A stretch of 64,000 nt of DNA from Podarcis pityusensis (Eukaryota), in assembly GCA_964106645.2 (NCBI GenBank), contig OZ067043.1; one strand, given 5' to 3'. Below, piece after piece: positions 1-64,000 of this stretch (within the stretch, counting starts at the first letter, position 1; the number at the start of each line of letters is the position of its first letter). The notes beneath the pieces were generated by a model. It saw nothing but the letters and a program-made list of their open reading frames with translations, searched no databases and was not told the origin of the DNA. A program made the position numbers and the translations under genes.

Positions 1-1651
1 GCTACATTTCACAGTGCTATTTCCCAACTTGTGGAAACCAAACCAGCTGCAAGGCTTTCATGCCTCCACCCACCAATGTCAGTCATGCCCCTCAGATGTC
101 CTCACCAGAGCAGGTAGCCATCTTAGAGCATAACAATCTATTTCTAATTTACCAGAGCCAACCAGCCATTCCCCTCCATGCCCTGCTCAACAACAGCTGT
201 AAGGTTAGAGACTCCTGTTTTACAAGCTAATAGAAGAATTTCTAGAAGAAAAAATAATGGAATACCTGTGCCTTGAGTCTCTCTGTTCTGGGGTATGATG
301 CAATGTCATGGCTGCTCTCATGTCTCTTCTTTCCAGCATCCCCCAAAGGCAGCAGGAGATCTGCAGATCTCCCTGTACAAGAGTCACTCTGGCTTAGGGG
401 TGAAGATGTCTGGGATATCAAATCCTGGCACTGAAATCAGAGTGGTACACATTACAAGAATTAGATTTTCACAGGGTATATTCAGAGCAACTTGCCCACA
501 ATAAATAAAAATGCCCCTATCAGGCAAGGCTCAGTCCCCCCCCCCCATTTGTTTTAGTATGATCGTTAAGGTCAACATAACCAGTAAAAAGGAAGTCTAG
601 TTCATTTATACCCTGCTTTTCCATGATGAACTGTACTCAAAAGGGCTCACAATAACTTATTTTAAAAGTACATAATATTCTAAATGTTACAAAACATATC
701 GATAAATTCAAATGAGACTTAGTTAGCATCCATTATGAAGAAAATTGATTTAATTTGGGGCTGTTTACTTTGTAGAGACAGAAGTATAAATGTTGCATTT
801 CTATTCTGTGACTTGAGGTCCACCTGGAACTGTTCTGAAGCACCTGAGTTCTAAACTTTCAAATGGTTTCCAAAATCCAGAGGCATGTGCTCAATCTCAA
901 ACAAAGTTTAATTAAAATGGTGTGTAGAAAGAAAAGCAAGACCCACTGGGGACAGAAATGCTGTAGCCCACCCCACCCCACCCCATTCTTCCTTAAAAAC
1001 AATGACTCACTCTTAGCTGAGAGAACCGTGGTGGTTTCTGTGGGGGCTCCTCATATGGTCTGTCTGCCAGAGAGGCTATTATACGCTTACGATGGCCAAT
1101 AAGATTTACCTTAAGTACCTGTAGGGAAAGAGAACGTCAGAAAAACATGCTACAAAAAACTTTCTACATTGTGGCTTCTCAGTATTAACACAGCGCTGCA
1201 ATCTTTCACCTTGTGAATCACCAGAATTTTCATCTTAACTGGAACTGAATAGGGTTAGCAACTTACATTTACTAGTTCTAGTTCCCAGAGGTTTTTCACA
1301 GAGTCTATAGAGCTATAGCCACTCGACAAAAATGATTGAATATAATCCTGCAGCCCCAGGGAGTCAAGCCATACAGGAACAGAAGGCTGAGTCCCATCAC
1401 AGCCCAGAGATTTCACCTGTAGAAGGAGCAAGACAGAAAAGTGTTATAGATGTGTAAGAATCAGGTGTGAACATAGCGCTACGTTGGATACAACCCACAG
1501 TAAAAGTCACTTAGCAGTATACAGTGGTACCTCAGTTTTTGAACAGCTTAGTTCATGAACAACTTGGAACCCAAATGCTGCAAAACCGGAAGTAGGTGTT
1601 CCGGTTTTCAAACTTTTTTCCGGAAGCCGAACGTGCTCTGTTTTGAATCCA

Positions 1652-1743
1652 CCCGTGTTTCCTGTTGCGCTGTTAATTTGTGTCCCCGTTTCCTGTTGTG
1701 CTGCTAATTTGTATCCCCCTGTTTCCTGTTGCGCTGCTAATTC
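1652..1743. repeat. Three tandem copies of a ~32-bp unit
   Basis: GTTTCCTGTTGYGCTGYTAATT repeated three times. Confidence 0.85.
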
Positions 1744-1888
1744 CCTCCCCCCCATTGTAATTCAAGCCTTCCGTGTCCAATTGCAGTGTTCTAAGGTGAT
1801 ATTTGGAGCTTATATTTGGTGCTTTTGTTTTTGCTATTTATTTTGCATTTTTTTGTTTTGAGGCTTTTTCAGTTAATTTGTTTTTGTG

Positions 1889-2203
1889 GTGTTTTTTTTA
1901 AAAGATATTTATTAAAAGTTTAATAGAAAAAAGAAGAAAGAAACAATAAAAAGTTCACAATACATCAAAAATAAAGAGAAAAAAAAAAAATACAACAGAA
2001 CAACAAAAAAGCAAAAACATTTAAAAAACATCCAATATCTCTATAGCTCTACCTTTCATTACTTGTGTCATCGACCTCCTCACACCTCCCTTTTTTGTAT
2101 TCTTGTTCAATTAGCTATTTCAGCAAATCCTTTCCATCTTTCTTAATTTTTATTCTATAATTTATCTTAACACAATCTAACCTTAAATTTCCACTTTGAC
2201 CCA
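1889..2203 (-). mobile_element. 5'-truncated LINE (L1-like) 3' end nested in the Tigger-type element
   Basis: T-rich tail at the left end. 16-bp TSD TTAATTTGTTTTTGTG at 1873-1888 and 2204-2219. Confidence 0.75.
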
Positions 2204-4294
2204 TTAATTTGTTTTTGTGACTGTGTGGATCCCAGTTCAGCTACTGATTGATTGACTGATTGTGTGACTGTGGAAATGGATAAAAGCCTCCTATCTAAAC
2301 AATGACTATCATCAGTGCAGGTAAGAAAAAAAATTAATTTTAATTTTTATCATCTACAATACTGTTTTATTTATTTTATAGTACAGTACATTGATTATTG
2401 TTTTCATTTTATGGGTCAATGGTCTTGTTAGATAGTACAATTTATGTTAAATTGCTATTTTAGAGGTTGTTTTTAAAGGTCTGGAACGGATTAATCCATT
2501 TTGCATTACTTTATATGGGAAAGTGCACCTTGGTTTTAGAACAGACTTCTGGAACGGATTAAGTTTGAGAACAAACGTACCACTGTACTTGTTCAGCTGG
2601 AAAGTTTTTGTGCCAGTGGAACATTGTTGCAAGTGGGTGGCTGGTAACTTTGTTGCACAACAAATTTTCACTAGTGCAGCTGTTAAATTGGATTCTTCTG
2701 TTGCATGACATTAAAACCTGTCCATCCGCTAACACAAGAGCCCTTGCATTATTAGACAGAGAATATTGGATACATCCCATTTTCATTTGACTGTGTAACT
2801 CCAGTCTGTATTTGGTTGTAGCAACTATACAGTGCAGTTCCCTGTGAGGTAGAAGTATTATCTCCATTAAGTAGAGATGAGCCACTAGGGCTAACTACAG
2901 AATGCATGAAATCTCAGGGGGGTGCCTCCCCCCGCCAAGCTGTTTTGTGAATATGAGTGGGGAAATTAAGCATGGGAGTAATGGGAGGAGCTTCTTCATA
3001 TTTTTTTCTCACCTGCTGCTTCTCTGTTCTAATGTGCTCCCTAAAACTGCTTTTAATCCAAACTCTACAGCTGTATTCTGTAGGGAAAAATACATGTATT
3101 TGCGTGTAATGTTCAATTATGCCCCACGGTTACTTAAGTGCCTGAGTTGAAGTGAGTTGGCTTGGAAGTGAATTAACTAAAGGTACAGTTGTCAGCAATA
3201 GATCAAAATTTTGAATGTCAGTGGCACAGTAACCATTGCAGAGAGGAGTAGAACAAATCCAAGGGGGACTGGTCTAATCTAGCAAGTGACTGTTGGTGGA
3301 ACCAGAACACTCCCGCATAAGGAGGGACAATGATCAGGAACCCGAAGAGATAAAATTTGTCAAAACTCACTCTTGTAAATGCACTCTTCCACAATGACCA
3401 GAGGCTTTCATTGACCCATTGTGGGAGAGAGCAAGCTTTTGCACAACACCAGGCAATTAACTGAATTCAACCAGGGGAAAACATGCAGTGTAGCAACATG
3501 GATCTATGGTTAAATCCTATTGCTTTCAGAAATTCAGCTTCTTCTGGAACTTTTAATTAGTGGCGCAACCAAAAGCTTTCTGCATGGCAAAGCATAATAT
3601 AGAACCTCATGGTAAGCTTCCTGCTATGGAATTTGCTTCTTAAAAAGCAGACATGATTGAACAAACAAACCACTTTACTTGGCTCTGTAAGAAGCAGGCT
3701 GTTTTGGAATGTAAAATTAAAATGTCTATTCTAGGAGGAGCCACTTCACACACTTTAAAACCTTCCTGTTCCATTGTTTTAAAAAAGACTATGTGAAATT
3801 GTAATACATAGAAACACCCTATATTTCCAATAATAGAACCAGACAAGGACATTTAAATATAGAAATATTTCGATTGGCATTCTGGGAGAATGGAGACCCT
3901 CCGTTGTCTACACAAACAGAGGAAAAACCTGTTGTGAAATCAGGAAGTCTTTAACCTCTCACATGTCAAATCACTACTTTAATCTTAGTTTTATTAAACT
4001 GAGATTTGTTCACAATGTTTGCACCTGCTTTGGTGATATCTTCTCATTAACTCAGTTTACTTGGAAGCTGCAAAAAACATGTATCTTTCAACACAATTCT
4101 GACTCCACTATTTGGACTCATGCTTAATAGGAAAGCAATACTAAGCCCTCTCCTTACAATGTCTATTAATATGGCAGAATGCAATTATTTGCTTCTCCTC
4201 CTGTAAAATTATTTGTTCACTCATAATTATGGAATTCAAGGTATTCCAATACTAAAAATTATGTCTGCATGTGAAAACACAAATTCATTTTAAC

Positions 4295-4393
4295 CTTAGG
4301 AAGAGACCGTGCTGCCTGAAGAAGTTTTCTGCGATGCTGTGGGTCACTAATACCAATCTCCCGAAGGTCCTGATCTTCCATGACATTACTGCC
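4295..4393 (-). CDS. ANKS1A: ANKS1A SAM1 exon, second half ([33 protein letters not shown])
   Basis: Acceptor ttgtcttcctacag|GGC and donor AAG|gttaaa. 99 nt, phase 0-0. SAM helices 4-5. Confidence 0.96.
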
Positions 4394-5084
4394 CTGTAGG
4401 AAGACAAGTGGCAGACATGAAATAAGGCTCAGCAACGCGACAAAAATGAAGCTCAGCAGCTTTGCATTTCAATAAAAACTGTGTTTCATAATTTTTGTTT
4501 TTACCAGGTCTTTGATTGTATAATAAAAACTGTCTTTGTTGTTTCACAACTCTGCATCATGCAAAAACTCCATGTAAATACAGAATTTGGGCACAGACTT
4601 CGACACTCTGGGAATCTCAGCTTTGATTTTAAAAAAATGTTTCTAGTTCTTAAAGCAGTGAGGATAGCTTTGCAGATGTAGCGGAGAAACCCCAATGGAA
4701 CCTCAGCAGCCAAGGCGGAAGGAGCCTACTTTCTAGCACGAGGAACAGGATTTAAGGTATGCATGCTTTCCTCATGTAACAGCAGAATGAAGGAAGTGAA
4801 TAAATTCACACAACAGATCATAATTCAGCTTTTCTTGGCATTACCTTTGTACAGAATCAATATTTCAGTCTTGGCCCAGGTATGAAAATTGAGAGCATCA
4901 CAAGAGCCCTTAGAATAAAAAATAATGGTTCCTCCCTAGCTGCTGCTTGGTTATCATAACACAGTGTAACAAAAGATAGTATCACCAGGGCAAACATTAC
5001 ACAGTTAGAAATCTAAACAACCATGAAAATAACAGGAGTAATCTGGTTATTGTCACAGCAGGACCTGAGTGCAATCAGTACTCT

Positions 5085-5500
5085 CATCTGTGATTTCCTA
5101 AAACTGGTATTCTAAGGGATACTGCCTATAGCAGTTGAGGTAGAACACAGCTGTCTTGACTATTCTCCATGAAATTCTCTAATCCTTCAAAACCATCCAA
5201 GTTGGCGACCTTCACTACATCTTGTGGGAGTGACTATTGAGTTTATCCATGTGCTGTGTAAAGTAGTATTTTCTTCCAACATTCAGCTTCACTGAATGGA
5301 CCATAAGTTCTAGCAATATGAGAGAGGAAGGAAAAACTTTTTCCTATCCACTTTTCTCCACATCATGCATAATTTTATATGACTCCATAATTTCCCCTGC
5401 TTGCCTTTTCTCTAAGTTAAAAAGCAACCTTGCCTCAGGAGAGCTGCTCCAAACCCTTGATCATTTTGACTGCCCTTTTCTGAAACTTTTCAAGCTTTAT
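5085..5500 (-). mobile_element. Degraded CR1 LINE 3' fragment
   Basis: Typical CR1 3'-end antisense motifs (ataattttata, ccttttctctaagttaaa, cccttgatcatttt...gcccttttctgaa). Boundaries approximate. Confidence 0.65.
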
Positions 5501-7994
5501 AGGAGAGGGGGGAAATCTGTAGTCATGGACACTTATAAGCATAGAGTTCTCATTTGTTCCCACTCTCAATGACCCTGGACCCCAAGGTCTAAGGCAAACA
5601 CCAATGGATCCTCCAGCAATGGCTCCCTTGCTACCGTCTGCTGCTCTGCAATCTCACTGCATCCCTCCTTCTTTTCTCTCTGTAGGCTTCCCCCTTTCAC
5701 CTCCTTGCCTCTGCATCAAAGGAGCCTTTTTGTTAAGTGCACTGCATAAGTCCCAGCTGCTTGATTCAGGCTATCCAAAGCCTACTTTCACTGCTGGCCC
5801 CACTGCATCTCATTCCGTCCAATAAATTTCAGTAGATTGATTTACATGACCTTCCCATTTCATACATGCTCGCTTTCATCAGTCACCCCTTTGATCATAG
5901 TTTAACAATCCAGTATACCTGGACGCAGCTTCAGCTGCCTGCCCTTTCCTCGTAGTCAGCTTTGCTAGTGCACTGCACTGGCATGCATGGAAAGCTCGTC
6001 TTTGCCTGAATTCCCTTGAGGGCCAGAGAGAGAAAATTGAATTTATTTTAGAGCATGCCAACAATCCAGGGAAGGTCAGTTTCACTGTAATCTATCATGC
6101 GTCTCCATGGAGATGGAAGCAACCCAGCCCTCTCTAGAGGAGTGACTTTCATCATTACACTCTTTACAAAGCTCATTATCTCCACATGTGAAGTGTGGAG
6201 GAATGAATGAATGAGTACATAGTGCTTAGCAAAGGCAATATTCAACAGCCATTTTACTATATATCTTGTTTTTCTTACAGCTTAGATCCAGCCCAGAACA
6301 CCCCTTTTATTATTGAAGCGATTAGAAAACCAAAGCTACCTTGTAGCTCATTATTTGCAACTAAGATTAGCTAACCCAGACTACTGTCCAGTTGTGCTAG
6401 ATAGTGCTCATATATACATTCAAAACTAGACACAGTTTCCCACACTATTATATGCGATTCTTTTCTCTATTGTGCTTGCTGTAACTAAAATGTGAAAATG
6501 GACAGAGAGCTGAAAAGGTGAGCTAAAGTACATATAAATAGCTAAAAGCATAGAGAAAGGAACATGATTTTTTTATCTTGACAAAAAGGTGGGCATCCAG
6601 TATAATTCTTCCACATTAAAAAGGTAACATTCAACATGGATTCCCTTTTCGTAAAAGACAATTCCTAGGGTACTACAGTAATTTTTACACACACACACAC
6701 ACAGTGAAAGAAGATCTAGATAAAAGCACTAGGATGCCTTATTGCTGAATTAAGCACAGGCATACAACCATTCCTTTTACACGAAGACCCCCACTATCAT
6801 ATGATGGCATAGCAATTTGAAATTCCCATCTTGTGTCAGCTATCAACACATGTAAACAACAACCACTGAGGGGCAGAAATGGGAATTAACTGGTGATCAT
6901 TAATTCCTAATTATATCCCTCTTCAGTTCTATCAATAAAGGGGAGACTATTAGAAAAACCAACCCTTGTGAAGGCTGCTTACTATAAACAGAAAAGAGAG
7001 AGAGAGAGAGAGATCCATTTGAGAGTGAATTTGCCATCTGCTGAATGTGCAAGGCCAGACCATTTTCTTCACACATGAAATGACAGCAGTAATTGCACAT
7101 TGATGTAGGCCATCATGCACTTTGTATGACAGCACAGAGTAAACACAGCACAAGATACTTCTTTTGCTTGCATTGTTTGCTGTGGATATTGTTTAATGGA
7201 GAATTTTTACATGGCTGTATCCACAATATTTCTGCAATGCCTTTTCTGTATTTTCATTGAGCTGCATTAGCCACCGAATCTGCAATGATGTCAAATATTC
7301 TGGTAAAAGGACAACTGGTTTTTTTGTCTAAATTGTACTAATTTCCATGGTTATCTCTTTTGCCGTAAAACAATCCTAAGAAATAAAGGGCATTTTGTAA
7401 TCTTAATAAAATAACTTCAGTTGCAATGAAAAGCTCAATGTTTGCTCCATTTTGAGTTGGTAAACTCATGATGAACAGCAGCTACAGCCATTTTCTAAAA
7501 CACAAAACCTGCCTGCATGTTTTGATCTGAAGTATCACCAATTTTACCCATACACCATTCATTTAGTACATCTCACAGGCAAATAAATCGAACTCAATGA
7601 AATGTCCATTTCAATGGGTGCACATAGTGCCCTTTTCAGTGACTTGCTCATGTTTACACAGGCTGTATACATACTTCAACCATCCAAGTGCTGCAATTTG
7701 TGGTTTTCTAAAAGCACCTTTGTAGACATTGCTTTGCAATTGTTCATGGAGGAAGTCTGGTAGCATAGGCTGCACAGGTTCATCATATTGCTTAGTGTAT
7801 CACACAGACAACACCATGACTAATTTCTCTCTCTCATTTTTTGCAAGGTGCTGTGTATATATGCTCCCTCCCCTTTCAATGGCCACCATACTCCTTAACA
7901 AAAACCTTGCCAGTTATTAATGTTTGATGCTTTATTTATTATTATTAATGCTAAATATTATTGTTTGACATTTTATTATGTTTTTATGTTTGTT

Positions 7995-8046
7995 GGAAAC
8001 TGCCCAGAGTGGCTGAGGCAACCCAGCCAGATGGGCGGGTATAAAT
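7995..8046 (+). mobile_element. L2-type 3' tail
   Basis: gcccagagtggctgaggcaacccagccagatgggcgggtataaat stem-loop tail. Similar tails at ~15505-15555 and ~61675-61745. Confidence 0.65.
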
Positions 8047-8337
8047 GCTAACATTTGTTGTATCAGAAGTCTGGTAGCACAGGTTGTGCAAGCAGAGTAA
8101 GTTTTATTGCACTCAGTGCATGCCCATGGGCTTCCTTCCCTTGTACAATGCAGGTAACTTCTTGACGACTTCTCTCAGGGAGAGGATGCAAGGCAGTCTG
8201 GGCTGTATCCAGCTCTGAGTGTGACTAGCATTGGATACAACCCTCTGTTTATGGCCAGAGATGTTTACCCCCTTGTACCACGCTTGACCGTGCACAGAGG
8301 CTGCCTGTTCTGGTGCCAGGCACACAGCTTATAATTA

Positions 8338-8563
8338 CAGTGGTACCTCGGGTTAAGTACTTAATTCATTCTGGAGGTCCATTCTTAACCTGAAACTGTT
8401 CTTAACCTGAAGCACCACTTTAACTAATGGGGCCTCCCACTGCCACCGTGCCGCTGGAGCATGATTTCTGTTCTCATCCTGAAGCAAAGTTCTTAACCCG
8501 AGGTACTATTTCTGGGTTAGCGGAGTCTGTAACCTGAAGCGTATGTAACCTGAGGTACCACTG
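8338..8563 (+). mobile_element. Tigger-type MITE
   Basis: TA|CAGTGGTACCTC...GAGGTACCACTG|TA. Same family as 10238-10480 in opposite orientation (strand label is relative). Confidence 0.92.
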
Positions 8564-8623
8564 TACTAATTATAATGTATGTTTTATTGCAAGGCACTCA
8601 AGACATGGTCTGCTCAGTTTTAT

Positions 8624-8625
8624 GA

Positions 8626-8669
<44 letters not shown>

Positions 8670-8670
8670 A
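8624..8670. repeat. (GAAA)n microsatellite
   Basis: About 11-12 perfect units. Confidence 0.95.
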
Positions 8671-9377
8671 CCCAGGCCTCAATATATGTGCTCCCCGTTA
8701 CAACAATTAATTTCATTTGAGTCATTGTGGGTTTTTAAAGGGCAACGTATAGTGATATTTTGTTAAAGGGCAACACAAAAAATGGACACATCTTGAATTT
8801 GTTGAACTGCCAACATAAGCAGTCAGAAAATATATATCTTGGTGAAAAAAGTTTATAGGGATTGCAACATTATGTTGATCCAACCTTTGAGATTTTGATA
8901 AACTGGAAGGATTACTTTAAAAATAATAAATGCTATGGTGGAAGCCAGTACCTTTCCAACTGTGCTTGAGTACAGAAGAGAAAGAGTTGATGGCAGCTGT
9001 TTCCACCCATCCTTTTAAAGAGTAAAGCAGCAGTGAAACTTCTGTGACTCTCTAAAGGCTCAAATATCAGCATACTGATACACATGAGAAAAATTATTTT
9101 CAAAGCCTAACTTGATTGTCTTTGAGGTGGTATGAAACACCAGATGACTCAGATACCTCTTCTACTGAAAGGTGCTTTCAAAATACCAAAAAAACCTATA
9201 CCAACTATATAGGAATGACAATGTTATACGCTAAGCAAAAACTGCTTATGTGGAAGACAGTGCAGTGCAGTCAATCCATATAGTCTCATGCTTATTCCAC
9301 ACATATGTGCCACTACCAGGCTTGGTGAATGCACATATATAGGTAGGTTACAGAGCAGAAGGCTAAGACATTTAGGT

Positions 9378-9544
9378 CAGAGGTAGTCAACCTTTTTATA
9401 CCTACCGCCCACTAATCCATCTTTCTTGATGGTAAAATTTTCTTAACTGCCCACCAGTGCTCAATGGGAGGAGGATTCAGCTTGTGCCATAGAACCCCCT
9501 ACTGCCCACCTAGTGGGCGGGAGGCACCAGGTTGACAACCCCTG
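9378..9544. mobile_element. hAT (Charlie-like) MITE
   Basis: TIRs CAGAGGTAGTCAACCT / AGGTTGACAACCCCTG. 8-bp TSD ATTTAGGT / GTTTAGGT. Confidence 0.85.
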
Positions 9545-9883
9545 GTTTAGGTTATTGTTTTTCAAAATACTGCTTTAAATGAGACTTTGTAATGCAGGTC
9601 TTGTTACATTAAAACTACTGTTTTGGCCTACGGTTTCCCTTATACTGTACAATGTTAGCTTTTGCTCTTGTAATCAGTACTGCAGACATTGCTGCTGCTC
9701 ATCTTGAATCTCTGTGCAAGACTTCTCCACATTAAAGCAAAATGAAGCACACCTATGCACCACCAGCTTGCAGCAGCAAGGGAATTACCCTTTGGCACCA
9801 GGGGAAAACAGGTGGGTATTTTGAAAGAAGTGCTTTGCTGTCTGGATGGATAAGGCAGATACTTCAGAGGCTTTATTCTACAG

Positions 9884-10010
9884 CAGGGGTGGGGAACATG
9901 TGGCCCTCCTGGTGTACTTTGACTCCAGTACCCACCATCTCTTACCATTAGCCAAGCCGGTTGGGACTAAGGACAACAACAACTGGAGGGCACCAGGTTC
10001 CCCAATCCTG
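9884..10010. mobile_element. Older hAT MITE related to 36976-37111
   Basis: CAGGGGTGGGGAAC...GTTCCCCAATCCTG termini. Degenerate 8-bp TSD TTCTACAG / GTGTACAG. Confidence 0.7.
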
Positions 10011-10237
10011 GTGTACAGCAAGCCTCTCAAACCTTAACATAAAATGTGTGACACCCATTGAGATTATCAATGCCAACAATCAAGGTCTAAGCATTATGAT
10101 CCGCCCAGACTAGTTTTACTTAGACCTCAGAAAGTGACCTCTCTTTTAGCAGTAGCAGCTTTGAGAGCTCCACTTGAATAGGCACTTGCTCTGGGATCAG
10201 CAGTGTCTCTGTCCCATACGTTAGCACTTCACTAGTA

Positions 10238-10480
10238 CAGTGGTACCCTGGGATTACAGACACTTCAGGTTACAGACGCTTCAGGTTACAGACTCCGCTA
10301 ACCCAGAAATAGTACCTTGGGTTAAGAACTTTGCTTCAGGATGAGAACAGAAATTGCGCGGCAGTGGCACTGCTGCAGCGGGAGGCCCCATTAGCTAAAG
10401 TGGTGCTTCAGGTTAAGAACAGTTTCAGGTTAAGAACAGACCTCCAGAATGAATTAAGTTCTCAACCCGAGGTACCACTG
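10238..10480 (-). mobile_element. Tigger-type MITE
   Basis: TA|CAGTGGTACC...GGTACCACTG|TA. Reverse-complement homolog of 8338-8563. Confidence 0.92.
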
Positions 10481-11800
10481 TATTTTAGGAGCAGAGGCTG
10501 CAGTGTAGAAAGGACTCAGGTTCAGGGCACAGTAGGAGAGAATAATAATTTTCACAATCAAAAATTTGATGGGAGGATTTTTCAGGGCTACTTCTCTCAT
10601 CATAGATCCAAGAACCATCGAGCAGTATTTAAATATGCTCATCTTATGGAGATTCCTCGTTCCCTGAACCATCCCCATATTCATGTATCCTGTGAATCCC
10701 CATTCTAAAAGTACTTAACATGCACAGCATAATATTCAGGAAATCATTACAGGATTATACCTTTGGCCCTGCTGAATTGTGTCCCGTCCCCCCCTCCCCC
10801 TGAGAAATGTCCATCTTCCTTTGCTGAAAAAGGCCCCCTGCTTCCAACCTAAGCACAGAGCTGGCACTTCCCTAAGGCTGCCTATGCGAATTCCACTCTG
10901 CTTTTTAGAGCCCAACATGGCTCTGCGGGACTAAATGGCAAAGACTATTTTAGCTTCTCTGATAAGCAGGCAGAACTGAACACACAGGTAGAAAATCCAT
11001 AGGGGAGGCAAGAGGCATTTTTACTTAATTGGTTCTGAGAGGAGATGCACATTTAAAAGCAGAGGGAAGTGTTCACTAGGTGGTCCTTCCTTACAAGCTT
11101 TTGATAACAAGATGGATTGGAGACAGACAAAACCTAGCAGGAAATCTCTTAATGCAATCATGTGAACCAAAGTAGTACAAAGTGTTATGGGCTGTTCTAT
11201 CTGGGTGTCTGTTGTTTTAAAAAAACCTTTGAAGAGACATTACTATTACTCAATCTAAGGGAGTTCTGACACTCTACTTGACAATGTTATAATGCAATCA
11301 TGACCTATCATTCAGCTATATTCTGAATAATTTAAGAGATCTATTCCTTGCTATCAGTATCCCAAAGCTCAGCTCCCCAAAAGCAGCTAGACTTGGTGAA
11401 AACATCTCAAGTCTGTCTTTGTTGATGGTTTGGTTTTCACCTAGATGAACTGCTCTTTGATTTGGTATGCTTTGGTTCCTTTTCTTTGGTACATCTACTC
11501 ATTCCTGCTGCTACTTCTGTTATTTTGCATACCAGGCGTCATTCTGTACAATTTGGGTTATTGTTTTTATTATCATTTCCCTATGATATGTTTGCTCTTT
11601 TTCTTTTGACTACCTCCTGCTTTTATTTGTATTGCTATGTACAGATAAAAATGTTTGCCTGTCTTTGGAATGCTGAGAAGGGATAATGGTCACTAACTAG
11701 AACCTCAGTCATAAATCACACTGTGTCCATTTTTGATCTCCAAACTGTTTTCCCCTCCAAGTCTCATTCTCCACAAACTTCAGAAGGATTCACCTACAGT

Positions 11801-12003
11801 CAGTGACAGAGCTTCATGCTCTGGCACCGGGGGCATGGCTGGTGCAAGTCCCAGGGGGTGTGGTGCACTGCCCGTGGGGCATGGCGTGCTGCCTGCCGGG
11901 GTGTGGCGCCCAGCGCGGGGGGGAGGAGCCACGATGGCACCCCACCGGGATCGTGGTGCTGGGGCGGTGCACTCCCCCTGCCCCACCTCTTTCTCCACCA
12001 GTG
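11801..12003. mobile_element. GC-rich hAT (Tip100-like) MITE
   Basis: Termini CAGTGACAGAG / TCTCCACCAGTG. 8-bp TSD CCTACAGT / CCAACAGT. Sharp GC island in AT-rich DNA. Confidence 0.75.
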
Positions 12004-13326
12004 CCAACAGTTTGTTGAATAAAATGTCCTCTCAATCAATGTAGAGAACAGGGTAATTTTTGAGATGGTACTTGATGTAGAATGACTCCTAAAGAAAGTC
12101 TCGCCAAAAATGACAACAGCACCAGAAAGTCCTTTTCCACCAAGGCAAAGACAGGAGACTACTTCAGAACTCAGTGTGCATGTTGAAGGGATGACAACAG
12201 TATCTGGTAAGGTCTAAAGGCCCAGTCTCAGATATAGTCTTGGTTAAAACGAGGGACAATTATTTTCTGATTTTTCTTAAAAGACTCACAACTGCTATAG
12301 GAATGCTGTCTGTCTGTCTAATCTAATCTAATCTAGTTGCTTTATCTTGCCCAAGGCAGGCCAAAGGCCTGGTTATAAAGGAATACTTTTGTTTGGTGCC
12401 TAAAGATATATAATGATGGCACCAGGCAACTCCCCCCTGTCCTAAGACAGGACAAATAGTATGCCCCCTCCCCTTCTAAAGAAATGAGTGTCCATTATTA
12501 TGCCTACCTACTATGCAAGGTCATTTGCTTACAACAGTTATCACACAGTGCATAAAATTAGAGATTTAGCCCAAAATGTTAGTGCTCTTAAGGAACTTTT
12601 TTTTTAACCTTTATACTAAATATGCAGTTTTCTTACTTCAAAGCAGCCTTATATTTATGCTTTCATCTGGTAGCAATAGGTAAGAAGGAATGGATGCAGG
12701 TGAGTGAGTGGGCTGCTGTAAGACAGGCAGAGTGCTTCATTCCTCTTCTGCATCCAGTAGAAACCAAAATTCACTCTTCCACAGGCTAAAGCAGGGGTGC
12801 AACTCTCTGCATCCTATAGCAAACTAGTAAAGTTTATGACAGGATAATGTTTATGAACTTATTTGCAAGGCTGCTTTAAAGTTCTGCCCTAGTTTCATTT
12901 CAGCAATACAAGAATATTTCAAACCATATTCACGGACATACAATTTACAGACTTTGGTCTCTTTTGGATGCAATGCCAAACTGTGATTTAGCATTATGTG
13001 AATATGTCTGGGTGAGCCATGGGTTAACACACTCCCCCTTCCCAGCATGGTCTCAAACTGAAGATCAGAAGCTTTCACTTCCATTTTCACTAATCCAAAC
13101 TCTAAACTGCAGTTAATATTACCTATGTGTTGTTAAAACAAGCCATCTTCATAAAATGCAGGTTTGAAGTTGGATTCTTGCAGAACACAATCGTTGATGG
13201 GACATAACCACCAGTTATGCAGTTAGATTTGGAAGCAAAAGCTTTTAATCAGCTCCTAGCACCTAGACGGTAGAAGGATGGGCATGATCCTGAGGCTGGC
13301 TCAAGACTGTTCAGGTTTATCATTAT

Positions 13327-13570
13327 TAGGGTTGCCATATGTCTGGAATTTTCCCTACATATTCGGAATACTGTGGTTGGAAGCAGTGACTGGGTGGAAA
13401 TTGCAAAAATGTCCAGGAAAATCCCGACATTTGGCAACCCATGTCAGCATTGTCATTTTGGGCCATTTTCCTTAAAAATGGCTCCAAAACTTTTGGTTGT
13501 TGTGAATTTGTCAGAAAACCTCAACAACTTTTCTGTCTGGATTTTCACTGTTTGAAATATGGCAACCCTA
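13327..13570. mobile_element. hAT-Blackjack-like MITE
   Basis: TIRs TAGGGTTGCCATAT / ATATGGCAACCCTA. Second copy at 42714-42934. Confidence 0.85.
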
Positions 13571-16500
13571 GTATTATCTCTGAATGAGGTCATTGTGTCA
13601 AATTGATCTTGAACATGCTATCCCTGAAGCTAAATTTGTATCAGAATAAAGCAAAATGGAACAGAGAACAATCGGGGGAAGTTACCAAATTCAATGAAAT
13701 AGAACCAAATGACATCAATATGCTGCTAATGTGTTGTATAAGCAATAAAGTGGTACTCCAACAAAATGAGCAATACTGTGCAGTAACAATCTCATCACAA
13801 CAGCAGCATTGGGGAATCTGGAAGTTGCCTGTGTACCTGTCACCAAGTATATAAAAACAGTAACAAGTGAGGTAGCCATATATGTGTACAATTGTGTCCA
13901 TGATATACTTGGTTTCCATAATGCTTTCACCTCTTTCTTTTTTTAGGTGAAGTTGCGACTGGTATTCTCGGTACACGTGTATAGCCATATCACAGGCTCT
14001 ACTGCATGCATGGTGATCAGTGAGTGGGTCTAAAACCCACAACATTAACACGAACTGTCCCGAACATCTCTCCCCATACGCTTTACTAATGGAACCTTCA
14101 TTATGGAATTAGAAAAAAGAATGATCAGAAACTTCTGAAGATGAGAAAAATGCTTTGTGCCACATTCAACGAACTTGTTGCCCCCTCTGCTCTTCCCATG
14201 TCCCCCTATGTCCTCACCAAATTTACTTTGAATTTGAACATAGGGTGAGGAGAGGAATCATTCAATCAAACATGTGAAAATACTTGTGCTGATGGAATGA
14301 TCTCCTTAGCACTATGATGAATATCACCCTTTATCAATGTGGTGTTTTTAAACTTCTGTTTTCCCATTCATTAGTGAATTAAATAGATGTGAACAGGAAT
14401 GCAGAGTGTTCTATAAAATGAAACCAAGCCCATGCTTGCCTCTTGGGAGTACGTAGTCCAAACCACGGACTAACTGTGCTTACAAGGTCACTGAATATTT
14501 CCACAACGCTGTATCAGGTATGGGGTGAGAACTACTGGAGTCACCCAACTTTAAAAATAAAACCTTCGAAAGGAAGATGTTTCATTGTTATTCAGTAGTT
14601 TTCCTGCCTAACATACCCTCAAGCCAGGGGCACTGCTGAACCAATAACTCCATGCTGCTAAGCAATACTAAACTGAAACAGCAAGATTACAACTGTGGAA
14701 ATCTGTCAAAACATCTGCTGCTCAAGAAATCTAGCTATGTAACTTAAAACAAAATCAAACATCTTATGCTGTAATGGCAATGTAGCTTCAACCAGAACAT
14801 TTTTGTTTCTTAGCTGGCTCAATTAAATTTAAATTCAGACTTTTGCATATTAGCAAATTGCAGCCTACCTTAAGAGAAGATGGCTATAAAATAGCACCAC
14901 ATAGAGACCAGCATAAATTACTAAAAACTTGTGTGTGCATTTGAAAGGAAGTTACATACTAATTAAAAATAACAGCCACTCATCTTTCTTATTGTGATGC
15001 AGTACATGGAATGTTTGGGGATATTTCTGTAGTGTGCGTTACAGTGTGAATTATGGGATTAGTGTTCAATCAACCAACATAGATGTCAGCTGTTCAGTAT
15101 ACATTTGACTCCTCAAATTATGATACTTATTTTGCCTCAGTGCTTTATAATCTGTGGTTTTCTAGCATCCCACTCTAGAGGAATCTCTCCCATATTTGTT
15201 ATTCTGTATTCCTGTGAGTCTGCCACGGAACCTCAGTATCTTAGAGCATTAGTGGCCACATCTACTGAAAATGATTAATGGTCCTCAAAACATTCCCTAG
15301 AATATACTCAACAGTCCCCTGCATTGCACAATACAAATGGGGAGATCAGTAGAGGTGGCCATAATTGCCTTTTGTGAAAAGCACTGCTTTATGACTGCCT
15401 TAATACCCCTTGAACTGATCCAGTGCCTAATGTTGCTGGATGTACAGCTCAGACCATAACATCTCTATTTTTCTACAACCAAATCAAAGCAGACACTTGG
15501 AAATGTGACCCGCCCTGAGATTTTGTGGTAAAGGGCGGTATATAAATTTTAATAACAACAATGCCAAGCTTTTCCCATGCCATCCAGGCTATACACCTGT
15601 GTCCCACAGAGAGACTCCTCCTCCAATAAAATAGTATTTATCTTTCAAGGAGCATGACTTCTTAGTATTAAATAATTCAGTTCTTGTAAATTTCAAAAGT
15701 GTCTTAAGAAATGATAGCAATAGGAGACTACTGGAACTACAATTTGCAGTGTATATCCCTATCTGTATGTTCAAAGTATTAGGCACATCATCTGTCACTC
15801 CTTTTCTCCTAAGTGGATATTGAAACCTTTCTAATTCCATTCATGCAAAACTGATTTTATCATCTCGTTATGCCACTACAATGGTGGAAATCTCCCATTA
15901 TTCCTTCTGGTTTGTACTGGGATTTCCATTTCCTCTCCTCCCCCATGTGCCCCCAAAATCTGCTCTGGAGGGTTCCTCAAACCTACAGAGCTGATTTTGA
16001 GGGTGCATAGGGGTTTGGAGGGGACAGAAGAGGAAGTGGATAGGGTAGGGTCAAGTATATTCCCTATAGTCACAAGGCATCAGCGGACAGCATCGTAGTG
16101 AGCCAAGTAAAACAAAAAATAAGAACAGAATTGGAGTACAAGTCATTTCCCATAACCATGAGAAGTAAAACTTTCATTCCTAGTATGTCCTTCTTGCATC
16201 CCCTCCTAACTGCAGTTTAACTAACATGAACCCTAGTTGCTAGCATCCTGAGATATTGTATGCTTGAAAAGTGTGAAGTGAACCAAAGCTGACAGTTGAA
16301 AGTTTATATTTGATTCATCAGAAGCTTTGGGGCAAACAAATGCTTGTAAAGTGACAGTTAATTTTTTTACCCTTCATTTACACCAGTGACATATGACAAT
16401 CCTTAGTTGATCACCACTGTAGCATTGCCAATGTTACAAAATATATTGAACAAAAATGAAACAACTGTACTGATTCAGATTTATTGTGGGTTTGTGAATT

Positions 16501-19500
16501 TTAGTCATGCCTCCAAGTGCTGTTTTTTTTTTAAGTAACGAGTGGTCAATTGATAACCCTTCAACACATATTATTCCTTCCAAGTGTGAGTCTCCAGAAT
16601 TTTCAAGCTACATATTAGTAGGAAGGACATGAGAAAGAAAGCATTTGTTATTGGCCTTGGGATATCTTGGAACAGGGAACTATGAACATACATATGCTTC
16701 TCATATGGGAAATGATCTACTGTGAGGGCAAAACTATTTCCCCAGAGACTGCATATGGTTGTGCCTTAAATATAGCATGTTATGTTTCAGAAGAGGAGTA
16801 TTTCTTATTTCTATAGCAGATGGAAAGGAAGTGTAAGGAATATATAAAACCAGCATGCAGAGACATGTCCACAATAACATTCCACTTTTTCAGAATGCAG
16901 CTAAAACATAACATTCTCTTGTATGCAAGTTACCTCTGCAATTATTATTGTTATTGTTATTATTCATTTCATTTCTATACTGCTTTGCATTTTAAAGAAA
17001 AAACCCTCAAAGCAGTTTACAACCTACATTAAGGTGTCAAATAAAACAATACAGAATAATAGGAAACAAAAATATTATCTTAAAGATTTCAAAATAAAAC
17101 ATTTCAAAGGAGGTAAAATACAGAATGCACATCTAATGCAGCAAACAAAAAATATCTTAAACATTTCAAAAGAAAACATTACTAAAGGAAGTCAAACAAA
17201 ATGCACATTTAAAGCAGCATAAGTAGCAAGAGAGTAAGATATCACAAGCCTAGAACAAGCTGCTTTTGCTGCCAATCCTGCCAATGGTAGTGCATGACAG
17301 GCGGTGGCAGTGGCAGCTTGGGCTCAATGACCTGGGTCTGCATTAAGAGACAGCCAATTATTGATTAATTCAAAGAATTCAAGTATTTAAAAAATGCATT
17401 GGACATGATCTGTATGCATGCCTTAGGACTTGGGCATGACCAATAGCTAGTTAGTTAGAATTATTGTACCCTTGTTTCAAACTGTTTTTTGAAACATACT
17501 TGAGTTTAAAAAGCAGCTAATTGTGTTGCATGTGGGCCAGTGGCAGCTGTTCAATGAGAAAAATCCCACAAACAACCACAAATAGTCTATTCCAACACAT
17601 TGTTTCTCAGCAGATTTTGATTCGCATATTTATATTATGAGAAGGCAGACACAGCCATGAGGCCTAAGAAATGCAGGAAGGTTAAGAGTCAGTAGTGTAA
17701 ATTTAATTCAAAACAGGATCAGTGCGGGTTGAAAAGCAGATTACTTCTGTGAAACGTATCATTGCTAATATAGGAAAAGTCTAGGGCTTCAGGCTAACTT
17801 GGTAACATACATTATATAATTTCGCTTCTATCTGACAGGTTTTTGGATAATATGCTGGGGTCTTACAAAAGAAGACAGGGAAATTTCTAATCTTGAGGTC
17901 AAAATATATGGGACAATGAAAATGCACATGCCACTTAGCAAACTTTTTATTAAACTTCTGTAAGCAGCAGTATTTCCCCACCACCAAAGCTGCTGGTTTC
18001 CCCTTTGTGAAACACACCCATGCTTCGCTTATCAGGACAAATGGCTTAAGGGAGAAAACAATTTTATTCAGTGAAAATTGTGTAGTTTTGCCCTGATTTT
18101 GGCTATAAAGGAATGGATTGTACACAAGTTAATCGAGATCTCCCTATAGAAACCATGCTCTCCCTCTCTGGTAGAAGGCAAATAGTCTTAGGTTATTGCT
18201 CTCTACACAGACTCTGCACATTTAATTTAGACAAGATGGGGTAGGCATTTATGCTATTGTATCCAGTGTTTCTATGGCTCTAAATTCGACTGCTGAATGT
18301 AAGAAAGGGGGGAATACCATGAACAAGTGAGCCTGGTAACGATCACTGCAGGCTAATCAGACTTGACAGTAAATTGCATTTAGTCAAATTAATGTCAGAA
18401 CTTCAAATTATTTGCAAACATCCCGTACTTTAATGCCCTCAATTTTTACCTCATTCCTCCAATTAAAAAATGAAGCCAGAGGAGCCTAGGGCACTACATG
18501 AGGAGAGCAGATTTGCTTCTGACAAAGTCTCATTGAATCATTGTTGCACGCAACACTTTTATGGGAAGTTCAGTAGCAGAAAGGGGAAGAGGCAAAAAGT
18601 AAAGAAACAAAAATGTAATGGCTTAATGTACCTAAAGAAATATGTAAAGGGATGGACCTGTGTTGGGATGTGGTACATATTACCCCTCCCATCATGAACT
18701 CAGAACTGTTTCTAGTATGCTGATTTTGGTAAACTCAAATAGCAGCTGTTACCTGTTCCTAATAACGAAAAACAGTGCCAAACATTCATTCTCTACCCAT
18801 GAAGGTTATTATTTTTTCACTTGGCTTTAAGGAGTACATTGATGTACAAAAAGCCTCCACCATGCACACTGAACTAGATCCTAATTTAAGTTTATAATTT
18901 CAGCTATTACCACTATTAACTACATTTACACCCTGTCTTTCCCCCAAGAAGCTTAAGGTAGCACACATTGTTACCCTCTAATTTTCTTCTCAAAACACCC
19001 AGTTTAAAGTCCAATGCTCTAATCACCATACTACAGTTAGATTGCATAATAAGGACAGTGCTACAGTTTTGTTTTGTTTTTTTTGGGGGGGGAGGGATAA
19101 CCTCTGAGTGAAAAGCAAGGAAAATACAATCTTCATGTTTACTACAGGTTTGACCAATAGGCGCCTAGCCACTGAGGCGCAAATAAGTCACAGTATGGCT
19201 TATTATGTCATGTGAACCCAGACCATAAATTGTTTGTTTCAAACAAGCCATGAGCAGTAAGCCAGAAACAAACCAAGAACAAACCTACTATATATTGAAC
19301 ATACGCAGATGACTGAATATAAAGAAAGCAAGGGGATTTATATTTTAACTACACCGTGGCTGCTTCATCCAGAGCTTTTATATATGTGCCACCCATAAAC
19401 TTGCCTTGTCAAGTTCCAATAGCAGTACCAGTCCTAACAGGTGTTACTGTGGGATTAGAATTTTGACTGCATAAAGGCTGGTGTGACATTGTCCAATGTG

Positions 19501-20134
19501 GTGCACTGTGTGTGTGTGTTAAAAAACCTGAGTTGTCTTTGTACATTTCATAATATTTTATTTTTGTTTTTAAAAAACTATTATCAGTATAATCACTAAA
19601 CTGTATACCAATATACAACTTGTAAAGAGGCTGCCTCAGGTTGTCCATTAAATCAATGATCAGAGATAGTGACATGTTACTGAATTAATGCAGCCCAATC
19701 TTGTAACCTCCTGTTATCAAACAACTGCATGTAGCATTGCTTAGCAGCTAACAGCACTAAGCTAGAGAATGAAAGAATCTGAATTCCATTACTGTCTCTA
19801 CCCAAACAAAATATGCCATTTCGGGAGTAGTGGCTTTTCACAGAAAAATGTAGGCAGACTCCAGTTCTAATGTTCTGTAGCTATTCTCTTCCAAGCTGTA
19901 TGCCACTTGTTCAAAAATGAATTATCTAGGGTGAAATGCATAGAAAAGTATACAAAATGTATATATTATGAAGGTAAAGCTTACATATGGAAAATCCATA
20001 CAGAAATGCATGGAATTTAAATGCAAAATTCTGATGATGTCTTTTTTTTTATTAAAAAAAAACAGCAGAAAAGGGATGAAACAAACTTAAGATTGAAAGC
20101 ATGCTAAACTGACACATAAGAGAAATAGGCACAC

Positions 20135-20330
20135 CTTGAATCAAGCCTGGAAGGGAACATACAACCAGGGCAGATCAAGCAGTATTGGAGTAATATGCTC
20201 TGACCGACCTGTTCCAATAAATAACCTGGAGGTGGTGTTTTGTACCAGCTGAAGGTTCTGGACACGTTTCAAGGGCAGCCCCATGAGCATGTTACAGTAG
20301 TCAAGGCTGAAGGTGACCAGAACACACCTG
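20135..20330 (-). mobile_element. L2 LINE ORF2 fragment
   Basis: Translation LDYCN..GLP...LQLVQN...HITPILLDLPWL matches the L2 post-RT region. Confidence 0.85.
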
Positions 20331-23164
20331 ATTGTGGTGAATTTTAAGTGAATTGCTCTTTTGAAGTGGATCACAGAGAGAGAAATGCAAGCTGTAAATT
20401 ATTTTTGGGTGTCATAGCAATTCCCATATATAGTGATTATTTTGTTACATGCAATCATGATACTTATTTGGTAATCTTTCTATTTACCACCAACTTCTGT
20501 TTACCACCAACTTGGTCCTTGTCTGGACATGAAAAGTGGCAAATTGGAAGGGCAGCAGACAGTACTTATCCATATCCTTATCTAAAACAGAAGTGTTCAA
20601 AGTAAGTTTCTACAGAAACCAGAAGGTTGCACAGCCATGCTTCCTTCAGTCCAGTGTAGATCCCAGGTGTCAGCAGCCAGGGCTAGTGCCTACATGCTAT
20701 TTGGTTTCTAAGGAAGGAAGTTGTGATGGCTGAGGCAGAAATGGCAACTTCCAGGTCCTCTTTTTGAAAAAGAGTTTGCAAAGGTACTTCTTCCAAACAG
20801 GAGGACAGAGGAAGCCTAGTGTTTCACCTTTCCATCTCATCTCCAGAGTCTAATCACACCACTTCCTACACACATCATGCATGATTGTGAGTCCCCACTT
20901 GTCTATCATACGCCCAACACCCTATTTACATGTATTAGCTATAGCTTTCACAACATGACATCTTTTCTCAACCACCATATCAGCACTTATTTTGGAAACT
21001 GTTTTCCCCACAACAGATGAATAACTCTTAATTTGAGTATATTCACGAGGAAGCCAATAAAGTAGGAACTTTAAACAGAACATAAAAAGCATTTGTCCAG
21101 CTCTGGCAAAATGCATTTCACACTAATATTACTTTCAATGCCTGAGATATTTGATCCTGTCTGAGGAAAGCTATTTCTGATGCTTTTTTTTTTTTAAAGA
21201 AAAACACAACTGGACAGCATCAGGAAGGTATGTGTGCGTGTGCTTCACCTAATTTACCTTCTTCCATAAAGCAGGACATATATTTCAAGCACTTATCCAG
21301 CTTTTCTTTGAAAATTTACAACAGAAGATTATACATCCTCTTCAGACATCTTGCCCCATTGCTGAGCTATTGATATAGTTCTAAGCAGTAAGAAAAATTG
21401 TGCAGTATCTTGGATAGTTCAACCCAGAATCTCACATCATTCAGCCTACGTTCTATTTTTAAAAACCCCAACTTAATTTTTATTATTGCTAAAGCAATTA
21501 GCCTAATAGTCTACCTGGCAAAGTGCAACCCATTACCTAACATGCGTTGCTAGCCTCTGTGACAGTGAGATTTAATGCAACCCTTTTGATCTGTGCCAAT
21601 CCTTAAGAACCATATAAGCTCACAAACGCATTATTCAGTTTAACAAAAATCTGAAAAATCTGTGTTGGCAAAATAAGAAATGAAGCAACAGATTTTTTCT
21701 AGAGAATTCTGTCCCAACTGGCTTATGCTGTCTGAACCCTTTGTGAAACCTAATAAGTAGTTTTGGACTATGAACTATGTAGTTAACATGCATATGCTTA
21801 GATTCTGGACCAGGAAAAAGAAACTGACTTTCAAAAGTGAACTCCTTTTGTTGCAGCTTAATTCAGTTATGAAAACCAAAAGCCAGATGTGGAAACTACT
21901 AACACTGATGAGGAAAATAAGGGGGGTAGCATTTATGATTCTTCACTTTCTTATTTGGCTAAAACTTAAATCTGTTAAGCATGTATATATTGTAACAGAT
22001 AATGGAAGAATTATGAACTAAGCTGTTACTGAAAAAGGTACCCTTAAAGGCATCACTATGAAAGAAAAAATGGATTGCAACAACCACTTTAAAATAGGTG
22101 CAGCAGCAATGTTAGGCTTTCTTGTGAACATCAAACTGCTCTGGAAGGTAGAGAACAGAGTTGCAGTGATTCAATCCCTGAAATGTGTTCTTTAAAGTCA
22201 GAAAATACTATAAATGAAAATCAGAATTGGAATGATGCCCTTTATAGGTTGAACGAGCCATCCATGGAACTCAACTAAAACTCTAAAGAGAAACATATTC
22301 TGTTGCTTCCAAGAATGTAGAAACTTGCACAGGGATCATACCATAAAAATTTAATCTTACAATCCTTGAGGAAGAGATCACTTTAAACGAAGTGCAGCAT
22401 GCAAACATGCTACTCTTGCTACACAAAGAAGCAGTTGCAATCCTTACACTTCTTCTACCAAAAGCAAAAGGAGAGTATTTGTAACTCAAAATATCCCAAC
22501 GAAAGAATGTAACCAACATCCATTTTTCTGTCATGACTACACAGCCCTTTATTTGGGGTTATATACCATGTACTATATGGGAGCTGTCCAGGGTATTGAA
22601 AGTAATTATGGGTATGGAAAGGGCTTAGGGAAGATTCTCATGTCACTGTTCTATTTTCTGAAATTGATTATTCTGTAATAAAGAGCACTGCAGCAAGAAA
22701 AATGGTCACACAAGTACATGGTTCCTAATGTGCGCAAAAGTTACATCTGACACCCCATTCTTATTCAGCTGTGTAACCTCATGAACAACTATACAAGAAT
22801 CTGCCTTTAGGTCAGATAAGCTGCATCAAGTATTTGGGTTCAAAACTTCCCACTTCAGAAAGATCCTTAAAAAGGAAATGCAGAATAGCCCAAAGCTTGG
22901 AGCACTTCTTAACAGAACTAATATGGTAATACAATATATTACTTTCTTCTGTAGCCAGGAGTTTAAAAGTAGCATGTTAACTGCCAAAAATTAATAAACC
23001 ATACACTTAGCAGTGCTTTTTTTATTAAAATATTTAACATGTATTTATGTCTGCCAACATCCATTAAGACATGAATATATTGCCACATTATTCTTTCAGA
23101 AGAGGTATCTAAAATATGCTGGAGAAAGTTATCTAATCATTTGCACTGGATGGGACTAAGATAG

Positions 23165-23209
23165 TAAATTGGTTCTCTTTCTTTTGTTAAATTGGTTCTC
23201 TTTCTTTTG
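23165..23209. repeat. Tandem duplication of ~22 bp
   Basis: TAAATTGGTTCTCTTTCTTTTG occurs twice, separated by 1 nt. Confidence 0.9.
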
Positions 23210-25048
23210 AAACTACTGGATATGGGCATTGTGACAGTCATTGTTTATAAGAAAAATGCCTGGCAAATGTATCCAGGTTCCTTTTATTTCATTTTCCTGC
23301 TTTGTAAAATATAAAGTATAATTTCCTAAAAATTCAAGGTGGCAGCAATAATGGAGTCCCAATAAAGACAGGTGTGGTCTTAAGTCTGAAATAGAGGGAA
23401 TTTAAATTTTAAATGCTTGTAAGAGGATTAGAAGGAGCAATTATAAATAAGTTGTCCCCTAAATACATTCCCCCTGACAGTATGAATGATACTAACAGTT
23501 TGTATAGGTGTTATTAATTCCAATCATCCACCACTTACAGAATAGTCATTAACTGTAAACAGTTAATATTTTGTTAATCTTCCTAAATCTAACTCTTAGT
23601 GAAGGCTACACCTTTAAGTGAACAAATAAACACTACTCTGATTATTTAAGAAAAGCACTACCTGAAGTTGTTAACCCTAACAAGATTTTGTGAAAGACTA
23701 AAGCCTAGTCCACTTTGATAGCTAAAAGATTTGAGTTGTCTCCATTTCAAAAGAAATTTTACTTGTTTTGCATGGCTAGTGTTTTAACATGTTCAGGAAG
23801 GGATATCTGACCAGTTTTCAAACTCTGGACCTGCAGGGAATTCTGAAATTAGATACTGACCTTTCCTGAAAAATCAGCAAAGTGAACAGAGAGACATTCC
23901 TATGCTCAAGCTTTTTTAAGCAATTCAAAATCCTTTGCATCTGCCTTTAGGAAGGTGGAGACTGACAAAAAAGTCTACTGTGATTAAGGATTTGCAAATG
24001 TGTGGTTTACATTTTCTATGAAAATGGACCAAAGGGTGATAACCCATCATTTTTGGATGCTGAACCTTTGCTTCTTCCATAAAACGACTTCTTAAAGGAA
24101 GTTGGCATGCTAATAATTCAAACTCAGCAAGGATCCCCTTGGTAAGGATCTATTCCTTCCTAGTGCTGATGAATGATTGAGCCTAATTTAGCTAAGTGCT
24201 GACAGGGCCAACTAATGTTCAGCAACAATGACTGCATAAACAGTGTTGTGCTTTAAGAAGCTAAGTGATATGAATACCAAGGCAAGGATACTACACCTAT
24301 TATGTAATTTAACCAGAATGGCCAAAGCTTATTCTGTTTTGAACTGTCCTGTCCATAGATATCAGGAAGTATTGGGAACGGGTTCTTAAACAAAAAACAA
24401 AAACAAAATAGTTGAGATCCATCCTACATATGTGAAATGGGTTAGAGAGGAAAGCACAGGAGTTTGCTTCTGCAATACTTAGTATAGAATGCATCTTTAC
24501 CAGCTGAAGCAGCAGCATTTAAACAAGCCCCCAAATATACATTCATATGCAATCATTCCAGCAAGATAATCTCTAGCCTGCAGGTAGCTGAAAATGTTCA
24601 AGGAGTTAACAACTGCAGAAAGAATTCAAACATTTTTCTGTCGTTCATTTCCATCTGAAGCTGGTAGCTCAACTCTCAAAGTAAGACTAAGCTACTACCC
24701 AGGTGTCAACACAGCTTCAGTTTAACCCTTCATCTAGAAAAGCTTTCTTGATGTTCTTTCTATGAGTTTGGGATTTTTATGAATTCATAGGAGAACCTGA
24801 ACAACCCCCCCCAAAAAATGATTTTTTCTGTGCTATGTCCGTACTCATCCAGACAATCAAAAGAATTCAGCCTTGCCTTTCATGTGTTTAATTTGATCTG
24901 ACAGTGCTGCATAAACTGCTTTATCTGAGATCCAAATAATGCAAATATATATCTGTATTGTACAAAACAAGTTTCAATTTGCTTTCCAAAAGGTAAGCTC
25001 TGCAAGTCCCAATAAAACCTTGTAACTTTTTCCAACAAAGCTACTTAC

Positions 25049-25155
25049 CAGGAAGCGAACATCATCAAAGCCATTGAGAAGCAGTTTGCTCTCATACTGC
25101 TGTAAGCCGATGGACTCCAGCCACTCCCCAACACTCTGCTCCAGCATCCGTGAAC
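25049..25155 (-). CDS. ANKS1A: ANKS1A SAM1 exon, first half ([36 protein letters not shown])
   Basis: Acceptor cctctctcgtcag|GT and donor CTG|gtaagt. 107 nt, phase 1-0. SAM signature [10 protein letters not shown]. Confidence 0.97.
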
Positions 25156-25252
25156 CTGACGAGAGAGGAATCGGCAGACGCTTGAAAAAGGAAAACCCAT
25201 TAAGGCGGTAGCAGCGGCACTCTGAGGAAGACAGGTGGCATTGCCACATCAT
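25156..25252 (-). CDS. ANKS1A: Putative alternative N-terminus of an ankyrin-less ANKS1A isoform ([32 protein letters not shown]), in frame with the SAM1 exon
   Basis: ATG ATG TGG CAA TGC CAC CTG at 25252 runs without a stop into the SAM1 exon. Gap-free resemblance to the recalled ANKS1B/AIDA-1 short-isoform N-terminus. 5 CpGs retained in 97 nt. Confidence 0.75.
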
Positions 25253-27139
25253 AGTCATTACCATAAAGAAGCCAAACCAAGGCCAGAGTACAACAATTAG
25301 CTGACAGACAGTTCCTCTTCTGTACACAAACCATGAACAATAAGCTTCTGTCCTGTTCAAACTAGAGCGTTAATCGGTCTCCCGGTTATACTCAAACAAA
25401 CTCTGAATCCAAGCTGTTTAGAACCATTCCTGGGGCCAAGGCATCACATGCACTGATTTTCTGGCTCAAGTGTGCTCCTCGCCAGGCAAAAGCATCCCAA
25501 ACCTCACAAGACTCCTGGGTCAGCTCCTTGTTTCATCTGAGGGGGCTGAAAACTTTCCAAGGCAACATTCCAAGCCAAGGCTACAGGCACGAGAGACAAG
25601 AGAGGGCCAGCTCACAAATAAACACAGCCCAGCAGATGCTTGCATCCATGCAACTTCAGATGCATTACCTTGTACAACAGGCCAGTAAGGAAGACTGTTA
25701 GCACTGGAGGTGCAAAGCAGTTAGAGAGAAAATACATCTTCATGCAGCTGAGAGAGACAAACAGACACGATGGGTGTTCAGAAAAGCAGCAGCAGCCAGA
25801 TTAGTGAACAGCTGTCCAAAGGAAGACATGCAAGACAAATAAAAACAAAAACAAAAAAGACAAACTGCAGTAGAAGAATAAAGATTTATACTTTTTTTCC
25901 CCCAACAGTCCCGGAACAGGCAAACCATGGTACGGGCTTTTCTTTGTTATTTTATTATAAGGAGTGGAAGCATGAGGGACAACAAGCCTGAGCTTGGAAG
26001 TCCTGCCACTGTCATTTTATCATCTATCCAGATGCATGACATCCTGACAGCCGGTATTGACTGATCTGGGCTGGGAACCAGCGTCAACATCTAAACTGGA
26101 ACAAATAAGTATACCGGAGCATCCAGTCTGAGCAAAAAGATAAATGGTCAGCTCATTTTCCACCCAACATGCCTGCTCCTGCCAGTTCTTTGTTGACTTG
26201 TATTTGCCCGTCCTTCATTTTCTTCCACTAAAGGCAAGTACTACCTTCAAATTCCTTACTGAGATAATGAACAGCTTTCAGAACAAAGCATCTTAGCTCG
26301 TTGGTTTAAGGGGGTGAGGAAAGCCAAGCAAGATGAACACGCCCCCTCCCCTTTTCTCCGCAGCAGATAGGGTTAGATATGTCCTGGCACCTCCTTTCAG
26401 CTGGTTAGTCAGAAATAAATTCTTCCAAGAGCCCCGTAGAAGCTATATGGAACGCCTCTTCTTCCCTCCACACATCAGAGGAGAGTCTAGGAACTTGTTA
26501 CTTTCCCTGTGCAGAACTGGTGATATTTGATGAAGCAAGGAAAGTTCAGAGCCCACGTCTTTGCAGTCCTCAGAGGAATTGCTATGCAAGTCACGCAGAA
26601 TTTTCTCAGTCTTCCTAGCATGTCCGTCACTGAAGGGCATTTGCAAAATATTGATGAAGACACCGGGGTTGCAGTCTTTGAACCCTGTGGTTATCAGAAG
26701 TTCTGAACATCCTAAACTAGCCTCCACCCCTTTCTTTCCAGACTGCCTACACAATGCAGTGCTGGCTATTATCTGAACAATCGAGGGGTTAGAGATCCTG
26801 TTACGCTGGCCTTCAGAAAAGATCCTCTGTTAAGCAAGTCAGTGTTAATGAGTGCTCGGGAGCTGGCCAGCCTTCTTAATGCATACTGCAGCACAAGGGA
26901 TGCAGCACTCACAAAAGATTTCCTCCTCCCTTCTCTGACAAAGCCTGGGCAAAGGGACAGCATCTATATCCCCAAATTCCAAGCAGCAGGCTCTTGCTGG
27001 CCAGAGATTCTTTCCTTATCCAGGGCTGATTCTTTTCTACTCCATAAGCAGGCAAAAGGACTCTGGTATTTTCCCAGGCAAGCATGTGTCCCTTTCAGAG
27101 AGCTGCAGCAGACTGCTTTGTCTAAAGGCAGCAAGCTCC

Positions 27140-27270
27140 ACACTTGCAACGTCTCTCGCTCTCTCACTGGCTGTTCCCTCCCCTCCCCTCGTGCTCACAC
27201 CCCTCCCAGCAGAAGCAGTGATCAGGTTTCAGAACAGAAGCTGGCAAGGGAGAGAGAAATAAGACGGCAG
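27140..27270 (-). promoter_or_regulatory. Candidate internal promoter upstream of the MMWQ start
   Basis: Minus strand carries GGGAGGGGTGTG (CACCC/KLF-type) and GAGGGGAGGGGAGGG (Sp/MAZ-type) motifs with a few CpGs. It sits at the edge of a GC-elevated block with no recognisable TEs. Confidence 0.3.
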
Positions 27271-28465
27271 CTTTGCAATATTCAAATTGCAATTTCAAAA
27301 TTTGTTTGATTACCCTGAGCCATGTGGTGTGGTTTTTCAGCATAAAACGGATACAGTATGTGGGGATTAATTTATCAGACGTGAGCTGAGATTTTCAGAT
27401 ACTGAAAGGTAAGCATGACTGAAGGGAGTCAGACCAATTGGAAACAAACATATTACACCAGCTTTCTATATGCCTGCATGTAGCATTTGCTTCGTCTTGG
27501 ATTATTAAAGATGCTTTGCCTTCACGGATCTGATCAGATACTGTAGTTATTACACCAAAGGCAACTTTTGTGAAGCTACTGGGGAACAGAATTGCCATTG
27601 TGGGGGGATGAAGAAGTCAAGTTACTAAACCCCCCTCATAATTATTTGGGAGAAGCAGTGTACAAAGGCCCTGAAAGTTTTTAGCTTGGATGTTCAAAAA
27701 CCAGAGCCAGAATATACGCAAAGGCCCTAAACAGCGTTTTTGTAGTAAGTATAGTTTCCAACACCTAACTATTGGAATATAAAGTCAAAATCAAAACACA
27801 ACTCCATTTCAAGTTTGAGAGTCTGAAGAAATTGTTTATGTTGTGATACTGATGAAGACAGTTTCATAGTTTTCCACTTAAGTCTAAAGTGTTTTGCATT
27901 TGCATAGCATGGCAAAAGAGAATTAAGCTAGAATTTGCCAGTTGGAACTAGTTTGCCAAATGAAATTATCCTCCCTCCTCATGCACTGTTCTGGGGGTTC
28001 TCCCATCCACCCCAAGCCAATTTTGGAGATGCTGTGTGGAAAGCCCTGTTGCCCAAGCAGAAGCCCTTGCATAGGGCTTCTGCTAAAAGAATCCTACCCT
28101 CTGTGTTTAACTAGGGACAGCTCACTCAGGCAGCACCAAAACATTTTGGCCACCAGGAAGGCTATTACATTAGTTTAACCCTGAGCACCTTAGATTTGGT
28201 AGCAGTTTATTATAATGGGATTGCAACCCTCTGGCTGCAAAGCAAAATGACCTTGATAATCAAGACTGTACCTTCATGTTTGTACATCACTATAAGACTA
28301 TGGCTACTGGAGAAACCACTCATTCATTTTGGGCATGTGCCTAGACATAAACAGACAGTATCTTGATACATGGTCTGCATTAGAGAATGCATTTAGTGCA
28401 TTTAATGCAAACTTGAGTGCTAAATTGAAAACATATCAACTACAGCCACCAAGAAAAGGCTAGAC

Positions 28466-29303
28466 CAGGGGCTCTCAAACTTTCCACCCCCAGGGCCTGC
28501 TTCAGATAGCTGAAAATTACTGAGGTCCACCAGTTACAAAATGGTGGGGCAGGGGCAGAGCCCATCTCAAAATGGTGGCAGATAGAGGCAGTTTGGCATA
28601 ATCAGGTGGCAATTACTGACATCATTTTCTACAAATATATCATCCATCTTTGGAAATTGCTAAATTATTTGTCACAGCATTTTCACTGCAGTGAGGTGTT
28701 TCATAGCTCAGGTTTCCTCAAGCTAAGCACAGACATTTGCTCTGGAGGTATTGTGACAGTCTCCTCGTTTTAGGTAGAATTTGCTGATCCAGAGGCTCTA
28801 CATGAAGAAGACTTACTCTTTTATATTTCCCCACATCTCACCTCCACATGCCTCTATTTTTAGTCATGTCCTGTAATTTCTTCTCCAATTCTGCTTTCAC
28901 ACTCAACTGGACCTTAACCCCACCCCTAACCTCCGCATGCCAACTTCTTCCTGGTCCTCTTTCATTCATCCCTCCTATAACAGCTCTCTTCTTTTATCCC
29001 TTTCCTTTCTATTCCCATTTTATTTATTATTAATATTCATTAACAACAGCATTTTATCTTAGTTTCTCATTTCCTTCAACACCTCCCTCTGGCTCTTTAT
29101 CCTCAGAGGAGGGAGACATTCATTCCCTCCTCCCTCACTGTACTTCTGCTTCTCAATCACTTGTACTCAGCATGGGTGCTGGCACTGGTCCAACCAAAAT
29201 GCAGTGGCATGGCTAGGGGGTAGGGCAGGCATGTGAGGAGGCCTTGGACAGGCTGTGGCACTGAGGCCACTAGTGGATCCTAGTCAGTGGTTTGGGAAGC
29301 CAT
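28466..29303. mobile_element. Degraded ~0.8-kb non-autonomous hAT element
   Basis: Left end CAGGGGCTCTCAAACT and degenerate right end TGGTTTGGGAAGCCATT. Flanks resemble NNCTAGAC / GTCTGTAC. Confidence 0.45.
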
Positions 29304-32300
29304 TAGTCTGTACCAATCTGTACCAAAAGGAGAACATTGGTGCCAATTGCCAATCCTCAAAAAGAACAATAGGTATTAACTCACTGCACTGAATAATACT
29401 GTCAGCTTTACTATAGTGTTTAAAATAATGAACTGGATGCAAATTGCAATGAGCTTTTGTGCAGCACAATACAGCACATTTTAGCTATACTTTTTAACTA
29501 GCTACCAAATTCTCTCTAATGCAACAAGACTTATGTAAGCAAACTGCCGTTGCAGTGGCCACTCATTCTTCTCTGGCTTTGGGTAATAAAATGACGGATG
29601 AAATCACTATAAAACCAGCACACTATATACAACCTCTCCATGCCAAGGGAATCCTCTCTTGCAAAAAAAAAAAAACTGCAGCAAAGAGAGGGTTATTTTA
29701 TGCCATGAAGCCATTTTGCTCCAACACAGTAATTTTTTCAAGTAGAAGGGTAAGAATATTAAGTGGATTAACACCAGATAGAAAGTATACAAACCTTATA
29801 TTACAAATAGAGGCCTGAGGCCAAGTTGTTGCAGAAAAACAAATGCTTTTGTTTTCATGTAGCAGACCCCTTTTAAAGATAGGTTTCAGAGGATGTGTTG
29901 CCCTTTTAATAGATTTCTTAATCAGTGGTGCTAGTGAAAATGTTCATGGACAAGGATCAGTGAGCACATTTCTATTGGGACAGAATGCTCACTCTTTGTA
30001 AAGCTTTAGAATCCCATCTCGGCAGTAGCAGTTTACAGTATATTGAACAGGGCATCCGCACATCCCAAAGGAAAGAAAGGTCTACAGCCTCTGCCAAAGT
30101 CTCTGCAAGAAGACCCCAAGCCTTTTAAATTTAAAGGTTGGTTACCTCAGTCACTGGTACATGAACAGAGACAAGGGACATACATAAGAGACCCTTTCAC
30201 ACATAACCCCAATGTGTGGAAGGAAAAGGAAGACTGTGCCTGCTGCCCCCGTTATTTAAGTGGATCCTGGCACCAACTCACATGCTGCTCAGAACATAGG
30301 CAAGGGAGCTGTGTGCATGCAGAATTTCTATATCAGCAGGAACTCAGCTGCACATGTATAGGATTCCTTGCCATAATTCCATTTAGCATGACCCCCTCCG
30401 CCCTCCATGCTTTGAGTATACCTGTAGACTTGTGAATAGCCCTTTGCTCACTTCTAATTTTAGAATTAAAGGAAAAGCAAACCCTAGGAATTCACGTCTT
30501 TGAAGTGAGATCGGAAATGACGAAACAAAAACTTGACGAGCGACACCGGGAAGTTCTAACTGCCACCAGTCTAAGTGACACTGAACAACAGAATATAGAG
30601 TGTTATGGTCCACACAAGCAGGAGAGGGACAACCCATTTCTAATGGTAGTACTCAGTAGGAGAAGCAAGTCTCATTTGATGGGCCACACATAAACATGTA
30701 GCCTAAAGGCTATGTTACTGGGAGTGGCACAGTTCCAAAGGCCTCAGATCAGTTCCTTCCACTAGGCAATTGTTATTTCTACTATGTAAAAAGAACCACT
30801 TTCAGCAAGGCTGAATGCTATGCAGTATTTCCTGGAATGTTCATTGCTCCTGTATCAGAGAATTATGACTATGAACACAATGGACCCTTCCTCCACTTAC
30901 ATTGTCCATTAATAAAAATATGTATCACAAAATGCCTTTAAAAGCAGATGACAAATTTAAGCGCACAGCTACACATTTGCAATATTTATCCAATTTAAGC
31001 GAGTAAATTTCGGTAAGTTGAAAAGATCGCTGCAGGCAGGCAAGCAAGGAGGGAGGGTTTCTTTATACGAACAGGACCAATTACTGAGCCTCTTCAGAAA
31101 GGGGCATAATATGCTGAGGTCGGAAATCCAATCCAAAGAACAGCCTGATAGTTTCTTTTGAAACTTAAACTAATTTGAAAATGATTCCTTAACTTGAACT
31201 TGTTACAGAATAAGGAGAGAAAGGATCTGCTTGGACTGCAGCTCCAGCAAATTTCCTTCGTATAACCTGTATTCTACAGTCACATAGTCAGATCAGGTCA
31301 TTTTATAGGAAAATTGAATGACTTCCAGTAATGTGCTCCAATAATGGCATACACTTTCTGTGGACACACACGAGACTCCTATTTCACTTCTCCTTTAGCC
31401 AGCGCAAGCAACAAACCTTAATCCGTGACTTAGCATTACATCCAAACCAGGAATCATTGTTTGTTCCACTCCAAATGAACCAAGATGTTATGCCAATATT
31501 TGTTCTTGGCTTACCAATCATGGTTCATTGGAAGCAAACAAATCTTGATCCCCAGGTAGGACATAATGCGAAGGCAATGATTGTAGTTAGTTGCTCCCAC
31601 TTGATGTAAGGGAGAATTGAAGCAGGAGCAATGTCCGCATTCACAGTGAACCATTGGCTGTAGTTTACTGTAACACATGAACTGGGCCAGCAAGAACGAA
31701 AGGTTGCTGATAAATTCATATTTTAAAATAAACAAATAATCAGAACAGCATTATGGAGTGCCGGGGGGGGGGGCAACGGCGACTGACAGAAGCAAATTAT
31801 ATATGGCAGCTCTGATCTGTTTTAGTTTAACTGATTTGCCAGAAAGTACATTTTTCTGCGTCAACCAAATTACAGAAAAAGCAATTTTGCCAAACAAGGA
31901 AGATCGATGAACATAAATACACTGGTCTTCTTTAAAACCCACATTGAAATAAGTGACTCCCACCTTGCAGTCTTTTCTGCATAGATTACTAGGTGCTTGG
32001 CCTGTATTGTATTGCTTGTGTAGAAGATCCTATAAAATTTTTTTATATAAGCTGTTCCATTAACATATAGGTCAACGCAACACTTTTGAAAAGTCTGTGG
32101 TATCAGATGAGACTTCATGTATGAGGTTCATGTATAGCACTACATATTTGTTTCTATGTTGTCTGCTACAAATATGAAAGATATACCCGGCTAAATACTT
32201 ATACTGTTTGGCCTGGCATGGATTTTGTTTTGTTTTTTAAGTTCTCAACCAGGGAAAAGAAGTTTTAAAAGTGAATGGTGTATTTATTGCTTCATCTTAG

Positions 32301-34420
32301 AAAAATAACCTATTTCCAAAATGCATTCTTTAAGAGTTGTTATTTATATTGTTATCTTTACTTGTTGTAAAAATAATTTGCTTTATAACGTTAAAAAAAA
32401 GTGGAAACTGCAACAAGATGTTGCGGTGTCCCCTCCCTCCTAATACAAGTTCTCTGTTCAGAGGTCCAGCCAGCCATTTCATCCAAACAGGGCATGCCCC
32501 TTTCTCTCTCCTCCTGCTTTTTTTCTTTGAAAAATTCCTTGGCTGCTGAATATGATCAGTCCTCACTGGACTGTTTCTGTGGTTTCTTCACCACTTTAGG
32601 CTCATTTAAGATTTTTTAAAATGCTTCTGCAAAACTGGGTGGGGCAAGGGGGTATAACAGTCTTCTCTCTGAGGACCTGTGGGGTTATCAGAACTAAGCG
32701 GTAGCTTACAGCTTGTAGCTGTATTTCAATCCACATTCTTACTTCATGCTTCCATTCCAGGTGTGGAAGCAAATGTGTGGTTTATTTTATTTTATTTTAG
32801 CACCCTTTAATGAGCTGTAAAAACTTGGAACGTTTCTGGTAGTTTTCTGAAAAGCAAGTCAGTCTGCAGCAGCACCTCTGAATGTTTTCATGTTTTTGCC
32901 ATGGGCTGTCACTGCTGTTTTGTTCTGCATCACATTTTTGAAACACTGTACTAAAATATTCCACAAGCTGCCACAAGGTTTAACCAAAGATGAACTCCTG
33001 ATAATTTAAAAATCACTTATTCTCTACTCCTTATATGAGGAAGTATTGCTGAAAAAACCTTGCTATTCTCCTTCCTCTTGCCCCAGACTACAAGACTCCT
33101 TAAAGCAATCTGATGAAAATGGTGCTTTAATTACTACAGCAAGGCTTTTTCAATGACTTGAAGATGCCACCTTCAGGACTTCATGTTGCTACAAATTACT
33201 GTTGAAGGCTGGAGAAGATGGGGGTGGGAGCAGAACTAGGATGCAGTCTTCCACCTTTGTCAGAAATTCTCAGTCAAGGTTGCCCACGAAAGAAGGCAAG
33301 GGATTGAGGAAACTGGTATAAAAGGCATCTTTTCCCAGGGCAAGTAGGGCTCTAGCTCATGTACATGCAAGAATCAAGATCCAGAAAGTGATTTTTCATG
33401 AATGAAATCAAGCCAGGAAATTATCAGATATATGGGCCCTTTATACTGATGGTTTAAGGTTGCTTGAAAAGTGCTTTGTGTCCCACCCTCTTCTCCTCCC
33501 TTTCTCCTCTTTTTTTACAGACGGTATTTTTCCCCCTGAGTATTTAAAATGTTTAAAAATGCAATATAAAAACTATACAAAAGGAAAGAAAAAAAGAGCC
33601 AAATAGACCTAAGTAGAAAAAAGGCAGCAGATAAAACTACAAGGAATCCATTGTACTGGATCTTTTTTAAGCCCTGCTCTTGCTGCATTTTGCCCTGTAG
33701 TCTCTTTTTGCCTAACCCCACCAAAGCTTGTAAACTCTCTGAACACAGAGCCCATTTCTGTTGTGCGCAGCACATAACAAAATATAGAGGTGCTTCCTTC
33801 CTCAACAAGCCTTTTAAGTGGAGATCTTTATCCTGGTCTGAATCTGTACTGGATTTAAAGCTATTTTCATATATGATTTTTTTTTTTTAGTGTGTTAAAT
33901 CATTTTGAGATACTTTATGGTTAGTAATTCATGAACAGAATCAAACAAACAAATATCTAAATAAGTGAAGGAAGGCAAAACTGGGGTCAGATAAAATGTA
34001 TGGTATGAGCAGCAGTGAAAGTGGAGTTGTAGTAAAGGGGGAGGGGTAGCCAGTCCATTAAATTAAGCATGGGGAGGGGTGATCCAATATCATGAAAGCT
34101 GGCTTTCTCTTCTCCCTCGTACAGCTCTAAACTCCACACCCTCAAATTTACTCCAGGGAGTTCCCCAACCCTGGCCATTCCGCTGGCAGATAAATGCTGA
34201 TGGATATCCCCATCTAATCAGGGACTGCAGAATAGCAAATTGCTGCCTCTTATCTGGATTTCTGGTCTTAAAGGGAAGCCTTAAGATAGCTGCATATCTC
34301 AACTATGGGGTTGAGAAATACAAGGTTCCTCAATGGTAAGTCCCAAATGGGCCCAACTTTTTGTACTGCTCTCTCACTTGTTTGAATTGACTCACACCCT
34401 TTAGCAGTTCAGTATGGTAC

Positions 34421-34487
34421 CTGAAATCCTCTGCTGTTCCTGAGAAAAGTCAATGCCTTCACCAATGGAGCTCATTATTTTTTCAAT
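34421..34487 (-). CDS. ANKS1A: ANKS1A coding exon ([22 protein letters not shown])
   Basis: Acceptor ttatgtttttcag|ATT and donor CAG|gtacca. 67 nt, phase 0-1. Near-identical to human [17 protein letters not shown]. Confidence 0.95.
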
Positions 34488-36975
34488 CTGAAAAACATAA
34501 GAAATTATTAGTGATAATTGAGCAACACCTGACTAGAGAGCTTCTTAATCCTATAATTGTATAAAGCTACACGTCCAAGAGATTTGTATTGTTGTCTGGA
34601 AATAATAAATTCATGGTAAATATAAGAGAGAGAAATCTATAGAAGCATCTTACCAAGCTGATAACTAGCAAGAAAGTGATAACATTTGTTCATACTATAG
34701 AATAATCTATTCCTCTGATCTCACCTTAAAATACAGAAACTCCCCACTACCAATAAAGAATATGCCACTCCAGCTAAGAAGAGAACCTTCAAGGCAAATA
34801 ACCCAATACCAAGTTGCTTCTACTGAAAGCCTGCAAAGACATTAGGATGAGCTGGAAACCATGAACAGATAGCAGCAGTATTTTAAAGTACATTTCAACC
34901 AGGAAGAGAGAAGCCAGTCAATCTAACTGAACTACAGGTTCATGTAGATGCTCCCAAGCATTTATATCTCAAAAAAAGGAATCCATTGTTGCAGTCAATG
35001 CCACATTCTGGATATTATTATTTTTTAAAAAACAACCTCTACATCTTTTTAAAAGTACTTTGACAAGTGGTCTTATGTACCAACATCTAAGCAGATCTTC
35101 AACCTACAGAGCTTGATGCCCAGGCACTTCTTGTGCAATCCTGGAGAAAGAAGGAGGAGGAGGAGCTTCTTTGGGTTTGTTTGTATGCTCAAAGACCTAG
35201 GAATACTGTCTAGGAATAGACATGGGTGGCAAATGGTGTTGATGGGTTTATGCCCAATTCCTGCAAGACAATGATATCTAATACTCCATTTAGTTCTGCA
35301 CTGTTCAACCCACAAACCTTGACATATCAAGTTACTGCACATCTCATTTAAGTTATCAAGTTTAAGATGCGCTTTTACAGCAGTGGAAATAGACTTCTGA
35401 GGTATTTCTTCATAAGATCTGCTATCTTATGCTACCATAATAAAATCAACTTATTATGAAAGAGAAGACTGAATCTCAAGATGACATCCCTGACAAATTA
35501 CCAAATTAATGTAGAACTGCTTCTTATGAGCAAATGCCTAAGGACATTTAACAGACACAATCATTTATTTTCCCTGTTCATCTCACTTCTCCTGCATCAA
35601 CTTTTAGATTGTAAACTTTGGGGGGAGGAAAGTACCATGCACATTAATTGCACTACAACAAGTAAACAACAACAAAAGTAGCAATAGGTTAGATTTACTC
35701 CTGTTGAGACACCACTGCTTTGTTTTAGCAATTTTTTCAAAAGCAATGAAAGGCCACTCCTCTCATTTTTTTTGGGTCCTCTATGGGCTACCTCTAAAAA
35801 ATTGACATTAAATTCACATCCCCTCAGTATGATTTTATAGAAGTAAGCTTGTAGCATAATGTCTAAATGTCAAAGACCTCCAGCAGGAAAAAGCATTTTT
35901 ATCCAATAACCATATGAGTTACAACATGTTTGATATAGCACATTGACTTTTATATGACTCTACAAATAGCACCAGAACAGACTCAAATGTTTTCAAAACC
36001 CAGCAAAGGAAAAACACAAACACCAAGAAAGCAGAAAATAACTGCACACTAAGCAACCCCAGCAGTCAGCCTGCTTCCCAGATTAGGCAAAGTTTTGCAG
36101 GTTTCTTACATTGGAGAAAGATTGAACTTCGACGACATCAGGCACCTGCTGCTGAAACTGCTGGGAAAGAGCAAAACATGCATTTCAATCCATTAAGTTA
36201 AGCACAATTTTGTCTAGGAGAATGGATTATGCAAGGTCTCTTCTTAAGACTGTTTGATTCAGAACAGCACAAGTTCAGGCCAGAATTTAATAAAGGGCCA
36301 TGTCCCCCCCCCCTTTTTTTTTTGTACCATGAGTTGCCTCCTGGTCTTAAGCACTGCAGGTAAAGTTTTAAACTATTCTACAACTTCTATGGTTGACTGT
36401 GCAATTTAACATTAAAATGAGGTAGATACTCAAAAGCAGATGTGGAAATAGGGTTCCCAATGTTTTTAGTGCATCAAACTATTTTCAGATTTCCTGTTTC
36501 TCATACTGCTAAGAAGCAGGTACTTTACAGATAGGTACTTTATGTTACTTTATGTATTTCTTGTGGGGCAACATCCTGAAAGGAGCTTTCTTAGATTGCA
36601 GTCATGGGGACCATGGGGATGCAAGAATAAAAGAAACACAAAGACAAGCATTTTTAAGTCCAATATGCACAAAACAGTCCAACCCAATAAAAAAAATTCC
36701 TGAGTACATAAGATGACCCAATAGAAACATGGATTCTGATCAGTTATTTCAGCTGAATGACGTCTTTTTATTCCTGACAAATGCCAATATGTATAAGAGT
36801 GCAGAGAACTTTTTTGAAGTCTAAAAGTATGCTTCTCCCAAAAGCATATACTGCAGCTTAGATAGCAAGACACATGAGCGGTGTCCTACTCATGAAATGG
36901 GACTATCTTGCTCTCTCTTCCTGATTGCAGCTCAGTGCTTTATGAAAAGCCTACCTTGTGAGATATTGTGTAGAG

Positions 36976-37111
36976 CAGGCATGGCCAAACTTGGCCCTCC
37001 AGATGTTTTGGAACTACAACTCCCATCATCCTTGGCTAACAGGACCAGTGGTCAGGGATGATGGGAATTGTAGTCCCAAAACATCTGGAGGGCCACGTTT
37101 GGCCATGCCTG
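36976..37111. mobile_element. Fold-back hAT MITE
   Basis: TIRs CAGGCATGGCCAAAC / GTTTGGCCATGCCTG. Perfect 8-bp TSD GTGTAGAG. Palindromic over nearly its whole length. Confidence 0.95.
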
Positions 37112-39529
37112 GTGTAGAGGCTCAGAGGACAATCTTTCTACCCCCTTACATGAGTTGAAGTGACATTTCAGTCATGCTAGAGACCCTTGGATCCAAATCA
37201 CATGTTCAACTGCATTCAGATGATACACCATTCATTTTCTCCTTCCCCACATACACACACTTGCTTACATCACAAAAAAACCCTACGTGAGAACTTTGGG
37301 GTTGCTTTTTTTTAAAAGGAAAACACCCTCAGATTTCTTATGCACCAAAGTTATATAAGAGTAGCATGGGATGACTTAATATCTGAAGGGCCTTGTGAAA
37401 CCCACAAGCTTATAATCAAGTTAAATAGTAACCACTAGGCAAATTCAAGTACCTATTCTCTGTGGCCCACCTGGCAACAATTCCCTATACTTATTACTGT
37501 ATTTATTACATTCATAATTTTCAAAGGGCACCTCAAGTTTACCCTTGAAGAACAGCTGCAATCTAGAAGGTCAGAGATTTACAGATGCTTTGAAGCCTTC
37601 ACTAGCTCAATGCTTTGTTATCCAAAAATGTTGGCGGTAGATTTTTGGGTGGGGTGGGGAGAAATAGAGGAGTCCAAGTAAACAGTCCATTTTGGTAACA
37701 GTAACTAGCTCTGCTCTTCTATCGCTCCACCGACAAATCCTATTATGCACACCCAACATGCAAGTGCCTCAGCATTTAAGCCTAACAGAGTCCCTCCATT
37801 TAGAACAGCTGTGCCCCTCCCTTAGTGGAAATGTGGACATTTGCCAAAAGGCTTCATTTAGCATGCACTAACAAAAGCAGCTTGACATACTCTGTGCTGG
37901 AAAACAAACAGAACTTCCATGTCTGTTAATATCTTTTGCCTCTTCAATCCCAGCTGATGCATAAAACACTTAAACATAAAATTCTTCTGTAAAAAGGTAA
38001 ATGCCCTGAGGGATGCTTCAAGGCTGCCCACCTTGCTTTTCCCAGTCTCTGCTAATTTGTTTCAAGAGTGTTTTTAAGGATAAAAAATAGCTCAATGAAC
38101 TTCAATGAAGGGAACGCGTAGAACTCCCTTTTGTGCCAAGTTACTTCAGTTTTGATGAAATAATTAAAAATGCATCACAAACGGCACTAGTTCTGCCTTA
38201 GTGCTGCAGGGCCGTCAGTATCAAACTGACAAACAGGGAACGAAAGGCGTGTGCACCCCTCCCATTTAGATACTTCTCACGAAATCCCATTGAAACAGTT
38301 TCCCCATGTAGAACCCCCTATAACCCCTGAATTTAAAAAGTCAAAGGGCATTTTGGCATGAGAGCTGCTTTAGGCAAAGCTGCTTCCTGGTATGCCCATG
38401 CTATTTTTGTCTGCATTTTGCTTTAAGCAGTTCTCAAGTCAACTTCAGAAATTGCTGTTTAATTTTTGGGTGATGTCTCTGAAGCCCTGGCTTCTGATCA
38501 CTAACAATCCTATGAACTGCTTCTGAGGTTAATCTAGCTATCCCTTTGAACCTACTGCCATCCCCATAAGGCCAAGAACACTGGTATTTCTTTTTTTCTT
38601 TCTTTTTTTAAGTGCTTGGGTTACAGATTTCTGTGCCAAGCATAAAATTCCATGCTTGTGCACAGCCATTCATATAAAAACAGTACAGCAGGGAGACACA
38701 GCTCAGTGCATGTTGTGGTTTACATATGGTACGTGTAGTAACTATCTGTAGATAGGCTGAAAATTAATTCAAAATAAAAGGTCTCTCTGTGATCAATGTT
38801 TTTAAGTGCTACAGAAAAGGAGCAACATACAGTTTGCTGCCTCGACAATTTCTTGCAAAAAAGACAAATCATTCCCATTGCAACGTAACAAGCATCTAAC
38901 TGTGCCAACATTATAAATCCAAGATAGTATAAAAAGTATAAAATAGTATAGTAGTATAGTATAAGACAGTATAAAAAGGAAATGGTGATGCTGTTGCAAG
39001 TCAACCTGGTTTAACAGCTTCCAAAACTGTGGGAGGTGAACTGCTACCAGGGAATTTAATGTGTGGGCAATCCATGGTGCAAAAATTTACACAGAATCTA
39101 GTAAGCACTCTATCTTTGAAAAAAGCAAGATTTCTCATTCTAATGATTGCAGGAATATATTTGGAAGCATTTGTCAAGTTGCCAGTCTTCATGCAATAGA
39201 GTCAGCACAGATCAAAGCTTTCACATGCTTCTCCCATCTTTTCCAGGGGAGTGCTGTTTCTCTCTTTCTGTTTTGTGTTTTCAAGCACAAAAATGTTGTT
39301 GAAGGTAAATTCTAACCACTTCTATAACTGCTTTTGTCAGTGCACTCGATCATGCATCAAGGTGAATGCCACCACCAAACCAACCCCTCAGCATGTTTAT
39401 CCTGGCAAGTGCCACTTAGTTCCATGAAACTTTTGTACAAAGCATGCATGAATGCATGCACAGGATTGCTGCACATTCATGTGCTTTGCTCACTTTTCAA
39501 GCAATTTGGTATTCTTAGGATTTCACACA

Positions 39530-39675
39530 ATCATACAGTGTAGAGTTAGAAGGGACTGTGAGGGTCATCTAGTTCAACGCCCTGCAATATAGGAATCTCA
39601 GCTAGAACCTCGGCTTAAAAATCTCCAAGGAAGGATAGTCCACCACTTCTTATGGAAGTTGGTTTCATTGTAAAC
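39530..39675 (-). mobile_element. CR1 LINE 3' end
   Basis: agagttagaagggac...ggtcatctagttcaac...ccctgca is the antisense CR1 terminal motif. Confidence 0.75.
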
Positions 39676-40809
39676 AAGTGATAGCCTGGAGTGGAGAATT
39701 TCTCCAAAGGCCTAGTCAGATTATTATCAGCCATGATTGGACATATTTTTTAAAGACACTCTGAAATAATTTTTGGTCAGCAGCACCGAAGAGCAGCTCA
39801 GGTTTGTGGGTTTCATCCTATCACCAGGCAAGTTTGAAGGAGAGTTAAAGCTTCTTGTTTAAAGCTAGAAGCTAATATACATCCAAAAAAGGCCTATTAC
39901 TATGTTAACTGCTAATACTTTGGGAAACACAAGCTACAGGCTTTTTCCTTCTCAACTTTATCCAGTATTTAACTTTTCTTCAGCAAACCAGTGGAGGATC
40001 AGTTGTTGGACAAAGTGGGGCATACCCTCCTAATATTCTGAGTCTCCCCCCCCCCCCCATGTCCCAAATCTGCAAAGCCATAGTTCAGCCTTTCTACGGT
40101 CACCCACAGTCATTATTAATGCATTTACCACTGAATGAGATGCTTACTAGATTCTTCTGCTCATCTTCTCTCCTTAGCCAATCAAAATAATCACTACCAG
40201 CATGTCTCTAGTATCTTTCTCCCACAGAAATTGCTTTGGTGCGGCAAAAGATTCTTTTGCTCATTTTCCTCCCCATTTTTCTCGGAAGTCATGGGGGGAG
40301 CTAAGATTTAGAATAAGTAGTGGGGGGTGTCACTGGTTGCGCTGTTAATCAGCCCATCCTAAGCCAATTAGCACCATGCATTCTTCCTGTAGGTGTTCAC
40401 AAGCCAATCAGAACCATGCTTTTTCCTGTGCTGCCATCTGCAGCATGTGCCAGAATGATAGATACTCACAGTGGGACCCTTGTTTACTTATCTTTTGTGT
40501 AAACATGGAAGGGCGAAAATATTAACCTGAAGTATATTTTTAATAATATTTAAATTGCATAATGTGTTCTGATTTTCATTTAGGGTTTTAACTAAATTAA
40601 AGGGGTGATATAACGACAATTAATAAATTAACACCAGTTACCCAGGAACAAGCACTATTGAATTCATTAGGACTTATTTCAGAGTAGACAGGTAGCTAAC
40701 AGAATTAGATTGTTCATGTTGCTGCTCTTCTATAACCAGCTTATCTTATTGAATCAATTAAAGCAAGTGAGCTTGGTTTCTTTTCATGTCATTCATGATT
40801 CTTCTCTTC

Positions 40810-40905
40810 CACATTTTATCCTCACAACCCAGTGAATAGCCCAAGGTCACCAGGGCATTTCATAATTGAGTAGTGGTTTTAACCCTGGTTTCCTGCACCC
40901 TAGTC
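40810..40905 (-). mobile_element. Core-SINE (MIR-like) fragment
   Basis: cattttatcctcacaac...gcccaaggtcacc...cttcataattgag. Homologous to 47315-47490. Confidence 0.65.
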
Positions 40906-41469
40906 CATTTAATATTTCTCTGCATTCTGGAAAGAAGGCAAAGTAGTAGGTAAGTTGGAGAGGGGAGGACAATCTTTTTCCATAAGGTTGGAAGGTTAGG
41001 GGGACCTTATTAACAAGGTTATTTGGCAACTGAGTAACCAATTCACGTTAAAATCCTAGCTGGAAGCCATCCCAACTGAATTTAGTAAGACTTGCTTCCG
41101 AGTTATGTATGGTTGTTGTGACATTAACTCACACTATGAATTTTGACAGCAGGACCCTTCGTTAAATATGGTTAGACACTTTTCAGTTTACTTAGGCACC
41201 AAGTACTCCTATAACTGCAATGCATTTGTTTCAACACCTCTGCAAGCGAGGAGGGTGAGAAGAAAATCCGAACTTTGCCCTGTCAATGCAACCTCCTTGG
41301 TCCCACCCATGTGACCTTATTGGCCCCACCTACATGACCCCTTGGCCACAGGTAACCCTATCAGGTCCAGGAACTACCAAATGTCACTGCAGCAAACCTT
41401 GTGTTTTAAAAAATATTGTATACAACTTCAGACCTCCTTCATCCCTTTCAGAACATTAGACAAGCTTAC

Positions 41470-41544
41470 CTGGACTTGCTGCTGCCACATAAAGCTTGGT
41501 GTATGTACCTTTGCATGAGGTTCCGGGGAGTAGCAACAACATAT
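41470..41544 (-). CDS. Weak candidate in-frame cassette exon (ICCCYSPEPHAKVHTPSFMWQQQVQ)
   Basis: Strong donor CAG|gtaagc, weak acceptor ctctatag|. 75 nt, open, phase 0-0, matching the host intron phase. Confidence 0.25.
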
Positions 41545-42417
41545 CTATAGAGTGCATCCCCAAGTTTTTCTCTTTTCTATGTTTTTTTTTCCAGTCAAAC
41601 TGGGGCCATTACATAAAATGTCAAGCAGCTCTAAAAGTAACAAGTTGCTTCTCTTGCCTGCATTGTGTGTTCCCACTACAGTTCAGTGCATCTGTCAACT
41701 ATCATGGAACTCTAAGGAACAATGTTTTATTACTGGAACTTCAATTATTCTTTCCTATAAAATCAATGCATATGAGGTAATATTACCCAGTAGTGACCGG
41801 TTTAACGATTATGGGAAAGAGGTTGTATTTATTTGTAGCAGGGATTTGTGATAACAAAATAGTAAAAAAGTAATCAGCAAAACAGTGGGTGGAAGACACT
41901 GTGGAAGAACTATATGCAGTGCTTTTTGGGGGTAAAAAAAGTGAGGTGTCAGTACTTATATATTGATATAAGTGTCATAGGTGCCAGCACAAATTGGGTG
42001 CCACAGGCAGCAAAAAGTGAGTGGTGTCACAAAAAAGCCCTGACTACATGTATATTTTGGGCTACAGCTGAAAAGTTGTATAAAATATCATCTCTTTTTG
42101 TTCTGTGTTATGTTCTATACTTCTAAAAGCCACAAAAGCCACAAATTAGAAGTGCACAGTATTTTGATTTGACAGTCCAAATGACATCTTACAAAATAAC
42201 AGCAAAACAGAACTCTGGATAAGGTTATGTTGGTGTTAATTTTCAATTCTTTGTTTCTAAATTTACACAACAGCACAATGGAGAAGAAATCTGATTAAAT
42301 TTGTAGTGAAACTGACTAGCTAGAAAGCATGAAAAAAACCCCACTATGGGTTTAGGGTATGAATGGATTTCCTTCACACTGCACAAAACATGAGAATTTA
42401 GATAATAGTTAATTGTA

Positions 42418-42693
42418 CGGTAAAACCTAAAACATAGGCCGTATGGATTACGAATCCATACGGGTTACGAATGGGGCAGGTTGCTCATTTTCGGGTTGTG
42501 GACCACACCAAACCCAGAAGTACTGGAATGGGTATTTCCGGGTTTTAACACTCGCTCATGCGCAGAAGCACAAAATGACATCACACGCATACGCAGAAGC
42601 GCCGGGTCGCATCACACGCATGCGCAGACGCAGCTCTGTGGGTTGCGAACGTGCCTCCCGCACGGATCACGTTCTCAACCCGAGGTATGACTG
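42418..42693. mobile_element. Tigger-type MITE (CpG-rich)
   Basis: TA flanks. Right TIR CAACCCGAGGTATGACTG, left TIR degenerate. Confidence 0.8.
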
Positions 42694-42713
42694 TACTATG
42701 CTTCTCATTACAG

Positions 42714-42934
42714 TAGAGTAGCTATATGTCTGGAATTTCCCAGACATAACCGGGATTCGGTCGTCAGAAACAGTGTCTGGGTGGGAATTGGATAAATGTC
42801 CAGGAAAATCTGGATGTATGGCAACCCATGTCGGAAGTGTACATTTTGGTGAATTTCACTAAAAATAGCTCAAAAACTGAAAGCTCAACAACTTTTGTGT
42901 CCAGATTTTCACTTTTTGAAATATGGTGACCCTA
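42714..42934. mobile_element. hAT-Blackjack-like MITE
   Basis: Homologous to 13327-13570 in the same orientation. 8-bp TSD CATTACAG / CATTACAA. Confidence 0.85.
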
Positions 42935-45827
42935 CATTACAAAACAACAGCCAAGCTTCTTAGGATTTGTTTACTTAGCTACTAATGACCAAAATCAACT
43001 CTAGCTTACAGGTGTACTTGTGCTGTTGTACAAAGTGCACACAAAGAGACTCATAGAAACTAGTAAATGTAAACTGCATTTTCATTCTTGCTTTAGCTTA
43101 ATTATGAGCCATACAAAAAAATCTCAGTTTGAGAAGAGCCTTGCTTTTTTTCCTGAGGTTGAGTGCTAAGTAAATTAGTTTTTTAAAAAAGGCAAGAACA
43201 CAGCCAACATTTTTTCTTAATCTAATTAAGAAAATTTAAATAGAGGCGGTGACCATTTTGTGCACGTCCAATTGACGTGCAACTGCTGACATGTGCATTG
43301 GTCTCAGCCCCGGAGCAGGAGCGGAACGGGCTTACGCACAAATGCTGACATGCACAATGACCCTGAACTCAACCCCAGCACAAACGGGGAGTTTCTTGTA
43401 TTTTAATGTAATTAGTCTCTTTCTTCTATTTTCTGAGGAAGCTGTAACTTCATACGCTCAATTTAAAAAACCTCTTGACACAAATATAGTTTAGAAAAGG
43501 CAAAGCTAATAAATAGGCTTTATGGAGCCTAAGCTCTTGGCATATGGGCACATTGTAAAATATAATTTACAATGCAGTGCAGGCTAAGAAGCTGCTGAGC
43601 AGTTAACAGCCTCAACTAAACCTGAAGTGATATTTTCATTTTGAAAATAGAGCCTATTTCAAGACAGCCTAAAACAGGAGTGGGCAGAAGGTAGATCAGA
43701 ACCTACTGAAAGATCTCTATGTGATTTGAAGCAGATCAGCAAGAATTTCTGACTCCCAGTTTAACAATGACAACAAAATTACTCTGCCATCCTGCTGAAT
43801 CTGTTTGTGAAAGGGTTGTAATTTCAGTTCAGTTTTGGCGTAAAATAAAACTTCTAGTCTCAGAATTCTTTAATTCTAAGCATCTGCTTCTTGCATCTGT
43901 CTCTAGTTGGTGAGTGACAAGTTCTAGCAAAAAAACAACCTCAAAGTTCCTGCAAGCATGAAACCTGCCTACCCCAGTCTATAGAGAAGTAGCACTTCCT
44001 GAAGATAAAAAATTGGTAATCAGATTATTTCCTAGCATTCCATAGGTCTGGCAGACCTCTGCAAATATGGCTTGCAATACACTGTTATTTCTTCTTATTG
44101 CTTCCTGACATGCAATGAAACTAGTAACACCACAAAGGTTACTTTTTGTGTGATCATAGATACAATCCATGTTGGTCCATAGAAAAGTAAGCACAACAAC
44201 ATAAGACCAAACCAAAACAACTCTCATACTTTCAGGTTTATAGCGCTGTAGATACATAGAAACTTTATTTGCATTGGCCACTAGCCATAGCAATAACGCT
44301 GTAGATACCATCAAGAGCATGTACAGAATCTATGGCCTTCTGCACAAATAAAATTATGTTCATTTATACACATGCAGATGTTATACACATTTCAGGTAAA
44401 TCAGCTGCAAATAAGTTAATGCTGATATTCCTTAGAAAGGCAAAGCCAAGTAATATGTCCCAGAACATGTGAAAAGCTACCAATGAAGGACAGCTTTAGC
44501 ATTTGAGAAGGGTAAAAGGAAAATATGAAGTCATATTCTTCTCAGTAGCCAAGAGCAGTAAAAACCATAAGATTCAGTTTAAGAATTACATGACCACATT
44601 GGACCACAAGTCTTAAGGGAATCTAAAACCAATGCATAATTAAGGTAATATATTACTTGTCACTATCCTTCCTATAAACCAAAACCAGGGCTCCACAAGA
44701 TAGCAATTACTACACAGAGAGCAAAGCCAGGGCAGTTTATGATGCTTGGCTAATTTGGTCAGCAGCTTCATGCCACAGAATTATAGGTTTATAAGTTCAC
44801 TGTTATTTCATTCCACATATACATAATATAGTAGGCTTGCCTGTTAAGAACTTGGCAGCACCAATATCGAAGACTTGAAAATTTAATGCTATTCTTATTA
44901 ATCTGAATTCAAAGTAATAAAATAAAGTCGCATGCCTTACAAATTACCTAACCAAATGCCTGGCCTTCCCTTAACAAGGAATATTATCTGGACATGGACT
45001 AAAGACATAGCAATTTTAGCAGAAATATGTACCCTGGCTGCCTTTCCTTCCAAAAAAACAGACAGCTCACTTTCATCTTGAATGGATCGCAATGGAAAGG
45101 TTAGCAACACAGACTGAAAACTAGATCCTAAGCAGTCAGGTGAAGATCAGCTGGGAATCTGGAATAAGCTTGGGATCTGAAGCTCTGAAACAAAACATGG
45201 ATAACTAAAGAATCATCCATGTATTTTCAAGAAAGCAAAACCTGTTTTGAAGAGTCACCCCTCCACAGATAAATTAATGCTGCTTTAAAAAAAGAATGTG
45301 TAGTTTCATTTTTCACCATATACAGTAGCAGCAGCATTTACCAGAAACTTTTCCAATTTACCTGACAAATGTTTGCCGATGCATATAACTTTTTTATTAT
45401 TATATATAAGCACTGCAAATTCATACTAACAAAAAAACTATTGCTCTAGCAACATGTGATCTTTAGTTAGTGCAAGAACAAGAATTCTATATTCAATGCC
45501 CCAAAATCTGTCAGATCAGAATTAAAGCTATCTCATGTTGGCTCGAGCTCCACAAAGCTGAGAAACTGAAAATCAAAGCAGGTGCTCTAACAGGATGTCT
45601 GCAGTTTAAAGTATTTACAGTGGTGATATTCTATAGATTTGTGTACAGTACTTGCAATACAAACCATACACAGTATATGTAGTATATTACAAGGTTCAGT
45701 TGCAAAAAGCATTGCTTCAAATGACTTGTTGCAAGGCAAATGAGCACATATTCTAAAGACAGACTAGGAACAAATTAGGAATTATAGAAAGGTCCATGCA
45801 GAAGGCAAAAGGGAAAGTTGCAAAGTA

Positions 45828-46043
45828 CAGTTGTATCTTGGATCCCAAACACGCTGGTACTCAGATGTTTTGGCTCCTGAACGCCGCAAACCTGGAAGTG
45901 ATTGTTCCAGTTTGCAAATGCTTTTATGGAACCCAAATGTCCAACGCGGCTTCCGAATCAGAACCCAAGATTTGGTTTTCAAACGTTTTGGAAGTCGAAC
46001 GGACTTCCGGAACAGATTCCGTTTGACTTCCAAGGTATGACTG
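45828..46043. mobile_element. Tigger-type MITE
   Basis: TA|CAGTTGTATCTTGGA...TCCAAGGTATGACTG|TA. Shares an internal GGAAGT...GTTCC motif with the 1522 element. Confidence 0.85.
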
Positions 46044-46660
46044 TACACTAAAAAAAAGGGGGGGGGGAGAAAGTAGCGTGGGATAATTTGGTAAAGGTGT
46101 CTCAACATTAGACTAGAGCACTGTAGTTATGCTTCCAGGCATTGCTACATAGTAGTGATATATATCTGATCTAAAATCAGAAGTGACAAATATCTGAGAA
46201 TCCTTGGCACAAGTATTCTACACGCCCAGTCAAGCTGGCAATGTTTCCAGTCCTGGATGCAGCTGATCTACATAACAGGGAGAGTCCATGGGCTGGCTTT
46301 ACATAAGCTGCACAAAGATGCACAAATGAGTTCCAGTTCTGGCTGCTCTACAGCCTACTTTACGCATCACATTTTTCCTAGATGACCTCTGTGTGGGGAA
46401 CTGCATATGCAACATGTGTCTCTCAATATGTCATGATTACACATGTTTGGAAACCATACAGGTCCCCAGTGTGCAAACTGTAACAGCATAAAACATTTTC
46501 TGTTAAAATTACTAGTACACTTACAGGATGCCTCATAAAACTGATGCAAGCAGTTTAAACTTGTTTCACAAATTATGTTTGGAAACTGATTGCAGTACAT
46601 TGTTAACAAGGTCCTATCAACTAATGGTAAATAGAAATACTAACTAGGTGGGATTATTAA

Positions 46661-47250
46661 GGTGGGGGTCTTGTAGAAAGGTTAAAGCTTACTGGGAAAT
46701 TGTATGTAAAGAACTGAAAAAAGATGTTTAAACTAACATTTGTAAAAAACCCAAAAAACCCAGAAGCTTTACTTTTGGGAATTATAGGGATAGAACTACC
46801 CAAACTGTATAGAAATTTATTAATGTATGTGATTACAGAGGCAAGAACGTGCCCAAAAATTGAAAGAAGAAGTCATCCCAGCAAAAGAAGAATGGATACA
46901 AAAACTTATGGAATATGCAGAAATGGCGAAACTTACCAGAAAAATAAGAAATCAAGATAACACAAACATTTAACAAAAGAATGTAAATGGTTTATGGAAT
47001 ATTTACAAACAAACTGTAAACAGATAAGAACATTGGCAGGATTATTGTAATAACCTGCAGCTTTGTAAGAGTATATATTTAAAGTAGACGAGTAAATGAG
47101 CAAATTAAGTTAATTTGGATTTGCAGAAAATATTTTAAAAAAATTAAAGAACAACAGAAAGGGGGGAAGGAAGTCAAGTTTTGAAATGGTAAAATGATTC
47201 TAAAATTATTGAAATGTATAAAACTGAAAATCATAAATAATAATATAAAA
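46661..47250 (+). mobile_element. 5'-truncated L1-type LINE (ORF2 C-terminus and 3' UTR)
   Basis: Translates to PEALLLGIIG...LLMY and, after a frameshift, KEEWIQKLMEYAEMAKLT. A-rich tail. 11-bp TSD GGGATTATTAA at 46650-46660 and 47251-47261. Confidence 0.85.
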
Positions 47251-47314
47251 GGGATTATTAAATTAGGGGAACAAGAGATGTGTATTGTAAGCAGAACCAG
47301 ACAAATTTTAAAGA

Positions 47315-47490
47315 TTGTTTATTACATTTATATCCCACTTTTTCTCCAAAGAGCTCAAGGTGGCAGACATGGATCTCCTGCTCCTCATTTTATCCTCACA
47401 ACAAGTTTGTGAGAAAGGTTAAGCTGAGAGACAGTGACTGGCCCAAGGCTAACCACTGAGCTTCATGGCTGAGTGAGGATTTGAACCCAA
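47315..47490 (-). mobile_element. Core-SINE (MIR-like, L2-type tail)
   Basis: cattttatcctcacaac...gctgagagacagtgactggcccaagg...ggatttgaaccc. Partial copy at ~55385-55440. Confidence 0.8.
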
Positions 47491-47899
47491 CTAAGTCATA
47501 AACAGAGCTGATCACTAAAATCAATTACTTAAGTGATTTCAGTGAGTCTACCCTGAGTGCAACTTAGTTAGATACCACCCTTTGTATTTTCTAATTTATT
47601 AGATATCCTGTTGTTTGTAAAAGATATTGCTTCAGGCCACTCTGTTTAGATGTCCCTAAAATCATTGTATATAAGCACAACTGGATTTCAGAATTAGCTG
47701 AAATCCCTTGCATATAATTTTTGTTATGATGTCTCTGAATTAAATTTAGTTGTTGTGTTAGTCACTTTCAACAACATACCAAAACAGTATAAACACTAAA
47801 ACTGATTATAACAAACACAACCAATAAAAAGCTAAAAGCACACCTATATAGCCTGAAAGAAAAACACGTCAATGTAGACAAGATAGGTCTTACAGATTC

Positions 47900-48790
47900 T
47901 GCCCACTAAACAAAGCCACAAATTCAAATTGAGGGCCCTGGAAAAACAGGAGTTTTTGCCTGGCACCTAAAAATAGATAGAGATGGCACCGGGCATGCCT
48001 CTTAATGGGAAGTATCCCACAAGCAAGGAGCCACCAGTGAAAAGGCCCATTCTCGTGCTGCCACTCTCCAAACTTGCTATGGAGGGGTCACATGGAGAAG
48101 GATTCAGATTATGAATGCTGGGTCCAAGTTGGTTCATGAGGGGAGAGGTGGTCTTTGAGGTATCGGGATCCTGAACTGCAGAATACTTCATAGGTTAAAA
48201 GGAGAACTTGAATTGGAGACTTGAAACTAACTGGCAGCCAGTTTTGTTGTTCCAGAATTGGTGTTACATGTACAGACCACTCTGCCCCAGTCAAGAATCT
48301 GGCAGCTGAATTTGTAATAGCTGCCGTTTCTGAACCATCTTCAAAGGCAGGCCCCTGCAGAGCTTGTATGAGGTCTGGGGTGGGAGTCTTGTTAGAATAA
48401 AGTTATAAACTCAAACAAAGAAGCAGCCTGTTCTTGGTGCAGGGCACCCAACCAGCTTAGCCTTCCAAGACCCGGGAGAAGTGTACTCAGCTGCCCCACT
48501 CTCTGCACAGGCCTGTTCAAAGGAAGGCCCCCCCCAACGCATTGCAGTAATTTAACCTAGTGGTAGCCACAGCATAGTTAACAGTTAAAGTTGGTGGAAG
48601 ACACTCGGTGCCACCAAGGCCACTTGAGCCTCCGACAACAGGAACTGATTCAGAAGTACCTCCAAGCTGCATATCTACTCTGATCCCATCCATCTGGTCA
48701 TGGGAACCACCCACTAAGTGTCTTAGTCTTGTTTGGATTGATCTTCAGATTATTGGCTCTCATCCAGCCCATTACCAGGTGAGACATGGT
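47900..48790 (-). mobile_element. Fragmented L2 LINE
   Basis: Translations HVTPILEQQNWLPV...VLLLTY and TTRLNYCNAL. Interrupted and rearranged around 48350-48515. Confidence 0.75.
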
Positions 48791-48935
48791 GAGCACACTC
48801 ATTCATAAATAAGTAAAAATAAGTATTAAGTACTGTTTTGCTCATTTGCTTGAATGGAACAGACGGTTCTTTAAAATAATCAAATCCATATAAAGTGGAG
48901 TCTAAAGCTGTTCTACACCTGAAAAAATGCATATA

Positions 48936-49214
48936 CAGTGGTGTCCCGCAAGACGAATGCCTCGCAAGACGAAAAACTCGCTAGACGAAAGGGTTTTACG
49001 TTTTTTGAGTCGTTCCGCAAGACGACTTTTCCTATGGGCTTGCTTCGCAAGACGTTTCGTCTTGCGAGTTCTTGCGAGTTTGTTTCCTTTTTCTTAAAGC
49101 CGCTAAGCCGTTAATAGCCGCTAAGCCGCTAATAGCCGTGCTTCGCAAGACGAAAAAACCGCAAGACGAAGAGACTCGTGGAACGGATTAATTTTGTCTT
49201 GCGAGGCACCACTG
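48936..49214. mobile_element. Young Tigger-type MITE with repeated CGCAAGACGA motifs
   Basis: TA|CAGTGGTGTCCCGCAAGAC...GTCTTGCGAGGCACCACTG|TA. CpGs largely intact. Confidence 0.92.
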
Positions 49215-49823
49215 TATACAAGTTAAACATGATTCTGAAACTGGCATGCCAGCATTTCACATCCTGGCAGAGGCGTCACACATCCTACTCCAACCTTCAA
49301 GTACAAAAGCAATTTATTCACATTATGTAAAATTTAGTGTGCTTTGACTGCTGCACACTGAATTCACGTCAGCTGAATATTTATGAGCAGATTACAGAAA
49401 CAAATTTACCACTTTAGCCTTCAGCTAAGTTTAAAGGCATTCAAATATTTATACTAACTACAGCCCACTTCAGACATAAGTTCAATCCTTAATTTATTCC
49501 ACAGTGAAGTGAAGCAATAAGCAAAGTTCTGCTATATTATGTTTTGCTTCTTCCTTTGATATTTCTACTCCCTGCTTTTAAGCCATTGTCAGGGTGCAGA
49601 CTTCAGCCTTTGCCATCCAACAAGCCTACAAACTGGGGCAGGATCTGAGGTATATAGTGTGCCCCATTGGCTCAGAAAAACCTCTTACTGACAAGCCAGT
49701 AGTATCTGTCTTACTTAAGGGCTCAAGGTAGGGCAGAACTCTGCCTTATGCAGCTTCAGGTTGGGAACGAAAGTGAGCACCTATAAACAAGTCATTCCTT
49801 CCCATTTTAACCTGACTTATACA

Positions 49824-49956
49824 CAGTGCTAGTTTTCTAGAAAAAGATGCCGGAACTCACCATGAACACCATCCTTGTTCTCTTATAATAGTAATGGTGC
49901 CTACCTGAGGTGCCAGAACTGAGTTCCAGCAAGTTCTGGCTGGAAATAAAACCCTG
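49824..49956. mobile_element. hAT MITE
   Basis: Termini CAGTGCTAGTTTTCTA / TGGAAATAAAACCCTG. 8-bp TSD CTTATACA / CTTGTACA. Confidence 0.7.
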
Positions 49957-51051
49957 CTTGTACATGCCTTATACTCTAGTACTTAACTCTGTTAACTTTG
50001 GTCATTCTCAGTTGTATCCCATGACTCTATACTGTACTTACAGATTCAATCACTTTCATGTACCTTAGGCCAAAATCAGTTTCTCTCTTATGTTTGTTTT
50101 CCTGAGCTTCACCCAAGACTCAGTAATTTAAGAGAAGCTGATCAGCAGCTTAATTACTGAACTGTGATTTGCGTCTAAAAGTCTCTCATCCAAACTTTAT
50201 TTTAACCACAGCAGCTTCAACATTTAGCTGGATATATTACACACAATTTCATCTCTAAAAGAGGTTTATATACATGCCACTAAGTAGCAATGCAGGCCAG
50301 ATTCTGAAAAGACAGAATTCACAAATATTATTCACAAACATACTACAGCCAGATTTATATTACAGTACAGTATATCACATTAGGATCCTTTGAGAAGCAT
50401 CTGATTTGAATCCAATAACTGTATTTGGAAAGAATGAATGATAGGATCAATATATTAACACAGGATTTTCATGAAAGTATCAAGGTATTTTAAGAGAACA
50501 TAAATTTCTAATGATGCCTAGTGTAGACATAACTTCAACTTAGCTAACTATTTAAGAAATTATGAGTAAATTTCAATCTCCCAACACTTGAGTTATTTCC
50601 CTCTCCTTGTCAGTGTTAATCATGAGATAGCTTTGCATCTGTTAAGAGTTACATTAAACATGGTTGCAAACCAGTGCTAAACTCCTGGTTAAAACGCTAA
50701 CCTAACAACTTTAATGTGCCCTGGGTTAGATTCAGATTAAGTTAACCATACTTATTTCCATATAAAATCAACGAAAGCAAAAAGAAGGTGCCTTAGTCCA
50801 CAAGAAACAGCTTTATTAGGAGGAAGCAGCATGTCACAAAATAATGAGCAAGCTTTCCTTTATCTATTTGGATGCTGTGCAGAGGCAGGGGGTTAGTGAA
50901 GAGAGGAAGAGCAAAAGTTTGGCTGGTCTGGATATAACTCAGCCTAAAGATGGAGACTGCAGACCATACTGGATTAGTCTCTAGTCAGCGCAGGTTTCAG
51001 GTTATACCTAAATCTGTTCTGGGGGTTCCTTGAACTATCTGGAGCAGATAG

Positions 51052-51220
51052 ATTCAGGTAGGTAGCCGTGTTGGTTTGACACAGTTGAAATAAATAAAAA
51101 ATTGTCCAGTAGCACCTTAGAGCTTAGAGCTTATACCCTTAGAGCTTACTTAGAGCAAGCTTATACCCAGAACAAACTTAGTTGGTCTCTAAGGTGTAAC
51201 TGGACAATTTTTTATTTATT
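51052..51220. mobile_element. Penelope-like (PLE) terminal fragment with inverted arms
   Basis: GTAGCCGTGTTGGT...GTCCAGTAGCACCTTAGAG and the inverted CTTAGTTGGTCTCTAAGGTG..ACTGGAC resemble reptile PLE ends. 12-bp TSD TGGAGCAGATAG. Confidence 0.8.
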
Positions 51221-53875
51221 TGGAGCAGATAGGGGAGAGGAAATTCTGTGCTGAAGGCAGAAATCCTTGCGCTAACAGGATGACTTTGTTGGATACCAGC
51301 CTTCATCTAGACTCAGCTAGATAATGGTTAATGCTGACAAGGAAAGAGGGATTTCACATGAGAGAAGAGGAAGGAGTATGATCTCCTATGAAAGGAAAAG
51401 TCTATTTTCTAACCAGCTCAGTAAACTGCATATGAGCTAAAGCAGTTCTTTTAACAGCAATTAGCATTCTGCTAAATAGCTACCAAATACCTGAGTCAAG
51501 AGCTGGACTTGCTTTATTTTTTCAAAATGCAGCCTAGACTACCATCAGAACACAGATGGAACAGCAAATAACCATTAGTACAGAACAGCAGGATGAGTAA
51601 CTGTTCCAGCAGTTCTCTATAGTCCTAGTATCACTGACCCCAATCAAAGTCTTTAAAGATGATGTAACCAATAATTCTGAAAGAAACAGACTGAACATTA
51701 AAACATCATTGGAAAGGTATTGTGAAAGCTCTTCAATGCCCTGTTTGGGAAACAGAACATCTTGAACTATTTAAGGCCACTATATACAAGTTTAGACAGC
51801 AGTTGCACTCATTTATAATTTTCCAACACAAAATATTTAGATAGGAGATAGTAACTAAGATCAAAACTGTAAGTCTTAATGGCAGTATTCGTTTTTGCAA
51901 TGCATGAGACAGTTTCCAGACCAGGAACTGTTATTATATGCAATGTAATATATTTACTCCTAACATAAATTGAATCATATGTAGCACTTACAGCAAACAG
52001 TACAAAATTATCAGTCATGGCATTAATCCACAGCAATGCAAACAGAACACACCACTGTGCATAACCACACACCTTGATAAAACAAATATTTGTTTCTGAT
52101 GCTTAGTACAGATATTTTTATTGTTTCAATATTAAAGGAATCCAATTCCTTATGGAAAGACAATTCTGCTGTTTTGTAAAACATAGATTTTTCTGCAGGC
52201 GACTGATTATATTAATTTTGCCTGATACTTCCTTCAGCTGTCAGATATAGAGGTGATTATTTGACAGGTGAAAATTTAGGCATGTGTATTGCAGATACCT
52301 GAAAACATTAGAGCACAAAAGAGCAGTGTACTGAATCCACAAAACCAATGAACTCAGAGCTAGCACAAAATCTGCAAGCATAATCTTCTAGACCTCAACC
52401 ATAGATTAAATGTGTTCCACTCCCAATTGTTCTTCCTACAACTTCCTATACTTTTGTCATGTGATGGACTAGCCTTTTGCAGGCAAAGCAAGAAGAAAAG
52501 TGCTGTGGCATATATTACTCTGTACGTATCTGGACTTGTTTGCATAACACTGCTTGGGCTAATGAAAGTCCTAAGTGAAGATAGATACACACAGAGAGTC
52601 ATGAACTCTTAATACCACCTCTCCTCTCCTGCCCACCTCCTTTTTATCAGTAGCCCACCCCCTCCTCAGGTTTATTATATGTAGTTTTGGTAAAAGAAAA
52701 AGTTGTACTTTTTAAAAAATAGACAGTATTACCGGTACTTCAAAAATAAGACACAGAATGCATATAGTGTTAGATTCGGAGAACAATGCTTCCAAAATAA
52801 TCCCATGTTCACAGTCTTTTTGGAAACTATATCCCACTGTCACCCTGACTAGGTGGGCACAGGACAGGTCCTCCTGTTATTTTAAGTAAATTGTCATCTT
52901 CCCAAATGTGCAGAATCATTTAATATAAAGGTTAATCTATTACTTATGATTACAAAGACATGCCACTGAACTATATAAATAGTGGTTCTTTTACATAAAT
53001 AGTGACTCCATTATTTCACAATAGATGTAATTTGCCAGACAAGCAAATTCCCTTTACATTCGTTTTAGACTGGACATGTAGTTCCTCAAAACTGACCCTC
53101 AGTTGGAGTTTGAGCCCCTTTTAATTATTTAGAAGCAGTTTATACTTGCATCTTTCATGTGACTCTACTTTTAGAGTCCGTAGAATCAGCATTACTGAAG
53201 AATGCTTCAGTAATGCTGTGGTGAAGCTTCAAGAGGGACACTTAATCTTAGCTGAGTTATTCACTAAGGCAACTTTCTATCAGCAAGTTTAACCAGTTAG
53301 TGGTCTTGCGCATGTAACAGTAAGCTGGCTTTCTATTAATCTTCTGAACTAGTTCCTTTATGCTACCTGTGCAAAAGTATTTAGGAACTCCTCATCTTTA
53401 CTGATGACTTCTCATTTATACAAAGCAGACAGTGGTGACCTAGATATGTGACCCACTATTTTCTACAAGCTATTCTAGAGAGACTAAGCTGTGGAAGCTT
53501 TTCCAATGTGACAACTGATTCTCCAGCACTTTCAGCTTCCTCCCCACCCCCACCCTCACCCCCCACCCCAGCAGTACAGAATTCATTCTACAAAGTCGCA
53601 GACAAGCCAAGGGAATTCACACCCTGAACCTGAATTTCTAACAATATTTTTAAAAATCTTTTACGCCCCCCCCCATTCTGCACCAACTATGTTCAGAGCT
53701 CCAGATTCAATTTATGAGGATAAATTGTAATTATCTACAAAAAGGGGAAGTAAAACAGAGATATGACAAATAGCACCGTCTCCAATCTTTTTACCCTCCA
53801 AAATGCTGTATTAAAATCAAGTCTTGCAACAATATTCCACCGAAAACAGATTTATAAGGTCAAGGTCAGCCTTAC

Positions 53876-54417
53876 CTCATCCCACTCTGAAGCAAATGAA
53901 GGTGATTTCTCCAGCCTTTTCTTTCCAGCACTACAATTGGAAAGTGATTCACTTCTGCTCCCCATAGTATCGTCCTCTGTTGGGGAGGTGGTCAAGAGGT
54001 CAGAGTCCGATTTTGACAAGCTACGGCTAAGTTTGAGTTCTGCTCTGGGCTTGCCTCCTGGGTAAATTCTGCCCACAACACTGCTCTTGTCTCCTTCCTC
54101 AGCACCACCAGGGTGCTGTGGCAAGTGAGGATGTGCTAAAGTTTCAGGGTCCAACTTGTTGTCACTGGTATGGCGGACAGTTGAATAGACCACTTTATTT
54201 TGGTCTGCAGTGCTAGTCTGTACCGATATGGATTCCTCAACATCTTCAAGCTGCATAGCAGTCCCCTCGGTACTTCCTTTGCCCACAGCAGAAATAAGTC
54301 TGAAAGGGTCCTCATTTATTTCACACACCGGAGAAGAACCATGCAGCAGACCTGAGAACTGATCCAGCACTTGGACATCTTGGGCATCTGCTTGGCTGTT
54401 GCTGCTCCTCCTTTGGT
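53876..54417 (-). CDS. ANKS1A: ANKS1A large linker exon (DQRRSS...[14 protein letters not shown]...[13 protein letters not shown]...[11 protein letters not shown])
   Basis: Lies within ORF 53852..54457. Acceptor ttccatcttaccgaag|AC and donor GAG|gtaagg. 542 nt, phase 1-0. Several ANKS1A-diagnostic motifs. Confidence 0.96.
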
Positions 54418-55513
54418 CTTCGGTAAGATGGAAGCAAAACAAAAAAACAAAGGCCAAACACAGAAATTAAGAAACAGAGCTTCGGCTTTCCCTCACTGAG
54501 GGGGAGAAATTAAAAAGAACAGTTCAGTATTGTTCTGAGTGCTCAGATCGTACCCGAAGTCAGAGCATTTATGAAATTCCAAACACTGGCCTGATTTATG
54601 CTATCTGGCAGCCCGCCCCGTTTCATTTTATTCCTGTTAACACTAACAATCAGCCCTTGCTATATAAGGTTTGGAGAAGTGCTAACTATACTCTGCAGAG
54701 AGAGGGGCAGGCTGAGACTCCTGGAACACAAGATATTTCCATAAAGGCCAAAGTGTTATTTAGAGCAGCACTCCCTACCCTTGGCACAGAGCACCGGGTG
54801 GGGAAAAATAAAAGCTGCAAACAACCTGCAAGTTCAAAAACATTTCCCCCTCCTCCCTACAGCTGCTTCCTTCCCTAGTGGCTTGAGCTCACCTCCTTAT
54901 GCAAGAGAAATAAGAGCTCTGTAGTGAGGTTAACTCCACCAAAAGCTTGCTTCTCATTAACAAATTCCTCTACACAGAGTGGATTGCCCTATTGCTTGCA
55001 ATATGAACTGCTGCTGAAACGTGACACTTAACAACAAATTAAAACATAAGTCTAGTATCAAATAAGAGGACCTGATTTAAAGCATTGGCAGATATGAATT
55101 ATTCAAAAGTTTGTAGTGAAGAGACAGTTTTATTAATACAATTTCCAATACTCACTATAGGTAAAAGTGAAATTCAAAGACCTCCCCCCACCTAGCATCC
55201 TCACTACAAGAGAAAGGTCCTTAATAGCTAAATGCGGGGTGGTGTTTAAAGGGCAGAAAGAGGCAGGACCAAAAACATGGCCTTTTATAGTACATATCAC
55301 TCTTGGTTAAAGGAATCAAAATATTATGCCTAGGTTTCAAGCCCCAAGTCCCCCTTTGCAGCCATTTTAGAGCTTCTTTTATATTTCCACAACAGCCATG
55401 TGAGGTAGGCTAGGCTGAGAGTTAGTGACTGGCCCAAGGCAGAAAGTGAACAAGAAACAATTATGACTTATATGAGTTTATAATGTGAAACTGCATGTGC
55501 TCAGAGTATTTTT

Positions 55514-55542
55514 TGTTTGTTTGTTTGTTTGTTTGTTTGTTT
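55514..55542. repeat. (TTTG)n microsatellite
   Basis: About 7 units. Confidence 0.9.
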
Positions 55543-56200
55543 ATCAATGTTTTGTTTGGGGTTTGCTGAGAGCTGTCAAACTCCTCAGGCTCAGAGCATA
55601 TTTTGTAGTCCACAAAATATGATGCCATAATTAATTTCTCAGGCTTTAAGATACTACAATACTTATTTTTTGGTACCTTATTTCATGTGTTCTTTTTTTA
55701 GAGGAAGGGGGCCCCAATTTTGGGAACTGCACCGGGATCCACAACCATTTTAATCCAGCCTTGGCTAAAGGTCAGAGGAAAGAAAGAGATAAAAGTGCAG
55801 AATGTCTTCCCACCTTTTGTGCAAGGACTGAGACTATTTAATGTGGTATCTATACGTAATGTTAATATTTAGCAGCACTGCATTCAGAGGGTGGAGAAGC
55901 AGCTGACAGTGTGTGTTGCACACTGGAACATTTGACTGTCCCAAAGCCAGCAATGAAGCCCAACAATAGGGTCACTGTTCAAGTGAAACAGTGGATGTGC
56001 TTTCCATCTCCTAAAAGCAAAACAGCAAACAGAAAAATATTGTCTGTCATGAGCAAAGTCTTGTGAGAAACCTTTGCAAGCGTTTTAGTAATGCTCCATA
56101 TTTAACACTCCAAACTATGCTTTTCCATCAGAAAAAACTGGTGTTGCTTTTTTCTAAGTACACTTCAGTGAAATTGGAAAGACTTTGAATGAGCACTTAC

Positions 56201-56315
56201 CTTTTGATTCAGGACTTGGATATTGCTCAGAATGACTAGAAGCAAAGTCAGAAGAAGCTTGGCAATTCAGTGGCCACTGGCAATCTTGGGAAGACTGACC
56301 TTTTCGTGGCCAGGC
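56201..56315 (-). CDS. Candidate alternative ANKS1A exon (AWPRKGQSSQDCQWPLNCQASSDFASSHSEQYPSPESK)
   Basis: Acceptor ccttttgcag|GCC and consensus donor AAG|gtaagt. 115 nt, open in phase 0-1. Confidence 0.5.
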
Positions 56316-56943
56316 CTGCAAAAGGATCTTATATTATTTAAGTTCCAATGCCATTATCAAAGCAGCATGTGCCAAAGCGCAAACTCTACACCCAGAATAA
56401 TACTCCTGCAACTAAGTACAAAATGTTTTCTATGTATCCCGCTTCCAAGGTTTCAAAATGTGACTTTGTATAAGTGGGAACTTTGACAAGTGGCAGAAAG
56501 GAATAGAAGGGTGAAAAGGACAAAACGTTGGTTTAGATCATGAATTAGATCATGAACAAGGTTAAGGGAAAAGAAAATAGCATGGGAATCACTGGAGCCC
56601 TGAGCCCCTGAAAATGCCTACCTCCTTGTTTGATAAATCAGATGCTCCCTGCTTATTTCTAAGCTGCTCTTTACAACCATGATGATTAGAAAAAATGGTT
56701 TTTAGAATGTGGAAGCATGGGATTCTCAAAATGCCAACTCTAATACCAGATGCCTGGCACCATATTGGACACCAAACCAGCAAGCATGCCAGTTGTACAC
56801 ACATATTGTACTATGTCCTGATCGTACTACTTTCTGCTTTTTTTCTGTTACATTTGATTTCACATCTCCCTTTTTGGTGGTCATGACAAACCTTCCTGAA
56901 CATGTTACCACAGCAATATTCATCAAACATGTCCTAACCTGTC

Positions 56944-56984
<41 letters not shown>

Positions 56985-57406
56985 TATTTATACCCCGCCC
57001 TCCCCAGCCAAGACCGGGCTCAGGGCGGCTAACAACCAATAATAAAAACAAGTTGATTAAAATACAATTTAAAAAAGATTAAAATACAACATTAAAACAT
57101 TAGGATGCAACCTCTTCACAGGAGGAGAAAGGAAAAAGAAAGAGGGGGAGGGAATCAAACTGATTCTAAGCCAAAGGCCAGGTGGAACAACTCTGTCTTA
57201 CAGTCCCTGTGGAAAGAAATCAGATCCCGGAGGGCCCTGGTCTCATGAGACACAGCATTCCACCAGGCCGGAGCCAGTGTTGAGAAGGCCCTAGCTCTGG
57301 TTGAGGCTAATCTAACTTCCTTAGGGCCCGGGACCTCTAGCATGTTGCTCTATATGGACCTTAAGGTCCTCTGTGGGGCATACCAGGAGAGGCGGTCCCG
57401 TAGGTA
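56944..57406 (-). mobile_element. Relatively young L2 LINE 3' end with (TTA)n tail
   Basis: Translation VRLASTRARAFSTLAPAWWNA...KTELFHLAF. Terminal stem-loop gccgccctgagcc...ggagggcggggtataaat. Tail is (TAA)12 on the + strand at 56944-56980. Confidence 0.92.
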
Positions 57407-58586
57407 TGAGGTATATAAGCTTGTTATGTGGATAAAATTGAGCATGTGGAAGAAAAGATGGGATGCAAATATAATACATGCATAAATGATATGTCTGTTG
57501 CTTATACTGGAAAGTTAATCTAGGAAGGTACCATACTTGGCTTTCCATCTGGTTTGTTCTGCAAAACATGCAGGCATTACAGGAAGACCATAACCTCCTT
57601 AACTTACAAGTACATCTTGGCAGGGAAGAAGTAGGCCAGTAGTAAAGTATCTCTCTATAAAACAGTGATTTCCAAACTGTGTGTCACAACACATTACTGT
57701 GTCAGCTGCAGTGTATATAATTTTTTTATTAAATAAGTAAATAATAGTGAGTTCATGTTTCCATTTTGATTCCATTTTCCAAATAACCCATCAGATCTCA
57801 AAGAACATGATGTTAGACTTCCCGTCATAATTTATTACAACTTTCCCCACTAGGCAAATACGTCACATGAAGAAGTCACAGGCATTTTCCTTCTTTCACT
57901 TACTTCATGTACAGTCCTTTGCCATTTAAGCCCATACTGACTAACTTGCATATAAGCTGCAATTTGTTTTTGCTCCTACAGTAAACATAAAATGTTAAGA
58001 TTTCCCTCCCAAGCTGTTTATTTCCATTATATTTAGGTTCAAGGCATATTAAGGATCGATGCTGTCCTACCTGTGGCTGGACACTGCTGGCAGGACCTGA
58101 AGATGATTCACCTAAGAATTTAAAAATAAAAATATTTAACATGTGAACTATGAATTCCTGTCCTTGGCCAGTAACAGTTAAGAGAAGGGCAGCGGGCAAC
58201 AGTGGAAGGTGGCATCACTCAAATACAGTTTCCAAACAGACAGGTGGTTTTCCAGCCCTACAAAGCAGTGTGTCAACTTTTCCTCCATCACGTGGAGAAC
58301 CGCTTATAACCTAAAGGAGTAGATCATGCTCAGAAAGAAAATGGGGGTATGGGAAAGGCAACATAAATCCTACCTGGAAGACAGTTGTTTGGAGGCAGCT
58401 GTCAAAATTGGGGAACTATGTCACAACACTAGATTACTATCAGCAGTACAACAGTAAAAGTTGGGCTGCATAAAACTACGAAGGACCATAGTTCAGTAGG
58501 ATAGCATTGCCCCACATTCAATCCTCATCATCTACTTTCTGATAGAAGAGGCACACAGATATGGGCCTCAGATGTCTTTCATAGGG

Positions 58587-58790
58587 CAGAGCTTTCCAAA
58601 CTGTGTGTTGTGACATTTAAGTGTGTCGGCTGCAGTGTGTAGGTGCGTCATGCAAACACTCCCCGTGCTCCTTCCAGGGCTAGAAAGGGGTTCGTTTAAC
58701 CTCCGGTTCGCTGGTAAAACTGAATTAGTGTCGTGAAATTATGCATGTCTTAAAAGAGTGTCACCGACATGAAAAGTCTGGAAAGCTCTG
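58587..58790. mobile_element. hAT MITE
   Basis: TIRs CAGAGCTTTCCAAACT / AGTCTGGAAAGCTCTG. Perfect 8-bp TSD TCATAGGG. Truncated relative at 57663-57716. Confidence 0.93.
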
Positions 58791-59064
58791 TCATAGGGTC
58801 TGGGTCAGTTCATATGGGGAGAGGCACTCCTTGTCAGCTTATTAGTCAGTCAGTGAGTATTGTGAAGGGAGTTGGCGTCTGTATTACGTTTTGAATTACT
58901 GTGGTAACAGAGGTTCCTTGTACTTTTATATACCTGTATCTGTATCTGCAAAACCTAGGTATATATCAACGTCCGGAACTGTATTACTGAAGCTTTTATC
59001 TTCTGCACCAATGAACTGTTTGGGACACCTGTGTGTGGTGACTGGAACTATGTAGGTCTCTCAC

Positions 59065-59310
59065 ACCAGATTCCCAACATAGCAGTAATCTAACATAGAG
59101 GTTACTGGAGCACAGACAACAAAAGTTAGGCTATTCCTTTCCAGATAGGGGTGCAGCTGGGCCACCATCCAAAGCTGATGGAAGGCACTCTGCTCCACTG
59201 AAACCACCTGTGCCTCAAGCAAAAGCGATGGATCTAGAAGTACCCCTAAGCTGGGAACCCAAGCTGGGAGTGTAACCCCATCAAGAGCAGGCCACCTCCC
59301 ATCTATCCGG
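59065..59310 (-). mobile_element. L2 LINE ORF2 fragment
   Basis: Translation SLGVLLDPSL...QVVSV..SAFHQL...LHPYL...VTSMLDYC. Confidence 0.85.
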
Positions 59311-60532
59311 TCTAGATATATAATGGGGAACATAATCCAAAAAGCCTGTAAGCACCCTCTAAACCTCTGGAAACCCTTTTAAAAACAAGCAGCACTTACT
59401 AGCCATTTTCAACACGTTTCCTGCAGTCTTTGTGCTGTTTTGGGGCCATTTTTGCACCTTTTGCAGTTTAAATTGAATTATTTATTTATTTCCCGGAGCT
59501 GCACATATATGCAGTCATGCAAGAGTTGAACACACGTACATATGGGGTTGCCTGTATGTCCCACTGAACATAAGACTTTCTTTCAAATCAATATGCATAG
59601 GAGCAGGGTACATGATTTACATGCTGTCCTTTGAACAGCAGTGCTTAGTTTTCATGCAAACCAAGGCTTTTAGCATAGTGCCACCAGTAATTTAGACTAT
59701 TGTTCCTACTGAAAGCAGGTATAGACCCACAATTCTGATATGCTGTCAACTGCTGAAAATATTTTTGTTTTAGTAATATTTTTAGAGAATTTATTTGATT
59801 CAGGGTTGGTAATTTATTCTGAATTTTATATTTTATGAGTTGACCATTTAATAATATTCTCTCTCTCTCTCTATATATATATATTTAAAGGAAAATGTAA
59901 CGCATGAAGTGCTCTCAAGTTACCTCTCACTTGAAGTAGTAGGGGTGCAAGCTTTGTAACAACAAAATTCAAAGAACATCGCAGTTATCAAATCACATGC
60001 AAGACACATTAGCTGGGCTCCTGTAGGACAGAATAATTAAGTATCGAATATGAGGGAATAGTTAATTTCCATTAGGTGGGTCAATAGGAGATTTGTTTGT
60101 ATGTGTTTGCCTCTCTCCTTTGTTAATTACTTTCCCAGCTGGCTTCAACAAAAAGAGCAGATTATGTCAAAGGAAGCCATATCAGTTGGTGCATTGGTAG
60201 ATACTTTGATCAGAGCTGTTCCACTAATCCTTGCATACCAATGACTTGTTGCCCAGATGAGAGACTTCCACCTAGCTTTATTTTTCCAAATTAAAACTTT
60301 TGTAAAACAAAAAAGTTAAGACACTAATAGTCTTCACAGGTACCAGAAAAATGAACACTCCATCACGAATAAGATGCCAAGGAAGAAATAGTTTAACTAA
60401 AATCCTACAAAAGCATCTTATCAGACAGTCACTGCAAAATAAGCCTGCCCACCCAACTAAAACAATAATGGTTTGAACGTCTCGTCTTCTGCCCAATACA
60501 TGCTAATTACATATGTTTGCAATAACTTTTAC

Positions 60533-60653
60533 CTTTTGTTTTTTTATCTGTTGCAGCGTGTTTCTTAGTTTCTGCTGTTAGCAGCAGCTCATAAGGATGC
60601 TCCTCTTCTTCATCAGCTGTGCTTCCCCTACTCTTCCTCTTGCTGACAAAACC
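60533..60653 (-). CDS. ANKS1A: ANKS1A coding exon (GFVSKRKSRGSTADEEEEHPYELLLTAETKKHAATDKKTK)
   Basis: Acceptor tctttgtgtttggtcag|GGT and donor AAAG|gtaaaa. 121 nt, phase 0-1. Contains the conserved EHPYELLLTAETKK motif. Confidence 0.92.
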
Positions 60654-60984
60654 CTGACCAAACACAAAGACACACACATGGCATGTGCAGTTAGGTAAAA
60701 GCTAGCAGTGTCACTGATGAGGCTCTTTTTGGTCATGGAATATGCTTAAGAGATCGAAGTCTCAGGAGTATAACCTTCAGTGCTACAGTGTCTTCTTTAC
60801 CGACAGATAACACTTTCCCTCCTCCTACAATCCCATTACTGTTCTGCCTCAACTATACCCACAAGTCCCTTAATGCTGTTTCTCTTCCACCTCAAATGAC
60901 CCATACCAAAAACCCCATTTTCTGCTATAGTACTGCAATATGAAGCACACTTTGCAGTGCCCTTAGAGTCCTTTAGTACCAGTG

Positions 60985-61575
60985 CAGTACAACTGTACCT
61001 TCTATGGGGGTTACGTTCTGGGAATGGTGCATATACACAAACTGCCCCCTTGGAACTGCCTATACACAAGCACCCCTTACCCTTGCAGATCCAGTACATC
61101 AAGAAGGCCTTACCCGGTAAGTGCATATGCTCCAGGATGCTCTCACAAGATCTTGTGGGGCTGTCCGAGTTTCCATGAGATTTCACACAACCGTCTCCAG
61201 GCTTTGCACTGGGTTTGCTTGGGCAACCCAGCATGAAAAGCGCGTTTAAGCTCTCTGCCTTGCTTACTGGGCAAGGCCCCCTCGGTGCACTGGCTCTGGA
61301 AGTCTGGGGAGGGTCACATGAGATCTTGCAGTAACTCAGACAGCCCTATGAGATCTCGCAAAAGCATCCTAGAGCCCGTGTGCTGAGCGAGCCTTGCCTG
61401 GTAAACAAGGCAGAGAGCTCAAAAGCTCTTTTCACGCCAGGAAAACCCAGGGCAAAAAGAGCTTTTAAGCTCTCTGCCTTGCGTGCATTTAATTTGTGCA
61501 ATTTCAACCAGCCAGCTTCAACCATGGGAGGGTGAAATGGCACAAGTTAAATGTGCATAAGATGCTATTGTACTG
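60985..61575. mobile_element. Probable non-autonomous DNA transposon
   Basis: CAGTACAA...TTGTACTG termini. GC-elevated interior with internal direct (TTTAAGCTCTCTGCCTTGC x2) and inverted repeats. Confidence 0.55.
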
Positions 61576-62142
61576 TCCTTAAAGTGTAAAACAGGCACTG
61601 GTGAAATGAAGGAGGTGGTAAGTATCTTGTAGCAGCACACTTGTCTTAGAATGACAAGTTGCAACATTATCTGTTGTGAACTGTCCTGAGATCCAAGTAT
61701 GACAGGTGGTATACAAATTTAATTACTAAATAAAATAAATAAATCTAGACCTTCCCAGGACTGAAGAAAATACTACTATATAGGGGATGGTGTCAAAAGG
61801 GATGCCGGAGGGAAGGGCTGAATTGGTGTGGCCATATATAGGCACAGAGAATGAGAATGTCAAGAATGTCTAGGTATTTTTCCAACTCCAGCACCTTACA
61901 TTGTGGTTGCATCTACAGGAAACCATGTCTGAACTGAACCAGAGTTTTCAATGCCTAATGTGAACTTTTCTTTAAAGGAGAAATATTCTGTCAAACTAGG
62001 GTTGAGGAATATACCAGGCAGAATTGTATTCCACAGGTGCATGTCTAACAGAATGCCAGTTGTGGAATGAAAGATCTAGATGCTCTAAACAAGAGTGAGG
62101 ATGGAGTTGGAAGTAGGTGGTGTACTGGAAAGATACTAAGGC

Positions 62143-62258
62143 TTGTATTCAGCTAATGTTTACTCAGAGTAGACCCACTGAAATTAATAGATGTAAGTTA
62201 GACATGGCCATTAATTCCAGTGGGCCTACTACAAGTAAAAGTTAGTTGATTGCAACCC
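62143..62258. repeat. Palindromic fold-back interspersed repeat
   Basis: Arms TCAGCTAA..TTTACT..GAGTAGACCCACTGAAATTAAT / ATTAATTCCAGTGGGCCTACT..AGTAAA..TTAGTTGA. Half copy at ~47535-47580. Confidence 0.7.
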
Positions 62259-62376
62259 TAACTTGCATAATAATCACAGAAGTGTAGAAAAAATATTTGT
62301 GTCTTCTAAGATATTAAAATGTTTGAAGAAACTTCCTCTACCATAACAGCCCCTCAGAGAGAAACAATACACTTAC

Positions 62377-62457
62377 CTTAGAAGATGAACTTTGCTTCTC
62401 TACAAGTTCCTCCTCTTCATCAGGGGGAGGCTTGGCAGGAGGCGGCGGACGCTCTCT
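62377..62457 (-). CDS. ANKS1A: ANKS1A coding exon (Pro-rich linker, RERPPPPAKPPPDEEEELVEKQSSSSK)
   Basis: Acceptor ttctgtactgtag|AGA and donor AAG|gtaagt. 81 nt, phase 0-0. Matches the RERPPPPAKPPPDEEEE motif of human ANKS1A. Confidence 0.93.
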
Positions 62458-62699
62458 CTACAGTACAGAAAGCCACTGTCAGTATCCTGTGCCAAATTCA
62501 TTCCCAACTTTCAGATCTTTTTGGAAGCAGCAGGTATGCCCTGGAAGAACTGACCTTGCCTCCCTTCAATACCTCTGTTGTTGGCAATTTAATGTTTTAA
62601 AATAATGATCTCATTACTGTGTTACAGTTCGTGACTAGACGTGCTAGAGAGAATTTGCTAATGTTTGATGATATGGCAGTGCTTTGAAATCACAGAGCT

Positions 62700-63030
62700 T
62701 CACTGCGGGGGCACTGTGATGTACTATCTGCCTGGCACCTATATTTTCTGTTGTGGTACCACCCTGTGGAACCACTTCCCCTCATAGATCAGGCAAGTGG
62801 CAACCGTGATGTGTTTCTAGTGCTTGCTGAAAGCTTATTTACTCACTCAGGCCTTTGGGGCACATTTATCCAACTCACTGCATTTTAGCTGGTTATGCTT
62901 GCTACTGTATCTATCATACATTATTGTCTTGATTTTAATGTCTTTGTATTTTAGCTGGTTTTAAATGACCATTATGCACTCACACAAACATATAATATTA
63001 GGCAGTATGTAAGTGGTTTTAAATAAAATA
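62700..63030 (+). mobile_element. Degraded L2 LINE 3' end
   Basis: ttttctgttgtggtacca...ctgtggaac...cttccc...gatcaggca (FSV..P.LWN.LP..IR motif) followed by an AT-rich UTR. Confidence 0.6.
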
Positions 63031-63305
63031 AGTAACATATTTGTCTTTGCATTAGTGCCACCAGAGAGATTTTGCATGCACTTTGCGCTATCTAATGATT
63101 GACTTAGATAGCTAATTTCAGGCAACCAGTATTGGATATACTACATTTCACAAGTACATGGAAAGTTGGCATGGAAGTAATGCTCTGGGCACCTTCCTTA
63201 AATTCTGCTGCACTAAAATCCTAAAACTTCATTATGTTTCTAAAAACCACACCAGCAGACATTAATGCCAGGGTGGGTCAGAAATGAGTATAGAACCTGA
63301 GTCAG

Positions 63306-63561
63306 CAGGGGTGGAGGAAGGGGGGTGCAGTGGGGGGCAGACCGCCCCGGGTGTCTTCGCTGAGGGGGGTGACATTTGGCAGTCACAGGAGGGCACACCA
63401 AATGTCTGCCATTGGCGGCTCACCCCGCCCCAGGCTTCAGGGCACACGCATCGCTCTTTGCACCCGAGCAGCTATCCCGCGCCTGGGAGGGCACCCTCCG
63501 CGCCCCGCCCCCCTTGGAAATGTGCCCGCCCTGGGCAGCGCGGGCATATGCTCCGCCGCTA
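63306..63561. mobile_element. GC-rich hAT (Tip100-like) MITE
   Basis: Termini CAGGGGTGGAGG / GCTCCGCCGCTA. Perfect 8-bp TSD TGAGTCAG. Confidence 0.85.
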
Positions 63562-64000
63562 TGAGTCAGGCAAGGTTATAGATCAACATGCACACACTAA
63601 ATTAAGACACTATAAGGAAGGCACCCAACAAGCAAGCTGCCTAAAATGCCAGAAGATGCGGTTCTTCCTTGGTCTGTATAAAAGGCTTCCTGATCATGAT
63701 TGCTCACTAGTATGAGTAACAAGAACACGCTGCTGCAGTGTTCCCTGTTATAGGCCCATCTTCATCTAACTGCCATGCTTTGTGTCCATCTCATGTTCTT
63801 CTTGCCCCAGAGATAAGATGAGCCTGTCTAAGACTACCCATGCAAAAACAATCCATGTTCAGGTTTAGTTCACTGTGTGGTTTTGCATTGATTTGTATGC
63901 TTCTGATATGGAGTAATCAATCTTTGCTTTATTAGTATATTCCAGACTGCGCTAGGCTATAGCGCTATTCTTCTCAGTTAGCTGTTAGCTTTTGTCTGTT

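What the first reader, a model, noticed from the sequence alone, without database searches (positions are those of the whole stretch)
25049..25264. Hidden AIDA-1-like N-terminus: a probable ankyrin-less short isoform of ANKS1A (Odin)
Seen: the 97 nt of nominal intron directly upstream of the SAM1 exon acceptor are open and in frame from ATG 25252. They read [45 protein letters not shown], with further in-frame ATGs at 25258 and 25264, and retain 5 CpGs in a CpG-depleted background. Known (from memory, needs verifying): short synapse-to-nucleus AIDA-1 isoforms of the paralog ANKS1B begin [33 protein letters not shown] immediately before SAM1. That aligns without gaps (first 8 residues identical, about 16/33 overall). 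Inference: the internal start predates the ANKS1A/ANKS1B duplication and is still under selection in ANKS1A, giving a SAM-SAM-PTB Odin isoform that I do not know to be characterised. The same bases would serve as the polypyrimidine tract and acceptor for the long form and as codons for the short form. Cys5, Cys12 and Cys14 are candidate palmitoylation sites.
Basis: partly seen in the sequence, partly recalled or inferred. Interest (0 to 1): 0.85.

Follow-up and report, generated by a model that had tools for sequence, protein, structure and literature searches.

The report
Conserved ankyrin-less ANKS1A start before SAM1
The stretch just upstream of the first SAM-domain exon of the lizard ANKS1A (Odin) gene really is a conserved protein-coding start for a short isoform without ankyrin repeats, like the AIDA-1 short forms of ANKS1B, but gene-prediction pipelines already list this isoform in dozens of vertebrates.

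Summary
On the minus strand the frame is open from TAA 25372-25370 to the donor at 25049. It has ATGs at 25264, 25258 and 25252 and runs without a break into the ANKS1A SAM1 exon (25155-25049).

- **Match to AIDA-1:** the 33-residue peptide matches mammalian AIDA-1 short forms at 16-17 of 33 positions, gap-free, with the first 8 identical.
- **Conservation:** the same peptide, starting at MMWQC, precedes SAM1 in 89 ANKS1A-type and 21 ANKS1B-type proteins from teleosts to mammals.
- **Coding signature:** across nine orthologous loci there is no stop or frameshift. Substitutions fall on third codon positions (4/3/21 in independent pairs, p about 2e-5; dN/dS about 0.03 lizard versus bird or mammal).
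- **Dual use:** the last 8 codons, which double as polypyrimidine tract and acceptor, are almost base-invariant in amniotes.

It is not hidden. NCBI and UniRef already hold predicted SAM-SAM-PTB ANKS1A isoforms with this start (Anolis X12, Pituophis X4, birds, mammals, about 35 teleosts). I found no paper that characterises it.

Extras: a sauropsid-only alternative acceptor (exon start 25221, +66 nt in frame), and a conserved upstream ATG block with UGCAUG motifs.

Palmitoylation is untested.

The parts
25156..25252 (-). Coding part specific to the short isoform. It holds the start codon at 25252 (MMWQC...), 32 codons, and the first base of the Gly codon that is completed in the SAM1 exon. For the long isoform this stretch is intron.
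   Evidence: sequence; the peptide is conserved in 89 ANKS1A-type proteins; third-position bias 4/3/21, dN/dS about 0.03.
25253..25264 (-). Optional four-codon extension (MVMT) with in-frame ATGs at 25264 and 25258. It is present in amniotes, varies among them (MVTT, IMMI, IVMT), and is absent in amphibian-like and fish loci.
   Evidence: Across taxa, conservation begins exactly at MMWQ.
25156..25180 (-). Polypyrimidine tract and canonical 3' splice site (AG 25157-25156) used by the long isoform. The same bases encode the ...LPIPLSS residues of the short form.
   Evidence: the long-form junction ..RIS|GSR maps to 25155; codons 26-33 are base-invariant in 5 of 6 amniote loci.
25049..25155 (-). 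First SAM1 exon of ANKS1A, shared by all isoforms. The donor gtaagt lies at 25048-25043.
   Evidence: 95-100% identity to PDB 5zry and 2lmr; tblastn exon map.
25156..25221 (-). Alternative in-frame exon extension (+66 nt, 22 residues) through an upstream acceptor (AG 25223-25222, preceded by ctgtcttcctc). Two bird long-form models use it.
   Evidence: P0149 (Chloebia) and P0159 (Heliangelus isoform X12) join ..RIS directly to ECRCY..; this AG is present only in the sauropsid loci WIN, L001, L003 and L006.
25265..25372 (-). Leader just upstream of the start. The frame is open but not conserved as protein, and is closed by TAA at 25372-25370. Nucleotide conservation reaches about 25286 with mammals and about 25346 with a bird.
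34416..34490 (-). The long-isoform exon that is normally spliced to 25155 (..[22 protein letters not shown]). It defines a roughly 9.26-kb intron that holds the internal start.
   Evidence: tblastn with P0061 and P0149.
4277..4393 (-). Next downstream exon (rest of SAM1). Further downstream exons lie at 1264-1425, 1008-1124 and 266-436. The PTB exons lie beyond the window start.
   Evidence: tblastn with the Anolis short isoform P0127.
25889..25930 (-). Conserved block about 640-680 nt upstream of the start. It has an ATG at 25928 in GCCATGG context, followed by about 10 conserved codons (MVCLFRDCWG). All five substitutions seen in those codons are synonymous. It may be a uORF of a long leader or another first exon.

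Best explanation
The stretch 25156-25252, with an optional extension to 25264, is the N-terminal coding sequence of an alternative first exon of ANKS1A.

Transcripts that begin inside the roughly 9.3-kb intron upstream of the SAM1 exon carry no upstream donor. The acceptor at 25156/25155 is therefore not used, and the 'intron' bases are read as codons from the ATG at 25252. The reading continues in frame through SAM1 (25155-25049) and is then spliced to the normal downstream exons. The product has SAM1, SAM2 and PTB but no ankyrin repeats. It is the ANKS1A counterpart of the AIDA-1D/C-type short isoforms of ANKS1B.

What is shown:
- the frame;
- homology of the peptide in both paralogues;
- purifying selection at the protein level from teleosts to mammals;
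- overlapping splice-signal constraint on the last codons.

What is inferred:
- use of an internal promoter in this lizard;
- the exact transcription start;
- the role of the 33-residue peptide.

The peptide is Cys/His-rich and predicted to be disordered. I take it as most likely a short targeting or partner-binding module, with lipidation of the invariant Cys5 as one possibility.
For: - **Frame:** the sequence and frame are confirmed, and the exon is ANKS1A SAM1.
- **Breadth:** a scan of all representatives found about 60 proteins that align over query residues 1/5/6-72, many of them starting exactly at MMWQ or MWQ. Of these and later hits, 89 are ANKS1A-type and 21 ANKS1B-type, and 52 ANKS1A proteins begin exactly at this Met.
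- **Existing models:** NCBI and UniRef hold predicted ANKS1A isoforms with this start. Their Pfam hits are SAM_1, SAM_2 and PID only. They include Anolis X12, Pituophis X4, Naja, Sylvia X7, Athene X7, Macrotis X7, Puma X2, Sorex X5 and about 35 teleosts.
- **Coding test on nine loci:** indels are whole codons only and there are no stops. Differences by codon position are 1/0/8 (lizard vs bird), 1/0/7 (vs rodent-like), 5/2/17 (vs amphibian-like) and 9/2/19 (vs fish). The sum over independent pairs is 4/3/21 (chi-square p = 1.7e-5). dN/dS is 0.014/0.49 and 0.014/0.42. The pattern matches the constitutive SAM1 part.
- **Where conservation starts:** conservation begins at MMWQ, while upstream residues differ between clades and carry a stop in the rodent-like locus.
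- **Same layout in ANKS1B:** unspliced ORF calls run from MMWQ through the SAM1 exon, and the long-form junction sits before the same Gly.
- **Known parallel:** AIDA-1D/C lack ankyrin repeats and are major brain isoforms (PMC6684583).
Against:
- The runs that hold the stretch are not on record as RNA. They may be DNA or target-capture libraries.
- The predicted isoforms in other species are automatic models. I could not inspect the RNA support behind them.
- If the leader is long, it carries 11 or more upstream ATGs, which would weaken scanning initiation at 25252.
- There is no CpG island upstream in the lizard (CpG o/e 0.18 over 500 nt).
- The peptide has no confident predicted structure (pLDDT below 50 for residues 1-36), so its function is open.
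Confidence: 0.85

Rival explanations
1. The conservation reflects an alternative 3' splice site that lengthens the SAM1 exon of the long isoform by 66 nt (exon start 25221), not a separate short isoform.
For: Two bird long-form models (P0149, and P0159 isoform X12) join the upstream exon directly to ECRCY..., in frame. The window has a good pyrimidine tract and AG at 25223-25222.
Against: That AG exists only in the sauropsid loci. The rodent-like, bat, amphibian-like and fish loci lack it yet keep the peptide. The 10 codons upstream of it ([10 protein letters not shown]), including ATG ATG TGG, are equally conserved with third-position changes only (WIN vs all: 4/0/24). So this form is an addition in sauropsids, not the explanation.
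Confidence: 0.07
2. The stretch is non-coding. It is conserved only as branch point, polypyrimidine tract and intronic splicing-regulator sequence for the SAM1 exon, and the open frame plus the database models are artefacts of intron-retaining reads.
For: - Codons 26-33 are nearly invariant at the base level in amniotes.
- dS of the peptide region is about half that of the SAM1 part.
- Conserved UGCAUG motifs lie upstream.
- Many database hits are mere ORF calls on unspliced contigs.
Against: - Substitutions concentrate on third positions (p = 1.7e-5).
- Indels are whole codons.
- No stop occurs in nine loci spanning roughly 430 My (teleost-tetrapod split, from general knowledge).
- The start codon pair is invariant.
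- Protein identity exceeds DNA identity.
Confidence: 0.05
3. The coding capacity is ancestral and kept in other vertebrates, but it is silent (no internal promoter activity) in this lizard.
For: No RNA evidence was obtained here. The lizard's upstream region is CpG-poor.
Against: The lizard sequence is intact and identical in peptide to Anolis, for which NCBI predicts isoform X12. There are only synonymous changes against the other lizard locus L001 (0/0/1).
Confidence: 0.1

Closest known systems
AIDA-1D / AIDA-1C, the ankyrin-less short isoforms of ANKS1B (PMC6684583)
   Same: - The N-terminus begins MMWQCHLS, directly contiguous with the SAM1 exon.
- The junction sits before the same Gly codon.
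- SAM-SAM-PTB is retained and the ankyrin repeats are lost.
- Identity over the first 33 residues is 16-17 of 33, without gaps.
   Different: - It is the other paralogue: the SAM1 exon here is ANKS1A.
- The ANKS1A peptide keeps Cys12 and Cys14, which mammalian ANKS1B has replaced by Tyr. Fish ANKS1B keeps them.
- AIDA-1 short forms are shown as proteins in brain. The ANKS1A form is only predicted.
Predicted ANKS1A short isoforms in NCBI/UniRef (for example Anolis carolinensis isoform X12, Pituophis catenifer X4, Sylvia atricapilla X7, Athene noctua X7, Puma concolor X2, teleost anks1ab models)
   Same: It is the same gene, with the same start peptide (98-100% identical in squamates) and the same domain content, SAM_1/SAM_2/PID.
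   Different: These are automatic models. Some start at non-conserved upstream ATGs: Anolis has +68 residues and Sylvia +25. In the present window an in-frame TAA at 25372-25370 closes that extension.
Human ExMC-specific short ANKS1A isoform driven by an ape-specific LTR2B in intron 7 (PMC12082684)
   Same: It is an ankyrin-less ANKS1A protein that keeps both SAM domains and the PTB domain. It is made from an internal promoter and was shown by western blot and by CRISPR deletion.
   Different: It has a different, recent promoter: an LTR that splices into the next exon and gives a 593-residue protein. It is ape-specific. It does not use the ancient MMWQ start next to SAM1.

Membership tests
ANKS1A (Odin) gene | SAM1 exon sequence and exon order of ANKS1A rather than ANKS1B | tested here: met
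   95-100% identity to ANKS1A SAM1 structures 5zry and 2lmr, against about 60% to ANKS1B 2kiv. ANKS1A models map colinearly to 60644...266 on the minus strand.
AIDA-1-type ankyrin-less ANKS1 isoform | Start codon and MMWQC peptide directly 5' of, and in frame with, the SAM1 exon | tested here: met
AIDA-1-type ankyrin-less ANKS1 isoform | The peptide is protein-coding under purifying selection, not merely an open frame | tested here: met
   codon-position counts 4/3/21 (p = 1.7e-5), dN/dS about 0.03, no stop or frameshift in nine loci.
AIDA-1-type ankyrin-less ANKS1 isoform | Product keeps SAM1, SAM2 and PTB and lacks ankyrin repeats | tested here: inconclusive
This is met for orthologous models (Pfam PF00536, PF07647 and PF00640 only). 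In this window only the SAM exons are present and the PTB exons lie outside it.
AIDA-1-type ankyrin-less ANKS1 isoform | Transcription from an internal promoter, with mRNA unspliced across the SAM1 acceptor and spliced downstream | not testable with these tools
no holder run is on record as RNA.
AIDA-1-type ankyrin-less ANKS1 isoform | Protein detected at the expected size | not testable with these tools
   This needs a western blot or mass spectrometry.
   Cys5 is invariant in 18 ANKS1A and ANKS1B short forms, and Cys12 is at least 90% conserved. Cys14 is kept in ANKS1A and fish ANKS1B. His6 and Trp3 are also invariant.
   The paper search for ANKS1B plus palmitoylation returned nothing relevant by title or abstract; the papers were not opened.

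The most novel reading that the evidence does not exclude
The 33-residue Cys/His-rich peptide (invariant W3, C5, H6, Y15, S21, K24, R25, P27) is an ancient functional module, probably dating from before the ANKS1A/ANKS1B duplication. It is exclusive to ankyrin-less ANKS1 isoforms and acts, for example, as a lipid anchor or a partner/metal-binding motif that sets their localisation.

On this reading, ANKS1A has a physiologically important Odin-short form that has been overlooked in all Odin knockout and antibody work. In sauropsids, 22 of the same residues are also inserted into the long form through an extra acceptor. Expression would be controlled by a long leader carrying a conserved uORF-like ATG block (25928) and UGCAUG motifs.
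Probability: 0.3. Interest if true: 0.5.

Novelty: already known. Interest (0 to 1): 0.3.

Why it matters
Work on Odin/ANKS1A (EGFR and Eph receptor trafficking, ER export, LRP1 transport, ependymal development) treats it as a single ankyrin-SAM-SAM-PTB protein. A deeply conserved ankyrin-less form would change that in two ways. Some knockouts, gene traps and antibodies would hit only one of two products. The short form could also compete with the long one for SAM and PTB partners.

The sequence evidence here shows that the short-form start is under strong selection from fish to mammals, in both paralogues. That makes a worthwhile, directly testable lead for people working on ANKS1 proteins. 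As a genome-scan finding it is not new, because public annotation pipelines already predict the isoform in many species.

Tried and rejected
1. **Read evidence.** The look-up of sequencing runs listed 20 holder runs, none on record as RNA. Fourteen small runs of about 100 M letters, guessed to be RNA, hold 35-62% of the words. Later work used only sequence beside them or offline scripts on data already held.

2. **Search not run.** For the same reason, and because pLDDT was low, I ran no fold search.

3. **P0053.** Looking it up as a possible transcript showed a genome annotation model, not RNA.

4. **Papers.** Searches found no paper on an ANKS1A isoform starting next to SAM1. One broad search was uninformative, and none linked ANKS1B to palmitoylation.

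5. **Structure.** The AlphaFold model of residues 1-150 of the snake short form gives confident SAM helices but pLDDT below 50 for residues 1-36. There is no structural lead for the peptide.

6. **Conserved ATG block at 25928.** I tested whether it could be a first exon spliced to SAM1. Its apparent donor leaves phase 2, which fits neither acceptor (25155 or 25221, both phase 1). The bird locus has no GT there, and none of the 180 fetched proteins contains the motif. So I rejected it as a simple spliced coding exon and left it as a possible uORF.

7. **Possibly human ORF calls.** Four ORF calls (P0007, P0008, P0010, P0014) carry the His variant seen in the human SAM1 structure. I took them as possibly primate or human and fetched no contig for them.

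8. **Joined model.** I built and searched no joined (spliced) protein model of this window. Exons were handled by reference only.
Full report
**Observation**

The gene lies on the minus strand. Reading window:25049-25264 in that direction gives 72 codons without a stop. ATGs lie at 25264, 25258 and 25252, and a fourth follows at 25249.

The canonical acceptor AG is at 25157-25156, so the shared exon begins at 25155. The frame stays open upstream as far as TAA 25372-25370.

The 97 nt from 25156 to 25252 hold 5 CpGs. Their CpG o/e is 0.77, against 0.20 for the window and 0.09-0.27 in the neighbouring stretches. The window has no N.

The exon part is 95-100% identical to solved ANKS1A SAM1 structures (5zry, 2lmr) and clearly less similar to ANKS1B (2kiv), so the gene is ANKS1A.

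**Gene layout**

tblastn with long and short ANKS1A proteins from the searches places exons at these positions on the minus strand:
- 60644-60534
- 54424-53858
- 34490-34416
- 25155-25049
- 4393-4277
- 1425-1264
- 1124-1008
- 436-266

The intron before the SAM1 exon is therefore about 9.26 kb, and the finding sits at its 3' end. The PTB exons lie outside the window.

**Is the AIDA-1 resemblance real?**

A scan of 1.84 billion representative proteins with the 72 residues returned about 60 proteins that align over the whole query or from residue 5/6 onward. Many begin exactly at MMWQ or MWQ.

The window peptide matches them at 17/33 and 16/33 positions, gap-free, with the first 8 identical.

Many hits are simple ORF calls on unspliced contigs: they run on past the donor as ..FLVS or ..FMVS. 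They say nothing about expression, but they are samples of the orthologous loci. They show that in ANKS1B too the MMWQ start is contiguous with the SAM1 exon, and that the long-form junction sits before the same Gly codon. The same architecture in both paralogues argues, by parsimony, for an origin before their duplication.

Invertebrate-looking hits show no such peptide upstream of SAM1, so the module looks vertebrate-specific. I could not sample sharks or lampreys.

**Is it already annotated?**

Yes. I searched the named protein collection with the N-terminal region of the spliced bird model P0001. It returned 56 proteins, all named ANKS1A or unnamed, nearly all with only SAM_1, SAM_2 and PID Pfam hits. 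They include:
- Anolis carolinensis isoform X12
- Pituophis catenifer X4
- a Naja naja model
- Sylvia X7, Athene X7, Pelecanus X2
- Macrotis X7, Puma X2, Sorex X5, Ochotona X6, Pipistrellus X8, Capricornis X2/X4
- about 35 teleost anks1a/anks1ab models

Counting all fetched proteins, 89 ANKS1A-type and 21 ANKS1B-type sequences carry the motif, and 52 ANKS1A proteins begin exactly at it. So the N-terminus is not hidden from public annotation.

In the papers I could search, no one characterises it.
- ANKS1B short isoforms AIDA-1D/C are well documented (PMC6684583).
- A different ankyrin-less human ANKS1A isoform, driven by an ape-specific LTR2B in intron 7, has been shown experimentally (PMC12082684).

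**Is it coding?**

I fetched the DNA of eight further loci through the ORF calls:
- another lizard (L001);
- a locus with bird-like upstream sequence (L003);
- a bird-like locus (L006);
- a rodent-like locus (L007);
- a bat-like locus (L008);
- an amphibian-like locus (L004);
- two fish loci (L009, L010).

The organism labels are my inference from similarity to named proteins.

All keep the frame from MMWQ to the donor, with no stop. The only length changes are whole codons: minus one codon in the bat-like locus and plus one in fish.

Differences from the window by codon position in the 32-33 peptide codons:

| Compared with | Position 1 / 2 / 3 |
|---|---|
| L001 | 0/0/1 |
| L003 | 1/0/3 |
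| Bird-like (L006) | 1/0/8 |
| Rodent-like (L007) | 1/0/7 |
| Amphibian-like (L004) | 5/2/17 |
| Fish (L009, L010) | 9/2/19 and 9/2/18 |

The constitutive SAM1 part shows the same pattern. Over four phylogenetically independent pairs the sum is 4/3/21 (chi-square p = 1.7e-5). dN/dS is 0.014/0.49 against the bird-like locus and 0.014/0.42 against the rodent-like locus.

The 10 codons that only the short form can use ([10 protein letters not shown]) show 4/0/24 against all loci. This is the signature of a translated sequence under purifying selection, not of a conserved intron.

**Dual use of the bases**

Codons 26-33 (..LPIPLSSG) are the pyrimidine tract and acceptor of the long form. They are base-invariant in five of six amniote loci. 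dS of the peptide region is about half that of the SAM1 part.

**Where translation starts**

Conservation begins exactly at MMWQ. The four residues before it vary (MVMT, MVTT, IMMI, IVMT, and unrelated residues in amphibian-like and fish loci). Further upstream the reading differs by clade and contains a stop in the rodent-like locus.

The ATG at 25252 has A at -3. The long N-terminal extensions in some predicted models (Anolis +68 residues, Sylvia +25) are not conserved, and in this window they are closed by the TAA at 25372-25370.

**A third form**

Two bird long-form models (P0149 Chloebia, P0159 Heliangelus X12) join the 34416-type exon directly to ECRCY.... In the window this corresponds to an acceptor AG at 25223-25222 behind a good pyrimidine run. 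The exon would start at 25221 and be 66 nt (22 residues) longer, in frame.

That AG exists only in the sauropsid loci (WIN, L001, L003, L006), not in the mammal-like, amphibian-like or fish loci. It therefore cannot explain the vertebrate-wide conservation. It may be a sauropsid addition.

**Upstream region**

With the bird-like locus it covers 25346-25232 and 25939-25716.

The 42-nt block has an ATG (25928) in GCCATGG context followed by about 10 conserved codons. All five substitutions seen among four loci are synonymous in that frame. The bird-like locus keeps the ATG and most of the motif but has no GT at the apparent donor.

Read through, the ORF ends at the same conserved GCTGCATGA in four of five loci, although its body is not conserved. 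The apparent donor phase fits neither SAM1 acceptor, and none of the 180 fetched proteins contains the motif.

I record this block as a possible conserved uORF of a long leader, unresolved.

Four TGCATG motifs lie on the gene strand within 25447-25832, three of them conserved in amniotes. About 0.2 would be expected from the window-wide density.

If the leader reaches 25800 it holds 11 or more upstream ATGs. The lizard upstream region is not a CpG island (o/e 0.18). The bird-like and bat-like regions are richer (0.64-0.68).

**The peptide**

In an alignment of 18 short forms of both paralogues, W3, C5, H6, S8, Y15, S21, K24, R25 and P27 are invariant, and C12 is at least 90% conserved. C14 is kept in ANKS1A and fish ANKS1B and is Tyr in mammalian ANKS1B.

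AlphaFold with that alignment folds the SAM helices well but gives pLDDT below 50 for residues 1-36. The peptide is probably disordered on its own, or it folds only with a partner, lipid or metal. Palmitoylation remains a suggestion. I found no literature on it.

**Expression in this species**

I could not test this. No holder run is on record as RNA.

Four ORF calls that carry the His variant of the human SAM1 structure may be primate or human. I fetched no contig for them.

**Verdict**

The feature is an ancient, selected, AIDA-1-like ankyrin-less start of ANKS1A.

It is already predicted in public annotation for many vertebrates, including a lizard and snakes. In the literature I could search it is experimentally uncharacterised.

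An identically titled first-reader note of the same length exists in this genome 200,774 letters before the window (s1-711332). I could not tell whether it is the same note in other coordinates or a second copy.

Noticed in passing
window 25889-25930 (minus strand; ATG at 25928): A 42-nt block is 88-93% identical between lizards and mammal-like loci. It has GCCATGG followed by about 10 conserved codons (MVCLFRDCWG), and all five observed substitutions are synonymous. An AAG|GTA follows in lizards and mammals but not in the bird-like locus. Read through, the ORF ends at the same conserved GCTGCATGA in 4 of 5 loci. It may be a conserved uORF of the short-isoform leader or an unannotated first exon. 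The donor phase fits neither SAM1 acceptor.
   Followed up: partly
window 25447-25452, 25647-25652, 25741-25746, 25827-25832 (minus strand): Four TGCATG (Rbfox-type) motifs lie on the gene strand within about 390 nt upstream of the SAM1 exon, where about 0.2 would be expected. Three are conserved across amniote loci.
   Followed up: partly
window 25221-25223 (minus strand): A sauropsid-specific alternative acceptor would add 22 in-frame residues of the short-form peptide to the long ANKS1A isoform. It appears in two bird gene models (P0149, P0159). It is absent from the mammal-like, amphibian-like and fish loci.
   Followed up: partly
window 25334 (minus strand): An ATG here begins MVC.., similar to the block at 25928. 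It is in frame +1 relative to the MMWQ start in the lizard. Through small indels, the aligned ATG is in frame in birds, where the Sylvia X7 model starts (MLCAH..).
   Followed up: no
same genome, 200,774 letters before the window start (note s1-711332): An identically titled first-reader note of the same length (216 letters) exists in this genome. It could be the same locus in other coordinates or a duplicated copy of this exon.
   Followed up: no
P0158 (Takifugu UniRef model), residues 1-37: A fish model joins further upstream coding exons to an acceptor placed just before MMWQ. In teleosts the peptide may therefore also be reached by splicing, not only as a first exon.
   Followed up: no
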